Shown here: positions 1 through 64,000 of the stretch, piece after piece
How the letters are laid out: each line of letters begins with the position of its first letter
How positions within the stretch are numbered: position 1 is the stretch's first letter
IMG/VR virus record: IMGVR_UViG_3300033412_000009
Location: 5,434-69,433 of that record
Length of the DNA stretch: 64,000 nt
Source: a virus
Taxonomy: Duplodnaviria > Caudoviricetes
Strand: one strand, 5' to 3'
Notes under the pieces: model-generated
Told to the model about the DNA's origin: nothing
The model's database searches: none
The model's input: only the letters and a program-made list of their open reading frames with translations
Position numbers and translations under genes: made by a program

Positions 1-346
1 CGGCCTGGTGCTTCCAGAACTCACATCGGCTGGTGAACTCTGAGCCGCAGGCACACCGAGTCTTCGTGTCCCAGCCCGGCGTCGGGACCTCGACGTGGGC
101 GGGGACGTAGCCGGTGCCCTTGCAGGTCGGGCAGAGGCTTGGCATCAGCGAGCGCCGCGGGTCGACTGGATCAACGATCGACCCTCCGTCGCACGTCGGG
201 CACTCCGGTCGTTGCAGCACGAGGATCGAGTGCTCGTCGGCGTCAGGGTCGATGCCGAGGGCTTCGAGGATGTTCGTCGCGTCGATGCTGGCGAACCCGG
301 ATCCGGGAGTGAGCAGATCGACGATGTCCTTGTGGATCGTGGTCAC
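1..346 (-). CDS. Hypothetical protein with CxxCxG zinc-finger motifs (partial, runs off the left edge)
   Basis: Hand translation from GTG at 346, coupled to the stop at 343: MTTIHKDIVDLL...ECPTCDGG...LCPTCKGTG...RCACG. Confidence 0.6.
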   Translation of the reverse strand, partial: MTTIHKDIVDLLTPGSGFASIDATNILEALGIDPDADEHSILVLQRPECPTCDGGSIVDPVDPRRSLMPSLCPTCKGTGYVPAHVEVPTPGWDTKTRCACGSEFTSRCEFWKHQA

Positions 347-807
347 GGGTTCACCGCCTCGATGCGCGCCTTGCGCCACACCGCCGGAGCTGCGGCCACC
401 GGGTCGTCGTAGTGGCCCGAGCCGAGGCCGAGGACCGGCGCGGTGTCGAGATGGAAGGTCAGGACGGGCGGCGGGTCGGAGCCGTCGCCGGTGATCTTCA
501 CCACCGGCAGTGCCCGCCCGAGGGTGCGGGCCGGGATGACGCAGTTCGTCCAGAACTCCCAGCCGTTCAGCCAGTACTTGTCGACGGGCTCGTAGTAGTC
601 GTGCAGCGACTCCGAGGCTGGCCCCAGCTTGATGGCGCAGGAGTGCGGCTCGCGCGGCCCGTGGACGCCGCTCGGGTCGGGGGTCGAGGACCAGAAGATC
701 TCCCGCAGGACGTAGGTCACCGGCGGTGGGACCGGGGGCGGGTTGATGACGGGCGGAGCGCAGCCGATGAGCGCTGCCGCTGTGGCGACGAGCAGGAGGC
801 GCCTCAT
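343..807 (-). CDS. Predicted lipoprotein
   Basis: ATG at 807 overlaps the upstream stop; MRRLLLVATAAALIGC is a signal peptide with lipobox, followed by a Pro-rich linker. Confidence 0.7.
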   Translation of the reverse strand: MRRLLLVATAAALIGCAPPVINPPPVPPPVTYVLREIFWSSTPDPSGVHGPREPHSCAIKLGPASESLHDYYEPVDKYWLNGWEFWTNCVIPARTLGRALPVVKITGDGSDPPPVLTFHLDTAPVLGLGSGHYDDPVAAAPAVWRKARIEAVNP

Positions 808-1286
808 GTGCCCAGCACCCCTACGGCCATGTAGCCGTCTCGTGACAGTGGCAGGGCGAGCACCCACCAGAAGTCCTCGCGCTGGTCGAAGTGGCAGCGG
901 AAGTCTGGGTCGCCGGGGATGTAGCCGTTCGTCGCCCAGCAGACCGCCTTCTTCGTGAAGGCCGGGTCGTTCTTGTAGCCCGACGCCTTGACGGTGGGCA
1001 GCGAGTGCTTCGGGCCGGAGAGGCACGCCTGCGACCAGAGGATGTACTGCGACGGGCTCACGTAGGCCGGGCGGAAGTGCGCCTCGAAGCCGGGATTGGA
1101 GACCGCCTGGTCGTAGAGGACGACCGTGCAGTTGAGCGACGCCTGGCCGTTGGTCGGCGGGCTCCACGTCCAGATCTGGTTCACGGCCTGCGTCACGGCG
1201 TCGATGAGTCGATCCAGGGGCGAGCAGGCCGTCTGCGTGAGCAGCGACAGCGCCAGGAGAGAGGCCAGCAGGGCTCGGAACTTCAT
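804..1286 (-). CDS. Predicted lipoprotein or secreted Cys/Trp-rich protein
   Basis: MKFRALLASLLALSLLTQTAC signal peptide with possible lipobox; SD GAGGAG upstream. Confidence 0.7.
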   Translation of the reverse strand: MKFRALLASLLALSLLTQTACSPLDRLIDAVTQAVNQIWTWSPPTNGQASLNCTVVLYDQAVSNPGFEAHFRPAYVSPSQYILWSQACLSGPKHSLPTVKASGYKNDPAFTKKAVCWATNGYIPGDPDFRCHFDQREDFWWVLALPLSRDGYMAVGVLGT

Positions 1287-1468
1287 GAGTGCTCCTCACA
1301 GGTCAGGGGCCCGATCCAACCTCCGAAGCCGTCGGGCTTCTGGCGGTTCGGGTTCGGGCAGTTCGTCACGGTGCAGATCCGAGCTTCGATCCGCGCCGCC
1401 TTCTCCTTGTTCCACCAGCCCCGATGGGGACCGCCGTCCATCGGTCGGGGCCGGGACTCAGTCGCCAC
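1283..1468 (-). CDS. Hypothetical protein
   Basis: 61-aa ORF overlapping both neighbours in the same orientation. Confidence 0.45.
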   Translation of the reverse strand: MATESRPRPMDGGPHRGWWNKEKAARIEARICTVTNCPNPNRQKPDGFGGWIGPLTCEEHS

Positions 1469-1658
1469 GGGCGTGCGCCGCCGAGCACCTGGCCAGCACC
1501 TTCATCAGGGTGTCGGCCTCGACCTTGGAGAGCGACAGCTTGGCGTCGATCTTCAGGAACGTGCCCTCGTAGAGGGTCCACTCGACCGCGGTCTCCGGAT
1601 GGGCGAGGAAGCCCAGCAGGATGCTGGCCAGCACCTCTTCGTCGGTGGTCTCACTCAT
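1458..1658 (-). CDS. Hypothetical protein
   Basis: 66-aa ORF with GC3-rich codons and an upstream AGGGGAG. Confidence 0.6.
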   Translation of the reverse strand: MSETTDEEVLASILLGFLAHPETAVEWTLYEGTFLKIDAKLSLSKVEADTLMKVLARCSAAHARGD

Positions 1659-1788
1659 GGTCTCCCCTTCCGCGCACTAGCGGCTCGATGAGCCAGACGA
1701 TGGCTCCTACCAGGATGAACGTGACGATGACCGTAGCGCGTGGGTCTACCCGGAGCGCCACGAACGTCTTGGCCAGGAACTCGATCAC
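1651..1788 (-). CDS. Small single-TM membrane protein (45 aa, not in ORF track)
   Basis: Hand translation MIEFLAKTFVALRVDPRATVIVTFILVGAIVWLIEPLVRGRGDHE; GTG lies 6 nt after a TATACT box. Confidence 0.55.
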   Translation of the reverse strand: MIEFLAKTFVALRVDPRATVIVTFILVGAIVWLIEPLVRGRGDHE

Positions 1789-1794
1789 CCTTCG

Positions 1795-1822
1795 AGTATA
1801 CACCCCCGTCAACGTGTAAACT
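1795..1822. promoter_or_regulatory. Back-to-back divergent -10 boxes for leaderless genes
   Basis: Minus gtgTATACT (1795-1800) 6 nt before GTG 1788; plus gtgTAAACT (1817-1822) 7 nt before ATG 1830. Confidence 0.65.
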
Positions 1823-1829
1823 CAACTCC

Positions 1830-2078
1830 ATGGAGCCCATCGAGATCTCTCATCTTTCCCTTCACGCCCGCTTCGTCGCCGACTACCCAGTCACCGTCGG
1901 CGACCCCGTCCACTTCTCGATCACCATCGGAGACCAGATCATCGACCTTCAGGGCTGGATCCAGGAGTGCCGCTACGACCCCGAGGTCCACGACGGCTAC
2001 CAGGTGTCCGCCGTCTACCGGATCCCCCGCCCGCCGCGCCCCGCCAGTGAGCACGACGCCCTGGACGACGCGTTCTGA
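1830..2078 (+). CDS. Hypothetical protein, possible PilZ-like beta-barrel
   Basis: MEPIEISHLSLHARFVADYPVTVGDPVHFSITIGDQIIDLQGWIQECRY...YQVSAVY pattern. Confidence 0.55.
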   Translation: MEPIEISHLSLHARFVADYPVTVGDPVHFSITIGDQIIDLQGWIQECRYDPEVHDGYQVSAVYRIPRPPRPASEHDALDDAF

Positions 2079-2302
2079 TGGGATTCAGACAGGAGGTGGC
2101 CGTGACCATCATGGCTGACATCTGCCGCGAGTCCGGCTACCCCGACTCGACGGCCTACAACGCGGCGCTCAACGAGTGCCTCCGCATCATGATCGCCACG
2201 TCGGACGACTTCAAGGCTGGCCGCGCGGACGCCTACGAGTTGTGCTCGAAGCTCCGCATGTACAAGCTGGTCGCCGACCGTCTCTTCCGAGGAGTCCCAT
2301 GA
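2078..2302 (+). CDS. Hypothetical protein
   Basis: TGATG coupling to the previous gene; 74 aa. Confidence 0.6.
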   Translation: MGFRQEVAVTIMADICRESGYPDSTAYNAALNECLRIMIATSDDFKAGRADAYELCSKLRMYKLVADRLFRGVP

Positions 2303-2466
2303 CCGTCGAACATCGTGTCGTCGGGTCCATCGACGAGGAGTGCTACGCCGACTTCTGGGAGGCGCTCTGCGACGAGGACGGCTGCGACTGGCGCACCAAC
2401 ACCTTCACCGAGGAGCGCGCCCGCGCTCACCTCGCTGCTCACCGGGCGATGATGCACGAGGACTAG
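2299..2466 (+). CDS. Hypothetical protein with C/H zinc-finger-like motif
   Basis: ATGA overlap; ALCDEDGCDW...AHLAAH. Confidence 0.55.
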   Translation: MTVEHRVVGSIDEECYADFWEALCDEDGCDWRTNTFTEERARAHLAAHRAMMHED

Positions 2467-2475
2467 GGTTGGCCC

Positions 2476-2778
2476 ATGCGCCGAGCCTTCTACCTCGGGC
2501 CGTTCCTGCTGCTGCTTCTCGGCTGCCTCCCCCCGTTCCGGGGACCGTCGCCCAAGCCGCTGCCCAACCCCTACGACGGCCACCACTGGCGCCTGAACTA
2601 CTGCGCGCCGAACGTCCGCTGCATCGTGTGGATCGACCATCACACCGACGGCGCCTACGTTCTCGGCCCCGTCGCCCCGCAGTACGGCTGGCCGTGGTGC
2701 CAGTTCAAGGAAGGCGACGAGTACGTCTCGGAGGGCGACTTCAAGACCACCCTCCCTCCCCCGCCGTTCTGCCCCTAG
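2476..2778 (+). CDS. Predicted lipoprotein
   Basis: MRRAFYLGPFLLLLLGC lipobox; TAGGGT box 6 nt upstream. Confidence 0.7.
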   Translation: MRRAFYLGPFLLLLLGCLPPFRGPSPKPLPNPYDGHHWRLNYCAPNVRCIVWIDHHTDGAYVLGPVAPQYGWPWCQFKEGDEYVSEGDFKTTLPPPPFCP

Positions 2779-2783
2779 ACGCG

Positions 2784-2858
2784 ACGAAGCCCTGGGCTGT
2801 CGTACCAACCCAGGGCTTCGTGCTCACCTCATCCCCCAGGGGGGACCATGAGGATGAG
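2784..2858. terminator. Tandem hairpins between convergent genes (probable bidirectional terminator)
   Basis: acgaagccctggg...cccagggcttcgt 13-bp stem (2784-2821), then cctcat-cccc...gggg-atgagg stem. Confidence 0.65.
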
Positions 2859-2861
2859 GGA

Positions 2862-3194
2862 TCAGGCGGCGGTGCCGTTCTGGTAGCTGGCGTAGAACCG
2901 CATCTCGTTGCCGTCGTCGCTCTTGCGCTGGGCGGTCTTGACGCCCCGGCGCTGCATCCCGGTGCGGAGGTTCGAGGCCACCCGCTGGACCCGGCGCTGA
3001 TCGCCGACCGAGACGTTCGGGAGCGTGGCGAACAGGAACCACGTTCCCGGGCTCGTCTTGCAGATCTCGGCGAGCTTCTCCAGCTCGGGGTTGGCCGGGC
3101 GGCCGGGGCCACCCTTGAACGGGATGGCCGGGGGCAGCTCATCGACTGCCGTCGGCGTGTAGACGATGTCGAAGGTTGACGCCTTCGTGCTCAT
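2862..3194 (-). CDS. Hypothetical protein, possibly DNA-binding
   Basis: MSTKASTFDIVY...GGPGRPANPELEKLAEICKTSPGTWF; SD AGGAG upstream. Confidence 0.65.
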   Translation of the reverse strand: MSTKASTFDIVYTPTAVDELPPAIPFKGGPGRPANPELEKLAEICKTSPGTWFLFATLPNVSVGDQRRVQRVASNLRTGMQRRGVKTAQRKSDDGNEMRFYASYQNGTAA

Positions 3195-3400
3195 GCTGGT
3201 GCTCCTGTGATTGGTTGGACTTGGGTCTTGTGGAGTGTGCGGAAGGCTCCGTCGTCGAACTGCACGCGGCACTGATTGCCGTGACGGCCGTGAGTCCTCC
3301 AAGCGACGAGGCTAGCCCAGGTGGGCTGACGGTCGGCGGTTACCCAGACGGGTCCCCTCCGTGCTGCCCACCTGATCATGAACTCCTCACTGAACTCCAC
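3191..3400 (-). CDS. Hypothetical protein
   Basis: 69 aa; leaderless GTG 7 nt after TATACT. Confidence 0.6.
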   Translation of the reverse strand: MEFSEEFMIRWAARRGPVWVTADRQPTWASLVAWRTHGRHGNQCRVQFDDGAFRTLHKTQVQPITGAPA

Positions 3401-3407
3401 GTCTTCA

Positions 3408-3435
3408 AGTATACACGGTGTTTACCGAGATGCAA
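3408..3435 (-). promoter_or_regulatory. Housekeeping-sigma-type promoter (leaderless)
   Basis: TTGCAT (3430-3435) - 16 nt - TATACT (3408-3413), start codon at 3400. Confidence 0.65.
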
Positions 3436-3442
3436 CCACTAC

Positions 3443-4087
3443 CTACCAGGACTTTCCCCACTTCGCCTGAAGCAGGAGGCGGTCGGAACCAAGCTCGGCC
3501 ATGACCTCGGGGTAGTGCTGTGACGAGGTTCCACCACCAGGGGGATGCTGCACATGCACCCCCTCCACCACCATTGCCTTGCCCCCCATGAACCGGCACG
3601 TGTAGACCAGGTCATCGTCGCCGCCCCACCAGTTGAACAAGGGGTCGAACTCCAGACGCGACTCGGGCCGCAGCATGAAGGCGAAGCCACCAATGCCGTG
3701 CTCGCGGAACGAACCGACAGCCTCCCGCAGCCCGAGGCGCTTGTGGCGCTCGTAGTCGAACCCGGCGATCCACACGTCCGTGCGGGCCTTCAGCGTCTCG
3801 GCCACGCGCGAGCACGCCGAGTACTCCAGGACGATGTCGTCGTTCAGCACCGCCACCCAGTCGTCGCCCTCCAGACGCGCTGCCCGGATACCGACGTTCC
3901 ACGCCTGGAAGACGTTGAAGCCCTCGCAGCGGTGGTAGCGGACGCGGTCGTCAAGGATCGAGGCATCCAGCTCACCGCGGTTGTCGACCACGAGCACCTC
4001 GACTCCGTCCTCGATCAGCGTCTCAGTGAGCGGGATGAGCGTCTCGTTCGAGCGTCCAACCGATGCGATCACCGCGGAGATCACCAT
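3443..4087 (-). CDS. Glycosyltransferase, GT2/GT-A fold
   Basis: VLVVDN, AWNVGIRAA, VAVLNDD (DxD), WWGGDDDL motifs. Confidence 0.85.
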   Translation of the reverse strand: MVISAVIASVGRSNETLIPLTETLIEDGVEVLVVDNRGELDASILDDRVRYHRCEGFNVFQAWNVGIRAARLEGDDWVAVLNDDIVLEYSACSRVAETLKARTDVWIAGFDYERHKRLGLREAVGSFREHGIGGFAFMLRPESRLEFDPLFNWWGGDDDLVYTCRFMGGKAMVVEGVHVQHPPGGGTSSQHYPEVMAELGSDRLLLQAKWGKSW

Positions 4088-4647
4088 GTCGGCAGCCCCG
4101 ACGTGTTCCCGCCGTGGTGGTAGATCCAGGTCTCGTCCGGGATCATCTCGAAGCGGGCCTCGCGGTCACGCAGCTCGGTGAAGTAGTGGTACTCCTCGCC
4201 GCCGCCCGCGATCGTCTTCAATCCTTCGGTGAACCTTGCACGGCGTGCCACCTCACGTCGGGCAAGAACAGTGACCGGGAAGGCGGGCATGGGACCGGAT
4301 GCAGGCACTCCGCACGCGCGGTTCCCGGGGAATGGATCGGAACCTCCCTGTACCCGGAACCAAGGAACCACCACATCGGCTCCGGAGGCTTCAGCCGCGT
4401 CCAGGCACCGGCGGAGGTGATGCGGCTGGAATTCGTCGTCGTCGTCGAGGAACGCGACCCACGTCGTCTGCGCCTGTACGAGCCCTCTGTTCCGATTGGC
4501 ACCGGCACCTCTCTTCTCCCAGTCGATGTTGACGATCAGCGCCTCGGGCTGATGGGTCTGAGCCCACGCCGAGGCGATCGCGCGGTCCAGCTTCTTGCCG
4601 ATCCGGGGCGGGATCCCCGTGATCAGAACGGTGACGTCCCGGTCCAT
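4081..4647 (-). CDS. Glycosyltransferase, GT2/GT-A fold
   Basis: ATG 4647; GAGANRNRGLVQAQTTWVAFLDDDDEF, GGGEEY motifs. Confidence 0.85.
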   Translation of the reverse strand: MDRDVTVLITGIPPRIGKKLDRAIASAWAQTHQPEALIVNIDWEKRGAGANRNRGLVQAQTTWVAFLDDDDEFQPHHLRRCLDAAEASGADVVVPWFRVQGGSDPFPGNRACGVPASGPMPAFPVTVLARREVARRARFTEGLKTIAGGGEEYHYFTELRDREARFEMIPDETWIYHHGGNTSGLPTW

Positions 4648-5321
4648 CAGTCGTCCCGGGTGTGCGACATCCAAGCGACGTAGTCGTTGGTCCGCAGATG
4701 CCCGGGCAGCTCGAAGGGCCGGTACCCGGCGCGCCACAGCAGATAGGGCTCCGAGATCTGATCCTGGTAGGTCCAGGAGAGCTGCTCGGCGAGCCAGGCG
4801 TTCCCGAACGCCTCGTGGTCGTAGGCGGCCGGGTGGTAGACGATCATCCCCGTCGCCCACAGTCCCCAGTGCCTCGGCAGGCCGTTCCACAAGTACGTCC
4901 TGGCCTGACTGAGGACTTCCTGGTCCCGGTACTTGTGCATCGTTTCTGAAACGACTGCTTCATCCATGACGTCATCACGGTCGGGGTGCTTGAACTGGCC
5001 CATCGCCTGGGTCATCGGCACCGACTTGACGGCCTCGACGAACCGGTCCACGTTGGTGATCCGAGCCGCGGCGTCGATCCACACGACCGTCTCGGTCGGC
5101 GACAGCCAGAAGTCCCACGGCTTGCACTTCGGCACCTTCGCCGCGAGCCGGGGATGGACGTGAGGGACGGGCTGAATGCACATCTCCTGCCAGCCAGCGT
5201 CCAGCCGGGCCTCGCCGACGTCTCGGCTGTCGGTGACGACCATCGAGGCGATCTCGGGATGGACGGGAGCGGGCTGGGTGAAGTCGTAGCCGCCGTACGC
5301 GGCAGTCACAACGGTGATCAT
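4647..5321 (-). CDS. DUF616-like (TOD1/MUCI70-like) glycosyltransferase
   Basis: VVTAAYGGYD, VWIDA, FKHPDRDDVMDEA, W-x3-Q-x4-QDQISEPYLLW. Confidence 0.7.
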   Translation of the reverse strand: MITVVTAAYGGYDFTQPAPVHPEIASMVVTDSRDVGEARLDAGWQEMCIQPVPHVHPRLAAKVPKCKPWDFWLSPTETVVWIDAAARITNVDRFVEAVKSVPMTQAMGQFKHPDRDDVMDEAVVSETMHKYRDQEVLSQARTYLWNGLPRHWGLWATGMIVYHPAAYDHEAFGNAWLAEQLSWTYQDQISEPYLLWRAGYRPFELPGHLRTNDYVAWMSHTRDD

Positions 5322-6154
5322 CGGTAGTCGCTCAACCTCTCTCTGTACCAAGCGACGGTGTCGAACAGGTCCCGGTAGCGGAACCGGGGCTGCCAGCCGA
5401 GGAGATCCCAGCCTTCGCCCTCGGCCACGATCTGCGTCGGCTCCTCGCCCCGCCTCATCGGCAGGTACTCGTGCGGGACGTTCGTGTTCGTCAGCTCCTG
5501 GATCATCTCGGCCACCTTGTTCACGGTGAAGGACTGGCCGGTCCCGCCGTCGAACACCTCGTCGTCACCGAACTGGGAGGCGTCGGCCAGCATCATCGCC
5601 AGATCCGACGTGTGGATCAGATCGACACCTTGCGTCCCGTCGCCCCAGATCGGGATCGGCTGACCGAGCAGCGCCTTGATGGCGAACGTCGGCACGATCT
5701 TCTGCGGATGGCCGTGGCCGTACGCCTGGCCGGGCCCGAACGCGTTGAACGCCCGCACATGGGAGACCGGCACGTCGAACTCACGGTGGAAGCAGGTCGC
5801 CAGCCGCGTCGCGCACACCTTCGTCGCCGTGTAGACCGACGGGAACACCTGGGGCATCGTGATCCCCACGTAGTTCGCCCCGTGCCGGTAGCACGCCTGC
5901 AAGACGTTCACCGTCCCGATGACGTTCACCTGCACGGCGTGCTCGACCGAGTCGAACAGCTCGTGGGTGCCGAGCACTCCGGCAAGGTGGATCACGAACT
6001 CGGCTCCGTCAACGAAGTCCAAGACAGCCATCGAGTCCTCGACGCCGCCCTCCTCCAGGCCGTAGACCTCGGGCATGTAGCCCCGCCGCTCCAGCTCCTC
6101 GACCACGGGCCTACCGATGAACCCGTCCCCGCCTGTCACGACCACTCGACTCAT
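5318..6154 (-). CDS. NAD-dependent nucleotide-sugar epimerase/dehydratase (extended SDR)
   Basis: VVVTGGDGFIG Rossmann motif, HLAG, YTATK (YxxxK), VRAFNAFGPG, IWGDGTQGVDLIH. Confidence 0.9.
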   Translation of the reverse strand: MSRVVVTGGDGFIGRPVVEELERRGYMPEVYGLEEGGVEDSMAVLDFVDGAEFVIHLAGVLGTHELFDSVEHAVQVNVIGTVNVLQACYRHGANYVGITMPQVFPSVYTATKVCATRLATCFHREFDVPVSHVRAFNAFGPGQAYGHGHPQKIVPTFAIKALLGQPIPIWGDGTQGVDLIHTSDLAMMLADASQFGDDEVFDGGTGQSFTVNKVAEMIQELTNTNVPHEYLPMRRGEEPTQIVAEGEGWDLLGWQPRFRYRDLFDTVAWYRERLSDYR

Positions 6155-6713
6155 AGGGCTTCTCCAAGATCGCGTGGCCCTCCCAACCGTTGAGGACCGT
6201 CCACCCCGGACGATCGTCCAGGCCGTCGGCATGGTAGGTGCCGAGCGGCGCCCAGGTCTTGATCCCGTAGTCCGCGTTGGGCTTGAACGGCCCCTCGCAG
6301 AAGTACAGGAGCGACTCCGGGAACCACCACTGGCTCACGTGGGTCGGATCGGCGATCGGCTGCCAGCCGATGTGGTTCTTCATCGGCTCGCCGGTGGTCG
6401 GGTCCGTGTAGCCGACGAGGGGCAGGACGATCGTGAAAGTACCGCCGGGACGAAGAACGCGCCAGGCTTCGTTGAAGACGTCGATCCGGGGCTGCCCGGA
6501 GGGGATGTGCTCCAGGAAGTGGGAGCAGTAGACCTCGTCGGCCACCTCCTGGTTCAGGTAGGAGGCGTGCGTCGGGTCGTTCGGCACCGGATTGAACGCC
6601 TGCCACGGCGTCACGGCCGCATCCTGCGCCGGAGACCGCCTCGGATGGTGCAGGTCGATGATGTAGTCCGCTCGTGGGTGTGGTTTGGTCCCTCCACCCA
6701 GTTCTATGAGCAC
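6111..6713 (-). CDS. Class I SAM-dependent methyltransferase (probably sugar O-methylation)
   Basis: IELGGG, SHFLEHI, NEAWRVLRPGG, ADPTH motifs. Confidence 0.8.
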   Translation of the reverse strand: MLIELGGGTKPHPRADYIIDLHHPRRSPAQDAAVTPWQAFNPVPNDPTHASYLNQEVADEVYCSHFLEHIPSGQPRIDVFNEAWRVLRPGGTFTIVLPLVGYTDPTTGEPMKNHIGWQPIADPTHVSQWWFPESLLYFCEGPFKPNADYGIKTWAPLGTYHADGLDDRPGWTVLNGWEGHAILEKPYESSGRDRRGRVHR

Positions 6714-7771
6714 ACCGACTCCCAAGCCTCGATCCAGCGGCCCGCTTGGGCCTCAATCGTGCGAGATTCCATCATTTCGCGGTTCCTACCCCCGATTTCG
6801 GCCCTCATTTCGGCATTTGAGAGCAGATTGGACAGGAAAGCGACCCATTGGGCCGGTTTGCGGGCCAAATAGCCCATCAGGCCCTCCGAATGGGCCGAAA
6901 TGTACGGATCTGTGGGCGAAGCGACGTAAGGAAGGCCCACAGCGGCGTATTCGAGCCCTTTGAGGGCAGATTTGGCCTGATTGAAGGCTGTCATGGCCAA
7001 CGGGACGATTCCGACGTCCATATTGGCCGTGAAGTGGGCGTAGACGTCGATCGGAGCGTATGGATCGCTCTGAATCGCCGATTCCGGGATCGAAGCGGCC
7101 TTTGCGACCCCTCCAGGGCCCCCAACGACGTAGAAATGGGCGTCAAATCGCCTCAGAACGGTCGAAAGAGCCCCTCTCATGACCTGCAAATCGTCCGGAT
7201 GGGTGCCAACTTGGCCCATCCAGCCCACTCTGAGGCCCTCCCAGGACTCTGTCGGAGCGGCCGACAAATGGCCCTCTGGGACGAAATTCGGGAGGATCTT
7301 GACCCTTCCGTGGCCTCCGTAGCGCTTCGCGAGGGCCGGAGTGGTCACCGTGACCAGATCTGCGAGCTGAGTGCTCTCTTTCAGCCATTCGCGGTTCGCC
7401 CAGCGGCTCTGGAGGGGGTTGGAGTGCGGATAGGCGACATTTCGGGTCGAGATCGTGTCGAAGTCGTCGTCAACCTCGACGATCACCTTCACTCCGTGGG
7501 CCTGGTAGAGCGGAATCGACTGGGTCTGCCGGTGATCGAGGGCGCGCTGGATGACCAACACGTCGCATTCGGGCTTCACGACGGCCATGATCTTGTGGAA
7601 GCCGTTCGTCATCACGGCCTCGGTGGCGGTGAGGGCCGCCCTGTTCTCTTCGCCGGGCATCAGCAGCTCGACGTCGGCGCCCATCGCCTTGGCCGCGAGG
7701 GCGGGGTAGATCATCCTCATGTAGCCGCATCCCGCCGTGTCGGTGGGCACGACCCAGATCTTGGGCCTCAC
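6704..7771 (-). CDS. Glycosyltransferase, GT4-like/GT-B fold
   Basis: AGCGYMRMIYP, EVDDDF, ADLVTVTTPALA, VGWMG, NQAKSALKGLEYAAVGLPYVAS. Confidence 0.85.
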   Translation of the reverse strand: MRPKIWVVPTDTAGCGYMRMIYPALAAKAMGADVELLMPGEENRAALTATEAVMTNGFHKIMAVVKPECDVLVIQRALDHRQTQSIPLYQAHGVKVIVEVDDDFDTISTRNVAYPHSNPLQSRWANREWLKESTQLADLVTVTTPALAKRYGGHGRVKILPNFVPEGHLSAAPTESWEGLRVGWMGQVGTHPDDLQVMRGALSTVLRRFDAHFYVVGGPGGVAKAASIPESAIQSDPYAPIDVYAHFTANMDVGIVPLAMTAFNQAKSALKGLEYAAVGLPYVASPTDPYISAHSEGLMGYLARKPAQWVAFLSNLLSNAEMRAEIGGRNREMMESRTIEAQAGRWIEAWESVCS

Positions 7772-8517
7772 GACGTCTTCCGGAAGAGGAAGAGCTGCTC
7801 GTAGTCCTCACGCATGTCGTGGTTGGCGCCGTGGCGGAGCTTGCGGGCCTTCACCGTGTCCCAGCGCTTCAGCTCGAACTCGCGGGCCAGGATCTTCTCG
7901 ACGGTCCAGGGGACGACGAGGCGCAACTCGTGCTTGCGGTAGTGGTTGGCGATGTTCCACAGCAGCCAGCCGCCTTCGGGAAGCACGATCGAGATGGAGC
8001 GGATCGCCTCGGAGAGGATCTGCTGGTACTTCGGGCCCCACTGGTACTTGGCGGCGGACTCGTCGGAGAGGCGGCGGCCGAGCGCGATGGCGTAGGTGTG
8101 CCGCTGGGAGCCCTTCGGATCACCGAGGTACTGGTCGGCCATCCGGTTCCCGTAGGGCGGCGAGGTGATGATCATCTGCGGGTCGAAAGCCTTGACCTCA
8201 ACGAGATCTTGAAGCTTCGTGGCGTCACCTTGAACCGTAGCTTCACCCTGCTGGGCCCACTCAGGCTCGATCTCAACTCCAAGGTAAGACCGTGGCGTCC
8301 CGGAGAACGAGAAGTCCCCGAGGGTGGCGTGGAGGCGGCGCACCCCCTCCGGCCCGGCGAACGGGTCGAGGATGCGCGCCGCCGACGACGGGACTAGCTG
8401 TCGGATCGAGGCGAGGACTTCGTCGGAGTAGGACGCCGGGAACCGGCACGAAGACGGCGTTCGATCATCCGAGCCTTCTTCACCGTGATCCCCGGATTCG
8501 GGGGTGTCGCCGTCCAT
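7768..8517 (-). CDS. Orphan DNA amino-methyltransferase (N4-C or N6-A), motif I before motif IV; start uncertain
   Basis: ILDPFAG (motif I), GVEIEPEW, GDAT, IITSPPYGNR (motif IV), VLPEGGWLLWN. Confidence 0.85.
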   Translation of the reverse strand: MDGDTPESGDHGEEGSDDRTPSSCRFPASYSDEVLASIRQLVPSSAARILDPFAGPEGVRRLHATLGDFSFSGTPRSYLGVEIEPEWAQQGEATVQGDATKLQDLVEVKAFDPQMIITSPPYGNRMADQYLGDPKGSQRHTYAIALGRRLSDESAAKYQWGPKYQQILSEAIRSISIVLPEGGWLLWNIANHYRKHELRLVVPWTVEKILAREFELKRWDTVKARKLRHGANHDMREDYEQLFLFRKTS

Positions 8518-8654
8518 GAGTAGTGGTCTCCATCCGGGGTGGTGATGAGGATGTGGCCGGAGCCGTCAAGGCGCCAGGTGCATCCCAGTTTGACGAGTTT
8601 GATGAGCGCCTTCTCGATCTCCTTGTCGCAGCCGAGGCTGGTGCGCCGCGCCAT
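8394..8654 (-). CDS. HicA-like dsRBD-fold protein
   Basis: EIEKALIKLVKLGCTWRLDGSGHILITTPDG...TPP pattern with the HicA-type G-S/G-H motif. Confidence 0.55.
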   Translation of the reverse strand: MARRTSLGCDKEIEKALIKLVKLGCTWRLDGSGHILITTPDGDHYSWTATPPNPGITVKKARMIERRLRAGSRRPTPTKSSPRSDS

Positions 8655-8655
8655 C

Positions 8656-8937
8656 TCAGTACTCCCAGTCCGAGAATTTGTAGCCGGACTGCTGGCGGGC
8701 GATCCGCACGATCGCCGTGAGATCCTCGTCGCTCAGTTCGGGCAGATCGAAGGCGGCCCGCCAGTTGGCGTAGGCGGCCATGTGCTGAACCTCCGAATAG
8801 GAGGAGCCTGCCTCCAGGACCCAGTCGTGCAGGTGATCCCAGCAGACGTCCCGTTCCTGTCCGCAGAACAGTCGGATGCGGTGGCCTGCGTCGGCCGAGC
8901 AGTCTCGGCGGTAGCAGGTGACGGTCTCGACGGTCAT
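8656..8937 (-). CDS. Hypothetical protein with Cys/His zinc motif
   Basis: CYRRDC...CWDH; coupled overlaps. Confidence 0.6.
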   Translation of the reverse strand: MTVETVTCYRRDCSADAGHRIRLFCGQERDVCWDHLHDWVLEAGSSYSEVQHMAAYANWRAAFDLPELSDEDLTAIVRIARQQSGYKFSDWEY

Positions 8938-9107
8938 TCGTCTTCCTCTTCCTTCGATGCAAGGTGGGCGGCCAGGACGGGCAGGACGATGTCCCGAAGC
9001 ACGTCGGAACGGTCCTCTCCTGGGCCTCTCATGTCGTCGGCAGCGTCCTTGGCCCAGTGCGGGGCGCGGAACGCGAGCACGTCTTCGTAGTTGACGGGCC
9101 TGGGCAT
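8934..9107 (-). CDS. Small ribbon-helix-helix-like protein (57 aa, not in track)
   Basis: Hand translation MPRPVNYEDVLAFRAPHWAKDAADDMRGPGEDRSDVLRDIVLPVL; SD AGGAG. Confidence 0.5.
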   Translation of the reverse strand: MPRPVNYEDVLAFRAPHWAKDAADDMRGPGEDRSDVLRDIVLPVLAAHLASKEEEDE

Positions 9108-9145
9108 CTGTCAGTCTCCTGTCGTCGTGCTCGTGCAGGAGCGGG

Positions 9146-9475
9146 TCATGAGTGTCGGGTCAGCATGAGCCCGACTTCGCGGGCCCAGCGTGGGTGGTCG
9201 TGGACGAACTTGTGGTGGCGGTCGCAGAGGCAGCGAAGGTTGGCTGGGTCGTTGGAGATCTCGGGGTGGTTCAGATTGCGGCCTCTGGCGTGGTGGCCGA
9301 CCAGCCGCCCCCGACAGTCTCTGATCTCGGCGTAGGGGACTGGAACGAGATTGCCCCACGCATGGACCTCGAACTCGCAGCCTCGGGCGAGGACGGACGG
9401 CAGGATCCGCGCGTACATCTCGTCGAAGATCCGCTTGCGCCTCGTCGGCGTCGACTTGATAGGCACCCGCTCCAT
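9146..9475 (-). CDS. HNH endonuclease
   Basis: GHHARGRNLNHPEISNDPANLRCLCDRHHKFVH. Confidence 0.8.
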   Translation of the reverse strand: MERVPIKSTPTRRKRIFDEMYARILPSVLARGCEFEVHAWGNLVPVPYAEIRDCRGRLVGHHARGRNLNHPEISNDPANLRCLCDRHHKFVHDHPRWAREVGLMLTRHS

Positions 9476-9780
9476 CAGAGGGTCCGAGGGTCCGCCCCGT
9501 GGAGGACGTCCACGATCCAGTCGCCGATGTCCTCGGCCTTCACGATCTCCTGGTACATCAACGGAACGTCGGGGTGGGTCAGCTCGAAGCTGACCTGGTA
9601 GCCCGCGGCGACGACGTCGGAGGTCTCCTCCTGGAACGCCTCGTTCCAGCCGTACTTGTAGGGCAGCTCGATCGTCGTCGGTCGAGGGCCGGTGGTGGCC
9701 ACGATGTGCCCCTCGACGAGCTGGAGGATGATCGTCGGGGCCCGGCGGCCGGGCTGCGGGTCGATCAGGTAGTCGGACAT
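9475..9780 (-). CDS. Hypothetical protein, first gene of the leftward operon
   Basis: ATG 7 nt downstream of TATACT (9788-9793). Confidence 0.7.
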   Translation of the reverse strand: MSDYLIDPQPGRRAPTIILQLVEGHIVATTGPRPTTIELPYKYGWNEAFQEETSDVVAAGYQVSFELTHPDVPLMYQEIVKAEDIGDWIVDVLHGADPRTL

Positions 9781-9787
9781 GTAGACA

Positions 9788-9793
9788 AGTATA
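9788..9793 (-). promoter_or_regulatory. -10 box of the leftward glycosylation/methylation operon (leaderless)
   Basis: TATACT 7 nt before ATG 9780, in the divergent intergenic region. Confidence 0.6.
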
Positions 9794-9826
9794 CAGGATC
9801 CGCTAGGATGACCGCTACCCCCTCTA

Positions 9827-9877
9827 CTCAGAGAGGCCCCCGCCGCCCGTCAAGATCGGCGGGGGCACACCTCTGAG
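9827..9877 (+). promoter_or_regulatory. Long hairpin in the leader of the replication operon
   Basis: ctcagag...gcccccgccg / cggcgggggc...ctctgag nested inverted repeat. Confidence 0.45.
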
Positions 9878-9923
9878 GAGCACCGGAGACACCCGGCGAG
9901 GGCCACCCTACAGGAGGAGCGAG

Positions 9924-10208
9924 ATGGATCACGACGACGCCGACGCCAGGGCCGTCCTGGACTGGATGAAGAAGAACGGCCGCTGGCAGAACTGGCGAGC
10001 CCTCGACGCGGCGGGCCGCCCGAAGGTCTACCGTCGCAAGGTCTGCGAGATCTCCCGGACCAAGGTTCGGGTCTCCCTGAACATCCCCGGGCCCCGCCTC
10101 GACGCGGCGCTCGCCTACCTCACTTCGGAGCGGCTCGTGAACCCGGTCGGCCGGACCCTCCCGATCTCGTCCTGCCAGGCCGTGGAGCTGTGGATGGTGA
10201 ACCCGTGA
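9924..10208 (+). CDS. Hypothetical protein, possible winged HTH
   Basis: Strong SD AGGAGGAG; 94 aa, basic. Confidence 0.65.
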   Translation: MDHDDADARAVLDWMKKNGRWQNWRALDAAGRPKVYRRKVCEISRTKVRVSLNIPGPRLDAALAYLTSERLVNPVGRTLPISSCQAVELWMVNP

Positions 10209-10927
10209 GCACCGAGCGGATGAACACCTTCGAGAAGAGGACCCTCGGCTACGTGGCGGTCCCGAACTCGATCAACGACGACGAGCGCCTGTCCTTCAAG
10301 GCCCTCGGCATCCTCACCTACCTCCTCTCCCGGCCCGACGACTGGCGCCCGAACTACCGCCAGCTCATGAAGACCCACCTCGACGGCGAAGTGTCGGTCA
10401 GAGCTGGGCTCACCGAGCTGGAGGAGGCTGGCTACTACCGGAGGAGCCGGGTCCAGTATCCGGACGGGACCTGGGGGTGGCTGACCACGGTTTCGGAGAC
10501 ACCGAGCCTGGGCGAACCGAGCCTGGGAAACCCCGGCCCGGAGGATCCAGGCTCTTCTAATGACGGAAGAACAATGACTGAAGACCCAAGAGAGATCTCT
10601 AGCGAGATCTCTCCCCGGCTTCCTCAGATTCGGAAGCCGAACGAGATCTGGGATGCGCTCGGCGAAGCGTTCGGTGAGCCGCGAACCGCCCCGGAGCGGA
10701 GCAGGCGAGGGAAGACCACCAGGGAGCTTCGCGAAGTGGGTGCAAGCCCGGAGCAGATCGCCTACGCCGTCAAGCGCCACCGGGCGATCTGGCCCAACAT
10801 GACCTGCACCGAGCGGTCGATCGTCGCCCACTGGTCCGAGCTGGTCCACGCCCCGACCCGGAAGACGAGCCGCCACAACGATCTGATGAAGGCAGCGAGA
10901 GAGGAGTTGAACGGTGACCGAGGATGA
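10205..10927 (+). CDS. Phage replication initiator (N-terminal HTH)
   Basis: VPNSINDDERLSFKALGILTYLLSRPDDW...VRAGLTELEEAGY typical of phage replisome organizers; internal repeats. Confidence 0.85.
   Translation: MSTERMNTFEKRTLGYVAVPNSINDDERLSFKALGILTYLLSRPDDWRPNYRQLMKTHLDGEVSVRAGLTELEEAGYYRRSRVQYPDGTWGWLTTVSETPSLGEPSLGNPGPEDPGSSNDGRTMTEDPREISSEISPRLPQIRKPNEIWDALGEAFGEPRTAPERSRRGKTTRELREVGASPEQIAYAVKRHRAIWPNMTCTERSIVAHWSELVHAPTRKTSRHNDLMKAAREELNGDRG
10489..10611. repeat. Putative replication origin inside the initiator gene
   Basis: accgagcctggg direct repeats at 10501 and 10516 flanked by GGTTTC/GAAACC, an A-rich tract, then GAGATCTC palindromes at 10592 and 10604. Confidence 0.55.
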
Positions 10928-11636
10928 GGCCCACGACTTCATCGCCGAGATGAGGCTGGCGTTCCCAGCATCGAAGCCCGTCGCCACCATCGACGAGGAG
11001 GTGGCGCTGTGGATCCGGGACTTCGGGAACGTCGCTCCGGAGGAGATGGCCAAGGCCGTCACCGTCGCGATCGACCAGTCCCGCTACTACCCGACCCTGA
11101 AGGAAATGAGGAAGAGGCTGGAGCGGCTCGGGGCTGCTTCGCTCCCAAGGGAGGGGTGCCGCTGCGACGGCGTCGGCTACTACGAAGCCGCGCCGCGCCA
11201 GTGGATCCCGTGCCCGTCGTGCCTTCCGGCCGGGTTCCAGCGTTGGTCCGAGGGCCACTGGGGCGCCGACCACTGGTGCGAGCAATGCGCGACGGTGCGT
11301 CGCGGTGACGGGCCGATCCAGGTGGTCGACGAGCGCAAGCTGACTCAACGCCCCGTCGGAGCGACACTGGAGCGCGACCAGAACCTCCTTCGCCTCCGCG
11401 CGATCCGACAGGTGACGCGTGAGATCGCCGAGGCTGGCCAGGATCCCAGGCGGTACCGCCGGATGAGCCGGGCCCAGATCGACAAGCACTGGGAGGATCG
11501 GCTGAACGAGCTGATCGCCGCTGGCGTCGCCGACGATCCAGAGGCGGAGATCCCGCCGCCCGTGCTCACCCTCGTTCCCGACCTGTTCGAGGCGCTCTCG
11601 CCTGACGTCGATGAGGACGGCTGCGAGATCCTGTGA
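10914..11636 (+). CDS. Helicase loader/inhibitor-like protein (G39P-like N-terminus) with Cys cluster
   Basis: EAHDFIAEMRLAFP...EVALWIRDF...KAVTVAIDQSRYYPTLKEMR; position after the initiator. Confidence 0.65.
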   Translation: MTEDEAHDFIAEMRLAFPASKPVATIDEEVALWIRDFGNVAPEEMAKAVTVAIDQSRYYPTLKEMRKRLERLGAASLPREGCRCDGVGYYEAAPRQWIPCPSCLPAGFQRWSEGHWGADHWCEQCATVRRGDGPIQVVDERKLTQRPVGATLERDQNLLRLRAIRQVTREIAEAGQDPRRYRRMSRAQIDKHWEDRLNELIAAGVADDPEAEIPPPVLTLVPDLFEALSPDVDEDGCEIL

Positions 11637-12034
11637 ACATCGAGGGCTACCGGAACTGCGTCTTCTGCGACCGCCTCACCCCGGAGGCGATCTACCTCCG
11701 CTCCAACGGCTGGTGCGGGATCTGCATCACCGAAGGCCGCCACCCCGCCAACCTGAAGGCGCTCCGGGTCGAAGGCCGGACCGTCGCGGTCCCCCGCCGA
11801 CGCAAGTACGGCTCCCGAGGCAAGCCGGAGACCGTCAGAGCGCGGCGCAACGCCGAGGACGCGGCGATGAGGAAGCTGAAGAAGCTGTACCCCGCCGTCT
11901 ACTGGATCCTGCTCGCGGAGGAGCGAGCCAAGCGTGGGCTCCACCCGCTCCCCCTGACCCCGGGGGGTCTTGGAGGCGACATCGTAGTTGAGCTGCGTGA
12001 GGCCCTCCAGACGTTGGAGGCCCTGGAGGCGTAG
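11633..12034 (+). CDS. Hypothetical zinc-ribbon protein
   Basis: CVFC...CGIC; GTGA coupling. Confidence 0.65.
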   Translation: MNIEGYRNCVFCDRLTPEAIYLRSNGWCGICITEGRHPANLKALRVEGRTVAVPRRRKYGSRGKPETVRARRNAEDAAMRKLKKLYPAVYWILLAEERAKRGLHPLPLTPGGLGGDIVVELREALQTLEALEA

Positions 12035-12037
12035 CAT
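12032..12037 (+). promoter_or_regulatory. -10 box for a leaderless portal transcript
   Basis: TAGCAT 7 nt before ATG 12045; its TAG is the upstream stop codon. Confidence 0.5.
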
Positions 12038-12044
12038 CCCGGCG

Positions 12045-13529
12045 ATGGCCCGCCGGAAGTCCCTGACCGCCTCGATGAAGATCGCGGTCACCGATCCCAA
12101 CGCCCTCCTGCGGACCCGCGCCGCCAAGTCGAGGGTCGACTGGAGCCGGGCGTGGGACTACTACGACGACATCGGCGAGGTCCACTTCGCGCTCAACGAG
12201 GTCGGCCGGGAGATGTCGCGTGGCTGCCTCGTCGCCCAGAAGCGCACCGATGAGGGCTGGGAGACCGCGGACCTGAACGACAAGGCTCAGCTCCTCGTCG
12301 ATGGGATCCAGTCCTACGCCGGAGGCCAGGGCCAGTTCCTCCGCTCCTACTACATCAACACGAAGGTCACCGGAGAGGTCTGGCTGGTGATCTACGAGAA
12401 GGAAGGCCAGACCTGGTTCGACATGTGCTCGCCCGACGAGATCGACGTCATCGGCGGAGCAGGGGACAACAGCCCCACGAACCGGATCGTCCGGCGAATG
12501 ATCCCGTCGCGCAACATCGGCGTCACCGACACCGAGTCGATCGAGGTGCTCCCCGCGGCCACCGACCTGATCCGGTTCTGGAACCCGCATCCCCGCTTCT
12601 CGCTCCTCGGCGACTCGCCGATGGTGGCGATGGACGTGATCCTGGACGAGCTTCAGACCCTCACCCGGGCGCTGAAGAACAAGCTGATGTCCCGCCTGGC
12701 GATGTCGGGCTACTGGTTCATCCCGAACTCGATCCAGGAAGTCGGCGTCGGCGTCCCCGACGGTGATCCCACCGGGCTGACTGCTGACCCGCTCGTCAAC
12801 AAGATCGTCAAGTCGCTCTACGACGGCATGGCCGACACCAACGGCCCCGGTGGAGCGGCGCCGTTCATCCTCCGTGGCCCCGACGATGCTGGCGACAAGA
12901 TCCGCATCGAGTTCCCCGACCGGGAGTTGTTCACCGCCGAGATCGTGCTCCGTGATGAGCTGATCAACCGCGCGCTCGCCGGGCTCGACATCCACCCGCA
13001 GACAGCGAAGGGCACCCAGGACTCGAACCACTGGTCGTCGTGGTCGGGCCAGGAGATGCACATCAACAACCAGATCGCCCCCGAGTTCGAGACGCTGTGC
13101 GCCGGGCTCAACAAGGACTGGTACCCCGACGCCCTGGAGCAGATCGGCGAGGACCCCTCGGCGTGGCGGATCTGGTACGAGCTGGACAACCTGACCCAGC
13201 GGCCGAACCTCGCGAACGACGCCCGAGAGCTTGCCGACCGGGCCGCGATCTCCGACGAGGGCCTCCGCATGGCGGCAGGCATCGCCGAGGAGTACGCCCC
13301 CGACGGGCCCGAGAAGGTCCGCCTCATTGGCCGCTGGATCCGCAATCCCTACATGTCGACCTTCGGGATGCCGGAGCAGGACGAGTTCGACTGGGAGAAG
13401 ATCAACCCTCCCAAGGGTTCTGGTCCTCCCGGTGGGGGGGCGTCGCCAGCAGGCCCCGGAGTCGGCGATCCTGGTAGTCCGGACAACAACCAATCGGACA
13501 CCCCGAAGGGTGACCGGCCGGGAGGCTGA
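12045..13529 (+). CDS. Portal protein
   Basis: About 494 aa, first gene of the head module; AWDYYDDIGEVHF, FWNPHPR, G-N-HW-type motifs of actinophage portals. Confidence 0.85.
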   Translation: MARRKSLTASMKIAVTDPNALLRTRAAKSRVDWSRAWDYYDDIGEVHFALNEVGREMSRGCLVAQKRTDEGWETADLNDKAQLLVDGIQSYAGGQGQFLRSYYINTKVTGEVWLVIYEKEGQTWFDMCSPDEIDVIGGAGDNSPTNRIVRRMIPSRNIGVTDTESIEVLPAATDLIRFWNPHPRFSLLGDSPMVAMDVILDELQTLTRALKNKLMSRLAMSGYWFIPNSIQEVGVGVPDGDPTGLTADPLVNKIVKSLYDGMADTNGPGGAAPFILRGPDDAGDKIRIEFPDRELFTAEIVLRDELINRALAGLDIHPQTAKGTQDSNHWSSWSGQEMHINNQIAPEFETLCAGLNKDWYPDALEQIGEDPSAWRIWYELDNLTQRPNLANDARELADRAAISDEGLRMAAGIAEEYAPDGPEKVRLIGRWIRNPYMSTFGMPEQDEFDWEKINPPKGSGPPGGGASPAGPGVGDPGSPDNNQSDTPKGDRPGG

Positions 13530-13531
13530 AG

Positions 13532-14830
13532 ATGATCCGAACCTTTGGCGAAGTCGCCACAAGCGCGGAGGAGGGCTTCCTCCCCCGGCGCGTCCACTTC
13601 CCCACCCTCACCCGCCTCGATGAGGCGACGAAGGAGGGGATGATCGCCCGGACAGTCTTCTCCTCGGGCTTCGGCACCCGCGAGCTTCCCCTGTCGATCG
13701 CCTACCTCCCCTACTCGCTGCACTCCGAAGGCGGGCTCGCCCCCGTCGTCGGCCGTCTCGACGCCATCAAGATCGACGGCAACAACGTCGAGGCATGGGG
13801 ATGGCTGCTCGACTCCCCCGCCGGACGCGACGCCTACGCGGGGCTCGTGACCCGGTCGATGCGTGGCAACTCGATCGACATGGCCGACGTCAAGGTCGAG
13901 GTCGACTTCAACTTCGAGAACATGGACGACCCGATCAGCGTCAACTTCGTCGAGGCGAACGTGGCGGCCACCACCCTGTGCCCGGTCCCGGCATTCGCCG
14001 GAGCGAACGCTGCTCTGGATGCGGAGATCACGGCCTCCCTCGCCGTCGAAGACGATCTCGAAGTCGACATCGTCGGCATCCCCGACATCGCCAAGCTCGA
14101 CCGCCAGCTCACCGCGGCGCAGACGATCTTCTTCCCGCACGAGGCGTTCACCGTCCCGGAGCCCGACGTCGTCACCCCGGTGTCGATCTCCCGTGACGGT
14201 CGCTTCGTCACCGGCCACCTCGGCTCCTGGGAGGGCTGCCACACCGGCATCCTCGGCGAGTGCGTGACGATCCCCCGGTCGCGGAACAACTACTCGAAGT
14301 ACTGCTACTCGAAGCTGGAGACCGACAAGGGCTTCGCCTACACCGGCCCGATCCTGCTGCTCGGCGGTCACAAGGCGACCCGCCAGGTGATCAACGACGC
14401 GCTGGAGTCGATGGAGAACGTGTGGGCTTCGGTGACGGTCACCGACGGCAAGCTCGGCCCGTGGATGTGCGGCGTCGTGTCGCCCGGCATCACCGACGAG
14501 GCGCTCCACGCCGCGCGATCGGGTCGGATCTCCGGCCACTGGCTCAACGGCGAGCTGTACGCCGTCGCGTCTGTCCCGGTCGCCGGGTTCACCACCGAGC
14601 GGGCCACCAACTTCCAGGTGGAGCTGAACCCCGACAACGAGGTCGAGTACCTCGCTGCCTCGTTCGCGATGGACTGCGGCTGCGAGGAGGAGACCATCGA
14701 GGATCGCCTCTTCCGCATCGAGACCCAGCTCGGTCTCCGGAAGCAGGTGGAAGATGAGGGGATCGACTCGGAGCGCCAGGCCCTTGTTGCAGCGCTCGCT
14801 CTTGCTATCGGAGATGACGATGACAGCTAG
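13532..14830 (+). CDS. Capsid maturation protease-like head protein
   Basis: RELPLSI, VVGRLD, ATTLCPVPAF, GHLGSWEGCH; lies between portal and capsid genes. Confidence 0.7.
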   Translation: MIRTFGEVATSAEEGFLPRRVHFPTLTRLDEATKEGMIARTVFSSGFGTRELPLSIAYLPYSLHSEGGLAPVVGRLDAIKIDGNNVEAWGWLLDSPAGRDAYAGLVTRSMRGNSIDMADVKVEVDFNFENMDDPISVNFVEANVAATTLCPVPAFAGANAALDAEITASLAVEDDLEVDIVGIPDIAKLDRQLTAAQTIFFPHEAFTVPEPDVVTPVSISRDGRFVTGHLGSWEGCHTGILGECVTIPRSRNNYSKYCYSKLETDKGFAYTGPILLLGGHKATRQVINDALESMENVWASVTVTDGKLGPWMCGVVSPGITDEALHAARSGRISGHWLNGELYAVASVPVAGFTTERATNFQVELNPDNEVEYLAASFAMDCGCEEETIEDRLFRIETQLGLRKQVEDEGIDSERQALVAALALAIGDDDDS

Positions 14831-15062
14831 GAAGACCCCCGCCACCGGGAATCCCGACGAGGCCGCGTCCGTCGCCACGGCGAAGGCGACGAAGGCCCCC
14901 GTCGGCGATCCCTACACCCAGCTCGCCCTCGAATGGACGCTGCGCCGTCTCTATGAAGGTGCCGCCCGTCCATTCGCGCGGCGCAACGTGGAGCGCGATC
15001 GCACCATCGACGAGAACGTTCGCCAGGTGCTTCTCGATCGTCTCGACCTGATGGGCTTCTGA
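14820..15062 (+). CDS. Hypothetical head-region protein
   Basis: MTARKTPATG...; overlaps the protease stop. Confidence 0.55.
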   Translation: MTARKTPATGNPDEAASVATAKATKAPVGDPYTQLALEWTLRRLYEGAARPFARRNVERDRTIDENVRQVLLDRLDLMGF

Positions 15063-15082
15063 GGCCCTATAGCCAGGGCCTC
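15061..15082 (+). promoter_or_regulatory. Inverted repeat with ATAGCC loop upstream of the major capsid gene
   Basis: gaggccct-ATAGCC-agggcctc. Confidence 0.45.
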
Positions 15083-15132
15083 GACGGCTCGACCAAACTT
15101 CGCCCATCACACCGCAACCAAGGAGGCGGCAC

Positions 15133-16776
15133 ATGCTCCCGACGCTTCCCGAGAACTTCGGGACGCTCAACTCCACCGAGCTGAAGGCGCTTCGCGACGC
15201 GCTGAAGGCGGCGCTGAAGGACATCGCCGATGGAGAGACGTCCGTGTCGAACGAGGACTTGACGAAGGCTGTCGAGGATCTCGCGACTGTTCGTTCCCGG
15301 ATCCCGGTCGTGCTCGCCGCCGAGGTTGCTCTCGCCGAAGCCGATCCCGAGGACGACGAGGATGAGGATGACGACGAGGACGGCGTTCCCGATCTGGAGC
15401 CGGTCCCCGACCCGGCCAGCTCGTCCACGCCCACTCCGGCTCCCGAGCCTGAGGTCGTCGTTCCCGAGGTGATCGAGCCCGCCGCCGCTGCGGTCCCGGC
15501 CGTCACCTTCAAGCCGACCGGTCGCACCACGGCCAAGCCGGACACCGAGAAGACCTTCGAGGTCGCTCGCCTCCAGGCGATGGAGAACGTCCCGGGCAAG
15601 CGCCCCGGTGAGGCGTTCTCGGGCTGGACCGAGCTGGCCGAGCTGATGTACGAGCGGTCCCGCTCGCTCAGCCCCTCCTCGAACGATCGCATCGCGGTCG
15701 CCAAGGTGCTCGGTGGCTACGACAAGGAGCCCGGCCGAGTCCTCGACGAGCGGGTCGAGTTCAACCTCTCCCGCTTCGAGCCCGACGAGCTGACCGCGGC
15801 GCTGTGCGCCCCGTTCACCCCGTACTACGGGATGTCCTGCGCCAACACGGCCCGTCGGCCGGTGTTCGCCAGCCTCCCGCAGTTCCAGGCTCCCCGCGGC
15901 GGCGTGAGCATCTACCCGTCGCCGACGCTCGCCGACATCACCGATGGCACCGGCGTGTGGACCGCCGACGACGACGCCAACCCGACCGCCGTGAAGGCCG
16001 ATTGCCAGACGATCGAGTGCGCCACCCCGGTCGACTACGTCATGTACGCGGTGTACCGCTGCCTGACGGTCAAGAACATGCTCCAGATGACCTTCCCGGA
16101 GCTGTTGGAGGCGTACCTCAACCGGCTGGCCGCTGCATGGGCCCGCATGGCGGAGAAGCGGCTCCTGGACCTGATGGGCGCCAACGTCTCGCAGATCACC
16201 GCCCCGACCCAGAAGGTCGGCGCGAGCGAGTCGATCCTGACGACGATGCTCCAGTTCGTCACCGCCTACCAGGAGCGTCAGCGCTGGGACTTCGACACCG
16301 TCGAGATCTGGGCTCCTCGCTGGCTCCAGAACGCGCTGAAGGTGGACATGTTCCACCAGCGGCGCACCGATGGCGCCAAGACGATGCCGACCGATGGCGA
16401 TGTCACGGCGGTGTTCGCCCGGGCGGGCGCAACGGTCCACTGGTACCTGGACGACCCGACCTGGAAGACCGATGCTGCCCCGTCGCAGCCGGTGGCTGAC
16501 GGGAACCTCGTCGGCTGGCCGGACCACGTCAACCTGCTCGTCGCTCCGCCAGGGAAGTTCGCCCTGATCGACCGTGGCGAGTTGCGGGTCGGCGTGACGG
16601 GCAACAACATCTACCGCGACCTCACCTCGCTGATGCGGAACGAGTTCACCTTCTTCTTCGAGTCCTTCGAGGGGATCGTGGACACGAACTCCTGCCCGGC
16701 CGATCTGGTCGACATCCCGGTGTGCTTCAACGGCGTGCAGGTCGCCGACGTCACCGTGGACTGCGACTTGGTCTGA
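15133..16776 (+). CDS. Major capsid protein (hexamer type, with N-terminal scaffold-like domain)
   Basis: LTAALCAP, LPQFQAPRGG, KADCQTIEC, CLTVKNM..TFPEL as in cluster-B-type actinophage capsids; SD AAGGAGG; acidic N-terminal extension. Confidence 0.85.
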   Translation: MLPTLPENFGTLNSTELKALRDALKAALKDIADGETSVSNEDLTKAVEDLATVRSRIPVVLAAEVALAEADPEDDEDEDDDEDGVPDLEPVPDPASSSTPTPAPEPEVVVPEVIEPAAAAVPAVTFKPTGRTTAKPDTEKTFEVARLQAMENVPGKRPGEAFSGWTELAELMYERSRSLSPSSNDRIAVAKVLGGYDKEPGRVLDERVEFNLSRFEPDELTAALCAPFTPYYGMSCANTARRPVFASLPQFQAPRGGVSIYPSPTLADITDGTGVWTADDDANPTAVKADCQTIECATPVDYVMYAVYRCLTVKNMLQMTFPELLEAYLNRLAAAWARMAEKRLLDLMGANVSQITAPTQKVGASESILTTMLQFVTAYQERQRWDFDTVEIWAPRWLQNALKVDMFHQRRTDGAKTMPTDGDVTAVFARAGATVHWYLDDPTWKTDAAPSQPVADGNLVGWPDHVNLLVAPPGKFALIDRGELRVGVTGNNIYRDLTSLMRNEFTFFFESFEGIVDTNSCPADLVDIPVCFNGVQVADVTVDCDLV

Positions 16777-16791
16777 TCCACCTCAGAGTGA

Positions 16792-16825
16792 CCAGTGGCC
16801 GCCCCCTCCCCGGGGCGGCCACTGG
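16792..16825 (+). terminator. Terminator hairpin after the major capsid gene
   Basis: ccagtggccgcccc / ggggcggccactgg 14-bp stem. Confidence 0.65.
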
Positions 16826-16895
16826 CGCGTTCGGGCCTCTGACAGGGCGCGATTGCGCCCCGTACCGTTAGCCCCGATCACGAAGGAGCCCCACA

Positions 16896-17717
16896 GTGGC
16901 AATCCTGAGCAGCGAGAAGGAAGTCGTTGTCCTCCCCGTCCCGGCCTTGCGGCCGATCGGCCTGTTCGTCAACTCGGCGCAGCGCATCGGATGGGTAGAC
17001 CGCTACGCCCTCGGCGTCCGCTTCCAGCCCATCGACCTGACCGACCTCTCCTACGAGGGTGTCCCCTCGGGCGGCCCGTGCGTCGATGTGAACACGACCG
17101 TCACGCCGCGCGACTTCCCCGACGTCGAGGAGCAGAACAGCTTCTCGATCATCGACGCCGTCACCTGCAACGCGCTGTGGAAGACCTACGAGCAGCTCAA
17201 CGCTGACGTCGACCAGCACTTCGCCCTCATCATCTCCGAGGCCCTCGCCCGTGAGGCGATGTACGGCAACGGCGGCTCGGTCCACAACTTCGCCGATGAC
17301 GCCGTGGCCACGAACCCGACGACGGCTTCCACGGTCCTCGGCGCGATCGCCGAGCTGGAGGAGAACCTGGCGACGGCTCTGGGCAACACCCAGGGCGTCA
17401 TCCACATCGCTCCCTCCGCGCTGACCTACGCCATCGTGAACGGCACCGTGAACCGCCGTGGCGATCTGCTGTTCTCGCCGGGCGGCCACCAGGTCGTCTC
17501 CGACGCCGGGTACCAGGCCGTCGAGACCGGCACGACGACGGTGATCTACGGCACCGGCCCGGTGTACTTCGCGACCGGCGGCCAGTCGTCCCGAGCCCAG
17601 GAGGACTGGGAGTTCAACGACTGGACACGCAACCAGCTCCTGGCGCTGCACCAGGAGTTCGGCATCGTCCTCTACGACCCGAACAAGGTGTTCAAGATCA
17701 CGGCCACGAAGGCGTGA
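16896..17717 (+). CDS. Second capsid protein (pentamer type or minor capsid)
   Basis: 273 aa directly after the MCP; W..GV.F, AIAELEE, VIHIAP, QVVSDAGY, YGTGPV resemble the Rosebush-type pentamer family. Confidence 0.6.
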   Translation: MAILSSEKEVVVLPVPALRPIGLFVNSAQRIGWVDRYALGVRFQPIDLTDLSYEGVPSGGPCVDVNTTVTPRDFPDVEEQNSFSIIDAVTCNALWKTYEQLNADVDQHFALIISEALAREAMYGNGGSVHNFADDAVATNPTTASTVLGAIAELEENLATALGNTQGVIHIAPSALTYAIVNGTVNRRGDLLFSPGGHQVVSDAGYQAVETGTTTVIYGTGPVYFATGGQSSRAQEDWEFNDWTRNQLLALHQEFGIVLYDPNKVFKITATKA

Positions 17718-17721
17718 TGCT

Positions 17722-18468
17722 GTGGACTTCGCCTGCGAAGTCTTCGCCACCAGCGATGACTTCATCGCCTCGAACTGCGACTGCGGGCAGCTAACGCCCG
17801 ATGAGATCACCGAGCTTCTGGAGGATGCCTCGGATCTCCTGGCAGAGATGTCGGGAGGCAAGATCACAGGTCGCTGCCAGTCGACGCTCCGCCCGTGCCG
17901 CGACTCGGTCTGCGGCTGGTGGCACACCGATCGGGTGCCCTCCTGGTCGTCGTGGGGCACCTGGAACTGCTGCTGCGGGGTCGACACCCTCCCGCTGAGG
18001 GGTCCGGTCGCGTCGATCGACCTCGTCACGATCGACGGCATCGAGCTGCCCTCCGGGGACTACAAGCTGGTCGACCGCACGAAGCTGGTCCGCACTGACG
18101 GCGGGATCTGGCCTGGCTGCCAGGATCTGTCGCTCGACTCCTCCGAGGACGGCACGTTCGCCGTCACCTACACCTTCGGCCGTCGGCCCCCGGTCTTCGC
18201 CAGGCTGGCAGCGGTCGAGCTGGCTTGCGCGCTGGGCCGCACCCCGGACCCCGCGCTGCGCCAGAAGCTCCCCGGTGGGACCACCTTCGCGTTCCACCAG
18301 GGCGTCCAGGTCGGCTTCGCGACCAGGGCAGGAGCACAGAAGGACGTCGCCATCGACCTGCCCTTCGTGCAGCAGTTCCTCGTGCTCTACGGGGCCGACG
18401 CGGCGACCGGCAACGGCCTCGCCTACGCCCCCGAGATGTACGACGGATGGAGTTTCCACACCGAATGA
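17722..18468 (+). CDS. Head-to-tail adaptor
   Basis: Position; LRGPVASIDLVTIDG, LVRTDGGIWPGCQDL, GRRPP..ARLAAVELAC; Cys-rich. Confidence 0.75.
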   Translation: MDFACEVFATSDDFIASNCDCGQLTPDEITELLEDASDLLAEMSGGKITGRCQSTLRPCRDSVCGWWHTDRVPSWSSWGTWNCCCGVDTLPLRGPVASIDLVTIDGIELPSGDYKLVDRTKLVRTDGGIWPGCQDLSLDSSEDGTFAVTYTFGRRPPVFARLAAVELACALGRTPDPALRQKLPGGTTFAFHQGVQVGFATRAGAQKDVAIDLPFVQQFLVLYGADAATGNGLAYAPEMYDGWSFHTE

Positions 18469-18535
18469 CCTGCCATAGCCAGCAGGCGCCGCAGCCTGCG
18501 ACGATGTGGCCCAGCAAGGCCCCAAGGAGGAAGTG

Positions 18536-19240
18536 ATGGCCTCGAATCTTGCGAACGACGTCTGCATTGGGCAGTACCAGCTCTGCTACATCCGCGTCGT
18601 CCGACTCAACACCAACTGCACCCCGGCAACGGGCGCTGACGTGGCCGTCATCTCTGTCGGTGCCACCACGATCACGGCCTCGCCGGAGATCGAAGAGGCC
18701 ACCGCCTTCGAGGGCAAGAACGGCTGCGACACCGTCCTCTTCGACGCGACCGGTCAGGACAAGATCAAGCGCTGGAACCTCACCGGCGAGCTGATCACCT
18801 TCGACTGGGAGCTGATGGAGATCATGTTCGGCGGTCAGGTGATCGTCGGCGGCGTCGGCACCGACTTCGCTGGCAAGGCGATCGGCTACGCGATGCCTGG
18901 CAAGGACGAAGAGGACACCTCGGGCGTCTCGCTGGAGATCTGGACGAAGAACACGACCGGCACCGGCCTCTGCGACACGGGCACCGGCACGGCCGCCCCG
19001 TGGACCCGCCACGTGTTCCCCCGGGCCCTGATGACGCCTGGCGACCGCACCTTCGAGGCCGACATCGCTCGGTTCGCCTTCACCGGCCGAGGCACGGAGA
19101 ACCCCGCCTGGGGCACCGGCGCCTTCGACGACTACCAGGGCACCGGCGATGCGCCGACCGGCTCGGGCTACTTCCAGTTCGAGGAGGTCGACCTTCCCTT
19201 CGACCCGGATGACGCCTGCGGGCTCATCGCGGCTCCCTGA
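18536..19240 (+). CDS. Major tail tube protein
   Basis: SD AAGGAGG; IRVVRLNTNC, KNGC, NPAWGTG; followed by a strong hairpin. Confidence 0.8.
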   Translation: MASNLANDVCIGQYQLCYIRVVRLNTNCTPATGADVAVISVGATTITASPEIEEATAFEGKNGCDTVLFDATGQDKIKRWNLTGELITFDWELMEIMFGGQVIVGGVGTDFAGKAIGYAMPGKDEEDTSGVSLEIWTKNTTGTGLCDTGTGTAAPWTRHVFPRALMTPGDRTFEADIARFAFTGRGTENPAWGTGAFDDYQGTGDAPTGSGYFQFEEVDLPFDPDDACGLIAAP

Positions 19241-19267
19241 TCCAACCGGAGGGGGTTGGGCACGGCA

Positions 19268-19291
19268 GAGGGCGCCCTTCGGGGCGCCCTC
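19268..19291 (+). terminator. Hairpin with C(UUCG)G tetraloop after the tail tube gene
   Basis: gagggcgccc-ttcg-gggcgccctc. Confidence 0.7.
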
Positions 19292-19297
19292 GTCGCG

Positions 19298-19303
19298 TAG
19301 GCT
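19298..19303 (+). promoter_or_regulatory. -10 box for a leaderless gene
   Basis: TAGGCT 6 nt before GTG 19310, right after the hairpin; same TAGGCTCC-N4-GTG at 30080 and 32090. Confidence 0.55.
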
Positions 19304-19309
19304 CCGATC

Positions 19310-19873
19310 GTGCTTCCCGACCTGTCCTGCAACTCGGCGTTCCCGGACTCGCTGTGCTGCGAGTCGCTGTGGGACACCGCGAACCACATCCTCGGGAAGG
19401 TCACTCCGAGGGTCATGGAGTGCATCACCGCCTGCGATTGTTGCAACGGCAACTTCTACGCCTACGTGTCTCAGGGGGAGCCGGAGGTGTGGGCGTCGGA
19501 CTACCTGGCGATCTGGCTCCAGAACATCAGCCCGTCGATCCGCTCGACCTCGCCGACGAACACGACGCACTTCGCCCACAACCTGATGCGAGCCCAGTGG
19601 GCGATGCGGATCTGCGAGGGCGGCTACCCGCACATCGAGGCCGACATCGTCGGCATCCCGGAGCTGCCCGGCTTCGACCTGCTGCACTACACGAACCGCT
19701 ACGTCTACTCCCACGGCGAGCAGATGTTCCGGGCGCTGATGCAGGCCGTCAAGGACCAGACGCTCACCCCGCGGCCCAGCACCTTCACCCTCCAGGCGTT
19801 CGGCCCGATCAGGATGGAGCGTGGCTCCGCCGGGTATCAGGTCACCTTCCAGACCGACGTGGACTTCGAGTAG
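19310..19873 (+). CDS. Tail completion/terminator-like protein
   Basis: Position after the tail tube gene; Cys-rich 187 aa. Confidence 0.55.
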   Translation: MLPDLSCNSAFPDSLCCESLWDTANHILGKVTPRVMECITACDCCNGNFYAYVSQGEPEVWASDYLAIWLQNISPSIRSTSPTNTTHFAHNLMRAQWAMRICEGGYPHIEADIVGIPELPGFDLLHYTNRYVYSHGEQMFRALMQAVKDQTLTPRPSTFTLQAFGPIRMERGSAGYQVTFQTDVDFE

Positions 19874-20349
19874 TGGGCATCGTCCTCACCCAGACCGCGA
19901 GCAAGGCCGACATGGCGCGCATCGTCGAGCGGTTCACCCGCCGTCAGATCGCCGCCCGCCTCCGTGCCGCAGGCAACGCCTCGATCCAGATCGCGGAGCG
20001 CCAGTCCGGCCTGTTCCTCAACAGCCGTGACGGCACCCGCCGCCGCAGCCCGGGTACGCCCCACATCCACGGCAACTTCTCCGCCACCTACACCGACCTC
20101 ACCGAGTTCTCGGCCGGGGCGATGGAGTTCTCGCTCACCAACCCATCCCCCGCGTTGAACTATCTGGAGTTCGGCACCGGCCCACACACGATCAGCCCAC
20201 ACGGCACCTATCTGGCATGGCCCGGCCACGTCCAGAAGGGCCCGGTAGAGCACCCCGGTTCGACCCGGTTCAAGGGCCGCGTGCGTGCCGCCATCTCGCT
20301 CGCCATGAGGGAGAAGTTCCCCGGCATCAAGCCGATCCCCCTCGACTAG
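19873..20349 (+). CDS. HK97 gp10-like tail/neck protein
   Basis: ALNYLEFGTGPHTISP...VEHPG motif. Confidence 0.7.
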   Translation: MGIVLTQTASKADMARIVERFTRRQIAARLRAAGNASIQIAERQSGLFLNSRDGTRRRSPGTPHIHGNFSATYTDLTEFSAGAMEFSLTNPSPALNYLEFGTGPHTISPHGTYLAWPGHVQKGPVEHPGSTRFKGRVRAAISLAMREKFPGIKPIPLD

Positions 20350-20366
20350 CGGTACCATCCGCGGCC

Positions 20367-20828
20367 GTGCCCACCAAGAAGAAGCCCCCCACCAACCACG
20401 TCGACATCGACGCCCTGATCAAGGACGACCTCGAAGCCAACCTGAAGAAGGCGACGACCGCCACCATCGACCTCGGTGGTCGGACCTGGACGCTGACCGA
20501 CGCCGGTTCCGTGATGGCGGCCGTCGAGCTGTTCTCCGGTGACGAGGACAAGGCTGGCTCCGCCTACACCGACTGGATGCTCGGCATGGTCGTCGAGGAC
20601 GAGCGCGACGACTTCGACCGGCTCCTCCGGCGCATCCAGGGCCTCGATGCCACGCTGCTGATGAAGATCGGCAACGCCATGTCGGAGGCGCTCACCGGGC
20701 GCCCTACCGAGCAGTCGCCGGACTCGCCCGCGAGCTCCGGCGGCCAGCCGTCCGACACGCCCTCAACGGAGAGCTTTACCTCTCCGGACGGCCTCGACTC
20801 GAACACCTCGGAGGAGTTGACGCTCTAG
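20367..20828 (+). CDS. Tail assembly chaperone (G)
   Basis: Precedes the tape measure; ends ALTGRPT plus a Ser/Pro tail typical of actinophage chaperones. Confidence 0.8.
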   Translation: MPTKKKPPTNHVDIDALIKDDLEANLKKATTATIDLGGRTWTLTDAGSVMAAVELFSGDEDKAGSAYTDWMLGMVVEDERDDFDRLLRRIQGLDATLLMKIGNAMSEALTGRPTEQSPDSPASSGGQPSDTPSTESFTSPDGLDSNTSEELTL

Positions 20829-21037
20829 ACGTCACCTTGGCCTACCTCCTGCGGCTGATCCCGCCGGAGGTCCGCTGGGAGTTCCTCGACGAGCTGTACG
20901 GCGAAGCCGCTGATCCGACGACGGTGAAGGTGGCTGGCGTGACGCTCGACAAGTCCGTCATGGACGAGATGACGGCCCAGCGTGAGCGGGCCCTCGCGAA
21001 ACGCCAGTCCAGAACAGCATCTGAGCCCGCCGAGTAG
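20699..21037 (+). CDS. -1 frame extension of the tail assembly chaperone (GT product)
   Basis: The -1 frame is open from GCG CCC TAC to 21037: APYRAVAGLARELRRPAVRHALNGELYLSG...LLRLIPPEVRWEFLDELY. Confidence 0.7.
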   Translation, partial: APYRAVAGLARELRRPAVRHALNGELYLSGRPRLEHLGGVDALDVTLAYLLRLIPPEVRWEFLDELYGEAADPTTVKVAGVTLDKSVMDEMTAQRERALAKRQSRTASEPAE

Positions 21038-21049
21038 ATTCGCCGCCCA

Positions 21050-24000
21050 ATGGCCGACTTCACCTTCACCGTAGGAGCCGAGCCAGACTCGGCATCCTTC
21101 GATGCTGTCGGTGCAGAGGCCGGGGCGGCAATCGCTGACGGGATCAAGCACGGGTCGAAGGAAGCAGCACGAGCTGCCGACAACCTGTCGCGAGACATCA
21201 AGGCGTCTATCGAGCGGATCAAGGGCCAGCTCGGCAATGCCCTGAAGGCGGGCATCGACATCCGCCAGTTCGCTCCCCTCCAGCGAGGTCTGGAGCGGCT
21301 GCTCGCCGTCCAGCGCGAGATCGAGACGTCGCGCGACCGTCTCGCCACTGACTCCCGGTTCAAGCAGGCCATCGTCGCCGAGACCGAAGCGGTCCGAGCG
21401 CTGACCTCATCCCAGACCCGAGAGCTTCAGTCGACCGTCGCCGCCTTGAACATCCGGGCCCGTGGCGAGAACGCCGCCCTCGACCGCCAGCGGGCAGCGC
21501 AGAACATCGCCCTCCAGCGCGACGCCCAGATCCAGATCAACGCCGCTCGCACCGCGGGCAAGGCCCGGATCGTGCTCGCCCAGCAGATCGGTGCTCAGCT
21601 CCTGTCGGCCGAGCGCATCATCTCCAACGGCGTCACCAACATCATCCGTGGCACCGCGAAGGCCGTCGGCAAGGTCTGGGACTCCACCGTCGGCTCCCTG
21701 AAGCGTTCCTTCTCGGAACGCAAGACGGTCATCGAGGGCGGGCTGAAGAACGAGTCCCGTCTCTTCTCCCAGTCCACGATCATCTCTCAGCGCGCCAACC
21801 AGGGCGTGCTCGGCGCGATCGGCAACAACCTCGGCACGATCGGTGGCGGTCTCGCCATCGGTGCCGCGGCGCGCCAGATCTTCACGCTCGGCTCCGACTT
21901 CGCTCGGGGCCTCAACGTGATGCAGGCCCAGCTCCAGTTGACCGCCGAGCAGATGAAGACGGTCAGCGACCTGTCTATCCAGCTCGGCAACGACATCAAC
22001 CTGCCAGGCGTCTCCGCTCTCGACGCCGCCCAGGGCATCGGCCTGCTGGCCAAGCAGTTCGCCTCGCTCGGTCCCGCCGCCATCGGCGCTGCAGAAGCCG
22101 CAGCTAAGGGCACCCTGCAGCTCGCGCGAGCCGTCGGCGCTGCGCCCGAGGAGGCTGCCGCTGCCGTCGGTGCCGCCGTCAACGTCTTCGGCGAGGATGC
22201 CCAGCGCGCCACGCAGGTCGCTGACCAGCTCACCGCCGCGCTCAGCCAGGCGGCGGGCACGTCGTTCACCGACTTCTCCCAGGCGTTCACCCAGGGCGCC
22301 TCGGTCGTGTCGTCGTTCATCACCCCCGCCGACGGGGCGACGAACGCCATCACCGAGTTCTCCGCCGCCATCGCCGTGCTCGCCCGTGGTGGCCTGATCG
22401 GCTCCGACGCCGGTACGTCGATCAAGCAGTTCTTCCTCCAGGCCAACCGTGGCACCGACGACGTCAATGCTGCGCTGGCCGAGGTGTCTCAGCGCGCCGG
22501 GGAGACCGGCACCGCATTCTTCACGGCGGAAGGCAAGGCGCGCCCGCTCGTCCAAACGATCGACATCCTCCAGCGAGGCTTGCAGGGCCTCACGGAAGAG
22601 CAGCGAGCCTCGACCCTGCAGACCATCTTCGGCTCGGACGCCACCCGTGTCGCCAACATCCTCATCGGCCAGGGCGCGGCGGAGCTGCTGAAGGCGGAGG
22701 CCGCCACCCAGCGTCAAGGCGCGGCAGCCGATCTGGCGGCAGCGCAGAACAAGGGCCTGGCGGGCGCCATCGACGCCATCAAGTCCCAGTTCGAGACCTT
22801 CGCCATCCTCATCTTCCAGAAGGTCAACCCGATCCTCGGCGACGTCGGCCTGAAGGTCGCTGGGTTCATCGACAAGCTCGCCAACGGCGAAGGTGCGTTC
22901 GCCACGTTCCGCAAGGGCATCCTCGGTGTCGGCGCAGCCCTCGGTGCGATCGTCGCCCTGCGTGGCATCTCCGAGGTTGCTGGCCTGATCGGCTCGATCG
23001 TCACGCTCCTCGGCCCGTTCGGTGTCGCCATCGCCGGGATCGGTGCCGTCGTCGGCATCGCGACGGGCGGCTTCCGCAACTTCGGTGGCACCTTGGACCG
23101 GCTCCGGGAGATCGCACAGACCGTCACCAACGTGATCCAGAAGGGTCTCGCGGTGGCGATGGCGTTCCTGCGGACCCAGTTCCAGCGGATCCAGCCGATC
23201 ATCCAGCCCGTCCTCGACCGGCTGACAGCGTTCGGCCAGCGCATCATCGACATCGGCCGCTCGTTCCAGCAGGCGTTCAAGTTCGGCGGGTTCGGCAACG
23301 CCATCCAGAACCTGCGCAAGAACCTCGGCTCCCTCGGCCAGGACATCGGGACTGTCCTCGCGCCTATCGGCAAGGCGCTGGGTGAGAAGCTCGTCCCGGT
23401 CAGGGATCTGGCGCTCAACATCAAGAACCGGATCGTCGATGCGTTCAAGGCGATCAACTTCTCCCAGATCTTCTCCACCATCGGCCGCACGATTTCTGGT
23501 GTCCTGTCCACGTCGCTGGGTAGGAATCTGACCGGGGCCGGGATCGGCGCCATAGCGGGAGGCGTCATCGCTGGCCCGCTCGGCGCCGCTCTCGGAGCAG
23601 CGTTCGGCGCGGCGGTGGCGATCGCCATCCCGAAGCTGAAGGCCGCACTGGGCCGCATCAACATCGGCGACCTGTTCGGCGCCTTCCTCCAGAAGGTCAA
23701 CCAGCTCGGCAAGCTCATCGGCCAGATCCTGTCGTCGCGCCAGTTCCTCCTCGGCGTCGCCGGGATCGCCGCCGCTGCTGCCGCCATCGGCGTCCAGTTC
23801 GTCACCGGCTTCGTGTCGGGCGTCCTGTCGCACCTCGGTGACATCGCCGCTGTCGGCGCCACCATCCTCAACGCCCTGTTCGCCCAGTCGGCCATCGTCA
23901 AGGCGATCGCCGCGCTGGTGCTCATCTTCCGCAAGCAGCTCTTCGGCCTCTTCTCCTCGTCGAAGGTCGGCCAGGAGGCTGGGCAGAAGCTGGCGCAGAA

Positions 24001-26569
24001 CGTCACCGAGGGCGCAGCCAAGGAGCTGCCCAAGGGCTTCCTCGCCAACGCCAAGGTGTTCGGCCAGTCCGCAGTCGCAGCCTTCACCGACGTCGGCAAG
24101 AAGGCGGCGCAGGGTCTCGTCGTCGCCCTGTCGGCCGGGCTGTCCGGCTCCGCGCTCGGTTCCGCGAGCAGCGGGCTGGAGCGTGGTCTTGCTGCCGCTG
24201 GGATCGCGGCGTCCGCTGCGCAGGCGTTCGCCATCGGCTCGGCTACTCCCGCTGGTCCGGCTGGCGGTGCGGCGCTGGCGGCGGCCACTGTCGGCATCGG
24301 CGCGCTGACCGCTGTCATCGGTGCCAACAGCAAGAAGGCCGCCGAGGCCAAGAAGGCGATGCAGGACTACGCCACGGCGATCGACCAGGCCGGGCAGTCC
24401 GGACAGTCCAGCGCGGATGCGATCTCGGGAGTGTTCTCCGACAAGCTGAAGGGTGCCTCCGACGACGTCATCAAGGCGCTGAAGGACGCCGGGATCAGCT
24501 TCGCCGACTTGCAGGACCAGGCCGGGAAGGGCGACTTCTCGGCGACGATCGACACGCTGCGCGAGAAGGCGAAGGGGCTGCGCGAAGAGGCGGCGACCCT
24601 CCAGTCGCAGGGCCTGATCCCCGACGCCAACGAGGCCACCTTCCAGGCGCGCAAGATCGAGAACGCTCTCAGCTTCATCAACCAGCAGCAGAAGGCGATC
24701 GCCGCCGAGGGTGACCGGCGCTCCCTCGTCGACTCCTTCATCGGCAAGAACTTCAAGCTGAGCACGATCACTGGTGGCATCCAGGGCGTCATCACCAAGA
24801 TCAACGAGGCGGTCAGCGCCAAGAAGCGGCTGGCCGAGGACATCCGCGCCGAGAACCTTCAGACGAAGCTGCGGATCCTGAAGGAGGGGACCGAGGCGAT
24901 CGGCGCGGCTGCCGACGTGTCGAAGCAGAAGATCCTGGAGCTGGCCCAGGGGCCGCAGAAGAAGACGCCCCAGCAGGGTGGCGCGGAGGCCGTGCAGGGC
25001 GCAGTCGACATCGCTCCCGATGTCACCCAGGCGTTCCTCACCGGCCTGGACACGGCGCTCGGCTCGGCTCAGCTCACCAACGCCCTCAGCCGCCTGACCC
25101 CGGTCCTGTCGACCGCGGTCCAGGACGGCCTCGGGAACGCGTTCACCCCGGAGCAGATCGCGGCGAACCTCGCTCAGGTCAAGGCGGCCATCAGCCAGGC
25201 CGTGCAGCCGGATGGCACGCCGATCTCGCAGGACGTGAAGGACGCCCTCCTGAAGGGCGTCGCCGACTTCGAGGCCGTCAACGTCCCTCAGATCGTCCAG
25301 ATCCAGGCCGAGGCCGATCTCCGCAAGGCGGCCCTCGCCGGAGATCAGACCGCGGCTGCCGCGCTCGCTGCTCTCGGCCGGAACGGGCCGATCGCCATCG
25401 AGTCGAAGGCGAACATCGCTGCTGCCGTCACCGCCGGTGGTCAGATCGTCAATTCGGCCGACTCGATCGTCCGGAACCTCCCTGCCATCGTCGGCTCGAA
25501 GCCCAACCTCAGCCAGGCCGCCGCGGCGGGAACGACGATCCACTCCACGGCCCAGAAGAACGCCGACAAGCAGATCACCGTCGGCAACAAGGTCGTTGCC
25601 ACTCCGGGCGCTGGCGAGTCGGCTGGCCGGTCGATCGCCACCAACGTCGGCCAGGGCTTCAAGAACGGTCTCTCCGGTCTGTTCACCTCGATCCAGAAGA
25701 CGGTCACCACCATCGTGAACGGCGCGGTCATCAATACGGCCACCGCCATCCTGAAGATCTCCTCGCCGTCGAAGGTCTTCATGGGCATCGGCGAAGACAC
25801 GATGAAGGGCCTTGCCATCGGCATCCAGAACGGCGCCGATGACGTCACCTCGGCGACCGCTGATGTGGTCAAGGCGCTCATCGACGCCAGTCAAACCGCG
25901 GCGGATCGGTTGGCGCTCGCCGGGCGCACCGCACTGGGCGGCGTGTTCGAGGGCGTGTTCAACTCGGCTGCCGCTCAGGCCCGGATTGCAGGGATCGAGG
26001 CGGGGCGTGGCCTGACCACGGCGTTCGAGGGAATCCGCAAGTCCGTCGAAGACGAGGCCGCCTCCCTGTTCCAGGCTGCATCGACAGCGGCCAACGAGCG
26101 CACCCCCGAGCAGAACCGCATCATCGCTCGATCCGACTTCGCCTCGGTGTTCAACCTGTCCAACCAGCAGGCCATCCAGACTGCGGTCGAGGCCATCAAG
26201 ACCTTCGGCGCCAGCCTCCTGGCGTCCGGCGTGAACGCTGATGGCGCGGCGAACTCGATGATCGCGTACCGCAACACGCTGCTCCAGACGGCCGCCGCCG
26301 CCGGGCTCAACATCCAGCAGACCGCTGCCCTCGTCGACCAGCTCGGGCTGTCGAACGACGCCCTCAACCAGTTCGTGCAGCTCGGCCGTCAGGCCACGCA
26401 GGTCGTGAACGCCGCTCCTGGCTTTGCTCCGACCCCGCCGCCGCCGCTGACCACTGGCCCGAATCCAACCACGATCTTCAACGTGGACAACCGCTTCGAT
26501 CTCCCCTTCGGTGATCCGCAAGCCGTATCGTTGGCCGTCGTGAACCGGCTGGCTCATCTGGTGCGCTGA
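21050..26569 (+). CDS. Tape measure protein
   Basis: 1839 aa, Ala/Gly-rich helical; TP901-like central domain (GSDAGTSIKQ, TIFGSDA); SSPSKVF motif. Confidence 0.95.
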   Translation: MADFTFTVGAEPDSASFDAVGAEAGAAIADGIKHGSKEAARAADNLSRDIKASIERIKGQLGNALKAGIDIRQFAPLQRGLERLLAVQREIETSRDRLATDSRFKQAIVAETEAVRALTSSQTRELQSTVAALNIRARGENAALDRQRAAQNIALQRDAQIQINAARTAGKARIVLAQQIGAQLLSAERIISNGVTNIIRGTAKAVGKVWDSTVGSLKRSFSERKTVIEGGLKNESRLFSQSTIISQRANQGVLGAIGNNLGTIGGGLAIGAAARQIFTLGSDFARGLNVMQAQLQLTAEQMKTVSDLSIQLGNDINLPGVSALDAAQGIGLLAKQFASLGPAAIGAAEAAAKGTLQLARAVGAAPEEAAAAVGAAVNVFGEDAQRATQVADQLTAALSQAAGTSFTDFSQAFTQGASVVSSFITPADGATNAITEFSAAIAVLARGGLIGSDAGTSIKQFFLQANRGTDDVNAALAEVSQRAGETGTAFFTAEGKARPLVQTIDILQRGLQGLTEEQRASTLQTIFGSDATRVANILIGQGAAELLKAEAATQRQGAAADLAAAQNKGLAGAIDAIKSQFETFAILIFQKVNPILGDVGLKVAGFIDKLANGEGAFATFRKGILGVGAALGAIVALRGISEVAGLIGSIVTLLGPFGVAIAGIGAVVGIATGGFRNFGGTLDRLREIAQTVTNVIQKGLAVAMAFLRTQFQRIQPIIQPVLDRLTAFGQRIIDIGRSFQQAFKFGGFGNAIQNLRKNLGSLGQDIGTVLAPIGKALGEKLVPVRDLALNIKNRIVDAFKAINFSQIFSTIGRTISGVLSTSLGRNLTGAGIGAIAGGVIAGPLGAALGAAFGAAVAIAIPKLKAALGRINIGDLFGAFLQKVNQLGKLIGQILSSRQFLLGVAGIAAAAAAIGVQFVTGFVSGVLSHLGDIAAVGATILNALFAQSAIVKAIAALVLIFRKQLFGLFSSSKVGQEAGQKLAQNVTEGAAKELPKGFLANAKVFGQSAVAAFTDVGKKAAQGLVVALSAGLSGSALGSASSGLERGLAAAGIAASAAQAFAIGSATPAGPAGGAALAAATVGIGALTAVIGANSKKAAEAKKAMQDYATAIDQAGQSGQSSADAISGVFSDKLKGASDDVIKALKDAGISFADLQDQAGKGDFSATIDTLREKAKGLREEAATLQSQGLIPDANEATFQARKIENALSFINQQQKAIAAEGDRRSLVDSFIGKNFKLSTITGGIQGVITKINEAVSAKKRLAEDIRAENLQTKLRILKEGTEAIGAAADVSKQKILELAQGPQKKTPQQGGAEAVQGAVDIAPDVTQAFLTGLDTALGSAQLTNALSRLTPVLSTAVQDGLGNAFTPEQIAANLAQVKAAISQAVQPDGTPISQDVKDALLKGVADFEAVNVPQIVQIQAEADLRKAALAGDQTAAAALAALGRNGPIAIESKANIAAAVTAGGQIVNSADSIVRNLPAIVGSKPNLSQAAAAGTTIHSTAQKNADKQITVGNKVVATPGAGESAGRSIATNVGQGFKNGLSGLFTSIQKTVTTIVNGAVINTATAILKISSPSKVFMGIGEDTMKGLAIGIQNGADDVTSATADVVKALIDASQTAADRLALAGRTALGGVFEGVFNSAAAQARIAGIEAGRGLTTAFEGIRKSVEDEAASLFQAASTAANERTPEQNRIIARSDFASVFNLSNQQAIQTAVEAIKTFGASLLASGVNADGAANSMIAYRNTLLQTAAAAGLNIQQTAALVDQLGLSNDALNQFVQLGRQATQVVNAAPGFAPTPPPPLTTGPNPTTIFNVDNRFDLPFGDPQAVSLAVVNRLAHLVR

Positions 26570-27810
26570 TGGCTAGCTACGTTCCGACCTGGCTGTACTA
26601 CGTCGATGACGTGCTCGGCCCCTGCGAGATCTTCAACTCGGAGCGGCTGCTCGGCGCGCTCGGCGTGCAGCAGACCTGCGGCATCTTCTCCGTCGGTGGC
26701 CACGAGTGTGAATGGAACGACGGCGTCTCCGCGCTGGCGCTCGATCCGTGCTCGGTGAATCCTTCCGGCGTGCAGACGTGGGAGACCTTGACCTACGGCG
26801 CACCGGACGACACCGACAACCCTGCTCCCTGGTGGGACGGTGTCGCTGGCTCCCCGTCGTCGCGGGCCTACGGCTTCTTCGTCGAGGAGTGGACCGGCAT
26901 GGACGGGGCGCATCACAAGCGCAACGTCGCCAACCGCGCCTCCCGTCGCGGTGGTGCCAACTTCGGGCCGCTCAGCTCGGGCCACCGGGTGTGGAAGATG
27001 AACGTGATCCTCGCCGGAGCTGGCGAGGACGCCCTGGAGGATCTCTTCCGCTGGCTGGAAGACGTCCTCCTCGACTGCTGCGATCCGTGCGGCGGCAACG
27101 ACTTCCTGGTCCGCACCTCGTGTCCCCCCGACGGCGATCCCGACTTCGCGCTGTACCGAGTCCACGGCGCGGCGCTCCTCGAAGGCCCAGCATGGGAGGA
27201 CGCTCCCGCCGAGAAGCTCGGCTGCTATCTGCGGCGGGTGTCGTTCACGATCGGCGTCGCTGACCCGTGCCTGTACTCGTGCTCGACGGCGTGCATCACC
27301 AACGAGACGCTCCCCGAGATCACCGAGTGCATCCCGTTCTCCCTCTGGTGGGGCTGCAACACCTCCTGCGAGGACATGGAGCCCTACCGCCTCTCCTGCC
27401 CGGTGCCCGGCACGTCGCGCGGTGCGATGACCGCGGTGGTGACGATCGTCAACAACTCGCCGAACCCTTCTCCCCCGATGCGGGTGTTCGGCATGTCCGA
27501 CCCGCTCGGCCTCGGGCCGAACCCGTGCGTGCTCCCGATCTGTCAGGACTTCCGCACGCAGCAGATCCCTGGTGGCGGGACGATCGTCATCGACTCCTCG
27601 ACTCGGCGCACCCTGTACAAGGACGCCTCGACTGGCTTCGTGTTCGTGGACGGCACGCCGTTCCTGGATCCCGACCCGGGTCGCGCTCCGAGCTACCTCT
27701 CTCTCGGGTGCGACCCGGGTTGGATCGTGGTCGAGCCCGCAGGCTTCTGCGGCGACACGAACCTCATCAACGTCTCGGTCGATCTGATCCAGCGCGTCGG
27801 GTGCTGCTGA
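26569..27810 (+). CDS. Minor tail protein (distal-tail position), very Cys-rich
   Basis: Directly after the TMP; 22 Cys in 413 aa by hand count. Confidence 0.75.
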   Translation: MASYVPTWLYYVDDVLGPCEIFNSERLLGALGVQQTCGIFSVGGHECEWNDGVSALALDPCSVNPSGVQTWETLTYGAPDDTDNPAPWWDGVAGSPSSRAYGFFVEEWTGMDGAHHKRNVANRASRRGGANFGPLSSGHRVWKMNVILAGAGEDALEDLFRWLEDVLLDCCDPCGGNDFLVRTSCPPDGDPDFALYRVHGAALLEGPAWEDAPAEKLGCYLRRVSFTIGVADPCLYSCSTACITNETLPEITECIPFSLWWGCNTSCEDMEPYRLSCPVPGTSRGAMTAVVTIVNNSPNPSPPMRVFGMSDPLGLGPNPCVLPICQDFRTQQIPGGGTIVIDSSTRRTLYKDASTGFVFVDGTPFLDPDPGRAPSYLSLGCDPGWIVVEPAGFCGDTNLINVSVDLIQRVGCC

Positions 27811-27811
27811 G

Positions 27812-32092
<4,281 letters not shown>

Positions 32093-32101
32093 GCTCCGCC
32101 C

Positions 32102-32476
32102 GTGCCTCTCGCTTGCAGCGTCAACGCTTCGGTCGGCTCCTGCGCCGACATCGAGGAGAGGGACCTGAAGATCAAGCGCGGCGACGACAAGGTCGTCCGC
32201 TTCGTGTGCCGGGACTGCGAGACCCGAGAGCTGATCGACTGGACCGGCTGGACCTTCGCCTGCAAGGTGAAGGACTCGACGCTCACCAACACCTGGGTGG
32301 TGGCCACGATCTCTGGTGACGCCAACGGCGTGATCGCCGTCCTCTTCCCCAAGGCCCAGACCAGCCTCCTGACCCCCGGTGACGAGGGGCGCTACGACGT
32401 GCAAGGGACAGACCCCGATGGTCTGGACCATACTGTCGTCGAAGGAGACGTCCTGGTCACGGCCGACGTCACGTAG
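32102..32476 (+). CDS. Minor tail/virion protein (BppU-like)
   Basis: LKIKRGDD, IDWTGWTFACKVK, RYDVQ..DPDG..TVVEG. Confidence 0.6.
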   Translation: MPLACSVNASVGSCADIEERDLKIKRGDDKVVRFVCRDCETRELIDWTGWTFACKVKDSTLTNTWVVATISGDANGVIAVLFPKAQTSLLTPGDEGRYDVQGTDPDGLDHTVVEGDVLVTADVT

Positions 32477-32484
32477 GAGGACCG

Positions 32485-32946
32485 ATGGCAGATTTCGTCT
32501 TCAACATCGCCAAGGGCAAGGTGGCCCGCTATGCGGATCTCCCGGACGCCAACGACGCCCTGATCGTCGTGATCCTGAAGTCGGCGGGCCTGGAATCGGA
32601 CGCCACGCTGAAGGACTACGCCACCCTCTCGGCCCTGCTCGCGGCGGCCAACGACGAGTGCGACTTCACCGGGTACTCCCGCAAGACGCTCGCCTCCGTC
32701 ACCTCCACGGTCGACAACACGAACGACCGGATGGACACCGACGCTGCGGACCCCTCGGCGTACACGAACTCGGGCGGCTCGGCTCAGGCCGCTGGCAAGC
32801 TCCTCGTCGTGTGGGACGGTGACACGACTGGCGGCACCGACGCCAACATCGTTCCCCTCACCGCCCACGACTGCTCCATCACCTTCGACATCGGCGTCGC
32901 CACGACGATCGCCTTCGCCACCGCAGGCTTCTTCCGGGCGTCCTGA
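32485..32946 (+). CDS. Minor virion protein
   Basis: MADFVFNIAKG; SD AGGAGG; position in the tail module. Confidence 0.7.
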   Translation: MADFVFNIAKGKVARYADLPDANDALIVVILKSAGLESDATLKDYATLSALLAAANDECDFTGYSRKTLASVTSTVDNTNDRMDTDAADPSAYTNSGGSAQAAGKLLVVWDGDTTGGTDANIVPLTAHDCSITFDIGVATTIAFATAGFFRAS

Positions 32947-33411
32947 GTGTCGCGCCTCGTCCGGATTTGCACGGAGGGCGAAGAGGCTGTCTCCGCCGCT
33001 ACCGCCGAGACCCTGCTCGGCTTCCGCGGCGTCACCACCCTGAAGGTCGAGATCGCCGAGATCGCCCTCTCTGCCGACTACACGACCGATGCCACTGGCG
33101 TCGTGTCGTGGCGCCTCCTGTACTCGTCCTCGGACGGCACGGCCACCGGCTGTACCGAGTCCTCGGGCGACCCGGACGACCCGACCCCGGCCATCACCGG
33201 CTTCCGCCACTACACGGCAGAGCCGACGGCCTCGACGGAGATCATGGGCGGCATCTTCAACTGCAACGGCGGCTCCGACTACCGCTACTACGCGGAGGGT
33301 GACGGCGTGGCGCTCGACAACGCCACCAGCTCCCGACTGTCGTTGGAGGTCACCTCCGACAAGGCGTGCAACATGCGCGGCACCCTGGCTGTCAGGATCA
33401 TGGCGGCATGA
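32947..33411 (+). CDS. Hypothetical virion protein (beta-sandwich)
   Basis: Abuts the previous stop; alternating beta pattern. Confidence 0.6.
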   Translation: MSRLVRICTEGEEAVSAATAETLLGFRGVTTLKVEIAEIALSADYTTDATGVVSWRLLYSSSDGTATGCTESSGDPDDPTPAITGFRHYTAEPTASTEIMGGIFNCNGGSDYRYYAEGDGVALDNATSSRLSLEVTSDKACNMRGTLAVRIMAA

Positions 33412-33740
33412 ACATCGCTGATCTTCGCCGAGTTGTTCAGGAGGCTGCTTCCGACCTGGAGCATCCGTGGAAGCGCTACGACGTCGGCGCCGCCCCGCGC
33501 CTGTCGGGCAAGACCCACCCCTACGGCCGTCTCGTCTATTCGGAGGACGGCGCGGTCGGCGGCCTGTTCGACGGCCAGTACCTGATCGCCCGGGGCACGA
33601 CGAGCGACGAGTCGATCTGGGCTCTCGCCGAGCACCTGGGGCTTACCGACTGGGGGCCGCCTGTCGGCGTGACGGAGGTGGACGCCGGTTGGTTCTGGCT
33701 GTTCGCCAATCCCGGAGGTCGCACGCCGGAAGGGCAGTAG
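33408..33740 (+). CDS. Hypothetical protein
   Basis: ATGA coupling; 110 aa. Confidence 0.6.
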   Translation: MNIADLRRVVQEAASDLEHPWKRYDVGAAPRLSGKTHPYGRLVYSEDGAVGGLFDGQYLIARGTTSDESIWALAEHLGLTDWGPPVGVTEVDAGWFWLFANPGGRTPEGQ

Positions 33741-33743
33741 CCG

Positions 33744-35234
33744 ATGCCGCTCGGCGCCAAGTTTGCCCTCGCCACATCGCAGATCAAGTCCCTGACGGGC
33801 AACGATCTGTCGATCGCCAACTGCACGGTTGGCTACCTCGCCTACACGACGGTCGATCCGGACGTCGCGCGGGCGGTCATCACCACGGACATCTCGACCG
33901 GCCTGCTGGTCGATATGTCCTGCTACATGGACTGGTCGGCCCAGGACTTCGGCTGGGGCCACGCTGGCGGTTCTGACTCCGACGTCATCAACGTCAACGC
34001 CATCAACAAGTGGTGGCTTGTCTTCTGGTCCAAGGCCACGGGATCGACAACGCCGCGTCTGCACATCTTCGATGGCACCACGTGGACACATACGAACGGT
34101 GACGCCGCGATCACGTCGGACTTCACGAACGCGATCACCGGCATCGAGCTTGGCGACAACACCGCCTTCACTCCCATCGGCAATCAGATGGAGCTGCTGT
34201 GGGCTGGCATCTGGGGAGAGACCACCTCCGACAACCAGGCCGTGTCCTACGCCGACTACAACGTGCTTGCCCAGAAGGCGAACCGCCAGTTCTGGACGGA
34301 TCGCTCGATCATCTTCGGCGGGACGATGGCCGACGCCTCCGGGGTCGGCAACAACGAGACCGCCCGCACCTCGATCACGCTTGGCACGATCCCCGGGCCC
34401 GACTGGTTCACGAACTTCGCTCCCGGGCCAGAGATCTCCTACGTCAAGGAGGTCGGGTTCGTCACCAACACGACGGCGGGCACGACCTCGGCGATCACGG
34501 TCGCAGCAGGAGGCGTCCCTGCTGGCGACACGATCGTGATCATGGGCTCCTGCGACAACACCGGCACCTCGGGAGCTGCGACGACGATCTCCGTCGCCGA
34601 CAACTCGACCCAGCCGGGAACCGCGAACACCTACACCCTCCAGACGCCCCAGGCGATCGCCGACCCCGGTGCAGCTTCAGCGGGCCAGCAGGGCTTCTTC
34701 GTGGTCTGCACCGTGACCCGGGCTTTGGCCGCAGCCGACACGATCACCATCACCTACGGCGACTCGACCGCAGCGAAGGCGATCAACGCCCAGCAGTTCC
34801 ACAACGTCAATTTGACGACCCCCGTCCTCGCCAGCTCCTACAACCGCCAGGACAATCAGACCGGCCAGTCCGTGTCGGTCGCCACCGGTGTCGCCGCCAC
34901 CAAGTACGGCCAGGTCGTGCTGGCGATCGTCGCCGTCGAGGGTGGCACCGCGGACACCTTCACCTTGGACACGGACACGACGGCAGGCGTCTGGACGTCG
35001 TTCACCCGGCGAGGCTCTGGCACGACCACCTCCGGCGCAACTCTGAACTCGGCCTACAAGATCGTGAACGCCGCGGGATCCCAGACCTTCGATGGAGCGA
35101 CGATGCTCGGCACAGCCCGAGACCACGCTGCCGCGATCCTGATCCTCGACGTCGCCGTCACCCCGGTCCACTATGGCCGTGAGACGTTCCGTCCCGGTCG
35201 CATCGTTCCCTTCGTAGGGAAGATGCGCCGATGA
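33744..35234 (+). CDS. Minor tail or receptor-binding-like protein (lectin-like plus Thr-rich beta domains)
   Basis: 496 aa; NKWWLVFWS, LHIFDG LamG-like pattern; Thr/Ala-rich C-terminal half. Confidence 0.6.
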   Translation: MPLGAKFALATSQIKSLTGNDLSIANCTVGYLAYTTVDPDVARAVITTDISTGLLVDMSCYMDWSAQDFGWGHAGGSDSDVINVNAINKWWLVFWSKATGSTTPRLHIFDGTTWTHTNGDAAITSDFTNAITGIELGDNTAFTPIGNQMELLWAGIWGETTSDNQAVSYADYNVLAQKANRQFWTDRSIIFGGTMADASGVGNNETARTSITLGTIPGPDWFTNFAPGPEISYVKEVGFVTNTTAGTTSAITVAAGGVPAGDTIVIMGSCDNTGTSGAATTISVADNSTQPGTANTYTLQTPQAIADPGAASAGQQGFFVVCTVTRALAAADTITITYGDSTAAKAINAQQFHNVNLTTPVLASSYNRQDNQTGQSVSVATGVAATKYGQVVLAIVAVEGGTADTFTLDTDTTAGVWTSFTRRGSGTTTSGATLNSAYKIVNAAGSQTFDGATMLGTARDHAAAILILDVAVTPVHYGRETFRPGRIVPFVGKMRR

Positions 35235-36964
35235 GGTTCCAGCACCGCTACCGCTGGCGGCCAAAGCAGCCGCCGGTCCAGGGTGTTCCGTCAGCGTCTC
35301 TGACGCTGGGTCAGGCCACGGAGACGGACTCTGCCAGCGCGCTGACGATCACCAAGGCGACGTTCACCCTCGGTCAGGCCACTGAGACCGATCTGGCTGG
35401 CGCCGCAGCCCTGACGATCACCAAGACGATCACCCTCGGCCAGGCCACAGAGACTGACGAGTCCGAGCCTCTCGCGTTCACGAAGGGCACCTTCACCCTC
35501 GGGCAGTCCACCGAGAGCGACACGTCCCAGCCGCTCACGATCACGAAGTCGATCACCCTCGGGCAGGCCACCGAGACCGACAGCGCGCAGGCACTGACCG
35601 TCACCGACTCCTTCACGCTCGGCCAGCCGTCGGAGTCCGACACCTCCCAGCCCCTGACGATCACCAAGAGTTTCACGCTCGGGCAAGCAACAGAGACCGA
35701 CTCGGCGTCGTCGGTGACGACCGGCATCGAGTTCACCACCGGCCAGGCCACGGAAACCGACTCTGCCTCGGCCATCACTGTCACCAAGAGCTTCACGCTG
35801 GGCCAGGCCAGCGAGACCGACTCTTCCCAGGCGCTCGCCTTCACCAAGTCGCTGACGCTCGGCGATCCGACCGAGACCGACGACTCCCAGCCGCTCACTA
35901 TCTCGAAGACGATCACGCTCGGCCAGGCCGCAGAGACGGACTCCGCTCAGCCGCTCAGCTTCAGCCGCGGCGACTTCACGCTCGGGCAGTCCACGGAGAC
36001 CGATTCGAGCCAGCCGCTCACGATCTCCAAGTCGCTGACCCTGGGGCAGGCAACGGAGACCGACTCTGCACAGCCGGTCTCCGCCACCAAGACCGTCACG
36101 CTAGGACAAGCGACGGAGGTTGACGAGGCGGAGCCGCTCGCCTTCACGCGCGGCGACTTCACCGTCGGCCAGCCCACGGAGACGGATTCGGCGAGCGCGC
36201 TCACCGTCACCAAGACCTTCACCCTTGGCCAAGCGTCGGAGACGGACACGGCCAGCGCGCTCGTCTTCGCTGGCGAGTTCAACTTCGAGCTGGGCCAGGC
36301 CACCGAGAGCGACTCCGCTCAGCCCCTCACGGTCTCGAAGTTCTTCACGCTCGGGCAAGCGACGGAGACCGACGAGGCGCAGCCGGTTAGCGAGGTCCGC
36401 ACCGAGACCCTCGGACAGGCGACGGAGACGGACTCCTCGCAGCCGCTGACCATCACCAAGTCGCTGACCTTGGGCCAGGCCACCGAGACGGATACGGCGC
36501 AGCCGCTCACCATCTCCAAGAGCTTCACTCTCGGTCAGGCATCCGAGACCGATGAGGCCACGGCGATCTCGTCGTCGGCCGCGACGTCTCACGTCATGGG
36601 TCAGGCGTCGGAGACCGACACCGCCACCGCGCTGGCCATCACCAAGACCGTCACCCTCGGCACCGCGACCGAGACCGACGTCGCGCGAGCGCTCTCGCTG
36701 GCCAAGACCGCTGTCCTCGGGCAGGCCGAAGACATCGAGATCGCCACGGCGCTCACGTTTACGAAGGCGTTCGTGCTCGGCGGGGCATCCGAGACCGACG
36801 AGGCGCAACCGCTTATCCTGCCGAACACCGGCCCACCCGATCCATCGGCGTCGGACCAGGTCATCGACATCTTCTTCGGCACGCAGACAGAGAGGATCAG
36901 CGTTGCGCTTGTGGAGGTTCATCAGATCCGCGCTGGGACGCAGGAGGAGATCCTCCTCCTCTGA
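35231..36964 (+). CDS. Thr/Ser-rich tandem-repeat virion protein
   Basis: 25 copies (hand count) of a roughly 20-aa unit, consensus TLGQATETDSAQPLTITKSF. Confidence 0.8.
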   Translation: MRFQHRYRWRPKQPPVQGVPSASLTLGQATETDSASALTITKATFTLGQATETDLAGAAALTITKTITLGQATETDESEPLAFTKGTFTLGQSTESDTSQPLTITKSITLGQATETDSAQALTVTDSFTLGQPSESDTSQPLTITKSFTLGQATETDSASSVTTGIEFTTGQATETDSASAITVTKSFTLGQASETDSSQALAFTKSLTLGDPTETDDSQPLTISKTITLGQAAETDSAQPLSFSRGDFTLGQSTETDSSQPLTISKSLTLGQATETDSAQPVSATKTVTLGQATEVDEAEPLAFTRGDFTVGQPTETDSASALTVTKTFTLGQASETDTASALVFAGEFNFELGQATESDSAQPLTVSKFFTLGQATETDEAQPVSEVRTETLGQATETDSSQPLTITKSLTLGQATETDTAQPLTISKSFTLGQASETDEATAISSSAATSHVMGQASETDTATALAITKTVTLGTATETDVARALSLAKTAVLGQAEDIEIATALTFTKAFVLGGASETDEAQPLILPNTGPPDPSASDQVIDIFFGTQTERISVALVEVHQIRAGTQEEILLL

Positions 36965-36989
36965 GCTGCTCGGGGTCTACCATGTAGAC

Positions 36990-37109
36990 GTGAGCGACTT
37001 CCCTCCTCTGGATCCCACTCTGACCGGGGATGACCACGACGACGAGGCCATCCCCGAATCCCCCTACACCCACGACGAGCGCCCAACACTTTCGGACGTG
37101 CCGGAGTGA
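36990..37109 (+). CDS. Small acidic peptide preceding the endolysin (39 aa)
   Basis: MSDFPPLDPTLTGDDHDDEAIPESPYTHDERPTLSDVPE; TACCAT 6 nt upstream; GTGA-coupled to the endolysin. Confidence 0.55.
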   Translation: MSDFPPLDPTLTGDDHDDEAIPESPYTHDERPTLSDVPE

Positions 37110-37807
37110 CCACCTTCCCCTATGGCTATGCGGGATCCCCCCAGGGCATGGGGACCCAGTTCACCATCCTCCAGTACGAGCAGCAGCGGACCATCCGCCA
37201 GCTCAACTTCGAGTTCTGGCGGCGCGTCAAGGCCCTCATGGAGTTCGCCGCATCCCAGGGAGTCCCCCTCGGAGTCGGGACCGGATGGAGGATCCAGCCG
37301 TCCAACCCCGGTCCCGGCTTCGCCCAGCCTGGCAACTCGAACCATGAGGGCTTCCCTGCCGACGGCGTCTCCGGTGGTGCGGTCGCGGCCGACATGGTGC
37401 CCTCCACGTCGTGGGGGTGGATGCAGTCGAAGCTGGCCCTCTACGGCCTGCGCTCCTTCCAGTTCGTCAACAACGAGCCGTGGCACATCCAGCCGGTCGA
37501 TATCCCCGCTGCCCGCGAATTCCGCAAGGTGCCGTGGGTTCTCCAGGCATGGCCCCTTCCGGGTCTCCAGCCCCCCTCCCCGCCGCAGCCGGGGCCACCC
37601 CCAACAGAGGAGACAGACGTGGCACTTTGGGTCCGATTCGAGGGCGAGGCCGCCGAGATCGCGTTCGACGCGACGGGCTGGCGCGTCATCACCACACAGC
37701 AGCGTGACCAGCTTCGCTTCGCCAAGCTGCTTCGCGACGGCCCCGCGACGGGCTACCCGACGATCCTTCCGCAGTCCTGGAAGACCTCGTACCCGCAGCT
37801 TCCGTGA
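37106..37807 (+). CDS. Endolysin, M15-family (VanY-like) zinc peptidase
   Basis: GTGWR, AQPGNSNHE, AVAAD, NEPWHIQ (SxH...D...ExxH). Confidence 0.8.
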   Translation: MTTFPYGYAGSPQGMGTQFTILQYEQQRTIRQLNFEFWRRVKALMEFAASQGVPLGVGTGWRIQPSNPGPGFAQPGNSNHEGFPADGVSGGAVAADMVPSTSWGWMQSKLALYGLRSFQFVNNEPWHIQPVDIPAAREFRKVPWVLQAWPLPGLQPPSPPQPGPPPTEETDVALWVRFEGEAAEIAFDATGWRVITTQQRDQLRFAKLLRDGPATGYPTILPQSWKTSYPQLP

Positions 37808-38688
37808 AGGGCACCGTCCTCGACTACTCCTACTGGCGCCCCACCGACGCCCAGTATCAGCAGTTGAAGGACCAGGGTGTCGAGGGGTTCATGCGCTACC
37901 TCTCCTACCCTGACGCTGACGGCAAGGTGCTTCACGGCCCCGAGCGGGAGAAGATCTTCTCGTTCGGATTCAGCCTCACCCTCAACTTCGAGTACCACAA
38001 CACCTCCTGGCTGGGAGGTGGGTCGACAGGCTTCGCTCACGGCCAGTACGCCCGCAAGATCGCCCGCGAGGAGCACGGCTGGCCCGATGAGCGGCCCATC
38101 GTGTTCTCAGTCGACACCGACGTCCGGCCCGACCAGTACCCGATCGCCCTCGACTATCTGAAGGCAGCGGCCGACGGCGGCGGGGTCGGTCCGCAGTCCG
38201 CCTACGGCGAGTCGGGCGTCATCGACGCAGCAGTCCGCCAGGGGATCTGTCGGTTCTCCTGGTGGGCGATGGCGGCATCCGCGTGGGATCCGTCCATCTC
38301 GGCCACAGCATCCCTGGCGCAGACCAAGCAGCAGTCGTACGCCGGGATGGGCGCCTACGACGAGAACATCGTGATCCGCCCCGACTGGGGGCAGTACCGG
38401 AGAGGAGCCCCTGTGGCCACCATCGACGAAGTCAACCTGCGCGTCTACCAGCTTCAGAACGAGCTGGTCGGAGCGGCAGGCTCGGCGCAGACCCAGAAGA
38501 ACCAGGTGGCCGAGGCACTCGCTGTCGCCAAGCAGGCACTGGCCATTGCACAGGCGAACCAGACGGCGCTGTCGCAGCTCCTCTCGCTAGTGCAGGGGTT
38601 GAGCATCCCGCCGCCGCCGCCAGTCGACGCGAACGCCATCGCCGTCGCCGTCGGAAACGAGTGGACCCGTCGCTGGACCAACGGCTGA
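37804..38688 (+). CDS. Second lysin, DUF1906/GH25-like glycoside hydrolase with C-terminal coiled coil
   Basis: LDYS, GFMRYLS, LNFE, PIVFSVDTD, AYG, W.....W, DEN motifs. Confidence 0.8.
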   Translation: MKGTVLDYSYWRPTDAQYQQLKDQGVEGFMRYLSYPDADGKVLHGPEREKIFSFGFSLTLNFEYHNTSWLGGGSTGFAHGQYARKIAREEHGWPDERPIVFSVDTDVRPDQYPIALDYLKAAADGGGVGPQSAYGESGVIDAAVRQGICRFSWWAMAASAWDPSISATASLAQTKQQSYAGMGAYDENIVIRPDWGQYRRGAPVATIDEVNLRVYQLQNELVGAAGSAQTQKNQVAEALAVAKQALAIAQANQTALSQLLSLVQGLSIPPPPPVDANAIAVAVGNEWTRRWTNG

Positions 38689-38748
38689 GCCAGGGGGCAT
38701 CGAGCGGCCCTACCCTGGGCTCATGCCCAGCAACCGGGTCGGCCGTGA

Positions 38749-38961
38749 GTGAAGCGCTCACTTACGCGGGACGGAGTGATCCTGGCGACAGCGATCGCGT
38801 GGGGCACTACCGACATCCTCTTCTTCGGCGCCCGGCCGATCGTGATGTCAACGGCGTTGGCGATGTTCTTCTCGCCCGCCGCTCTCCGCTTCGACGAGGC
38901 AAGGCGCCTTCTGAAGGGTATGCCTCCCCGGAGCGAGGACAAGCCCAAGGAGGACGAGTGA
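38749..38961 (+). CDS. Holin-like membrane protein
   Basis: Two hydrophobic segments, charged C-terminus, directly after the lysins. Confidence 0.55.
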   Translation: MKRSLTRDGVILATAIAWGTTDILFFGARPIVMSTALAMFFSPAALRFDEARRLLKGMPPRSEDKPKEDE

Positions 38962-39068
38962 GCCTCTCGCGACTGATCCAGGACTATCCCGTGACCTTCG
39001 CCTACGGTGGCATCTGCGTGATCGTCATTGTCCTGTTGAATGTCTTCTCCGCTGTCTGGGGGTGGTGA
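38958..39068 (+). CDS. Small membrane protein
   Basis: MSLSRLIQDYPVTFAYGGICVIVIVLLNVFSAVWGW; SD AGGAGG. Confidence 0.5.
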   Translation: MSLSRLIQDYPVTFAYGGICVIVIVLLNVFSAVWGW

Positions 39069-39466
39069 GGCTGGTGCCTCAGCGAATCGTTCGGGCGGCC
39101 AACCGCAACCCGTTCCTCACCTCGATCATCATGGCGCTGCTGATCTTCATCGGCGGGTTCCTCGCGTACGAGCACCAGAACGACAACAACGTCAAGCGAG
39201 CCAAGGCGCAGGCCGTGCAGGAGTCGGAGGCGCGAGCCAAGGACATCGCCAAGGCCGTGGCCAAGTCGAACCTCGATGTCTGTCAGAGGGCCGTGACGTC
39301 AGTAACGTCCCAGCTCAACGCCGACCTGATCCAGGTGATCAAGACGATCGAGCAGCGCCTCATCGAGCAGAACCGCCCGATCTCGCCGGTGTACATCCAG
39401 CTCGAAGACCTGATCAGAAACAGGAAGCCTCCACTGGAGGCTTGCATCCCGAAGGAGAACCCATAG
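39062..39466 (+). CDS. Single-TM coiled-coil protein in the lysis cassette
   Basis: One TM helix, then a helical domain with two Cys. Confidence 0.65.
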   Translation: MVRLVPQRIVRAANRNPFLTSIIMALLIFIGGFLAYEHQNDNNVKRAKAQAVQESEARAKDIAKAVAKSNLDVCQRAVTSVTSQLNADLIQVIKTIEQRLIEQNRPISPVYIQLEDLIRNRKPPLEACIPKENP

Positions 39467-39813
39467 TGGAACCGTTCCTGCTGCCCGTGTTCGTGGCCAG
39501 CATGATCAAGAAGGTCACCGACCTGGTGGCTTTCGCCTCGGCGAAGGACTGGAAGGCCGTGGCCAAGCAGGTGCTCGCATGGATCGTCGGTGTGCTCACC
39601 GTCGCCCTGGTGCGGGCCTCCGAGGTCGCCAACGACTACGTCCTCCCGGGCGTCAACAAGGCGCTGGGCGACCTGAACGCTGCCGCGGTGGTCCTCGTCG
39701 GCGTGCTCATCGCCTCCGGTGGCTCGGTGGTCAGCGACATCATCGCCTCGCGCGACAACACCAGCTCGGCCTACGTGCCGCCGCTGGGTGGGCCCCCCGA
39801 CACGACCCCGTGA
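39466..39813 (+). CDS. Holin
   Basis: Three hydrophobic segments (115 aa); SD AAGGAG. Confidence 0.6.
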   Translation: MEPFLLPVFVASMIKKVTDLVAFASAKDWKAVAKQVLAWIVGVLTVALVRASEVANDYVLPGVNKALGDLNAAAVVLVGVLIASGGSVVSDIIASRDNTSSAYVPPLGGPPDTTP

Positions 39814-40043
39814 AGCGCTTCCGGGGGTGGTGGGCGACGGCGCACTCGTCGCTCATCACTCACCGGAGTCTGAAGTGGTTCTGGATCTTCCCTGGCATCC
39901 CGATCTCGTTCGTGCTCCGGAAGTCAGTGCCGTACCTCGTGTTCCTGTCGGTCTACGCGATCATCACCGGCCACTGGTCGGCTGAAGAGGCGGCGAAGAC
40001 CGAGGTCAAAGCCGAGGAAGCAGAAGAGTCCGACCCCCGCTGA
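39810..40043 (+). CDS. Small membrane protein
   Basis: WFWIFPGIPISFVLRKSVPYLVFLSVYAIITGHWSA. Confidence 0.6.
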   Translation: MKRFRGWWATAHSSLITHRSLKWFWIFPGIPISFVLRKSVPYLVFLSVYAIITGHWSAEEAAKTEVKAEEAEESDPR

Positions 40044-40082
40044 TCTCACACAGGCCCTCGCCTCGCCTGGCATGATGGGCCG

Positions 40083-41129
40083 ATGGCCGGATGTGGTTGC
40101 GGGTCCTCCGCTGGGTGCTCTTGTGTTCTCGCCGCAGCGGCCGACGGCGACTGCGATGCCGTAGAGATCGAAGTCACTGGCGCCGGATCGTCCGCGGTCC
40201 CCTTCGTCATCGGCGCCGTCTTCCACCCGACGCGCTTCATCCGCGAGGACGGCAACGAGCCGTGGAAGATCGAGACGGTCTCCGGCTGCGACACGCTGCT
40301 CCCTCGCTGCCAGTACGAGGCAGAGCCGTTCCTGCCGATGGTGAACTCCAGCCACACGCTGGTGGGCTTTGCGTTTCTTGGGCTTGACTGCGAGACCGGC
40401 ACCAACGTCCCGCTGTACGAAGCTGTCGACTCGACGTCGACCTCCACGGCGCTGCCTTCCGGATGGGAGCCCGCCTGCACCTCTGCAAGCGCCGGGCACT
40501 TCATCCCGATGTTCACCGACCCCGATGACGAGGCGACGCGCGTCGGCTACGCGTTCGTCCGCTACGACATCGAGTCGGGCACCTACCAGCAGCGCTACAT
40601 CACGAACGCCGGGTCGGTCACCACCACGAAGCCTGGATCCTGGAAGGTCGGCTCTTGCGGGACCGCCTCGTCCAGTGGTGGGACGCTCCCGTCGGGCGGT
40701 GTCTCAACCGTCCCCGGCTCGGCGCACTTCTACCTGATGTCCTCGACGATCAAGGACGGCTACTACTACCCGGACTGGGGGATCCCGTCGCTCCAGGCGA
40801 CGCCCACCCAGTGCGTCGACACGCTGTCGCTGCCCACCGGCTACGACGACGCCTCCTGGAAGCGCATCATCGTCACCCTCCACGGCCTCTCCGGCGCGCT
40901 CACTGAGGACTTCACCGTGACCGTGAAGGACGTGACCGGCACGGTCGACGTCGCGACGCTCACCATCGCCTCGGGGACCGCGCCCACCAGCGGCAAGATC
41001 TACAGCGACGCCACGATCGTCTCGGGGTCGTGGGACGACAACACCGACATCCAAGCTTTCATCGAGTGCGAGGACGACCTCGTCGGAGGCTGCCACATCG
41101 AGGTCCAGTACGAGCTGAACCCGTCGTGA
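40083..41129 (+). CDS. Minor tail protein
   Basis: MAGCGCGSSAGCSC...VTGAGSSAVPFVI N-terminus typical of actinophage minor tail proteins. Confidence 0.65.
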   Translation: MAGCGCGSSAGCSCVLAAAADGDCDAVEIEVTGAGSSAVPFVIGAVFHPTRFIREDGNEPWKIETVSGCDTLLPRCQYEAEPFLPMVNSSHTLVGFAFLGLDCETGTNVPLYEAVDSTSTSTALPSGWEPACTSASAGHFIPMFTDPDDEATRVGYAFVRYDIESGTYQQRYITNAGSVTTTKPGSWKVGSCGTASSSGGTLPSGGVSTVPGSAHFYLMSSTIKDGYYYPDWGIPSLQATPTQCVDTLSLPTGYDDASWKRIIVTLHGLSGALTEDFTVTVKDVTGTVDVATLTIASGTAPTSGKIYSDATIVSGSWDDNTDIQAFIECEDDLVGGCHIEVQYELNPS

Positions 41130-43480
41130 CGGTAGGGGCCTGCATCGTCGTCCCGCCCGTAGCGGAGCGGCCGATCCGACACACCGGCGCGGGCATCACT
41201 CAGGCGAACCCGGTGCTCACGCCGTCGGTCGTCGAGTGCATGGGACGCACCACGTCGATCGCCTTCTCCGGCTACAACGGCGACATCATCGTCGGCGGGG
41301 ACGTCGCGCCACCGCAGCGATGGAACGAGCCCGCGGCAACCTTCCGAGGTTTCGCTGCCGGAGGTGCCTCCGACGGCTCGATCATCAACTACAAGTACAA
41401 GAAGACCGTCGGCTGCGTCGAGAACGCGACGCACTCGATCTGGCTGGCGGGCTCCAATGGTGGTGGCGGGATCCTGTCCCGCGCGGTGGGCGCTACGAAG
41501 CACACGCTGCGGACGACGCTCTACTACGGCGAGGTGCAGGACGGCGGGTCCGCTGATCCCCGGCGCACCAAGAGCCGCACCATCCTCCAGGACGGCACCA
41601 CCGACTTCGTGGCGTGCAAGCGCAGCTCGGGCTCCCCGGCGTGGGGCGTGGCGCGCTCTACTGACTCGGGAGTCAACTGGACCGCCTGGTCGTTCGGTAC
41701 CGGCCGGAACTACACGGCGATGGTGAAGTCGCCGCAGTACTCCTGCATCTACGCGGCGGCCGACAACCGTGAGGGCTCCGGCAACGACGGCGTCTTCATC
41801 TTCACCGGCCTTGGCTCGGGCTCCGCAACGGTCACCCGCATCGACAACATCGGCACCGGCGCCCCCACCATCGCCGATGCCCGCGACGTGTGGGTCGGCC
41901 ACATCGGCACCACCGACTACCTCTTCGTGCAGGTCGGCAACAAGGCTGGCTCGGACGCTGACCGTGGGACGTGGCGCTGCAAGATCAACGCTGACCCGAC
42001 CGGTGGCGGGTTCGGCGCGGGCAACATCACGTGGGAGCACATCCACACGCCCGGCTCCGCCGACCGGGTGAACGCGATCGTCGGCTTCCAGCCCAACGCT
42101 GGAGCCAGCCCGATCTACCTGATGTCGGGGTACTTCAAGTCCTCGACGAACGCCACGGGCACCTACACGCTCAGCCCTGGAGCTGGCGGAACGGTGAAGA
42201 CGTACCGGGTGATGGCGGTCCGCACCCTCAACGGCGACGCCACCACGCCCTCGTGGGATGTTGTTTCAAATGCAACTAACGTCGACATGCGGACCTATGG
42301 CACCGACCGTGATCACGTCATGACCTACGTCGGTGAGACCTCGAACGAGAACTCGCGCTTCGGCGGGACCAGCTACTCGATCCAGGACATGGCGATCTCC
42401 GCCAACGGCCTCCGCATCGTCGTCGCCGGGAAGTCCTCGCCGTGGATCTGCGACAACCCGTGGGCCACGACGCCGACGTGGCGTCCCTTCTCCAAGGGCC
42501 TCGGCGTCCTGGAGGGCGGCTACGCCTCCACCTACGCAGGCAAGCACCGCTTCGCCATCGCGGACGACGACCGTGGCATGTACACCTTCACCACCTTCGG
42601 CTACCTCCGGCCCGAGTGGGTGATCGCCGAGAACATCGACGGCGTCGTCTCCACCGCGAACGCCATGAACTCCGTGGCCGTGGCCGCTGACGGCGTGTCG
42701 CTGCTGTCTCCTCGGGACGCGGACGGCCGCAGCTACATCACCACCGACCCGTGGACCTATGAGGACGCGTTCATCACCGCCCTCTACACGTCGTCGAGGA
42801 CCGCGCCTGCGATCTGCACCGCCCAGTGGGTAGATGCAACTGCAACTACCCGGACGCTGGAGGTGACCCGCACCGCCATCTATCGGGACGGCACCCAGGT
42901 CGCGACCATCGCCTCCGCAGCGGCGACTCGCGCCGAGTTCCTCTACGCCGGGGCGACCTGCTGGCTGCATGTTCCCGACCTCGGGGTCTACCGCTCGACG
43001 AACAACGGCGCGAGCTGGACGCTCTGGTGGAACTACGCCGTGTCGGACTCGCAGACCGCCAAGTACTCGGGCCACATCGCCCACTTCCCTGGCTCGACCA
43101 CGCTCTACGCCGCCTTCGATGCGGGCGGCGTGTGGCGCTGCACCGACGCTGACGTCTCCGATGCTGGCACCGGGCTGTCGGGCTCCCGTCCGACATCTAC
43201 GAACCTGATCACCGGCGGCGCGCTGCCGTCGGGAACCGAGGACATCTCTGCCATCGGCGTCGACCAGGTGTCCGGAACGGTCTACGCCTGCGGGTACTCT
43301 CGCACCGGCGCGGCTCTCGGGCATCTCTACCGTCTGACCCGCGGGCTGGGCTCGAACTGGGTCCGGATCGACGACACCGAGTACTCCGAGTCCTGCCTGG
43401 TGCCTCAGTTCCTCACCGCCTACGGCGGCTGGGTCTGGATCTCCACGGCATCGAACTGCACCCTGAGAAGGATGTTCTGA
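41126..43480 (+). CDS. BNR/Asp-box beta-propeller protein (possible receptor binding or glycan hydrolase)
   Basis: ARSTDSGVNW and YRSTNNGASW Asp-boxes; about 784 aa, beta-rich. Confidence 0.75.
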   Translation: MTVGACIVVPPVAERPIRHTGAGITQANPVLTPSVVECMGRTTSIAFSGYNGDIIVGGDVAPPQRWNEPAATFRGFAAGGASDGSIINYKYKKTVGCVENATHSIWLAGSNGGGGILSRAVGATKHTLRTTLYYGEVQDGGSADPRRTKSRTILQDGTTDFVACKRSSGSPAWGVARSTDSGVNWTAWSFGTGRNYTAMVKSPQYSCIYAAADNREGSGNDGVFIFTGLGSGSATVTRIDNIGTGAPTIADARDVWVGHIGTTDYLFVQVGNKAGSDADRGTWRCKINADPTGGGFGAGNITWEHIHTPGSADRVNAIVGFQPNAGASPIYLMSGYFKSSTNATGTYTLSPGAGGTVKTYRVMAVRTLNGDATTPSWDVVSNATNVDMRTYGTDRDHVMTYVGETSNENSRFGGTSYSIQDMAISANGLRIVVAGKSSPWICDNPWATTPTWRPFSKGLGVLEGGYASTYAGKHRFAIADDDRGMYTFTTFGYLRPEWVIAENIDGVVSTANAMNSVAVAADGVSLLSPRDADGRSYITTDPWTYEDAFITALYTSSRTAPAICTAQWVDATATTRTLEVTRTAIYRDGTQVATIASAAATRAEFLYAGATCWLHVPDLGVYRSTNNGASWTLWWNYAVSDSQTAKYSGHIAHFPGSTTLYAAFDAGGVWRCTDADVSDAGTGLSGSRPTSTNLITGGALPSGTEDISAIGVDQVSGTVYACGYSRTGAALGHLYRLTRGLGSNWVRIDDTEYSESCLVPQFLTAYGGWVWISTASNCTLRRMF

Positions 43481-44163
43481 TGGCATCGCCCTGCACCCAA
43501 GACTCCAACTCGGTTGCCCTCACCGAGACGACCGACGGCAAGCTCGAAGCCGATGTCCGGCTCCAGCCGCTGACCACCGGCTCGTTGGGCGAGGACACGA
43601 ACGGCATCGGCGTGACGTTCGCGCCCGACGGCGGCATCCACGGCACGGCGACGGGCGCCGCGCTGAAGCTCGTGCAGGGGCTCTACATCGGCACCGAGGG
43701 TCTGGTGAAGGTGAATGGCTACGCCGTCTCCTCCTCTCCCGGCTCGTCCCCGAACGCCAACCTCGTCCGTGGCTCGAACGTCCAGTACGGCAATACCCTC
43801 ACCCTCAACGGCTCGCTGGCCTCGAACCAGATCGCCTCCTACGTGATGACGCATGCCCGGTGGCGTGGCTTCTGGGCGACGAACCTGACCGCGTTCGGCG
43901 GGCTCACGCTTGATCGTGTCGACGCCTACCTTCAGCTCAACGTGGACGGTGGCGGGTGGAACACCGTCGACATCGCTTCCCTGACGCGTGCCGATCAGGG
44001 CGGCACGTTCGAGCTGGACTACTGGTATCCGTTCGTCATGGCCAATGGCACCGCCCACACGATCCAGTCCCGGCTCCTCGTCGGCGGCGGGACGGTGACG
44101 GCGTCCAACCCGCAGGGCATCATCGAGAGCGAGTTCGGCGGCGTGCTGGAGTGGCTCTACTGA
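43480..44163 (+). CDS. Minor virion protein
   Basis: TGATG coupling; Gly-rich beta pattern. Confidence 0.6.
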   Translation: MASPCTQDSNSVALTETTDGKLEADVRLQPLTTGSLGEDTNGIGVTFAPDGGIHGTATGAALKLVQGLYIGTEGLVKVNGYAVSSSPGSSPNANLVRGSNVQYGNTLTLNGSLASNQIASYVMTHARWRGFWATNLTAFGGLTLDRVDAYLQLNVDGGGWNTVDIASLTRADQGGTFELDYWYPFVMANGTAHTIQSRLLVGGGTVTASNPQGIIESEFGGVLEWLY

Positions 44164-44543
44164 ACGGGCACGAGGGTCAGGATCAGCTTGACCCGACCCT
44201 TCGGGATGTGGGTGTCACGGGATGGCGCCCAGAAACGACTCCAGGCCACGTGCGCTCCATCGTCTGCTCGAAGCACCTTGCCGTCCACGAGGCCGTCGAT
44301 TGCAGCCTTGGCGAGGAGGGCGTGTCCGGCCTGGTCGGCGAGCCCACCGGAGGAACGCTGGACGACGTTGATCTCGATCCCGACGGTTTCGGCGACGCGG
44401 ATCCGGGAAGAGAGACCTAGCCAACCGAAGTCCTCGCGCCAGGTCTTGATGATCTGGGCCCGAGCCGACCAGTGCATCGTGTGCGAGCCGTTCACCGTCA
44501 TGGTTGGACCGACGTGTTCGAGGGTGAGCAGCTCCACGAGCAC
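44157..44543 (-). CDS. rusA: RusA-like Holliday junction resolvase
   Basis: MTVN...HWSARAQ..K.WR; LLAKAAIDGLVDGKVLRADD. Confidence 0.75.
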   Translation of the reverse strand: MLVELLTLEHVGPTMTVNGSHTMHWSARAQIIKTWREDFGWLGLSSRIRVAETVGIEINVVQRSSGGLADQAGHALLAKAAIDGLVDGKVLRADDGAHVAWSRFWAPSRDTHIPKGRVKLILTLVPVQ

Positions 44544-44545
44544 GG

Positions 44546-44555
44546 AGTGTAAGGT
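44546..44555. promoter_or_regulatory. Overlapping divergent -10 boxes
   Basis: Plus TAAGGT (44550-44555) 6 nt before ATG 44562; minus TACACT (44546-44551) before rusA. Confidence 0.5.
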
Positions 44556-44561
44556 GTAAAC

Positions 44562-44753
44562 ATGATGACGGGGATCGAGTCCCGTTGGGTCATGGTCGAG
44601 GCCCACTCCTTGGCTGACCTCATCGCGCTCGCCGTCATGGCCGCTGAGCGGCTCGACCTCCGGGATGCTGCGCTGGCGCGCGAGCTGACCGGCGCCGCGG
44701 CTAGCGTCCGGGAGTCGCAGGAGTCCCTGCACTTCCCTGACATGGAGCGATGA
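44562..44753 (+). CDS. Hypothetical protein
   Basis: 63 aa; leaderless start. Confidence 0.55.
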   Translation: MMTGIESRWVMVEAHSLADLIALAVMAAERLDLRDAALARELTGAAASVRESQESLHFPDMER

Positions 44754-45004
44754 TGGGCTGTTCCCGGTGTGGCAAGAAGTCCGAGCCTGCGACCAGGATG
44801 ATCGGCTACGCCGGTGATCGCTACCGCGGAACCTGCCAGTACCAGTACTTCTACCTCGTCGGGAAGGGCACGGAGTCAGAGCGCCTCTTCGCTCCCAGCG
44901 ACATCGTCGGCGCCTCCGCCTACAGCTCCGCCAACGGGCTCAGCATCCAGGCCATCGTCGGCAACAAGCTCCCCGCTGACGCCGCCGAGGCGCTCTGCCC
45001 GTAG
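44750..45004 (+). CDS. Hypothetical protein with N-terminal CxxC
   Basis: MMGCSRCGKK; coupled overlap. Confidence 0.55.
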   Translation: MMGCSRCGKKSEPATRMIGYAGDRYRGTCQYQYFYLVGKGTESERLFAPSDIVGASAYSSANGLSIQAIVGNKLPADAAEALCP

Positions 45005-45217
45005 GAACGAGATCAGCTCGAAGCCTTCGAGGGCGTCGAGCATCCGTCCGATTTCGGGCTCGGCGAGATCCTTCCAGGACTCCACGTCACGCCATAGGAG
45101 CTTCTCGGCAAGGTCGATTCGGTCCTCGCGCGTGAGTCCCAGCTCTCTGGCCAGCATGTAGATCTTCCGACGCTTCCTCTCGCGTTCGTCGATCATCTCC
45201 CCGTTTACATCTGTCAT
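44876..45217 (-). CDS. GemA/DUF1018-like small regulatory protein
   Basis: RRKIYMLARELGL...R......VESWKDL...EIGRMLDALE. Confidence 0.55.
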   Translation of the reverse strand: MTDVNGEMIDERERKRRKIYMLARELGLTREDRIDLAEKLLWRDVESWKDLAEPEIGRMLDALEGFELISFLRAERLGGVSGELVADDGLDAEPVGGAVGGGADDVAGSEEAL

Positions 45218-45233
45218 CCCTTACGCTCCTCGC

Positions 45234-45677
45234 GTGCCGGTGGGGCTGGACCTTCGCGACGACGACACTCTGCCCCGGTACATCCGAGCCGTCCAGGACT
45301 TGGACGACACGTGGAAGAGTCGAGGCCGCTGTCGTCGATACGGCGCTGGCGCCCAAGCAGTCTGGTTCCTGGAGTCGAAGCACCCGGGCCTCCGAGACCG
45401 ACCAGGGCTGCCGAAGATCACCGGGAACATCCTTGCCGAGATCGCGCTGGGCGAGTGCCACCAGTGTCCGGTCCAGTGGCAATGCGTCTTCTACGCCACC
45501 AAGGGCGAGCAGGACTTCGGCATCTGGGGGGTGCGCTCGACGGACCGCAAGTACCTGCGGCGCTGGTTCCCCTCCACGTGGGAGGACCACCTGGAGAAGG
45601 CGCGCGACGAACACGAGCCGGTGCAGGAGATGATGGCGCGGATGCGAGTCATCCGCCGCAACGCCCGCGTGGTCTGA
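45234..45677 (+). CDS. whiB: WhiB-family Fe-S transcription factor
   Basis: GRC...VWF...ECHQCPVQWQC...FGIWG; TACGCT 6 nt upstream (leaderless). Confidence 0.9.
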   Translation: MPVGLDLRDDDTLPRYIRAVQDLDDTWKSRGRCRRYGAGAQAVWFLESKHPGLRDRPGLPKITGNILAEIALGECHQCPVQWQCVFYATKGEQDFGIWGVRSTDRKYLRRWFPSTWEDHLEKARDEHEPVQEMMARMRVIRRNARVV

Positions 45678-45696
45678 GCCGTATACACTCAGCGTC

Positions 45697-45957
45697 GTGT
45701 TGCACCACGTCGAGGACGCCCGAGTCACCAGCGGCAGCGAGGTCATCTCCCAGCACGCCCGGGTCAACGAGAACGGCGGCGTCGTCAAGATCTACATCCC
45801 CAGCGCCGAGCCCAACCGCTGGATCCCCTACGGCTGGATGCGCTACAAGGAGCGCCGGGAGATCGGTGAGTCCACCGCCTTCTTCGGCGTGCCCTCCGGG
45901 CGCAACATCCCAGTCACCTGGAACATCACCCCCAACCCCTGCCGGAGCTGCCGATGA
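45697..45957 (+). CDS. Hypothetical protein
   Basis: 86 aa; GTATACACT box upstream. Confidence 0.6.
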   Translation: MLHHVEDARVTSGSEVISQHARVNENGGVVKIYIPSAEPNRWIPYGWMRYKERREIGESTAFFGVPSGRNIPVTWNITPNPCRSCR

Positions 45958-46274
45958 CCCCCCTGATCGCCCTGCTGTTCATGTCCCTCGCGACGTGGCG
46001 CGTCACCCGGTTCTGGCTGAAGGACTCGCTCATCGAGAACGTCCGGATGAGCCTCGAAGGCTGGCTCTCGAAGAACGTCACCAAGCGACGCCACCGCAAG
46101 CTCCTGGAGCTGATCACCTGCCCGTGGTGCATCAGCGTCTGGGTCTCGGCGGGCTTCACCGCGCTGTGGCGCTGGCAGGAAGGCGACGGCTACGGCTGGT
46201 TCGTCACCGGGCTCGTGTGGCTCGCAACTGCCGCCGGGGCTATGGCATGGTGGAGGACGATGGAGGACGCATGA
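45954..46274 (+). CDS. DUF1360-like membrane protein
   Basis: LATWRVTRF...DSL...ELITCPWCISVW. Confidence 0.75.
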   Translation: MTPLIALLFMSLATWRVTRFWLKDSLIENVRMSLEGWLSKNVTKRRHRKLLELITCPWCISVWVSAGFTALWRWQEGDGYGWFVTGLVWLATAAGAMAWWRTMEDA

Positions 46275-46723
46275 GCAACATCGAAGACCGCGACGCCTTC
46301 CAGGTCATCCAGATCCTGGAGGCCGTGAAGGACGGTGTCTCGCCGCTCGATGCCGCCGTGCAGGCCGGGTGGACACCGGCCCAGTTCCGCAAGCGGATGT
46401 CCGACCGTGACTTCGCTCAGCTCATCATGGAGCACGAGGAGGTCGCCGTCGCCTCCGTCGAGTCGAAGCTCCACCTCCTCGCGATGGACGGCAACATGTC
46501 GGCGATCGCCCTCTACCTCTACAACAAGGCGCCGCACCGCTGGTCCGACCGAAAGCGCGTCGACGTGAACACCGGCGTGCAGGTCAACATCGCCGTGGTG
46601 GAGACCACCAAGGCCACCCTCCGGGAGCTGATGGCCGAAGACCCCGTCGCCTACGCACGAGCCTTCGCTCCTGGCGGGGCGCTCGACGCAGCGATCGACG
46701 TGGATGCCACCGAGTCTGAATAG
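46271..46723 (+). CDS. terS: Terminase small subunit
   Basis: HTH N-terminus, VESKLHLLAMDGNMSAIALYLYNKAPHRW; directly before terL. Confidence 0.75.
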   Translation: MSNIEDRDAFQVIQILEAVKDGVSPLDAAVQAGWTPAQFRKRMSDRDFAQLIMEHEEVAVASVESKLHLLAMDGNMSAIALYLYNKAPHRWSDRKRVDVNTGVQVNIAVVETTKATLRELMAEDPVAYARAFAPGGALDAAIDVDATESE

Positions 46724-48224
46724 GCAAGACACCGAGCTGATGCGCAAGGGGGTGACCCCTTCCCGCTTCGCCCAGTACGTGTCGAAGCCAATGACCGGCT
46801 ACCAGTGGATGCCGGGCCCGCACCTGCTGTACCTGGAGGAGCGCGTCCTGTTCGCTCTCAACGAGACCGAGCAGCAGTCCTTCATCCAGGTCAACATGCC
46901 GCCCCGCCACGGCAAGACCGCCTTCACGTCGGTGTTCCTGCCCGCGTGGATCCTCGGGATGTTCCCCGAGAAGCGGATCATGCTCGTCACCTACTCCGAC
47001 GACTTCTCGATCCAGTGGGGCGGCTCGGTCCGCAACATCCTGAAGACCTATGGCAAGGAGATCTTCGGGCGCACCGTCGACAAGACGATGTCCTCGAACG
47101 GGAACTGGCGGATGGAGTCGTCCTTCGGCGGGATGCTCGCTGTCGGCATCGGTGGTGGCATCGCCGGTCAGGGCGCGGACGTCCTGATCATGGACGACGT
47201 CATCAAGAACGCCGAGGAAGCCGCCTCCCCCACCACCAAGGCGAAGCACTGGGCAGAGTTCACGCAGAACATCCGCCCCCGGTTGGAGCCGGGCGGGCTG
47301 ATGATCAACGTGCAGACCCGATGGGCCGAAGACGATCTGTCCGGGATGATCGAGATGGCCTCGGGCCCCGACTCGGACAACTGGGAGCGCATCGTGTTCC
47401 CGGCCATCTGCGAGCCGCCCGACGGCTACGAGGGGTCCTTCGACGACTACGTCGACATCATCGGCCGCCACGTCGGAGAGCCCCTGTGGCCTGCGCGCTG
47501 GAGCTTGGACGCCTTGCAGCGGATCCAGAAGCTCAACGAGATGACCCCGGCCACGTGGGATGCGCTGTACCAGCAGCGCCCCGTCCCCCGCGGTGGGTCG
47601 ATGTTCCCCGTCGACAACTGGCAATGGTTCCCCTACGGGGACCTGCCCCAGACCAAGGCCCAGTGCCACGCCCTTGTCCGGGTGTGGGACCTGGCGTCCT
47701 CGCAGGACTCTGGCGACTGGTCGGTCGGTCTGCTGATGGGGGTCGACGCCCGCAACCACTTCTACATCTTCGACGTGAAGCGCTTCCGCAAGCATCCGCA
47801 AGGCATCGAGCAGGAGCTGGTTGCCACCGCGAATGAGGATGGGATCAACGTGGCGATCCGCATCGAGCAGGAGCGCTCCGGTGCAGGGTCGATCGTCGTT
47901 GAGAACTACAAGCGCCTGCTGACCCGCTGGGATGTCGACGGCCGCAAGCCGGTCGGCACGAAGGAGAACCGGGCGTCAGTGTTCTCCGCCAAGGCGGCGT
48001 CGCAGATGATCTACCTGCCCGACGGTGCGCCGTGGGTGAAGGACTACGTCGAGGAGTGCCGCCGCTTCCCTCGTGGCCGCTACGACGACCAGGTCGACAC
48101 CTCGGTCTACGCCTACGACCACCTCGCCGCGCAGGCCGGTGGCACCACCTTGTGGACGCCGTCAGACCTTGGTCGCCTCATGACCGAACGGGACATGCAG
48201 TCGCTCATCGGCCAGCTTCTCTGA
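46704..48224 (+). CDS. terL: Terminase large subunit
   Basis: VNMPPRHGKT (Walker A), VLIMDDVIK (Walker B), QTRWAEDD, WDLAS, RYDDQVD nuclease motifs. Confidence 0.95.
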   Translation: MPPSLNRQDTELMRKGVTPSRFAQYVSKPMTGYQWMPGPHLLYLEERVLFALNETEQQSFIQVNMPPRHGKTAFTSVFLPAWILGMFPEKRIMLVTYSDDFSIQWGGSVRNILKTYGKEIFGRTVDKTMSSNGNWRMESSFGGMLAVGIGGGIAGQGADVLIMDDVIKNAEEAASPTTKAKHWAEFTQNIRPRLEPGGLMINVQTRWAEDDLSGMIEMASGPDSDNWERIVFPAICEPPDGYEGSFDDYVDIIGRHVGEPLWPARWSLDALQRIQKLNEMTPATWDALYQQRPVPRGGSMFPVDNWQWFPYGDLPQTKAQCHALVRVWDLASSQDSGDWSVGLLMGVDARNHFYIFDVKRFRKHPQGIEQELVATANEDGINVAIRIEQERSGAGSIVVENYKRLLTRWDVDGRKPVGTKENRASVFSAKAASQMIYLPDGAPWVKDYVEECRRFPRGRYDDQVDTSVYAYDHLAAQAGGTTLWTPSDLGRLMTERDMQSLIGQLL

Positions 48225-48698
48225 GCACTCCACCTGCTCGGGCGCGAACGGCTTCCACACGGTGACCCGCTCGCCCTTGTAGCGGACAGGGACGGGGACC
48301 ATCAGCGTGAACGCCGCCGTCGGGTGCGGCTCGTCGAACCGGAACGGAGCAATCTTGCGCCCTCGCCACGCGGTGAGCACCGTGTGGTCGATGCCCAGCA
48401 CGCCGGTCTCCATGAAGGCGGGATGCCTGCGACGATCGTTGACGGCGCGCTGCACCCGCTGGTGCGCCTTGATCCCTGCGCTGCCCGCGGACGGCCGCTT
48501 CCCTCCGCCGACGGTGTACACGTTGCGGAACAGCCAACGCGAGGCGTGATGCCATGCGTCGGGCGGGAGGGTCACGTCGACGGAGTGCCCGAGGCGGTTC
48601 GCCTCCTCGAAGAACTCGTCGACGATCTCCTCGCCCGGATGGTCGACGAAGGCCCTACGAACCCAGAGGGCCTGGCGCTCCGTCAACCTCACCAGCAT
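48162..48698 (-). CDS. Hypothetical protein
   Basis: 178 aa; convergent overlap with the terL end. Confidence 0.65.
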   Translation of the reverse strand: MLVRLTERQALWVRRAFVDHPGEEIVDEFFEEANRLGHSVDVTLPPDAWHHASRWLFRNVYTVGGGKRPSAGSAGIKAHQRVQRAVNDRRRHPAFMETGVLGIDHTVLTAWRGRKIAPFRFDEPHPTAAFTLMVPVPVRYKGERVTVWKPFAPEQVECSEKLADERLHVPFGHEATKV

Positions 48699-48912
48699 GT
48701 ATCCGTCTCCACGCTCTAGCCATCGTCGAGAAGTACTCGTCGAGTACCTCTTGTGCCCGTTCCTGGGCCTTCCACTCGGGATAGCCCATCTCGATCAGAT
48801 CGTCGCGCATCATCGAGGCCACGGACCGGATGCTCTCGAAGTCGCCCATCACAGCCTGATGGGCGTCTTCGAGAACAGCCAGCTCGAAGGCTCGCTGTTC
48901 CTCGGGCGTCAT
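48655..48912 (-). CDS. Hypothetical protein
   Basis: MTPEEQRAFEL...; coupled overlap. Confidence 0.55.
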   Translation of the reverse strand: MTPEEQRAFELAVLEDAHQAVMGDFESIRSVASMMRDDLIEMGYPEWKAQERAQEVLDEYFSTMARAWRRIHAGEVDGAPGPLGS

Positions 48913-49070
48913 GTGTCCCGCTGAGTGACCACTGGGTGCCAGTAGACCAGCTCGTCGGTCCACTCGTCGCCATCTTCGTTGACGAACAGACCCTCGGTGT
49001 CGTTGAGACGACGGACCAGCATCGCTGGAGACCCGTCCCGGATGCTGTGGTGCGTGACTGTGTAATCCAT
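48909..49070 (-). CDS. Hypothetical protein
   Basis: MDYTVTHHSIRDG...; TGATG coupling. Confidence 0.55.
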   Translation of the reverse strand: MDYTVTHHSIRDGSPAMLVRRLNDTEGLFVNEDGDEWTDELVYWHPVVTQRDT

Positions 49071-49855
49071 CACTCGCTCCCTTGCTCTGCCTTGTCCTGT
49101 GCGGCCCTGACTTCCAGCAGCCGGATCTCCTCGGCGAAGGCGTCGAGGTTGGCCTTGCCCCAGTCGTTGACCGTGGCGTAGCCCGCCTCGGTGGCGATCG
49201 AGCGGAGGGCCTCGACGTACTTCTCGTCCTGGTCCTTCAGCGACTTCGCCCGAGCCATCAGCGCCTTGTAGGCGTTGCTGCGCTCCTCGATCGCCTTCTC
49301 CTCGGCGAGGAGGCGCTCCAATTCCTCGTCGCTCGGCGGCTCCGGCACCTGAAGCTGGGGCTCCCGGTAGTTGTCGTTGCGGAACTGCTCCGCGTCTTCC
49401 GAGTGACCGCGGACCCACAGGTCCAGTGCCACGCCGAAGCGCATCGCCGCGTTCCTGAGCGCGTCACCGATCAGCACCTTCACGGCGTTGGGCTGGTTGG
49501 TGGCGCAGTCGCCGTAGCCGAGGCGGGTGACGCCATCGACGGTGAGCTTGATCCACAGGCCGATCGGCCGACCCTGTGGATCACGGTCGAACACGGGCAG
49601 GCCGTTCGCATCCTTGGCGAGGGGCTCCCAGGTCCACTTCGGGTCGACGTCGAGGAGCCGTGCGGTGACGGCACCGTGGCCGACGTACTGGAGCTGCACG
49701 CCCGCCTTGGGCAGGATCCCGACCTGGCTGGCCGGGAACGGGTCGCTCAGCTTCACCTTGCCGGTGTCGGCCACCGAGGCGAGCGCCTTGCGGGCTGCCG
49801 CCTGCGCCTTGGTGGGCGCGGTCGCCGGGGTGGTGGGTTCGTTGGTCTCGGTCAT
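49070..49855 (-). CDS. Rad52/Sak-like single-strand annealing protein
   Basis: LQYVGHGAVTARLLDVDPKWTW, LTVDGVTRLGYG, DALRNAAMRFGVALDLW. Confidence 0.85.
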   Translation of the reverse strand: MTETNEPTTPATAPTKAQAAARKALASVADTGKVKLSDPFPASQVGILPKAGVQLQYVGHGAVTARLLDVDPKWTWEPLAKDANGLPVFDRDPQGRPIGLWIKLTVDGVTRLGYGDCATNQPNAVKVLIGDALRNAAMRFGVALDLWVRGHSEDAEQFRNDNYREPQLQVPEPPSDEELERLLAEEKAIEERSNAYKALMARAKSLKDQDEKYVEALRSIATEAGYATVNDWGKANLDAFAEEIRLLEVRAAQDKAEQGSE

Positions 49856-50823
49856 AGAGCTTCTTCCTGTTCTGCTTGGGGCCAGACCTTCTCGCTGACC
49901 TTGATGACGTTGCGCTTGGTGATGTGGATCCGACGCGAGTTCGGGATGTCCTCGGTGTAGGTCTCCACCAGCTCGGGATGGTCGGCTAGCAGACGCTTCA
50001 CGTTCACGCCCCGGCTTGGCTTTGGAGCCTTGAACGAGACAACTTCCAACCCTCCGGCCATCCCGACCGAGTGGGAACCGAGCCAGCGGACAAGCTGATC
50101 CCGGGCCTCGCGCTTTGCTGCCTCCGCCTGCTTCATCTGCTCCGACGCCTCTTGGTAGGCGAGCAGCACCTCCATCGCGTGGGCGTCATCAGGGAGAGCG
50201 ACGGCTTGGCCGTCGTCCACCGGGTGGATCATCGCGATGTTGTCCGCCGACAGGTCGATCCCGCCCGGCACCTCACCGATGTGCAGCGCCGCCATCACGT
50301 CCTCGGCGCGGTTCATGATCCGCTCGAACTCGCGCTCATCGAACTCGACGTAGGCGATCTGCACTTCCAGCCGCCCGTCGAGGTAGGCGAAGATCGTCTC
50401 GCGCGACCCGTAGCAGCCCATCTGCGACTGCGCCTGGTACCACCAGTAGCGGGGCACCTCGGCCCCGACCCAATCGGTAGTGGACTTCACCTCCAGGTGC
50501 TGGTCGGGGTTGTCGATCTCGACGCCGTCGAGCGTGGCCAACATGCAGCCGTAGCCGTGGAGCACGAGCGGCTTCACGAACTGCTTCGACAGCATGTCCG
50601 AGGCCACGTCCATGATGTAGGGCTCCATCCTGGTGCCCCGCCGCATGGCGTCGTTCTCCTCGGTGCGGTGGCCGGTCAGCTTCTGAGCGCACACGTCGCC
50701 CAACGTCTCGAACGGGTGGACTCCGAACAGAGCGCCGGTCAGCGACGCGTTGAAGTAGGGGGATCGGAGATCCAGCCAGTCCTCGACGTCTGGCGGGTAG
50801 GGCAGCGTGAAGCGCTCGGCCAC
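49852..50823 (-). CDS. YqaJ/lambda-Exo-like recombination exonuclease
   Basis: WLDLR, MRRGTRMEP, ATLDG, LEVKS, YWWYQAQSQM. Confidence 0.9.
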   Translation of the reverse strand: MAERFTLPYPPDVEDWLDLRSPYFNASLTGALFGVHPFETLGDVCAQKLTGHRTEENDAMRRGTRMEPYIMDVASDMLSKQFVKPLVLHGYGCMLATLDGVEIDNPDQHLEVKSTTDWVGAEVPRYWWYQAQSQMGCYGSRETIFAYLDGRLEVQIAYVEFDEREFERIMNRAEDVMAALHIGEVPGGIDLSADNIAMIHPVDDGQAVALPDDAHAMEVLLAYQEASEQMKQAEAAKREARDQLVRWLGSHSVGMAGGLEVVSFKAPKPSRGVNVKRLLADHPELVETYTEDIPNSRRIHITKRNVIKVSEKVWPQAEQEEAL

Positions 50824-51588
50824 TCACTCCCCCTCGTCCGAGATCGACAGCCACGGGAAGCTGGTGGCCAGCGTCTCGCGGTCGATCAAGTGGCGCTTGT
50901 GGTTCAGCCTCGGCTCGCCCATGTGCTTGGCGCAGAAGAACCTCGTCGAGTAGTCGTCTTGGAGATAGACGAACTCGGACGGCTCGTGACAGAGCGGGCA
51001 GCGAGGGACGTACATCTGCACGATCCGCTGATGCTGAGCCCGGTAGCCGCGCTCGTGCTCGATGACCTTGCCGGACAGCTCGACGAGCAGGTCGACGGTT
51101 CCCATGCTGTGCCACGCGTCGACGTCGGCGGGCACGGCGTAGAAGCCGCATTGACAGTCTGGATCCGGCGCGTCGTGGTTCTTGCTCACGGCCCACGGGT
51201 CGTAGTAGCTGGAACACTTCCGGCACACCGCATCCATGTCCTCTTCGAGGGGAATGTTGTTGAAGTTCAGCGACGCCAGATGCAGTCCCTTGCGGTTGAG
51301 GCCGATGACCGCGGCACGGTGGGCCAGGATCGGAATCTCCGACTGGACCACCTCCAACTCGGGCTTTGGGTCCACGATCGTCCCCGGGATCGACACTCCA
51401 CCTCGTGGTGCGGCGAACGCCGGGAGGCTGTTGCCCCAGTTGATGCTCCAGCTCGTCGCCGCCGAGAAACCGGGCGTGTTGACGGGCGTCATTGAGATGG
51501 TCGTATCGCCGAGGGGCTTCCAGATCCCGCCGTCGACTTGGTACCACGCCTTGCCTGTCGTGGCGTCGATCGCCAGTTTCGTGCTCAT
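50824..51588 (-). CDS. Conserved phage protein with HDAP..C.CGFYA motif
   Basis: HDAPDPDCQCGFYA...VELSGKVIEHERGYRA; C-terminal CPLC...FC..H. Confidence 0.7.
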   Translation of the reverse strand: MSTKLAIDATTGKAWYQVDGGIWKPLGDTTISMTPVNTPGFSAATSWSINWGNSLPAFAAPRGGVSIPGTIVDPKPELEVVQSEIPILAHRAAVIGLNRKGLHLASLNFNNIPLEEDMDAVCRKCSSYYDPWAVSKNHDAPDPDCQCGFYAVPADVDAWHSMGTVDLLVELSGKVIEHERGYRAQHQRIVQMYVPRCPLCHEPSEFVYLQDDYSTRFFCAKHMGEPRLNHKRHLIDRETLATSFPWLSISDEGE

Positions 51589-51687
51589 GCGGGCACCGGG
51601 ACGGGATGCGCCGGGGCAGGCTGGCGCACGGGCGCGGGCGCCTTCTCCGGGATCGGGATGTCGTGGATCCGCTTGGGCTTGCCGATG

Positions 51688-51873
51688 TCAGCCATCTTCC
51701 TTCTCCTCTGCGCTCACGATGTTGTGGACGACGATGCCGTCGTCGTGGATCGAGTAGAGGACGAACAGGTCGGTGTCGGGGACCTGCATGGCGAACAGGT
51801 CGCCGCGTGCCTCCGCCGCCTTCAGCAGTTCCTCACCCTCTTCGTCGTTGATCACTTCGTAGTCGTCGCTCAT
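51688..51873 (-). CDS. Small acidic hypothetical protein
   Basis: MSDDYEVINDEEGEELL...; SD GGAGAGGA. Confidence 0.55.
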   Translation of the reverse strand: MSDDYEVINDEEGEELLKAAEARGDLFAMQVPDTDLFVLYSIHDDGIVVHNIVSAEEKEDG

Positions 51874-52035
51874 GACGTCCTCTCCGGATGGCACTCCATC
51901 CTGTGGTCGTAGTAGGTCCACGAGCACTGGATCGAACCGCCGACGTCGTACCAGTCGCAGTCGGCGCAGACGATCCGCCCGTAGTCGCTGTCGTACTCGC
52001 CCCGCTCGGTGTGAGCGGGCCAGATCGTGTCCACC

Positions 52036-52596
52036 TCAGTCCTCCCATGAGGCCAGGCAGTCCTCGATGAACGTCTGAGCCTCGATCAGAGCCTCGCGCG
52101 TCGGTGCATCGAGGCTGTCTGGATAGGCCAGCTTCCGGCACCGCTCGGCCCACGCCCTCAGCGGGCGGTTGGGCTCGTCGGTGATGGCACGGCCAACCGC
52201 CGCCCTGACCTTCTCCATCACGGCGACCGGGTCTTCCTCCTCGACCACGATCGCCTCGATAATCTCGTCGTCGGCGTCAAGGGCGCCAGCGACCGCGCTC
52301 GCCTCACCTTGCGGCAGGGAGGCGGCGGCGTGTGAGACCTCGGAGATGGGAAGGTGCAGGGCAGCGGCGATCTTGTCGAGCACCTGTGCCCGGTGCAGCT
52401 CCTGGTAGGCCACCCAGCGGGTGACGGGCATGTTGTCGTCGGCCCACGCCCCGAAGGAGGTGTAGCCCAACTCTCGCCAGCCCTTGATCTTCGCGAAGGC
52501 GACGAGCGCCTCGTAGAGGTCGTGGCTGGCCCGGACGATCTGGGCGGCCAGTGTCTTGGCGGCCACCCGCTTGGAGGGGGTTCTGGCGGGCACCAT
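52036..52596 (-). CDS. Probable DNA-binding protein
   Basis: GWRELGYTSFGAW......TRWVAYQ motif common in phage HTH proteins; GTATACACT box upstream. Confidence 0.65.
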   Translation of the reverse strand: MVPARTPSKRVAAKTLAAQIVRASHDLYEALVAFAKIKGWRELGYTSFGAWADDNMPVTRWVAYQELHRAQVLDKIAAALHLPISEVSHAAASLPQGEASAVAGALDADDEIIEAIVVEEEDPVAVMEKVRAAVGRAITDEPNRPLRAWAERCRKLAYPDSLDAPTREALIEAQTFIEDCLASWED

Positions 52597-52616
52597 AGAA
52601 GTGTATACGCCAGGGA

Positions 52617-52928
52617 CTAGCCCTCAGCGTCCTTCATGGCCGCCAGCACCTGCTCTAGGTCCAGGCCGCTCTCCGCCGCGGCGGTCATCCAGGCCACCTC
52701 CAGCGACATGCTGGCCTCGATCTGCGCGTCCGTGATCGCCTGGTTCAGCTCGTCGAGCGGAACATCGCGCTCCTGGCAGATGTCGACGAGGCGCCTGATG
52801 AGGGCCGACTGCATCGCGTTCTGACCGGACAGGCGCGCCATCGCCTCGGACGCCATGAGGGTCCACTTCATGATGTCAGGAGCGAACTGGCGCGCGATGC
52901 GCCTCTGATGTCGGATGGGCAAGGCCAT
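52617..52928 (-). CDS. Hypothetical protein
   Basis: MALPIRHQRR...; SD GAGAGGAGG. Confidence 0.65.
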   Translation of the reverse strand: MALPIRHQRRIARQFAPDIMKWTLMASEAMARLSGQNAMQSALIRRLVDICQERDVPLDELNQAITDAQIEASMSLEVAWMTAAAESGLDLEQVLAAMKDAEG

Positions 52929-52947
52929 GCGGCCTCCTCTCAGTTGA

Positions 52948-53075
52948 TCGGCGGGAGCGTCAGAGGGAGAGCCTTCCGCGTATCCACACACGGTGCCCCG
53001 AACGTAAGGCACGCCGATCGGCCGACCCAACACACGTGGAGCCGTCGGCGCAGGATCCTGTAACTCTCCCGCCGA
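52948..53075 (-). ncRNA. Candidate structured non-coding RNA of about 128 nt abutting the tRNA 3' end
   Basis: 10-bp terminal inverted repeat (52948-52957 / 53066-53075), inner tccac/gtgga stem and gtgcc/ggcac hairpin; no ORF support. Confidence 0.45.
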
Positions 53076-53077
53076 AG

Positions 53078-53150
53078 AGGGGTGGGCGGGAATCGAACCC
53101 GCATGACCTGCTTTGCAGGCAGGCGCCTTGCCCAACTCGGCCACCACCCC
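53078..53150 (-). tRNA. tRNA-Cys (GCA), CCA not encoded
   Basis: Acceptor GGGGTGG/CCACCCC, U73 discriminator, anticodon arm CCTGC-CTGCAAA-GCAGG, T arm GCGGG-TTCGATT-CCCGC. Confidence 0.95.
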
Positions 53151-53157
53151 CGGGCCG

Positions 53158-53610
53158 CTAGTACGTGGCCCAGGCTTGCCAGCCCTGCGCCTCGAAGACG
53201 AAGCGCGCGGCCAGCATGTTCGTCTCGGGGTCCAACAGGTCTCGGCGGTTGCAGGCGATGCCTGCTCGGCAGAGAGCTGGAACCCAGGTCCCGTGGATCT
53301 GCATGAGCCCCCAGTCGTCCGTCGGCCCGATGGCTTCGGGCTGGCAATGGGACTCACGAGGCATGATGACAGTCGAGATCGGCGAGCGCCACTCGGTGGG
53401 CGTGAACCCCGCAGAGATGGCGTCGTCGTACCACTCGGCGCACGGCCGCCCCTCGGTGGCATCGGCTCTGTCAGCCTCGTACTGGAGGGCCGCTTCCTTC
53501 GCTTCCGCCTCGTGGCCGTTCATCACGGCATCCACGTAGCGGAGGTACTGCGAAGTTGTGCAGCCCGTCAAGGCAAGGACGAGCCCCGCCGTCGCAACGA
53601 TGCGCTTCAT
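53158..53610 (-). CDS. Lipoprotein with lytic-transglycosylase (SLT/Rpf-like) domain
   Basis: LALTGC lipobox; RES...PEA...WGLMQI...LLDPETNMLAA...GWQAW. Confidence 0.85.
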   Translation of the reverse strand: MKRIVATAGLVLALTGCTTSQYLRYVDAVMNGHEAEAKEAALQYEADRADATEGRPCAEWYDDAISAGFTPTEWRSPISTVIMPRESHCQPEAIGPTDDWGLMQIHGTWVPALCRAGIACNRRDLLDPETNMLAARFVFEAQGWQAWATY

Positions 53611-53633
53611 CGGTCTACCTCCTGAGCGCGCAA

Positions 53634-53653
53634 AGGCCCCACTAGCGTGGGGC
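53634..53653. terminator. Short hairpin
   Basis: ggcccca-ctagcg-tggggcc between genes. Confidence 0.4.
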
Positions 53654-53664
53654 CACGCCCAAGC

Positions 53665-54144
53665 CTAGACCGTCCGAGGGATGTCGTACTTGATGCGGAG
53701 CGCTTCGGCGATGGTGTCGAAGTCCCAGCCCCGGTCGTCGTTGGCGCTGGCGGCCTCGACGTAGCCGACGTCGGGGTAGCCGTCGTTGTCTTCCGGGTCG
53801 AACGGACGGATGTTCGGCAGCGTCGGGTTGTCGTCGGCGATGCCGAGCCACTCCTGCACCGGCTTGGGCAGGGTGTCGCTGTTCCGAAGTGTCCCACCCT
53901 GGGGCGGGTTCCAGATGTACGCCCACCTCTTGTCGCCGTCGTTCAGATCTTCTGGCTCGACGGTGAGGTTCACGCCGTTGCGGATCGCGACCTCGCAGGC
54001 CACGCCGAGGCAGCAGAACTCGTCCGGTCCGCCCGGGTACTGGGAGCGCCGGAGCGCGCCCTGCCCCTGGGGGATCTGGTCGTTCTCCAACGACTCGATC
54101 CACAGCTTGATGTGTTCACGGTTGCCTGGTTCAAGGGCGCTCAT
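53665..54144 (-). CDS. Conserved phage protein with CCLGV motif (copy 1)
   Basis: W...L....PQGQGAL....FCCLGVACE...LP..V..W....NDD.GW.F..IA. Confidence 0.75.
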   Translation of the reverse strand: MSALEPGNREHIKLWIESLENDQIPQGQGALRRSQYPGGPDEFCCLGVACEVAIRNGVNLTVEPEDLNDGDKRWAYIWNPPQGGTLRNSDTLPKPVQEWLGIADDNPTLPNIRPFDPEDNDGYPDVGYVEAASANDDRGWDFDTIAEALRIKYDIPRTV

Positions 54145-54500
54145 GGTGAGTCGCACTCTCCTTCCACTTCCAGGACGTGGTCCCACCACTTCTCGTCGAT
54201 CGAGTTGAAGAGATCGACCACGTCAGGGGTCATCATCGTGTGCAGCGCGCCAACTCGGTCGATGTCCTTCTGGATGATGTACACCGGATGGCAATCGTCG
54301 TCAGCTTCGAGCCAGAGCGCATACGCGAACTGGTCGGTCGGCTCCGACAGAACGGCTGTATACATGAGACCGTGGATCTCACCTATACAACTCTCCAGGT
54401 CGGGGCAGTCCCGTTCCTCAATGGCATCGAAGCGTGAGTGGATCGCGGCACCCACCGTCTCTAGACGATGGTCATACCGTCTGATCTTCCACGCAGTCAT
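54141..54500 (-). CDS. Hypothetical protein
   Basis: 119 aa, lower GC. Confidence 0.55.
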   Translation of the reverse strand: MTAWKIRRYDHRLETVGAAIHSRFDAIEERDCPDLESCIGEIHGLMYTAVLSEPTDQFAYALWLEADDDCHPVYIIQKDIDRVGALHTMMTPDVVDLFNSIDEKWWDHVLEVEGECDSP

Positions 54501-54666
54501 TGTCCTCCTCTATGAAGATGCCGATCGTTGCCGACGAAGCACCCTGCACGGGGACGTGCAAGATGTGACACCGGCCGATCAGCATGTGGGTCAACTGTTC
54601 GGCGTCGAAGCCGAACCCCGTCGGGATCAGGACGTCAATCTCGATCCGAACCAGGTCTCCTCGCAT
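54472..54666 (-). CDS. Hypothetical protein
   Basis: 64 aa. Confidence 0.45.
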   Translation of the reverse strand: MRGDLVRIEIDVLIPTGFGFDAEQLTHMLIGRCHILHVPVQGASSATIGIFIEEDNDCVEDQTV

Positions 54667-54808
54667 CTCGTGCCTCCTCTAGTTCTCTTCGGAGGTCTGC
54701 ATTCTCTGCTTTGAGGAGCTTGATGGTCAGCATCGCGTAGCAGAAGTCTGCGAGCGTCAGCCGTCGTCCGGCTGGTCCCACCACCACGACATCGCTTGCC
54801 TCATCCAT
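54635..54808 (-). CDS. Hypothetical coiled-coil protein
   Basis: MDEASDVV...LKAENADLRRELEE; SD GAGGAGGA. Confidence 0.5.
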   Translation of the reverse strand: MDEASDVVVVGPAGRRLTLADFCYAMLTIKLLKAENADLRRELEEARDARRPGSDRD

Positions 54809-54821
54809 CGCCAGATCCTCC

Positions 54822-55061
54822 TCACCAATCCTCCAGGGCGTCCCGGAAGGCGCCCTCCTTCTCCAGCGCGTCGTGCAGCTCGCGGGCGTAGGTGGCGACG
54901 CAGTCGTTGTAGCCCTGTGCCCACGCCGCGTTGATCGCTTCGACGACAGTCGCGTCGAGCGGCTGCCGCAGATGTTGCGGAGTGAAGTCCGCCATCCATC
55001 CCGGCGCATCAGCGGGCTTGCGCCGCTCATGCCACTGTCGAGCCCTGACAGAGCGCTTCAT
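54822..55061 (-). CDS. Hypothetical protein
   Basis: MKRSVRARQW...AWAQGYNDC. Confidence 0.5.
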   Translation of the reverse strand: MKRSVRARQWHERRKPADAPGWMADFTPQHLRQPLDATVVEAINAAWAQGYNDCVATYARELHDALEKEGAFRDALEDW

Positions 55062-55261
55062 GAGCGCACCATCGTCAGGTTGGAACGGACCGATTCCATC
55101 TGCAATGTGGGTGCCGTGCCGTTCAGGAACGCCAGCACCAGGTCGAAGTCGCGCACCTCGGCGAAGCACGAGTACGAGCCGTCAGCCCGCTCGGCGAGCA
55201 TGTCCCAGCCGCCGAAGTTCATGTCGTCGGGCTCTCGGCACTTGACGATTCGGATCTTCAT
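55058..55261 (-). CDS. Hypothetical protein
   Basis: MKIRIVKCREPDD...; ATGA coupling. Confidence 0.5.
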   Translation of the reverse strand: MKIRIVKCREPDDMNFGGWDMLAERADGSYSCFAEVRDFDLVLAFLNGTAPTLQMESVRSNLTMVRS

Positions 55262-55437
55262 GTGAACTGCCTCTCCAGCTCCGCCAGAATGGCGACCCGA
55301 TTCTCGATCGCTAGCGAGAACCCGCGTCGCCGCCGCCACTCCTGGAAAGCGATGACCAGGTGATTCACCAGAGCCCCGAAGAACCCGGCGACAACCGTGC
55401 CGATCACCACCGCCCAGCCATCGATGTTCTCGAACAT
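55258..55437 (-). CDS. Small membrane protein (59 aa, not in track)
   Basis: Hand translation MFENIDGWAVVIGTVVAGFFGALVNHLVIAFQEWRRRR...; SD GGAGGAGGA. Confidence 0.6.
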   Translation of the reverse strand: MFENIDGWAVVIGTVVAGFFGALVNHLVIAFQEWRRRRGFSLAIENRVAILAELERQFT

Positions 55438-55452
55438 GTTTCCTCCTCCGCC

Positions 55453-55484
55453 GGAAGGGCGGGGCCGGACACCCCGCCCTTTCC
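55453..55484 (-). terminator. Terminator hairpin
   Basis: ggaagggcgggg / ccccgccctttcc stem right after the 55498 stop. Confidence 0.6.
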
Positions 55485-55497
55485 GACTAGCCCTTGG

Positions 55498-55791
55498 TCA
55501 GGCCGGGGTCTGACCGGTGCGGGCAGCGTACGCCGCCACGCCCTCGGCCGAGGCGACGGCGACCGTGCCGTCGACCAGCTTGACCAGCACGGGCGACTCC
55601 GCCTTCAGGCTGTAGTCGTCCGCGCCGCCAGCCGGGCGGCGGCTGGCCTTGTTGTAGAAGCCGGACTTGCGGATGCGCCGCGAGCCGGGGACGGGCAGGG
55701 CGCCGCCGAGGGCGTCCAGCTCATCGGTGAAGTCCACCGTCTCGGCGATCGCCGGGACCGAGGACGTGGGCTTGCTGTAGGCCGTCTTCAT
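55498..55791 (-). CDS. Hypothetical protein
   Basis: MKTAYSKP...; SD AAGGAGG. Confidence 0.65.
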   Translation of the reverse strand: MKTAYSKPTSSVPAIAETVDFTDELDALGGALPVPGSRRIRKSGFYNKASRRPAGGADDYSLKAESPVLVKLVDGTVAVASAEGVAAYAARTGQTPA

Positions 55792-55904
55792 GACGGTCCT
55801 CCTTTGGGTGTAGCTGGTTGCTGTGTGGATCACCGCCGCGGCGGCGACTCGCGGCGCCAGCCCCCGCGAGTCCTTGTCCCCCTCGGTCGAGGGGGAGATC
55901 TTGC

Positions 55905-57011
55905 TCAGCCGCCGAGAGCGGCGAGCACCTTGTCGTGGCCGGGAACGGTGATGCCGTTGCGGACGTGCAGTCCACGCAACTCCGACCACTGATCGCCAGC
56001 CACCGACTGGTAGGTGGCCTGCTTGTCGAGGAGAGCGCCGAGGCGCTCATCCGCCGAGCCGAAGATCTCGATCGTGCGCTCCAACGTCAGCGGCCAGTCG
56101 GGCGAGAGCACGTGACGACGATGGTGCGCCTCTGTCCGCTGCGGGTTCGGGATGTATCCGCCGCCCGCCAGCAGCCAGAGCCGCCGTGCCCTCTCGTGCA
56201 GGTCATCGACCCACGCCCACTCCCGGAAGATCTCGGCGAACTGCTCCGCCACCTCCACCTTCGACAGCGCCACCGACAGCCGACAGGCCATCTCGGTGCG
56301 CCACGCCGCTCGGGAAGCGTTGAAGATCCGAACCTCGTAGAACCCGCCGTGTGCAGCTCGTGCCAGATCGGCGTGACGGTCCCAGCCCATCATCTCCATC
56401 TTCGTCTCGAACCCGCGCCGCCACTTCAGGTTGAAGGTCTTGGACTTCTCGCCGAGCATGTCTTCCATGCAGACGAGAGTGTCGCCCCACATCTCCCAGT
56501 CCTGGTGCTGCATCATCATGAGCAGCGCTGAGACTCGCTCGTTGTTGCCACGCCGCTGCGCCCACACCGAGCCTGCGATGTACTCCCACAGGATCGGCTC
56601 CAGCGCCAGCCACGCCTCGGTCATCGTCTTCGACGGCGTCCAGTCGTCCGGCGGAAGGTGGTTCTGGCCCCGTACTTGCGGCGCCCAGCCGAGATGGACG
56701 TGCATCCCGCACATCATCGCCGTCGACGCGTCCACGTCGAGCGCCGCTTCCTGGAGCGCTTCCATCGCGTGGATGGCCCGCTCCCAGCCGCCGGGAGTGT
56801 CGAAGAACAGCCCCGAGATGATCTCGCCACCGCACGACGAATCCCGCTGCGCCCGGAACGTCACGTTCCAGATGTCCGAGCAGTCATCGCAGTCACAGTG
56901 GTAGCCGTGCAGGCGACCTTCCTGCCGTGCCAGGCCGCGTTCGGTGAGTTCACCGATCAGCGCCGGTACCTCGCTCATGAACTCGGCCTCGAATCCGAAT
57001 GATCTGGGCAT
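55905..57011 (-). CDS. Putative amidoligase (glutamine-synthetase-like COOH-NH2 ligase, Amidoligase_2 type), copy 1
   Basis: FGFEAEF, HCDCDDC, RDSSCGGEIIS, CGMHVHLG, RRGNN, YEVRIF. Confidence 0.85.
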   Translation of the reverse strand: MPRSFGFEAEFMSEVPALIGELTERGLARQEGRLHGYHCDCDDCSDIWNVTFRAQRDSSCGGEIISGLFFDTPGGWERAIHAMEALQEAALDVDASTAMMCGMHVHLGWAPQVRGQNHLPPDDWTPSKTMTEAWLALEPILWEYIAGSVWAQRRGNNERVSALLMMMQHQDWEMWGDTLVCMEDMLGEKSKTFNLKWRRGFETKMEMMGWDRHADLARAAHGGFYEVRIFNASRAAWRTEMACRLSVALSKVEVAEQFAEIFREWAWVDDLHERARRLWLLAGGGYIPNPQRTEAHHRRHVLSPDWPLTLERTIEIFGSADERLGALLDKQATYQSVAGDQWSELRGLHVRNGITVPGHDKVLAALGG

Positions 57012-57850
57012 CAGACCTCCTCATCTTCGTAGTCGTAGTCGTCGGTGTAGTCGTCGTCGTCGGGCGGGTCGTCTTCGTCGCCGTCGGGCAGCCCGTCGGC
57101 CCAGGACAAATCGGGCGGTGGATGGATGCGGCCCGAGATGTTGAGGCGGGCCGCTGCCATTCGCTGCACCTCGTCGTAGGACACCCGCAGCGACTCCCGC
57201 AAGGTCGGTGTCGCCGCCGTGTTGCTGTACTGGAGGGTGTAGTTCTCGTCGTTGACGGCGTACCACTGGGCGTTGGTTCTGGTCGACGACGCCCGAGGCA
57301 TCGGAGGCGGAGGCGCGATCGACGCCGTCAGGAAGTCGTCACGCAGCCTCGCCCAGTAGCGATCCGGCGTGTAGAACCTCAGCCCGGTGTCGGTCTTCGC
57401 GCATGGCCGGTAGCCCCACTCCATCGACGCCACCTCCTCCAGCGAGGAGTTCGGCGACATCGGGATCACGTGAGGCGTGTCTTCCATGTCGTGGAGGAAC
57501 GGCTCCAACTGCTGCTCCAGGAAGACGGAGAAGTCGTGTTCGAGCAGCGGCAGCATGAAGACCTGCGGAGCAGGACGGCGGTCGGTCGGATCGAGCGCCA
57601 CCGCCAACGCCTTGTCGCCGCCGACACGCACCTCGATCAGATCGTCGAACACGATCGGCTCCCGATCCCACAGCGCCCGACCAGGGAGTCTCTCGTGGAT
57701 CCTGATCCGTCCCAGCGCGTCCTCGATGGTGAGGGCGCACGCGTACGCGTTGAGCCCGCCCCACTCGTCGTGGGCGTTGGCCAGTTCCCGCAGACGCATC
57801 AGCGCCCGCTGTACGTGGGACTTCTCGTTGTCTTCCACCAGCCTTGCCAT
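57011..57850 (-). CDS. Hypothetical protein with acidic C-terminal tail, inside the amidoligase operon
   Basis: TGATG-coupled on both sides; ends PDGDEDDPPDDDDYTDDYDYEDEEV. Confidence 0.75.
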   Translation of the reverse strand: MARLVEDNEKSHVQRALMRLRELANAHDEWGGLNAYACALTIEDALGRIRIHERLPGRALWDREPIVFDDLIEVRVGGDKALAVALDPTDRRPAPQVFMLPLLEHDFSVFLEQQLEPFLHDMEDTPHVIPMSPNSSLEEVASMEWGYRPCAKTDTGLRFYTPDRYWARLRDDFLTASIAPPPPMPRASSTRTNAQWYAVNDENYTLQYSNTAATPTLRESLRVSYDEVQRMAAARLNISGRIHPPPDLSWADGLPDGDEDDPPDDDDYTDDYDYEDEEV

Positions 57851-59253
57851 CAGTTCACCTCCACTGACGAGACGTCGATGATCCCGTCGTCCTCATCCCA
57901 CTGGCAGTCCCGCGGCAGGACCAGCTCGCCGCCCTGGTTGACCCACTGTTCGATCTCCATGCCCGACTTGTAGGCCAGGATCAGCGCGTCGGCGAGGTCG
58001 TCCTTCTCGTCCTCCTCTGCCGCGACGAGCGCCTCCCAGTACTGCTCTCCTCGCTCGCTGTGGTCGTTGAGGATCGCCTCGACGTCTGCGTCGTTGACGT
58101 CGTCGTCGTCCGGAACCATCGCTGCTGCGTCGAGAGCGAAGGCGCCCTTCGTGGGGATCTTGTCCGGCTCGTCCCGCCACACATGCAACGGATAGATCCG
58201 CTTGGTGGGCAGCACCACCTCATCGGAGCAGCCCTTGTCGAACCACATCTCGATGAAGGACATCCCGCTCTTGTAGGAGGCCGCCTTGAACGTGCCGATC
58301 AGATCGCAGAACTCGGGATCGTCCGGGACGAACACGACGGCGTCGTCGGGCTTCAGCACATAGCCGCCACCACCGATCACCCACGACGTGTCTTGGCGCG
58401 CTTTGCTCGACGTCGAGCCCTGCGTTCCAGTCGCCGCCGGAGCTTTGGAGTCAGAAGCTCGACGAAACCCGCCAGCAGTCCAGCTCCCACCCCGGGAGTA
58501 GTCCCAGGCGTCAACGCTCCCGTAGCTGGAGATGTAGATCTTCTCCGGTGGCTTGAACTCGGTGATCTGGTGCTCCAGGACGCCTTCGGCCGTGTGGACG
58601 AAGCGCAGCATGGCGCCTTCCTTGATGGCGTCGATCGTGATGGAGCCGGGGAACAGCACCGCCGCCTTCGCCACCGCAGCGTTCGTCGAGGCGAAGATGA
58701 CCGAGCCGCCCTCGGTGATGCCGACGTTCAGTGGCGACGACGTGTGCCGTGCCATCCACAGAGCGCCGGGATCGGACTTGTCGATCCACGCCACCGCGAT
58801 CGACCCTTCGAGTTCCTCCAGGGCGACCTTCGCCCCGAGATGGTTGATGGCGGCGAAGATCGCCTCCGAGTCCACCTTCCCGACCCGGGTCCAGCCGTAC
58901 TTGCGGTACAGCTCGTAGTCGTTGGAGACGCACCCATTGTGGACGCCGATGATGTTGTCGCACACGATCGGGTGGTTGTTGACGTTGTCCTTCGGGTCGC
59001 CCTGCGTCGAAAGTCTGCTGTGAGCGATCACCAGCCGACAGCCAGCGCCGATCCCTGGATGCGTTGCCAGGAACTGCGATGCAGGCACCGGGTACTTCGC
59101 GAGACGCACCCGATTCGAGGCCGTGACCCGAGCGATGCCCGTCGCCTCCTTGCCTCGCTGCTCCATCTCCCGCATCAGGATCGCCATCACTTCGTCGACC
59201 TCGATGCGGGCGAGGTCCGAGGGAGAGACAAGCACTCCCGAGATCCCGCACAT
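57850..59253 (-). CDS. Class II (Ntn) glutamine amidotransferase
   Basis: MCGISG (N-terminal Cys), RGKEATG, HSRLSTQG, NNHP, HNG, VDSEAI. Confidence 0.92.
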   Translation of the reverse strand: MCGISGVLVSPSDLARIEVDEVMAILMREMEQRGKEATGIARVTASNRVRLAKYPVPASQFLATHPGIGAGCRLVIAHSRLSTQGDPKDNVNNHPIVCDNIIGVHNGCVSNDYELYRKYGWTRVGKVDSEAIFAAINHLGAKVALEELEGSIAVAWIDKSDPGALWMARHTSSPLNVGITEGGSVIFASTNAAVAKAAVLFPGSITIDAIKEGAMLRFVHTAEGVLEHQITEFKPPEKIYISSYGSVDAWDYSRGGSWTAGGFRRASDSKAPAATGTQGSTSSKARQDTSWVIGGGGYVLKPDDAVVFVPDDPEFCDLIGTFKAASYKSGMSFIEMWFDKGCSDEVVLPTKRIYPLHVWRDEPDKIPTKGAFALDAAAMVPDDDDVNDADVEAILNDHSERGEQYWEALVAAEEDEKDDLADALILAYKSGMEIEQWVNQGGELVLPRDCQWDEDDGIIDVSSVEVN

Positions 59254-59275
59254 GCGGGCCTCCTTTCTGTTGTGT

Positions 59276-60148
59276 TCAGGCCGCGACCAGCTCGGCGGCC
59301 AGCCTGGCGGACGGCTTGTCCGCCCAGATCTCCTTGATGAGCCCCACGACGCGCTTGCGCTCGATCAGCGCCCGCCCCGAGATGTACTCGTAGGCGTTGA
59401 TCGCACGGTCGAAGGTCGCCGTGTGGCTGTGCTCCTCGACGATCGCCAGCGCCCAGGCCATGAGCGCGGTCGAGATCGCCGGATGCGCCATCAGCCGCTG
59501 CGGATCGGCGGGCGTGTTCCACAGCCGGAACTCGACGGTGCCGTGCCCACGGTCCGAGATCCACTGACCGCCGAAGGTGCCGATCTCCTCGTTGGTGCGG
59601 TAGTCGCGGTAGGGCGAGTAGACGCAGACGCCGTTGTAGCTGCGGTGACGACCGCAGCCGCCGTCGGCGATCTGGCGCCACAGGTCGCTCTCCGAGGCGA
59701 ACAGCGACATCAGCGCGGCGTTCACCTTCGCCCGCATCTCCGGGATGGGCCACACCTCGCCCCAGCGATCCCGCTGGATGAACTGCTTGGGCCATCCGAC
59801 GTGGACGTGGTTGCCAGCCCCGTAGTCGCCGTCGGGCGTCCAGTCGAGCGTGGCGAGCAGGTCGGGGTACAGCGAGACGAGCTGGCGCATCTCCTGGCGA
59901 TCCCGGACCGACCGGGTCGACAGGATCCGGGAGACGAACTCCGCCGCCACCGAGGAATCGTCCTGGTAGGCGAGCAGCCCGTTCGTGCGGTCGTAGGCGC
60001 AGATCGGGCAGTCACAGTGCGCCTCGTGCCGTCCCCCGTCGTGCAGCGTCAGGCCGTTCCGGTACAGCAGCCGCCTGGCCGCCGTGGTCGAACCGGCGCC
60101 TGCGTTGCGCCCGACTTCCAGCTCGAAGCCGAACTTCAGTGCCTTCAT
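59276..60148 (-). CDS. Putative amidoligase, copy 2
   Basis: FGFELEV, HCDCPIC, DDSSVAAEFVS, AGNHVHVG, HRSYN, TVEFRLWN. Confidence 0.85.
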   Translation of the reverse strand: MKALKFGFELEVGRNAGAGSTTAARRLLYRNGLTLHDGGRHEAHCDCPICAYDRTNGLLAYQDDSSVAAEFVSRILSTRSVRDRQEMRQLVSLYPDLLATLDWTPDGDYGAGNHVHVGWPKQFIQRDRWGEVWPIPEMRAKVNAALMSLFASESDLWRQIADGGCGRHRSYNGVCVYSPYRDYRTNEEIGTFGGQWISDRGHGTVEFRLWNTPADPQRLMAHPAISTALMAWALAIVEEHSHTATFDRAINAYEYISGRALIERKRVVGLIKEIWADKPSARLAAELVAA

Positions 60149-60216
60149 CTTCACTCCTTCCGTTGATGGTGCGCTGCCGTCCACGCGTCGGACGGCAGCG
60201 GACCATCAATGAAGGG

Positions 60217-60843
60217 TCACTTCGTGGCGGGGATCACCCCCGGCACGGTCGCCACTGACACCGCTGGTGCGGTCGTGGTGGTCTCACCAGGGACGGTGGT
60301 CGCGGGGACCGTCGTCACCGGTGTCGTCGTCGTGGTGGTCGCTGGGACCGTGGCGCACACGTAGGGCGCGCCGACCCGACCACGGCTGTCGCCGTTGGCG
60401 GTGAACACGGCCTTGATGTCGATCTGGCCGCAGCCCGTGTTGAAGGTCAACACGACTGGACCGACCGACCCGGCCGGGAACGTGCCTGACACATCCGAGT
60501 CGACCATCAGGCCCTGACCCGACAGGCCCTCGTGCGCCACGACCCGGATCGGGAACGCAGCGGGAGCTGGCTTGTCGAGCGTGTAGGTCACCGTCGAACC
60601 CGCCCCACCGACGGGGACGTTCAACACGACCGTCACCGTGCGCTGCACCGTGCCGAACGTGAAGGTCTTCGAGTTGGTGCATGTCACCGGCGCGGGCTTC
60701 TGGTCCTGGTTGCCGCCACAGAGCGGGAGGCCCTGCAACGGTGTGACCACCTGCGCGGTGTCCGCCTTGCTGACTGACGCAACGCCGAGAGCGGCGACCG
60801 CCGCTACTGACGCCAGGCCGACCAGCACTGAACGTGTCTTCAT
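60217..60843 (-). CDS. Secreted protein with Thr-rich mucin-like tail
   Basis: Signal peptide MKTRSVLVGLASVAAVAALGVASVSKA; four Cys; TTTTTTPVTTVPATT tail ending VIPATK. Confidence 0.75.
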   Translation of the reverse strand: MKTRSVLVGLASVAAVAALGVASVSKADTAQVVTPLQGLPLCGGNQDQKPAPVTCTNSKTFTFGTVQRTVTVVLNVPVGGAGSTVTYTLDKPAPAAFPIRVVAHEGLSGQGLMVDSDVSGTFPAGSVGPVVLTFNTGCGQIDIKAVFTANGDSRGRVGAPYVCATVPATTTTTTPVTTVPATTVPGETTTTAPAVSVATVPGVIPATK

Positions 60844-60901
60844 GGTGCTCCTTCCTCGCGACCACACCGTGTGGCCTGCGATCCCCCAGTATGACTGGAG
60901 A

Positions 60902-61396
60902 TCAGACGACGCTGAGCAGCGCGGGGAGTCGCTTGCCCTGTCGCTGGCACTGGTCCCGGTACACCCGCCACGACGATCCGAGCGGTGTGAGCCGCGGGAT
61001 GAGGTGACGATCGCTCGGGAACACGTACATCCACGCCTTCACCGTGCGATCCCGCCCTCGCAGGACCGCCACCTCCTGGCGGAGGTAGTGCTGCGGGTGG
61101 CCTTCGACCCAGTCGAAGTCCTTCGTGACCTGACCGGCGTCGATGTCGCAGGACGGCCACAGCAGCTCGCCCATGATGAAGTGGTCCGGATCGGGATCGG
61201 GCACCGCGTACGGATACGGGGCCGCCGTGCCGGGCGCTTCGAGCCCGAACAGTTGGTATCCCGTCACGATCAGGTTCTGCTCGATCCGGTCGATTCGATC
61301 GTTCCAGATCGTGGCGTTGCCGAAGCCCGTCATCAGGGAGCCGTACACGAAGAACGGCATGATGCCCTGATGGTGGGGCGCTGGTTCGAGGATCAT
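60902..61396 (-). CDS. Gamma-glutamylcyclotransferase (GGCT/AIG2-like)
   Basis: FFVYGSLMTG, MGEL, DWVEGHPQHYLR, AWMY. Confidence 0.88.
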   Translation of the reverse strand: MILEPAPHHQGIMPFFVYGSLMTGFGNATIWNDRIDRIEQNLIVTGYQLFGLEAPGTAAPYPYAVPDPDPDHFIMGELLWPSCDIDAGQVTKDFDWVEGHPQHYLRQEVAVLRGRDRTVKAWMYVFPSDRHLIPRLTPLGSSWRVYRDQCQRQGKRLPALLSVV

Positions 61397-61408
61397 CCAG
61401 ATCCCTCC

Positions 61409-61533
61409 TTTCCTCTGGTGGAGCGCACGACATGAGTTCGACGTTCAGCCGTCGCTGAGCGGCCGAGCGGACGTCATCAGCATGAGCAACGGTCTGTATC
61501 GACCTGAGCGGTCGTGCGCTCCGCCACAGGAAA
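61409..61533. promoter_or_regulatory. Structured intergenic element: 23-bp imperfect inverted repeat enclosing 79 nt
   Basis: tttcctctggtggagcgcacgac (61409-61431) versus gtcgtgcgctccgccacaggaaa (61511-61533), 2 differences; inner cgttcagc/gctgagcg stem. Confidence 0.6.
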
Positions 61534-61551
61534 GTGGGTAGAGAATGGGTC

Positions 61552-61710
61552 ATGCCAGCGCGTCGGTTCACGAAGAAGGCCAACACGCCGAAGAGGGCTC
61601 GCCAGTGGCAGCACGTCTACGACTCGGTGCGGCGCCACGGGGGATCCCGCGGCGCCGCAATCCGACAGGCGAACGGCGTCGTGAAGCGAGTCGGTCGCCG
61701 TAGTCGCTGA
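61552..61710 (+). CDS. Small basic ChaB-like protein (52 aa, not in track)
   Basis: Hand translation MPARRFTKKANTPKRARQWQHVYDSVRRHGGSRGAAIRQANGVVKRVGRRSR. Confidence 0.55.
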   Translation: MPARRFTKKANTPKRARQWQHVYDSVRRHGGSRGAAIRQANGVVKRVGRRSR

Positions 61711-62067
61711 TCAGGCCGCCGTGGCGTCCGAGGCGACGAACGTCGCGCCGTAGGTGCGATCCAGCGAGCCGAGGCGGAAGTTGCCGTACTTGCGGTTGCC
61801 GCTGGCGTCGGCGGGCGTGGTGCCCCGGTAGCAGTCGTCCGCGACGATGGAATCCGGCATCAGGGGGCCGCACTTCTCGTCCACGATGACGAGCTTCTGG
61901 CCCGGCAGGCGGGTGCAGCTCGTCGCGTCGGCTCCGAGGGCGACGATGGCCGTGCCGTCGGTGGTCTGGCCGCAGTTGGCGGGCTGGCCGATCTGGGGCC
62001 CGGCGCACGCCGCCAGGGCCGTGAACAGCAGCGCTCCCGCGCCCGTTGCGATGGTTCTCTTCCTCAT
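61711..62067 (-). CDS. Predicted Cys-rich lipoprotein
   Basis: MRKRTIATGAGALLFTALAAC lipobox; SD GAGAGGAG. Confidence 0.75.
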   Translation of the reverse strand: MRKRTIATGAGALLFTALAACAGPQIGQPANCGQTTDGTAIVALGADATSCTRLPGQKLVIVDEKCGPLMPDSIVADDCYRGTTPADASGNRKYGNFRLGSLDRTYGATFVASDATAA

Positions 62068-62275
62068 GTTGCTCCTCTCTCAGGGTCCGCGTCCTTGCGG
62101 ATCTGCTATTTCACCGTCCTGGATGTGAGGCCCAGATGAGCCTCACGTTCCAGTTCGATGACGATGGGCCCCTCCGGGGGCTGACGAAGGCGCGTGAAGC
62201 TGCCAGGCCGTCACTTTCGAGCGTCCAGACGGTGTGTCGATACACGTCCGAACACCCCCGGAGGGGGGTCTTGGG

Positions 62276-62578
62276 TCAGTCGACCTTGAAGGGCGGGTCG
62301 ACCTGCACGACGAGGTTGCGCTCCCGCCAGCCCTCGAAGACGTGCTCCTTGGCCAGCGCGTCGACCAGGATGCTCCTGAGCGATACTGCGTCGTGAACGC
62401 CGCTGGAAGCGGGATGCTTGTCGATCACGATGGTGACGTCGTAGCGGTAACGCTCCGGCGTCACGACCGGCTCCTCGGCGTCGACGACGAGGATGCCCTG
62501 GATGTTGTCGCCCTTGCGAAACCGCAGCGAGGGGAAGTCGTCGGACAGTCCGATGGTGATCTTCTGGGTTCGCATCAA
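62276..62578 (-). CDS. Hypothetical protein
   Basis: 100 aa; coupled overlap. Confidence 0.6.
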   Translation of the reverse strand: MMRTQKITIGLSDDFPSLRFRKGDNIQGILVVDAEEPVVTPERYRYDVTIVIDKHPASSGVHDAVSLRSILVDALAKEHVFEGWRERNLVVQVDPPFKVD

Positions 62579-62940
62579 CGGCCGTCCACGATCACGCCCG
62601 TCGGGGCGTTCGAGTCGACCTTGACCTCGGAGCGGTCGACCCGCTGCGGGACGTTCTGGTCATGGCGCACGTTGAACGTCGTGTTGAAGTTCGCAGCGAA
62701 GAACATCGAGGCCGTTGCCAGCGCGACGCAGACGAACGTCATCACGAGACCGCTGCGCCGTAGCCTGCGGCCCCTGTAGTAGCCGTTGGACCTCTCGTCG
62801 TAGCCTGCGTCGTCCATCTCCACCCAGCCGCCGACGAAGGCGCCGACCCCGATGATCGCCAGGATGACGAAGACGACCGTCAGGAAGGTGAAGATGGAGC
62901 CGAGGGCGTTGAGAGCGCCCAGGGACAGTTCTGCGAGCAT
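62575..62940 (-). CDS. Membrane protein (2 TM)
   Basis: Two hydrophobic segments separated by a basic loop. Confidence 0.65.
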   Translation of the reverse strand: MLAELSLGALNALGSIFTFLTVVFVILAIIGVGAFVGGWVEMDDAGYDERSNGYYRGRRLRRSGLVMTFVCVALATASMFFAANFNTTFNVRHDQNVPQRVDRSEVKVDSNAPTGVIVDGR

Positions 62941-63165
62941 GGAAGCTCCTCTCTTGGTCAGCCCCTGCGGGCGACCTTCATGCCCCACCCGAGATGGGCG
63001 AGGTCACGTACGACCACGACGCGCATGCCGTGGTCGATCCGCCGCTCGATGGTCGGCGGACGTCCGGGGGGAGGTTGCGTAGGGGCCATCAGGGCTCCTT
63101 GGTGATGAGTAGGGCCGCGCAGAACAGCAGCGCGGCGATGAGGACGAGGCCGACGGGCAGGCCGT

Positions 63166-63405
63166 TCACGACTTGCGGAACTTCCACCACAGCAGGAGGC
63201 GCCACGTCGTCATGCCTGCCAGCGTGGCGGTGAGCCACAGCTCGATGAAGTGCAGCGGCCCGAGCACCTTGTAGCCCATCACCCAGATGAGGATGAAGAA
63301 CTGGAAGTCCGAGATGAGCCTCTTGCGGAGGCGAGCGAGTTCCTTGGCGTGGTCCCTCTCGAAGAGGCGCTGCTTGGCGTGGCGGTCCTTGTCGCTCAGT
63401 TGCAT
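63166..63405 (-). CDS. Membrane protein
   Basis: MQLSDKDRH..., two TM segments. Confidence 0.55.
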   Translation of the reverse strand: MQLSDKDRHAKQRLFERDHAKELARLRKRLISDFQFFILIWVMGYKVLGPLHFIELWLTATLAGMTTWRLLLWWKFRKS

Positions 63406-63665
63406 TTCGCCGCCAGTTCCCGCACCAGCTCGATGATCTTGAAGTGCGTCTCCTGCCACGGGGCGTGCGTCATGGCGAGCAGTTGCTCGACCTGCCTCAC
63501 CGGGTCAGGGGTGATGTCGGAGATCTGCCCGACGATCACCGTGGCGCGACGATCGGGCGCGAAGGTCGCCTCGATCCTGGCCTCCAGGTTCTTGCGCGTG
63601 ATGGCGATGGTCTTGCCGGACTCATCCCAGGCGACGGTGATGGTGCATTCCTTGCGTCGGGTCAT
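63396..63665 (-). CDS. Hypothetical protein
   Basis: MTRRKECTITVAW...; TGATG coupling. Confidence 0.6.
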   Translation of the reverse strand: MTRRKECTITVAWDESGKTIAITRKNLEARIEATFAPDRRATVIVGQISDITPDPVRQVEQLLAMTHAPWQETHFKIIELVRELAAKCN

Positions 63666-64000
63666 CAGTTCGATCCCTCCCACAGCTTGACGGGTGCGTC
63701 GCCGGTGGTGATGTTGTAGCGCTCACGTAGCGCGGCGGCGATCTGGGCGAACGACCAACCGAGGTCGTCGTTCGCCTTGATCATGTCAGCGAAGCCGTCG
63801 GGCGTCGACAGGACCACGCCGGTGTTCGAGTCGAAGTCGTACCAGGCGGCCACCGAGTCGGGCAGGGCCCATCCCTCCTCGTGGCCGGTCTCGGTGTCGC
63901 GGTAGACGATGAGGTGGGGCTCGTCGATGCGGATGACGTTGGAAGCGTGGTGGGCGATCGCTACCTCGCAGGCGACGCCCAGGCAGCAGTACTCGACGTG
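63665..64000 (-). CDS. Conserved phage protein with CCLGV motif (copy 2, partial)
   Basis: Hand translation from 64000: HVEYCCLGVACEVAI...LPDSVAAWY...ANDDLGWSFAQIAAAL. Confidence 0.75.
   Translation of the reverse strand, partial: HVEYCCLGVACEVAIAHHASNVIRIDEPHLIVYRDTETGHEEGWALPDSVAAWYDFDSNTGVVLSTPDGFADMIKANDDLGWSFAQIAAALRERYNITTGDAPVKLWEGSN

Follow-up and report, generated by a model that had tools for sequence, protein, structure and literature searches.

The question raised by positions 55905-61396 of the window (the 64,000-nucleotide stretch of phage DNA that was analysed) is whether a compact group of genes for making and breaking amide bonds represents, as a first-pass annotation had proposed, its best candidate for an undescribed system, and what the encoded proteins are likely to do together. 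The one-strand, six-gene cassette which that annotation described is present as six co-oriented open reading frames on the minus strand, all with coding-type GC3 (0.85-0.92), transcribed in the order GGACT, secreted protein, AL2, glutamine amidotransferase (GATase), acidic-tailed partner, AL1. The TGATG overlaps that it noted are there as well, as stop/start overlaps at 57850 and 57011 which join the GATase to the partner and the partner to AL1. The clustering of these genes is not due to chance, because a metagenome locus (L005) keeps the identical six-gene set and order at about 45% identity, and because more than 10 further loci, as well as Arthrobacter phages and LUZ24, also carry the ligase/GATase/GGACT set. 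The carrier is an uncultured soil actinobacteriophage. An SLT lipoprotein gene lies 2.3 kb downstream of the cassette.

The two ligases are too diverged to be recognized directly: AL1 (368 aa; 55905..57011, minus strand) stays below the Pfam threshold, with PF12224 at E 0.13 only, AL2 (59276..60148, minus strand; 290 aa from its most likely start, the ATG at 60148 with ribosome-binding site GGAAGGAG) has zero Pfam matches, and BLAST similarity of either to GenBank phages is undetectable. Their identity is confirmed indirectly, because 23 of 26 AL1 relatives (best 3.2e-10) and 5 of 13 AL2 relatives match PF12224, because hhalign links the AL1 and AL2 families with a probability of 99.8%, and because the AF2 model of AL1 (pLDDT 90) aligns structurally in VIA-align with GCL (Z 14.3), YbdK (12.7), Dop (11.1), GS (10.8) and PafA (10.4). 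The catalytic motifs are intact, reading GFEAE, HVH and EVR in AL1, with GxExE, HxH and ExR invariant in the AL2 family alignment (A2). Both proteins are thus real, very diverged Amidoligase_2 enzymes with the GS/GCL-type carboxylate-amine ligase fold, AL1 of A-type and AL2 its B-type paralogue; the B-type ligases form one clade (100/99 support), and the two types are old paralogues which travel together.

Both ligases also contain an HxxHCxCxxC insert, a putative Zn knuckle, which is HGYHCDCDDC in AL1 (56880..56909, minus strand; H35, H38, C39, C41, C44 and C60 invariant in the family alignment A1) and HEAHCDCPIC in AL2 (59999..60028, minus strand; H44, C45, C47 and C50 invariant in A2). Among phage amidoligases, only one subclade carries this motif; LUZ24 gp16/gp18 and Salgado gp98 lack it. 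The annotated pair of Zn-motif amidoligases accordingly holds in both its glutamine-synthetase fold and its metal-type Cys/His motif, with the Pfam support coming by way of relatives.

The identification of the GATase and the GGACT is more direct, and agrees with the class II amidotransferase and gamma-glutamylcyclotransferase named in the annotation. The GATase (467 aa; 57850..59253, minus strand), an Ntn, Cys1 enzyme, begins with MCGIS and matches Pfam GATase_6 (1.4e-19) and GATase_7 (1.9e-10); its catalytic domain spans residues ~1-260, with Cys2, R33-G34, R80, HNG(105-107) and VDSE(127-130) conserved in alignment A4, and is followed by a variable C-terminal extension with acidic patches. 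Judged by its NCBIfam matches (GlmS N-domain 5.5e-18, AsnB 2.6e-4, EgtC 1e-3), the domain is nearest to GlmS-type amidotransferases. The first gene of the cassette (164 aa; 60902..61396, minus strand) is an AIG2-like gamma-glutamyl(amine) cyclotransferase of GGACT type (PF06094 at 1.5e-14; PHROG 2520 at 3e-13) in which the pocket motif YGSL is present, as is the Glu of IMGELL, and a GGACT gene is found in 10 related cassette loci. Between it and AL2 lies a secreted protein (60217..60843, minus strand; 208 aa from its most likely start at 60843) with a signal peptide (N-terminus MKTRSVLVGLASVAAVAALGVASVSKA) and a Thr-rich C-terminus, which has no family match in Pfam, PHROG or NCBIfam. Its sole homologue is at the same position in L005 (phmmer 6.9e-43), and it is missing from every other cassette locus compared; it is a lineage-specific passenger, a point which the annotation had overlooked. 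Atlas matches of this protein provide leads only.

The remaining gene (279 aa; 57011..57850, minus strand), previously described only as an acidic-tailed unknown, encodes a protein whose GNAT fold had been overlooked. It consists of a globular part (residues 1-178, AF2 pLDDT ~90), a disordered linker, a single helix and a tail predicted to be disordered (57014..57094, minus strand; ending in DDDDYTDDYDYEDEEV), which closes in an E/D run in 12/12 family members. It has no Pfam match, and the top structural matches of its model in Foldseek and VIA-align, including all 50 top rows, are GNATs (Z 9.7-7.8), although the RxxGxG CoA loop between beta4 and alpha3 is missing from both the alignment (A3) and the model. 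The family has 10 representatives among 1.84 billion proteins. Its most conserved stretch is the loop FDDLIEVRVGGD (residues 68-79; 57614..57649, minus strand), with the conserved pattern FDDLIEVRxGGD, and a loop of this type is seen again in the GNAT partners of ten related cassettes: a single copy of the pattern [FYW]D[DEP]xxE[VIL][KR]xGG is present in every related locus that extends to the GNAT gene, and this copy always lies in the GNAT partner. By its fold, its position and a single shared motif, the window protein is the counterpart of this canonical GNAT gene; the hhalign match between the two families is weak (probability 4.5% over 27 columns).

Structure prediction suggests what the loop may be for. 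The AL1-partner complex was predicted with an ipSAE of 0.83, against 0.00 for the best control, the score being a measure of model confidence obtained with input alignments made in this analysis; the ipSAE mark applied is reached by 58/80 solved complexes and by 2/110 mismatched pairs. At least 78% of contacts are common to the runs, and the partner pLDDT is 61 or higher. Partner residues 68-76 make up the entire confident predicted interface, the tail excluded, and face AL1 residues 233-237 together with 91, 97, 149 and 334-362. The predicted interface coincides with invariant motifs of both families: on the AL1 side it includes NASRAAWR (residues 231-238; 56298..56321, minus strand), five of whose residues (N231, R234, A236, W237 and R238) do not vary across A1. 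The partner is thus predicted to dock onto this AL1 motif by means of its loop.

The gene identities, folds, catalytic motifs and conserved synteny observed here, with the predicted AL1-partner interface, lead us to infer a chemistry for each step. Most likely, amides are formed in an ATP- and glutamine-dependent reaction by a single complex of the ligase with the GNAT-fold partner and the GATase, while the GGACT removes gamma-glutamyl groups. The three proteins would be made in a fixed ratio, because their stop and start codons overlap, and would work as one complex in which the N-terminal Cys of the GATase hydrolyses glutamine, AL1 activates a carboxylate with ATP to an acyl phosphate, and this is attacked by the GATase-derived ammonia, or by an amine, to give an amide. 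The GNAT-fold protein, having lost its CoA-binding loop, may serve as a docking or substrate-presenting subunit via its conserved loop, which is acidic; AL2 would form a second amide bond of gamma-glutamyl type, and the GGACT would release gamma-glutamyl groups as 5-oxoproline. We consider it reasonably probable that the cassette is a diverged, rearranged member of the phiEco32/LUZ24 type which works in this way. Our guess is that the substrate is a small amine, a peptide or a cell-wall precursor, and not DNA; in the literature searched, no cassette of this type has a member to which a substrate, a product or an activity is assigned.

Other arrangements of the same chemistry must be weighed against this one. 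The ligases might gamma-glutamylate a primary amine, for example a polyamine, as a "handle", with the amine bound by the GNAT-fold protein and then freed, along with 5-oxoproline, by the GGACT; the GATase could in that case be a gamma-glutamyl amidohydrolase instead of an ammonia donor, as EgtC is after EgtA. GGACT enzymes act on gamma-glutamylamines, the GATase has a weak match to EgtC (1e-3), amine-glutamylating GS-fold ligases (1-naphthylamine GS, GmaS) are among the structural neighbours, SpeG polyamine acetyltransferases are the best Foldseek matches of the partner, and its acidic tail might bind polyamines. We nevertheless regard such a cycle as unlikely: the GATase domain is far nearer to GlmS/AsnB-type amidotransferases (5.5e-18) than to EgtC, the order of the GNAT matches is unspecific, with dozens tied at Z 8-9.7 in VIA-align, and no polyamine enzyme gene lies near the cassette. 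A slimmer prospect is a pupylation-like process, in which one ligase would attach, and the other trim or amidate, a protein Glu carboxylate, the tag or first substrate being the acidic-tailed protein or its loop Glu73, and the GGACT would clear gamma-glutamyl-lysine remnants. Peptide tagging is what Iyer et al. 2009 proposed for such systems, according to PMC10580990, and it would suit the resemblance of the paralogous ligase pair to PafA/Dop, the alignments of AL1 to both, the predicted binding of the partner to AL1, and the retention of the E-rich tail in its homologues. The confident interface, however, is formed by the beta2-beta3 loop and does not involve the tail, whose ends vary among homologues (EEV, DEG, EEE, EYE) with no GGQ or GGE ending among them; canonical GNAT partners lack the tail, AL1 is structurally nearer to GCL and YbdK than to PafA and Dop, and a Pup_ligase Pfam match is absent even at E 10.

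Glutamine-dependent carboxylate amidation by a ligase is also the chemistry of MurT/GatD and LtsA, and the secreted protein and the downstream SLT lipoprotein would fit an action on the cell wall. Cytoplasmic amidation or extension of peptidoglycan precursor carboxylates (D-iGlu, mDAP) would then cause later phages or lysins to fail, which corresponds to the 2009 proposal and to the published reading of the phiEco32 cassette as cell-wall modification for superinfection exclusion (PMC10580990). We think this the least probable of the readings, since the cassette contains no Mur-ligase-type or lipid II-binding domain, the secreted protein is missing from all cassettes but those of the window and L005, and in LUZ24 and the Arthrobacter phages the cassette lies amid early/replication genes.

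The reading preferred here, of a ligase-partner-GATase complex within a cassette of known type, bears on the claim of novelty. Iyer, Abhiman, Burroughs and Aravind (2009, Mol Biosyst 5:1636) are said to have described the phiEco32/LUZ24-type amidoligase cassette. PMC10580990 attributes to Iyer et al. 2009 a computational prediction of the phage amidoligase-GATase-GGCT cassette in phiEco32-like phages, and this, like the LUZ24 annotation, agrees with what the first-pass annotation stated, namely similar neighbourhoods with no demonstrated substrate. Such cassettes are annotated in hundreds of phages, among them Arthrobacter, Pseudomonas and Escherichia phages. The locus is not an undescribed system, as had been suggested, because it is a diverged member of this cassette, in a rearranged actinophage version. 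What is new is the GNAT-fold partner lacking the CoA loop, its conserved loop, and the predicted docking of that loop on the AL1 motif NASRAAWR.

The window shares with phiEco32 and LUZ24 (in the latter annotated as gp16 COOH-NH2 ligase, gp18 amidoligase, gp19 GATase, gp21 RimK-like and gp22 GGCT) a pair of paralogous ligases with the GS fold, together with a class II GATase and a GGCT/GGACT, all on one strand in the phage early region, in a cassette restricted to phages; it differs in the missing ATP-grasp ligase, the separate HxxHCxCxxC-insert subclade of its ligases, the GNAT-fold partner, the permuted gene order and the inserted secreted protein. The Arthrobacter phages (Salgado gp97-99, Ottawa gp64-66; SEA-PHAGES annotation) provide the same actinophage context, with consecutive GGACT-like, amidoligase and GATase genes and a GATase catalytic domain 32-41% identical to that of the window, but they have a single ligase without the Cys/His insert, a short GATase (~295 aa), and neither GNAT partner nor docking-loop motif. 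The ten related loci (L004, L006 and L008-L015, metagenome and IMG/VR contigs of uncultured phages) have an A-type ligase with N[AS][TS]RxAWR, a B-type ligase and a GGACT, as well as a GATase of the long form and a GNAT partner whose loop reads D[DE]xxE[VI][KR]xGG; their order, however, is AL-B, GGACT, AL-A, GATase, GNAT, with the last two abutting or overlapping. Their GNAT lacks an acidic tail and retains the CoA loop, as RRxGxG; in the partner type of the window and L005 the CoA loop has been lost and the tail gained. PafA/Dop of the actinobacterial Pup system is likewise a pair of GS-fold ligase paralogues acting on Glu/Gln carboxylates (Z 10-11), but the window has neither a Pup-like GGQ/GGE protein nor a Pup_ligase match, GCL and YbdK are structurally nearer, and the GATase and GGACT have no counterpart in pupylation. 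In AsnB/GlmS-type enzymes, finally, an Ntn Cys1 glutaminase feeds ammonia to an ATP-using synthetase, and the GATase domain of the window matches both GlmS and AsnB; in the window, however, the part of the synthetase would be taken by a GS-fold ligase that is a protein of its own, in place of a fused PP-loop or SIS domain.

The cassette is conserved and its enzymes are intact, and one of its two ligases is predicted to contact a partner protein of GNAT fold. It occupies 55905-61396, where six minus-strand open reading frames with coding-type GC3 values (0.85-0.92) are transcribed in the order GGACT (60902-61396, 164 aa), a secreted protein (60217-60843, 208 aa), the B-type amidoligase AL2 (59276-60148, 290 aa), a glutamine amidotransferase or GATase (57850-59253, 467 aa), an acidic-tailed protein of 279 aa, referred to here as the partner (57011-57850), and the A-type amidoligase AL1 (55905-57011, 368 aa). 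TGATG overlaps connect the GATase gene to the partner gene and the partner gene to that of AL1, and the likeliest start codon of AL2 is the ATG at 60148, which is preceded by GGAAGGAG. A promoter and terminator scan gave no signal on the coding strand of the cassette, and no ATP-grasp family member was found in the six cassette frames or in ten flanking ones. Among the cassette loci compared, the secreted protein is common to the window and the metagenome locus L005 only, and it is therefore treated as a lineage-specific insert; its leads in the Atlas are all sub-threshold.

The GATase and GGACT are recognized by Pfam in their own right. The GATase matches GATase_6 at 1.4e-19 (70.9 bits against a cutoff of 27) and GATase_7 at 41.3 bits (cutoff 25), it begins with MCGIS, so that the nucleophile cysteine immediately follows the methionine, and an alignment of 11 sequences shows no variation at the oxyanion and glutamine-binding residues R33, G34, R80, N106, G107 and D128. 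Its nearest profile is the GlmS-type N-domain (5.5e-18), with EgtC far weaker (1e-3), and these matches and residues indicate a class II (Ntn, PurF-type) glutamine amidotransferase. The C-terminal extension of the protein (residues ~260-467, minus strand, 57850-58470) is long, variable and partly acidic and belongs to no known family; in other cassettes the same region carries a different, beta-rich conserved block, G.WV...G.VV.LP..FP.G.Y. The GGACT matches PF06094 at 1.5e-14 (55 bits, cutoff 22.8) and carries both VYGSLM, which contains the YGSL pocket motif, and IMGELL, which contains the GEL glutamate that we take, from human GGACT, to be the catalytic residue.

The first-pass annotation had read the cassette as two amidoligases with a GATase and a gamma-glutamylcyclotransferase, and at the level of direct profile matches this reading holds for the latter two enzymes, whereas both ligases themselves fall below the Pfam threshold. 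AL1 reaches 12.5 bits (E 0.13) against PF12224 (Amidoligase_2), below the gathering score of 22, and AL2 has no PF12224 match. The family is matched by 23 of the 26 relatives of AL1 (best 3.2e-10) and by 5 of the 13 relatives of AL2 (best 2.4e-4), so that superfamily membership is established by transitive homology and not directly. The model predicted for AL1 (pLDDT 90.1) has the catalytic fold of glutamine synthetase (GS) and glutamate-cysteine ligase (GCL): Foldseek matches it to YbdK at 4e-6, and VIA-align places GCL 2gwc as the best match (Z 14.3, 256 residues aligned, rmsd 3.9), with further Z values of 12.7 for YbdK, 11.1 for Dop, 10.8 for GS and 10.4 for PafA. AL1 and AL2 share 30% identity across their first 115 residues, and profiles of their two families align with an hhalign probability of 99.8%, a link through which AL2 can putatively be assigned the same fold.

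The motifs expected to bind metal and ATP are present in both ligases, as GFEAE, HVH and EVR in AL1 and as the invariant residues E9/E11, H114/H116 and E206/R208 in AL2, and GxExE, HxH and ExR are invariant across both family alignments. An HxxHCxCxxC insert is likewise invariant within each family; among phage amidoligases it is confined to one subclade, and it is missing from gp16 and gp18 of LUZ24 and gp98 of Salgado. A tree of 58 ligases places the B-type sequences in a single clade with support of 100/99, which indicates that the A and B types are old paralogues that travel together. Searches outside these families were unproductive: a search for related loci with AL1 alone as the query gave none, the AL1-family profile matched no PDB sequence better than E 0.1, and a scan of the genomes of 185,579 prokaryote species with the AL2-family alignment returned no AL2 relative.

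The partner has no Pfam match even at E 10 and no usable match in the Atlas, and its family is rare, with 10 representatives among 1.84 billion proteins. In every member the N-terminal half is globular and is joined by a variable linker to an acidic tail that ends in a run of E and D, and in the predicted model pLDDT is ~90 over residues 1-178 while the linker and tail are predicted to be disordered. The top matches of this model are exclusively GNATs, both in Foldseek (probability 0.95-1.0) and in VIA-align against 48,161 chains (Z 9.7-7.8 over 125-151 aligned residues), and the predicted topology is accordingly that of the GNAT fold (beta1-alpha1-alpha2-beta2-4-alpha3-beta5-alpha4-beta6-7). 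The acetyl-CoA pyrophosphate loop Q/RxxGxG/A expected between beta4 and alpha3 is absent, the position after beta4 being taken in 12 of 12 homologues by a glycine-free WPL...D; the canonical GNAT partners of other cassettes keep an RRxGxG CoA loop. The protein is best called GNAT-fold and is probably non-catalytic. A different origin, as a dead or degenerate amidoligase paralogue, was ruled out by an hhalign probability of 3% between the partner and AL1 families.

The most conserved stretch of the partner, FDDLIEVRxGGD, matches the invariant YDEETE(I/V)KxGG of the GNAT partners in other cassettes. Every related cassette locus that extends as far as the GNAT gene has a single copy of the pattern [FYW]D[DEP]xxE[VIL][KR]xGG, which is absent from LUZ24 and the Arthrobacter phages. 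Since hhalign gives only a weak 4.5% over 27 columns between the window-type family and the canonical GNAT partners, the two are regarded as probable counterparts, by motif, fold and position, and not as proven homologues. Used to look for homologous proteins, the GNAT-partner alignment brought up two, of which one was its own first query sequence, and a scan of viral contigs with the same alignment recovered the contig of the IMG/VR locus L004 alone.

The first-pass annotation had left the partner as an unknown coupled to the ligase gene, and complex modelling now predicts that the two proteins themselves bind. The predicted complex of AL1 and the partner has an ipSAE of 0.83 (0.80-0.84 in three runs), compared with 0.00 for the best of three controls; the mark applied to this score is one that 58 of 80 solved complexes attain, as do 2 of 110 mismatched pairs, counts that are only a rough guide because custom alignments were used as input. 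The runs have at least 78% of their contacts in common, with partner pLDDT of at least 61. No structure of a ligase-partner complex of this kind is known to us, so that a high score arising from memorization by the model is unlikely. The confident part of the predicted interface sets partner residues 68-76 against AL1 residues 233-237 together with 91, 97, 149, 334, 338 and 350-362. Residues 233-237 lie within NASRAAWR, immediately past the catalytic ExR strand, a motif that does not vary within the A-type family and has another form in the B-type ligases; each side of the interface is an invariant motif of its family, and thus two family-invariant motifs are predicted to meet. The modelling supports binding of AL1 to the partner through this meeting of motifs.

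That the cassette genes belong together, as first proposed from their arrangement, is borne out by their recurrence elsewhere. L005 reproduces the full set of six, in unchanged order and at ~45% identity, and ten further loci (one from IMG/VR, nine from metagenomes) have an A-type ligase followed by a GATase and then a GNAT, with a GGACT upstream in 8 of the 10 and a B-type ligase in 5. For the homologues in Logan/ENA, co-occurrence is suggested only by the equal size of the longest contig. L004 includes two extra frames of no known family inside its cassette, at 6286-7119 (277 aa) and 9360-9998 (212 aa); the second lies between the GATase and the A-type ligase, the slot held in the window by the GNAT-fold partner, and this locus also has a GNAT gene, placed after the ligase.

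The viral contig of 69,433 bases, of which the window is the final 64 kb, is ~95% complete by CheckV and has a GC content of 66%. All relatives of its portal protein are distant (<30% identity) and come from Mycobacterium, Microbacterium, Gordonia and other actinophages. The structural genes lie on the plus strand from ~9.9 to 48 kb, and transcription of the right arm proceeds on the minus strand from 64 to 48 kb; this arm holds the cassette together with a tRNA, a lipoprotein and an exonuclease, all three on that strand. The exonuclease is YqaJ-like (49852-50823; PF09588, 3.7e-07), and because of it the arm is read as an early or recombination region. The tRNA-Cys (GCA; 53077-53150) is the sole tRNA of the window, 2.8 kb downstream of the cassette, and adjoins the gene of the lipoprotein (53158-53610), which has an SLT or lysozyme-like domain (SLT 6e-07, SLT_3 5.8e-06, lipobox LPAM_1 2e-04) and is surrounded by early genes, apart from the tail and lysis modules. 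A minus-strand frame of 163 aa (55498-55989) belongs to no family found and, read from its first GTG, would share as much as 85 nt with the 3' end of AL1. Since L005 has a homologue (11704-11994), the gene is probably genuine and begins further downstream. DNA near-identical to 55905-61396 (63-100% of sampled words) was detected in soil metagenome runs of four studies from 2019 to 2025, two of which may be the source sample, so the phage recurs in soils; the runs concerned are DNA runs, and no RNA run is listed. Neither megablast with the cassette nor tblastn with AL1 gave a match among 50,697 GenBank phages.

The family chemistry suggests how the enzymes may work together. The GATase would supply ammonia from glutamine, AL1 would activate a carboxylate with ATP and then form an amide, with the GNAT-fold subunit docked beside its active-site strand as in the predicted complex, AL2 would make a second amide, and the GGACT would release gamma-glutamyl groups as 5-oxoproline. 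The substrate could, at somewhat under an even chance, be a small amine, a peptide or a cell-wall precursor; a protein is rather less probable, a nucleic acid improbable, and what is left falls to other classes. For ammonia transfer from the GATase to a coupled synthetase, what is seen is gene adjacency and translational coupling to the ligase only. In one rival scheme, a gamma-glutamyl handle would be cycled on and off with the GATase acting as a hydrolase; modification of peptidoglycan and Pup-like tagging are the other rivals.

Pup-like tagging, a form of the protein reading, has in its favour the likeness of the AL1 model to PafA and Dop, and the likeness to Pup-PafA-Dop is at the level of the fold only: the partner tails end in EEV, DEG, EEE or EYE, with no GGQ or GGE tag found among them, and neither ligase has a Pup_ligase match at E up to 10. 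It is also conceivable, though quite unlikely, that the partner is itself a dedicated first ligase substrate: AL1/GATase and AL2 would amidate or glutamylate its invariant loop glutamate, E73, or its conserved acidic tail, which the GGACT would then trim; the cassette would in that case be a self-contained, phage-encoded switch for protein glutamylation or amidation, a functional analogue of Pup or of tubulin-tail modification made from a dead acetyltransferase.

The preferred reading, with the partner as a docked subunit, offers a contact that can be tested, one predicted to join NxxRxAWR in the ligase to D[DE]xxE[VI][KR]xGG in the partner, both of them invariant motifs. If this contact is real, ligase, partner and GATase act as a complex, the partner loop marks the point where the ligase meets its substrate or a regulatory element, and a handle becomes available for pull-downs, mutants and structures. 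The matter is of general interest, since the amidoligase-GATase-GGCT cassette is among the most widespread of phage gene sets and is still without a function after more than 15 years; our literature search found no functional study of such cassettes. The type was predicted in 2009, and a passage of a 2023 article (PMC10580990) still terms it unexplored. Its function is better addressed in the culturable phages LUZ24, phiEco32 and Arthrobacter phage Salgado.

With two GS-fold ligases (by homology and modelling), a class II GATase and a GGCT, all co-oriented in a phage genome, the cassette is of the phiEco32/LUZ24 type. In LUZ24 the corresponding genes are the ligases gp16 and gp18, the GATase gp19 and the GGCT gp22, with a RimK-like ATP-grasp ligase, gp21, that is absent from the cassette of the window and from the Arthrobacter phage versions; Salgado and Ottawa, both Arthrobacter phages, have three consecutive genes, for a GGACT-like protein, an amidoligase and a GATase. 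The module is hereby extended to uncultured soil actinophages, and a GNAT-fold protein becomes a regular component of one large branch of cassettes. Compared with these known systems, what is new is a diverged actinophage branch, with ligases below Pfam detection, a Cys/His insert and a permuted gene order, together with an acidic-tailed partner of predicted GNAT fold that lacks the CoA loop and whose most conserved motif is predicted to meet an invariant motif of its ligase.
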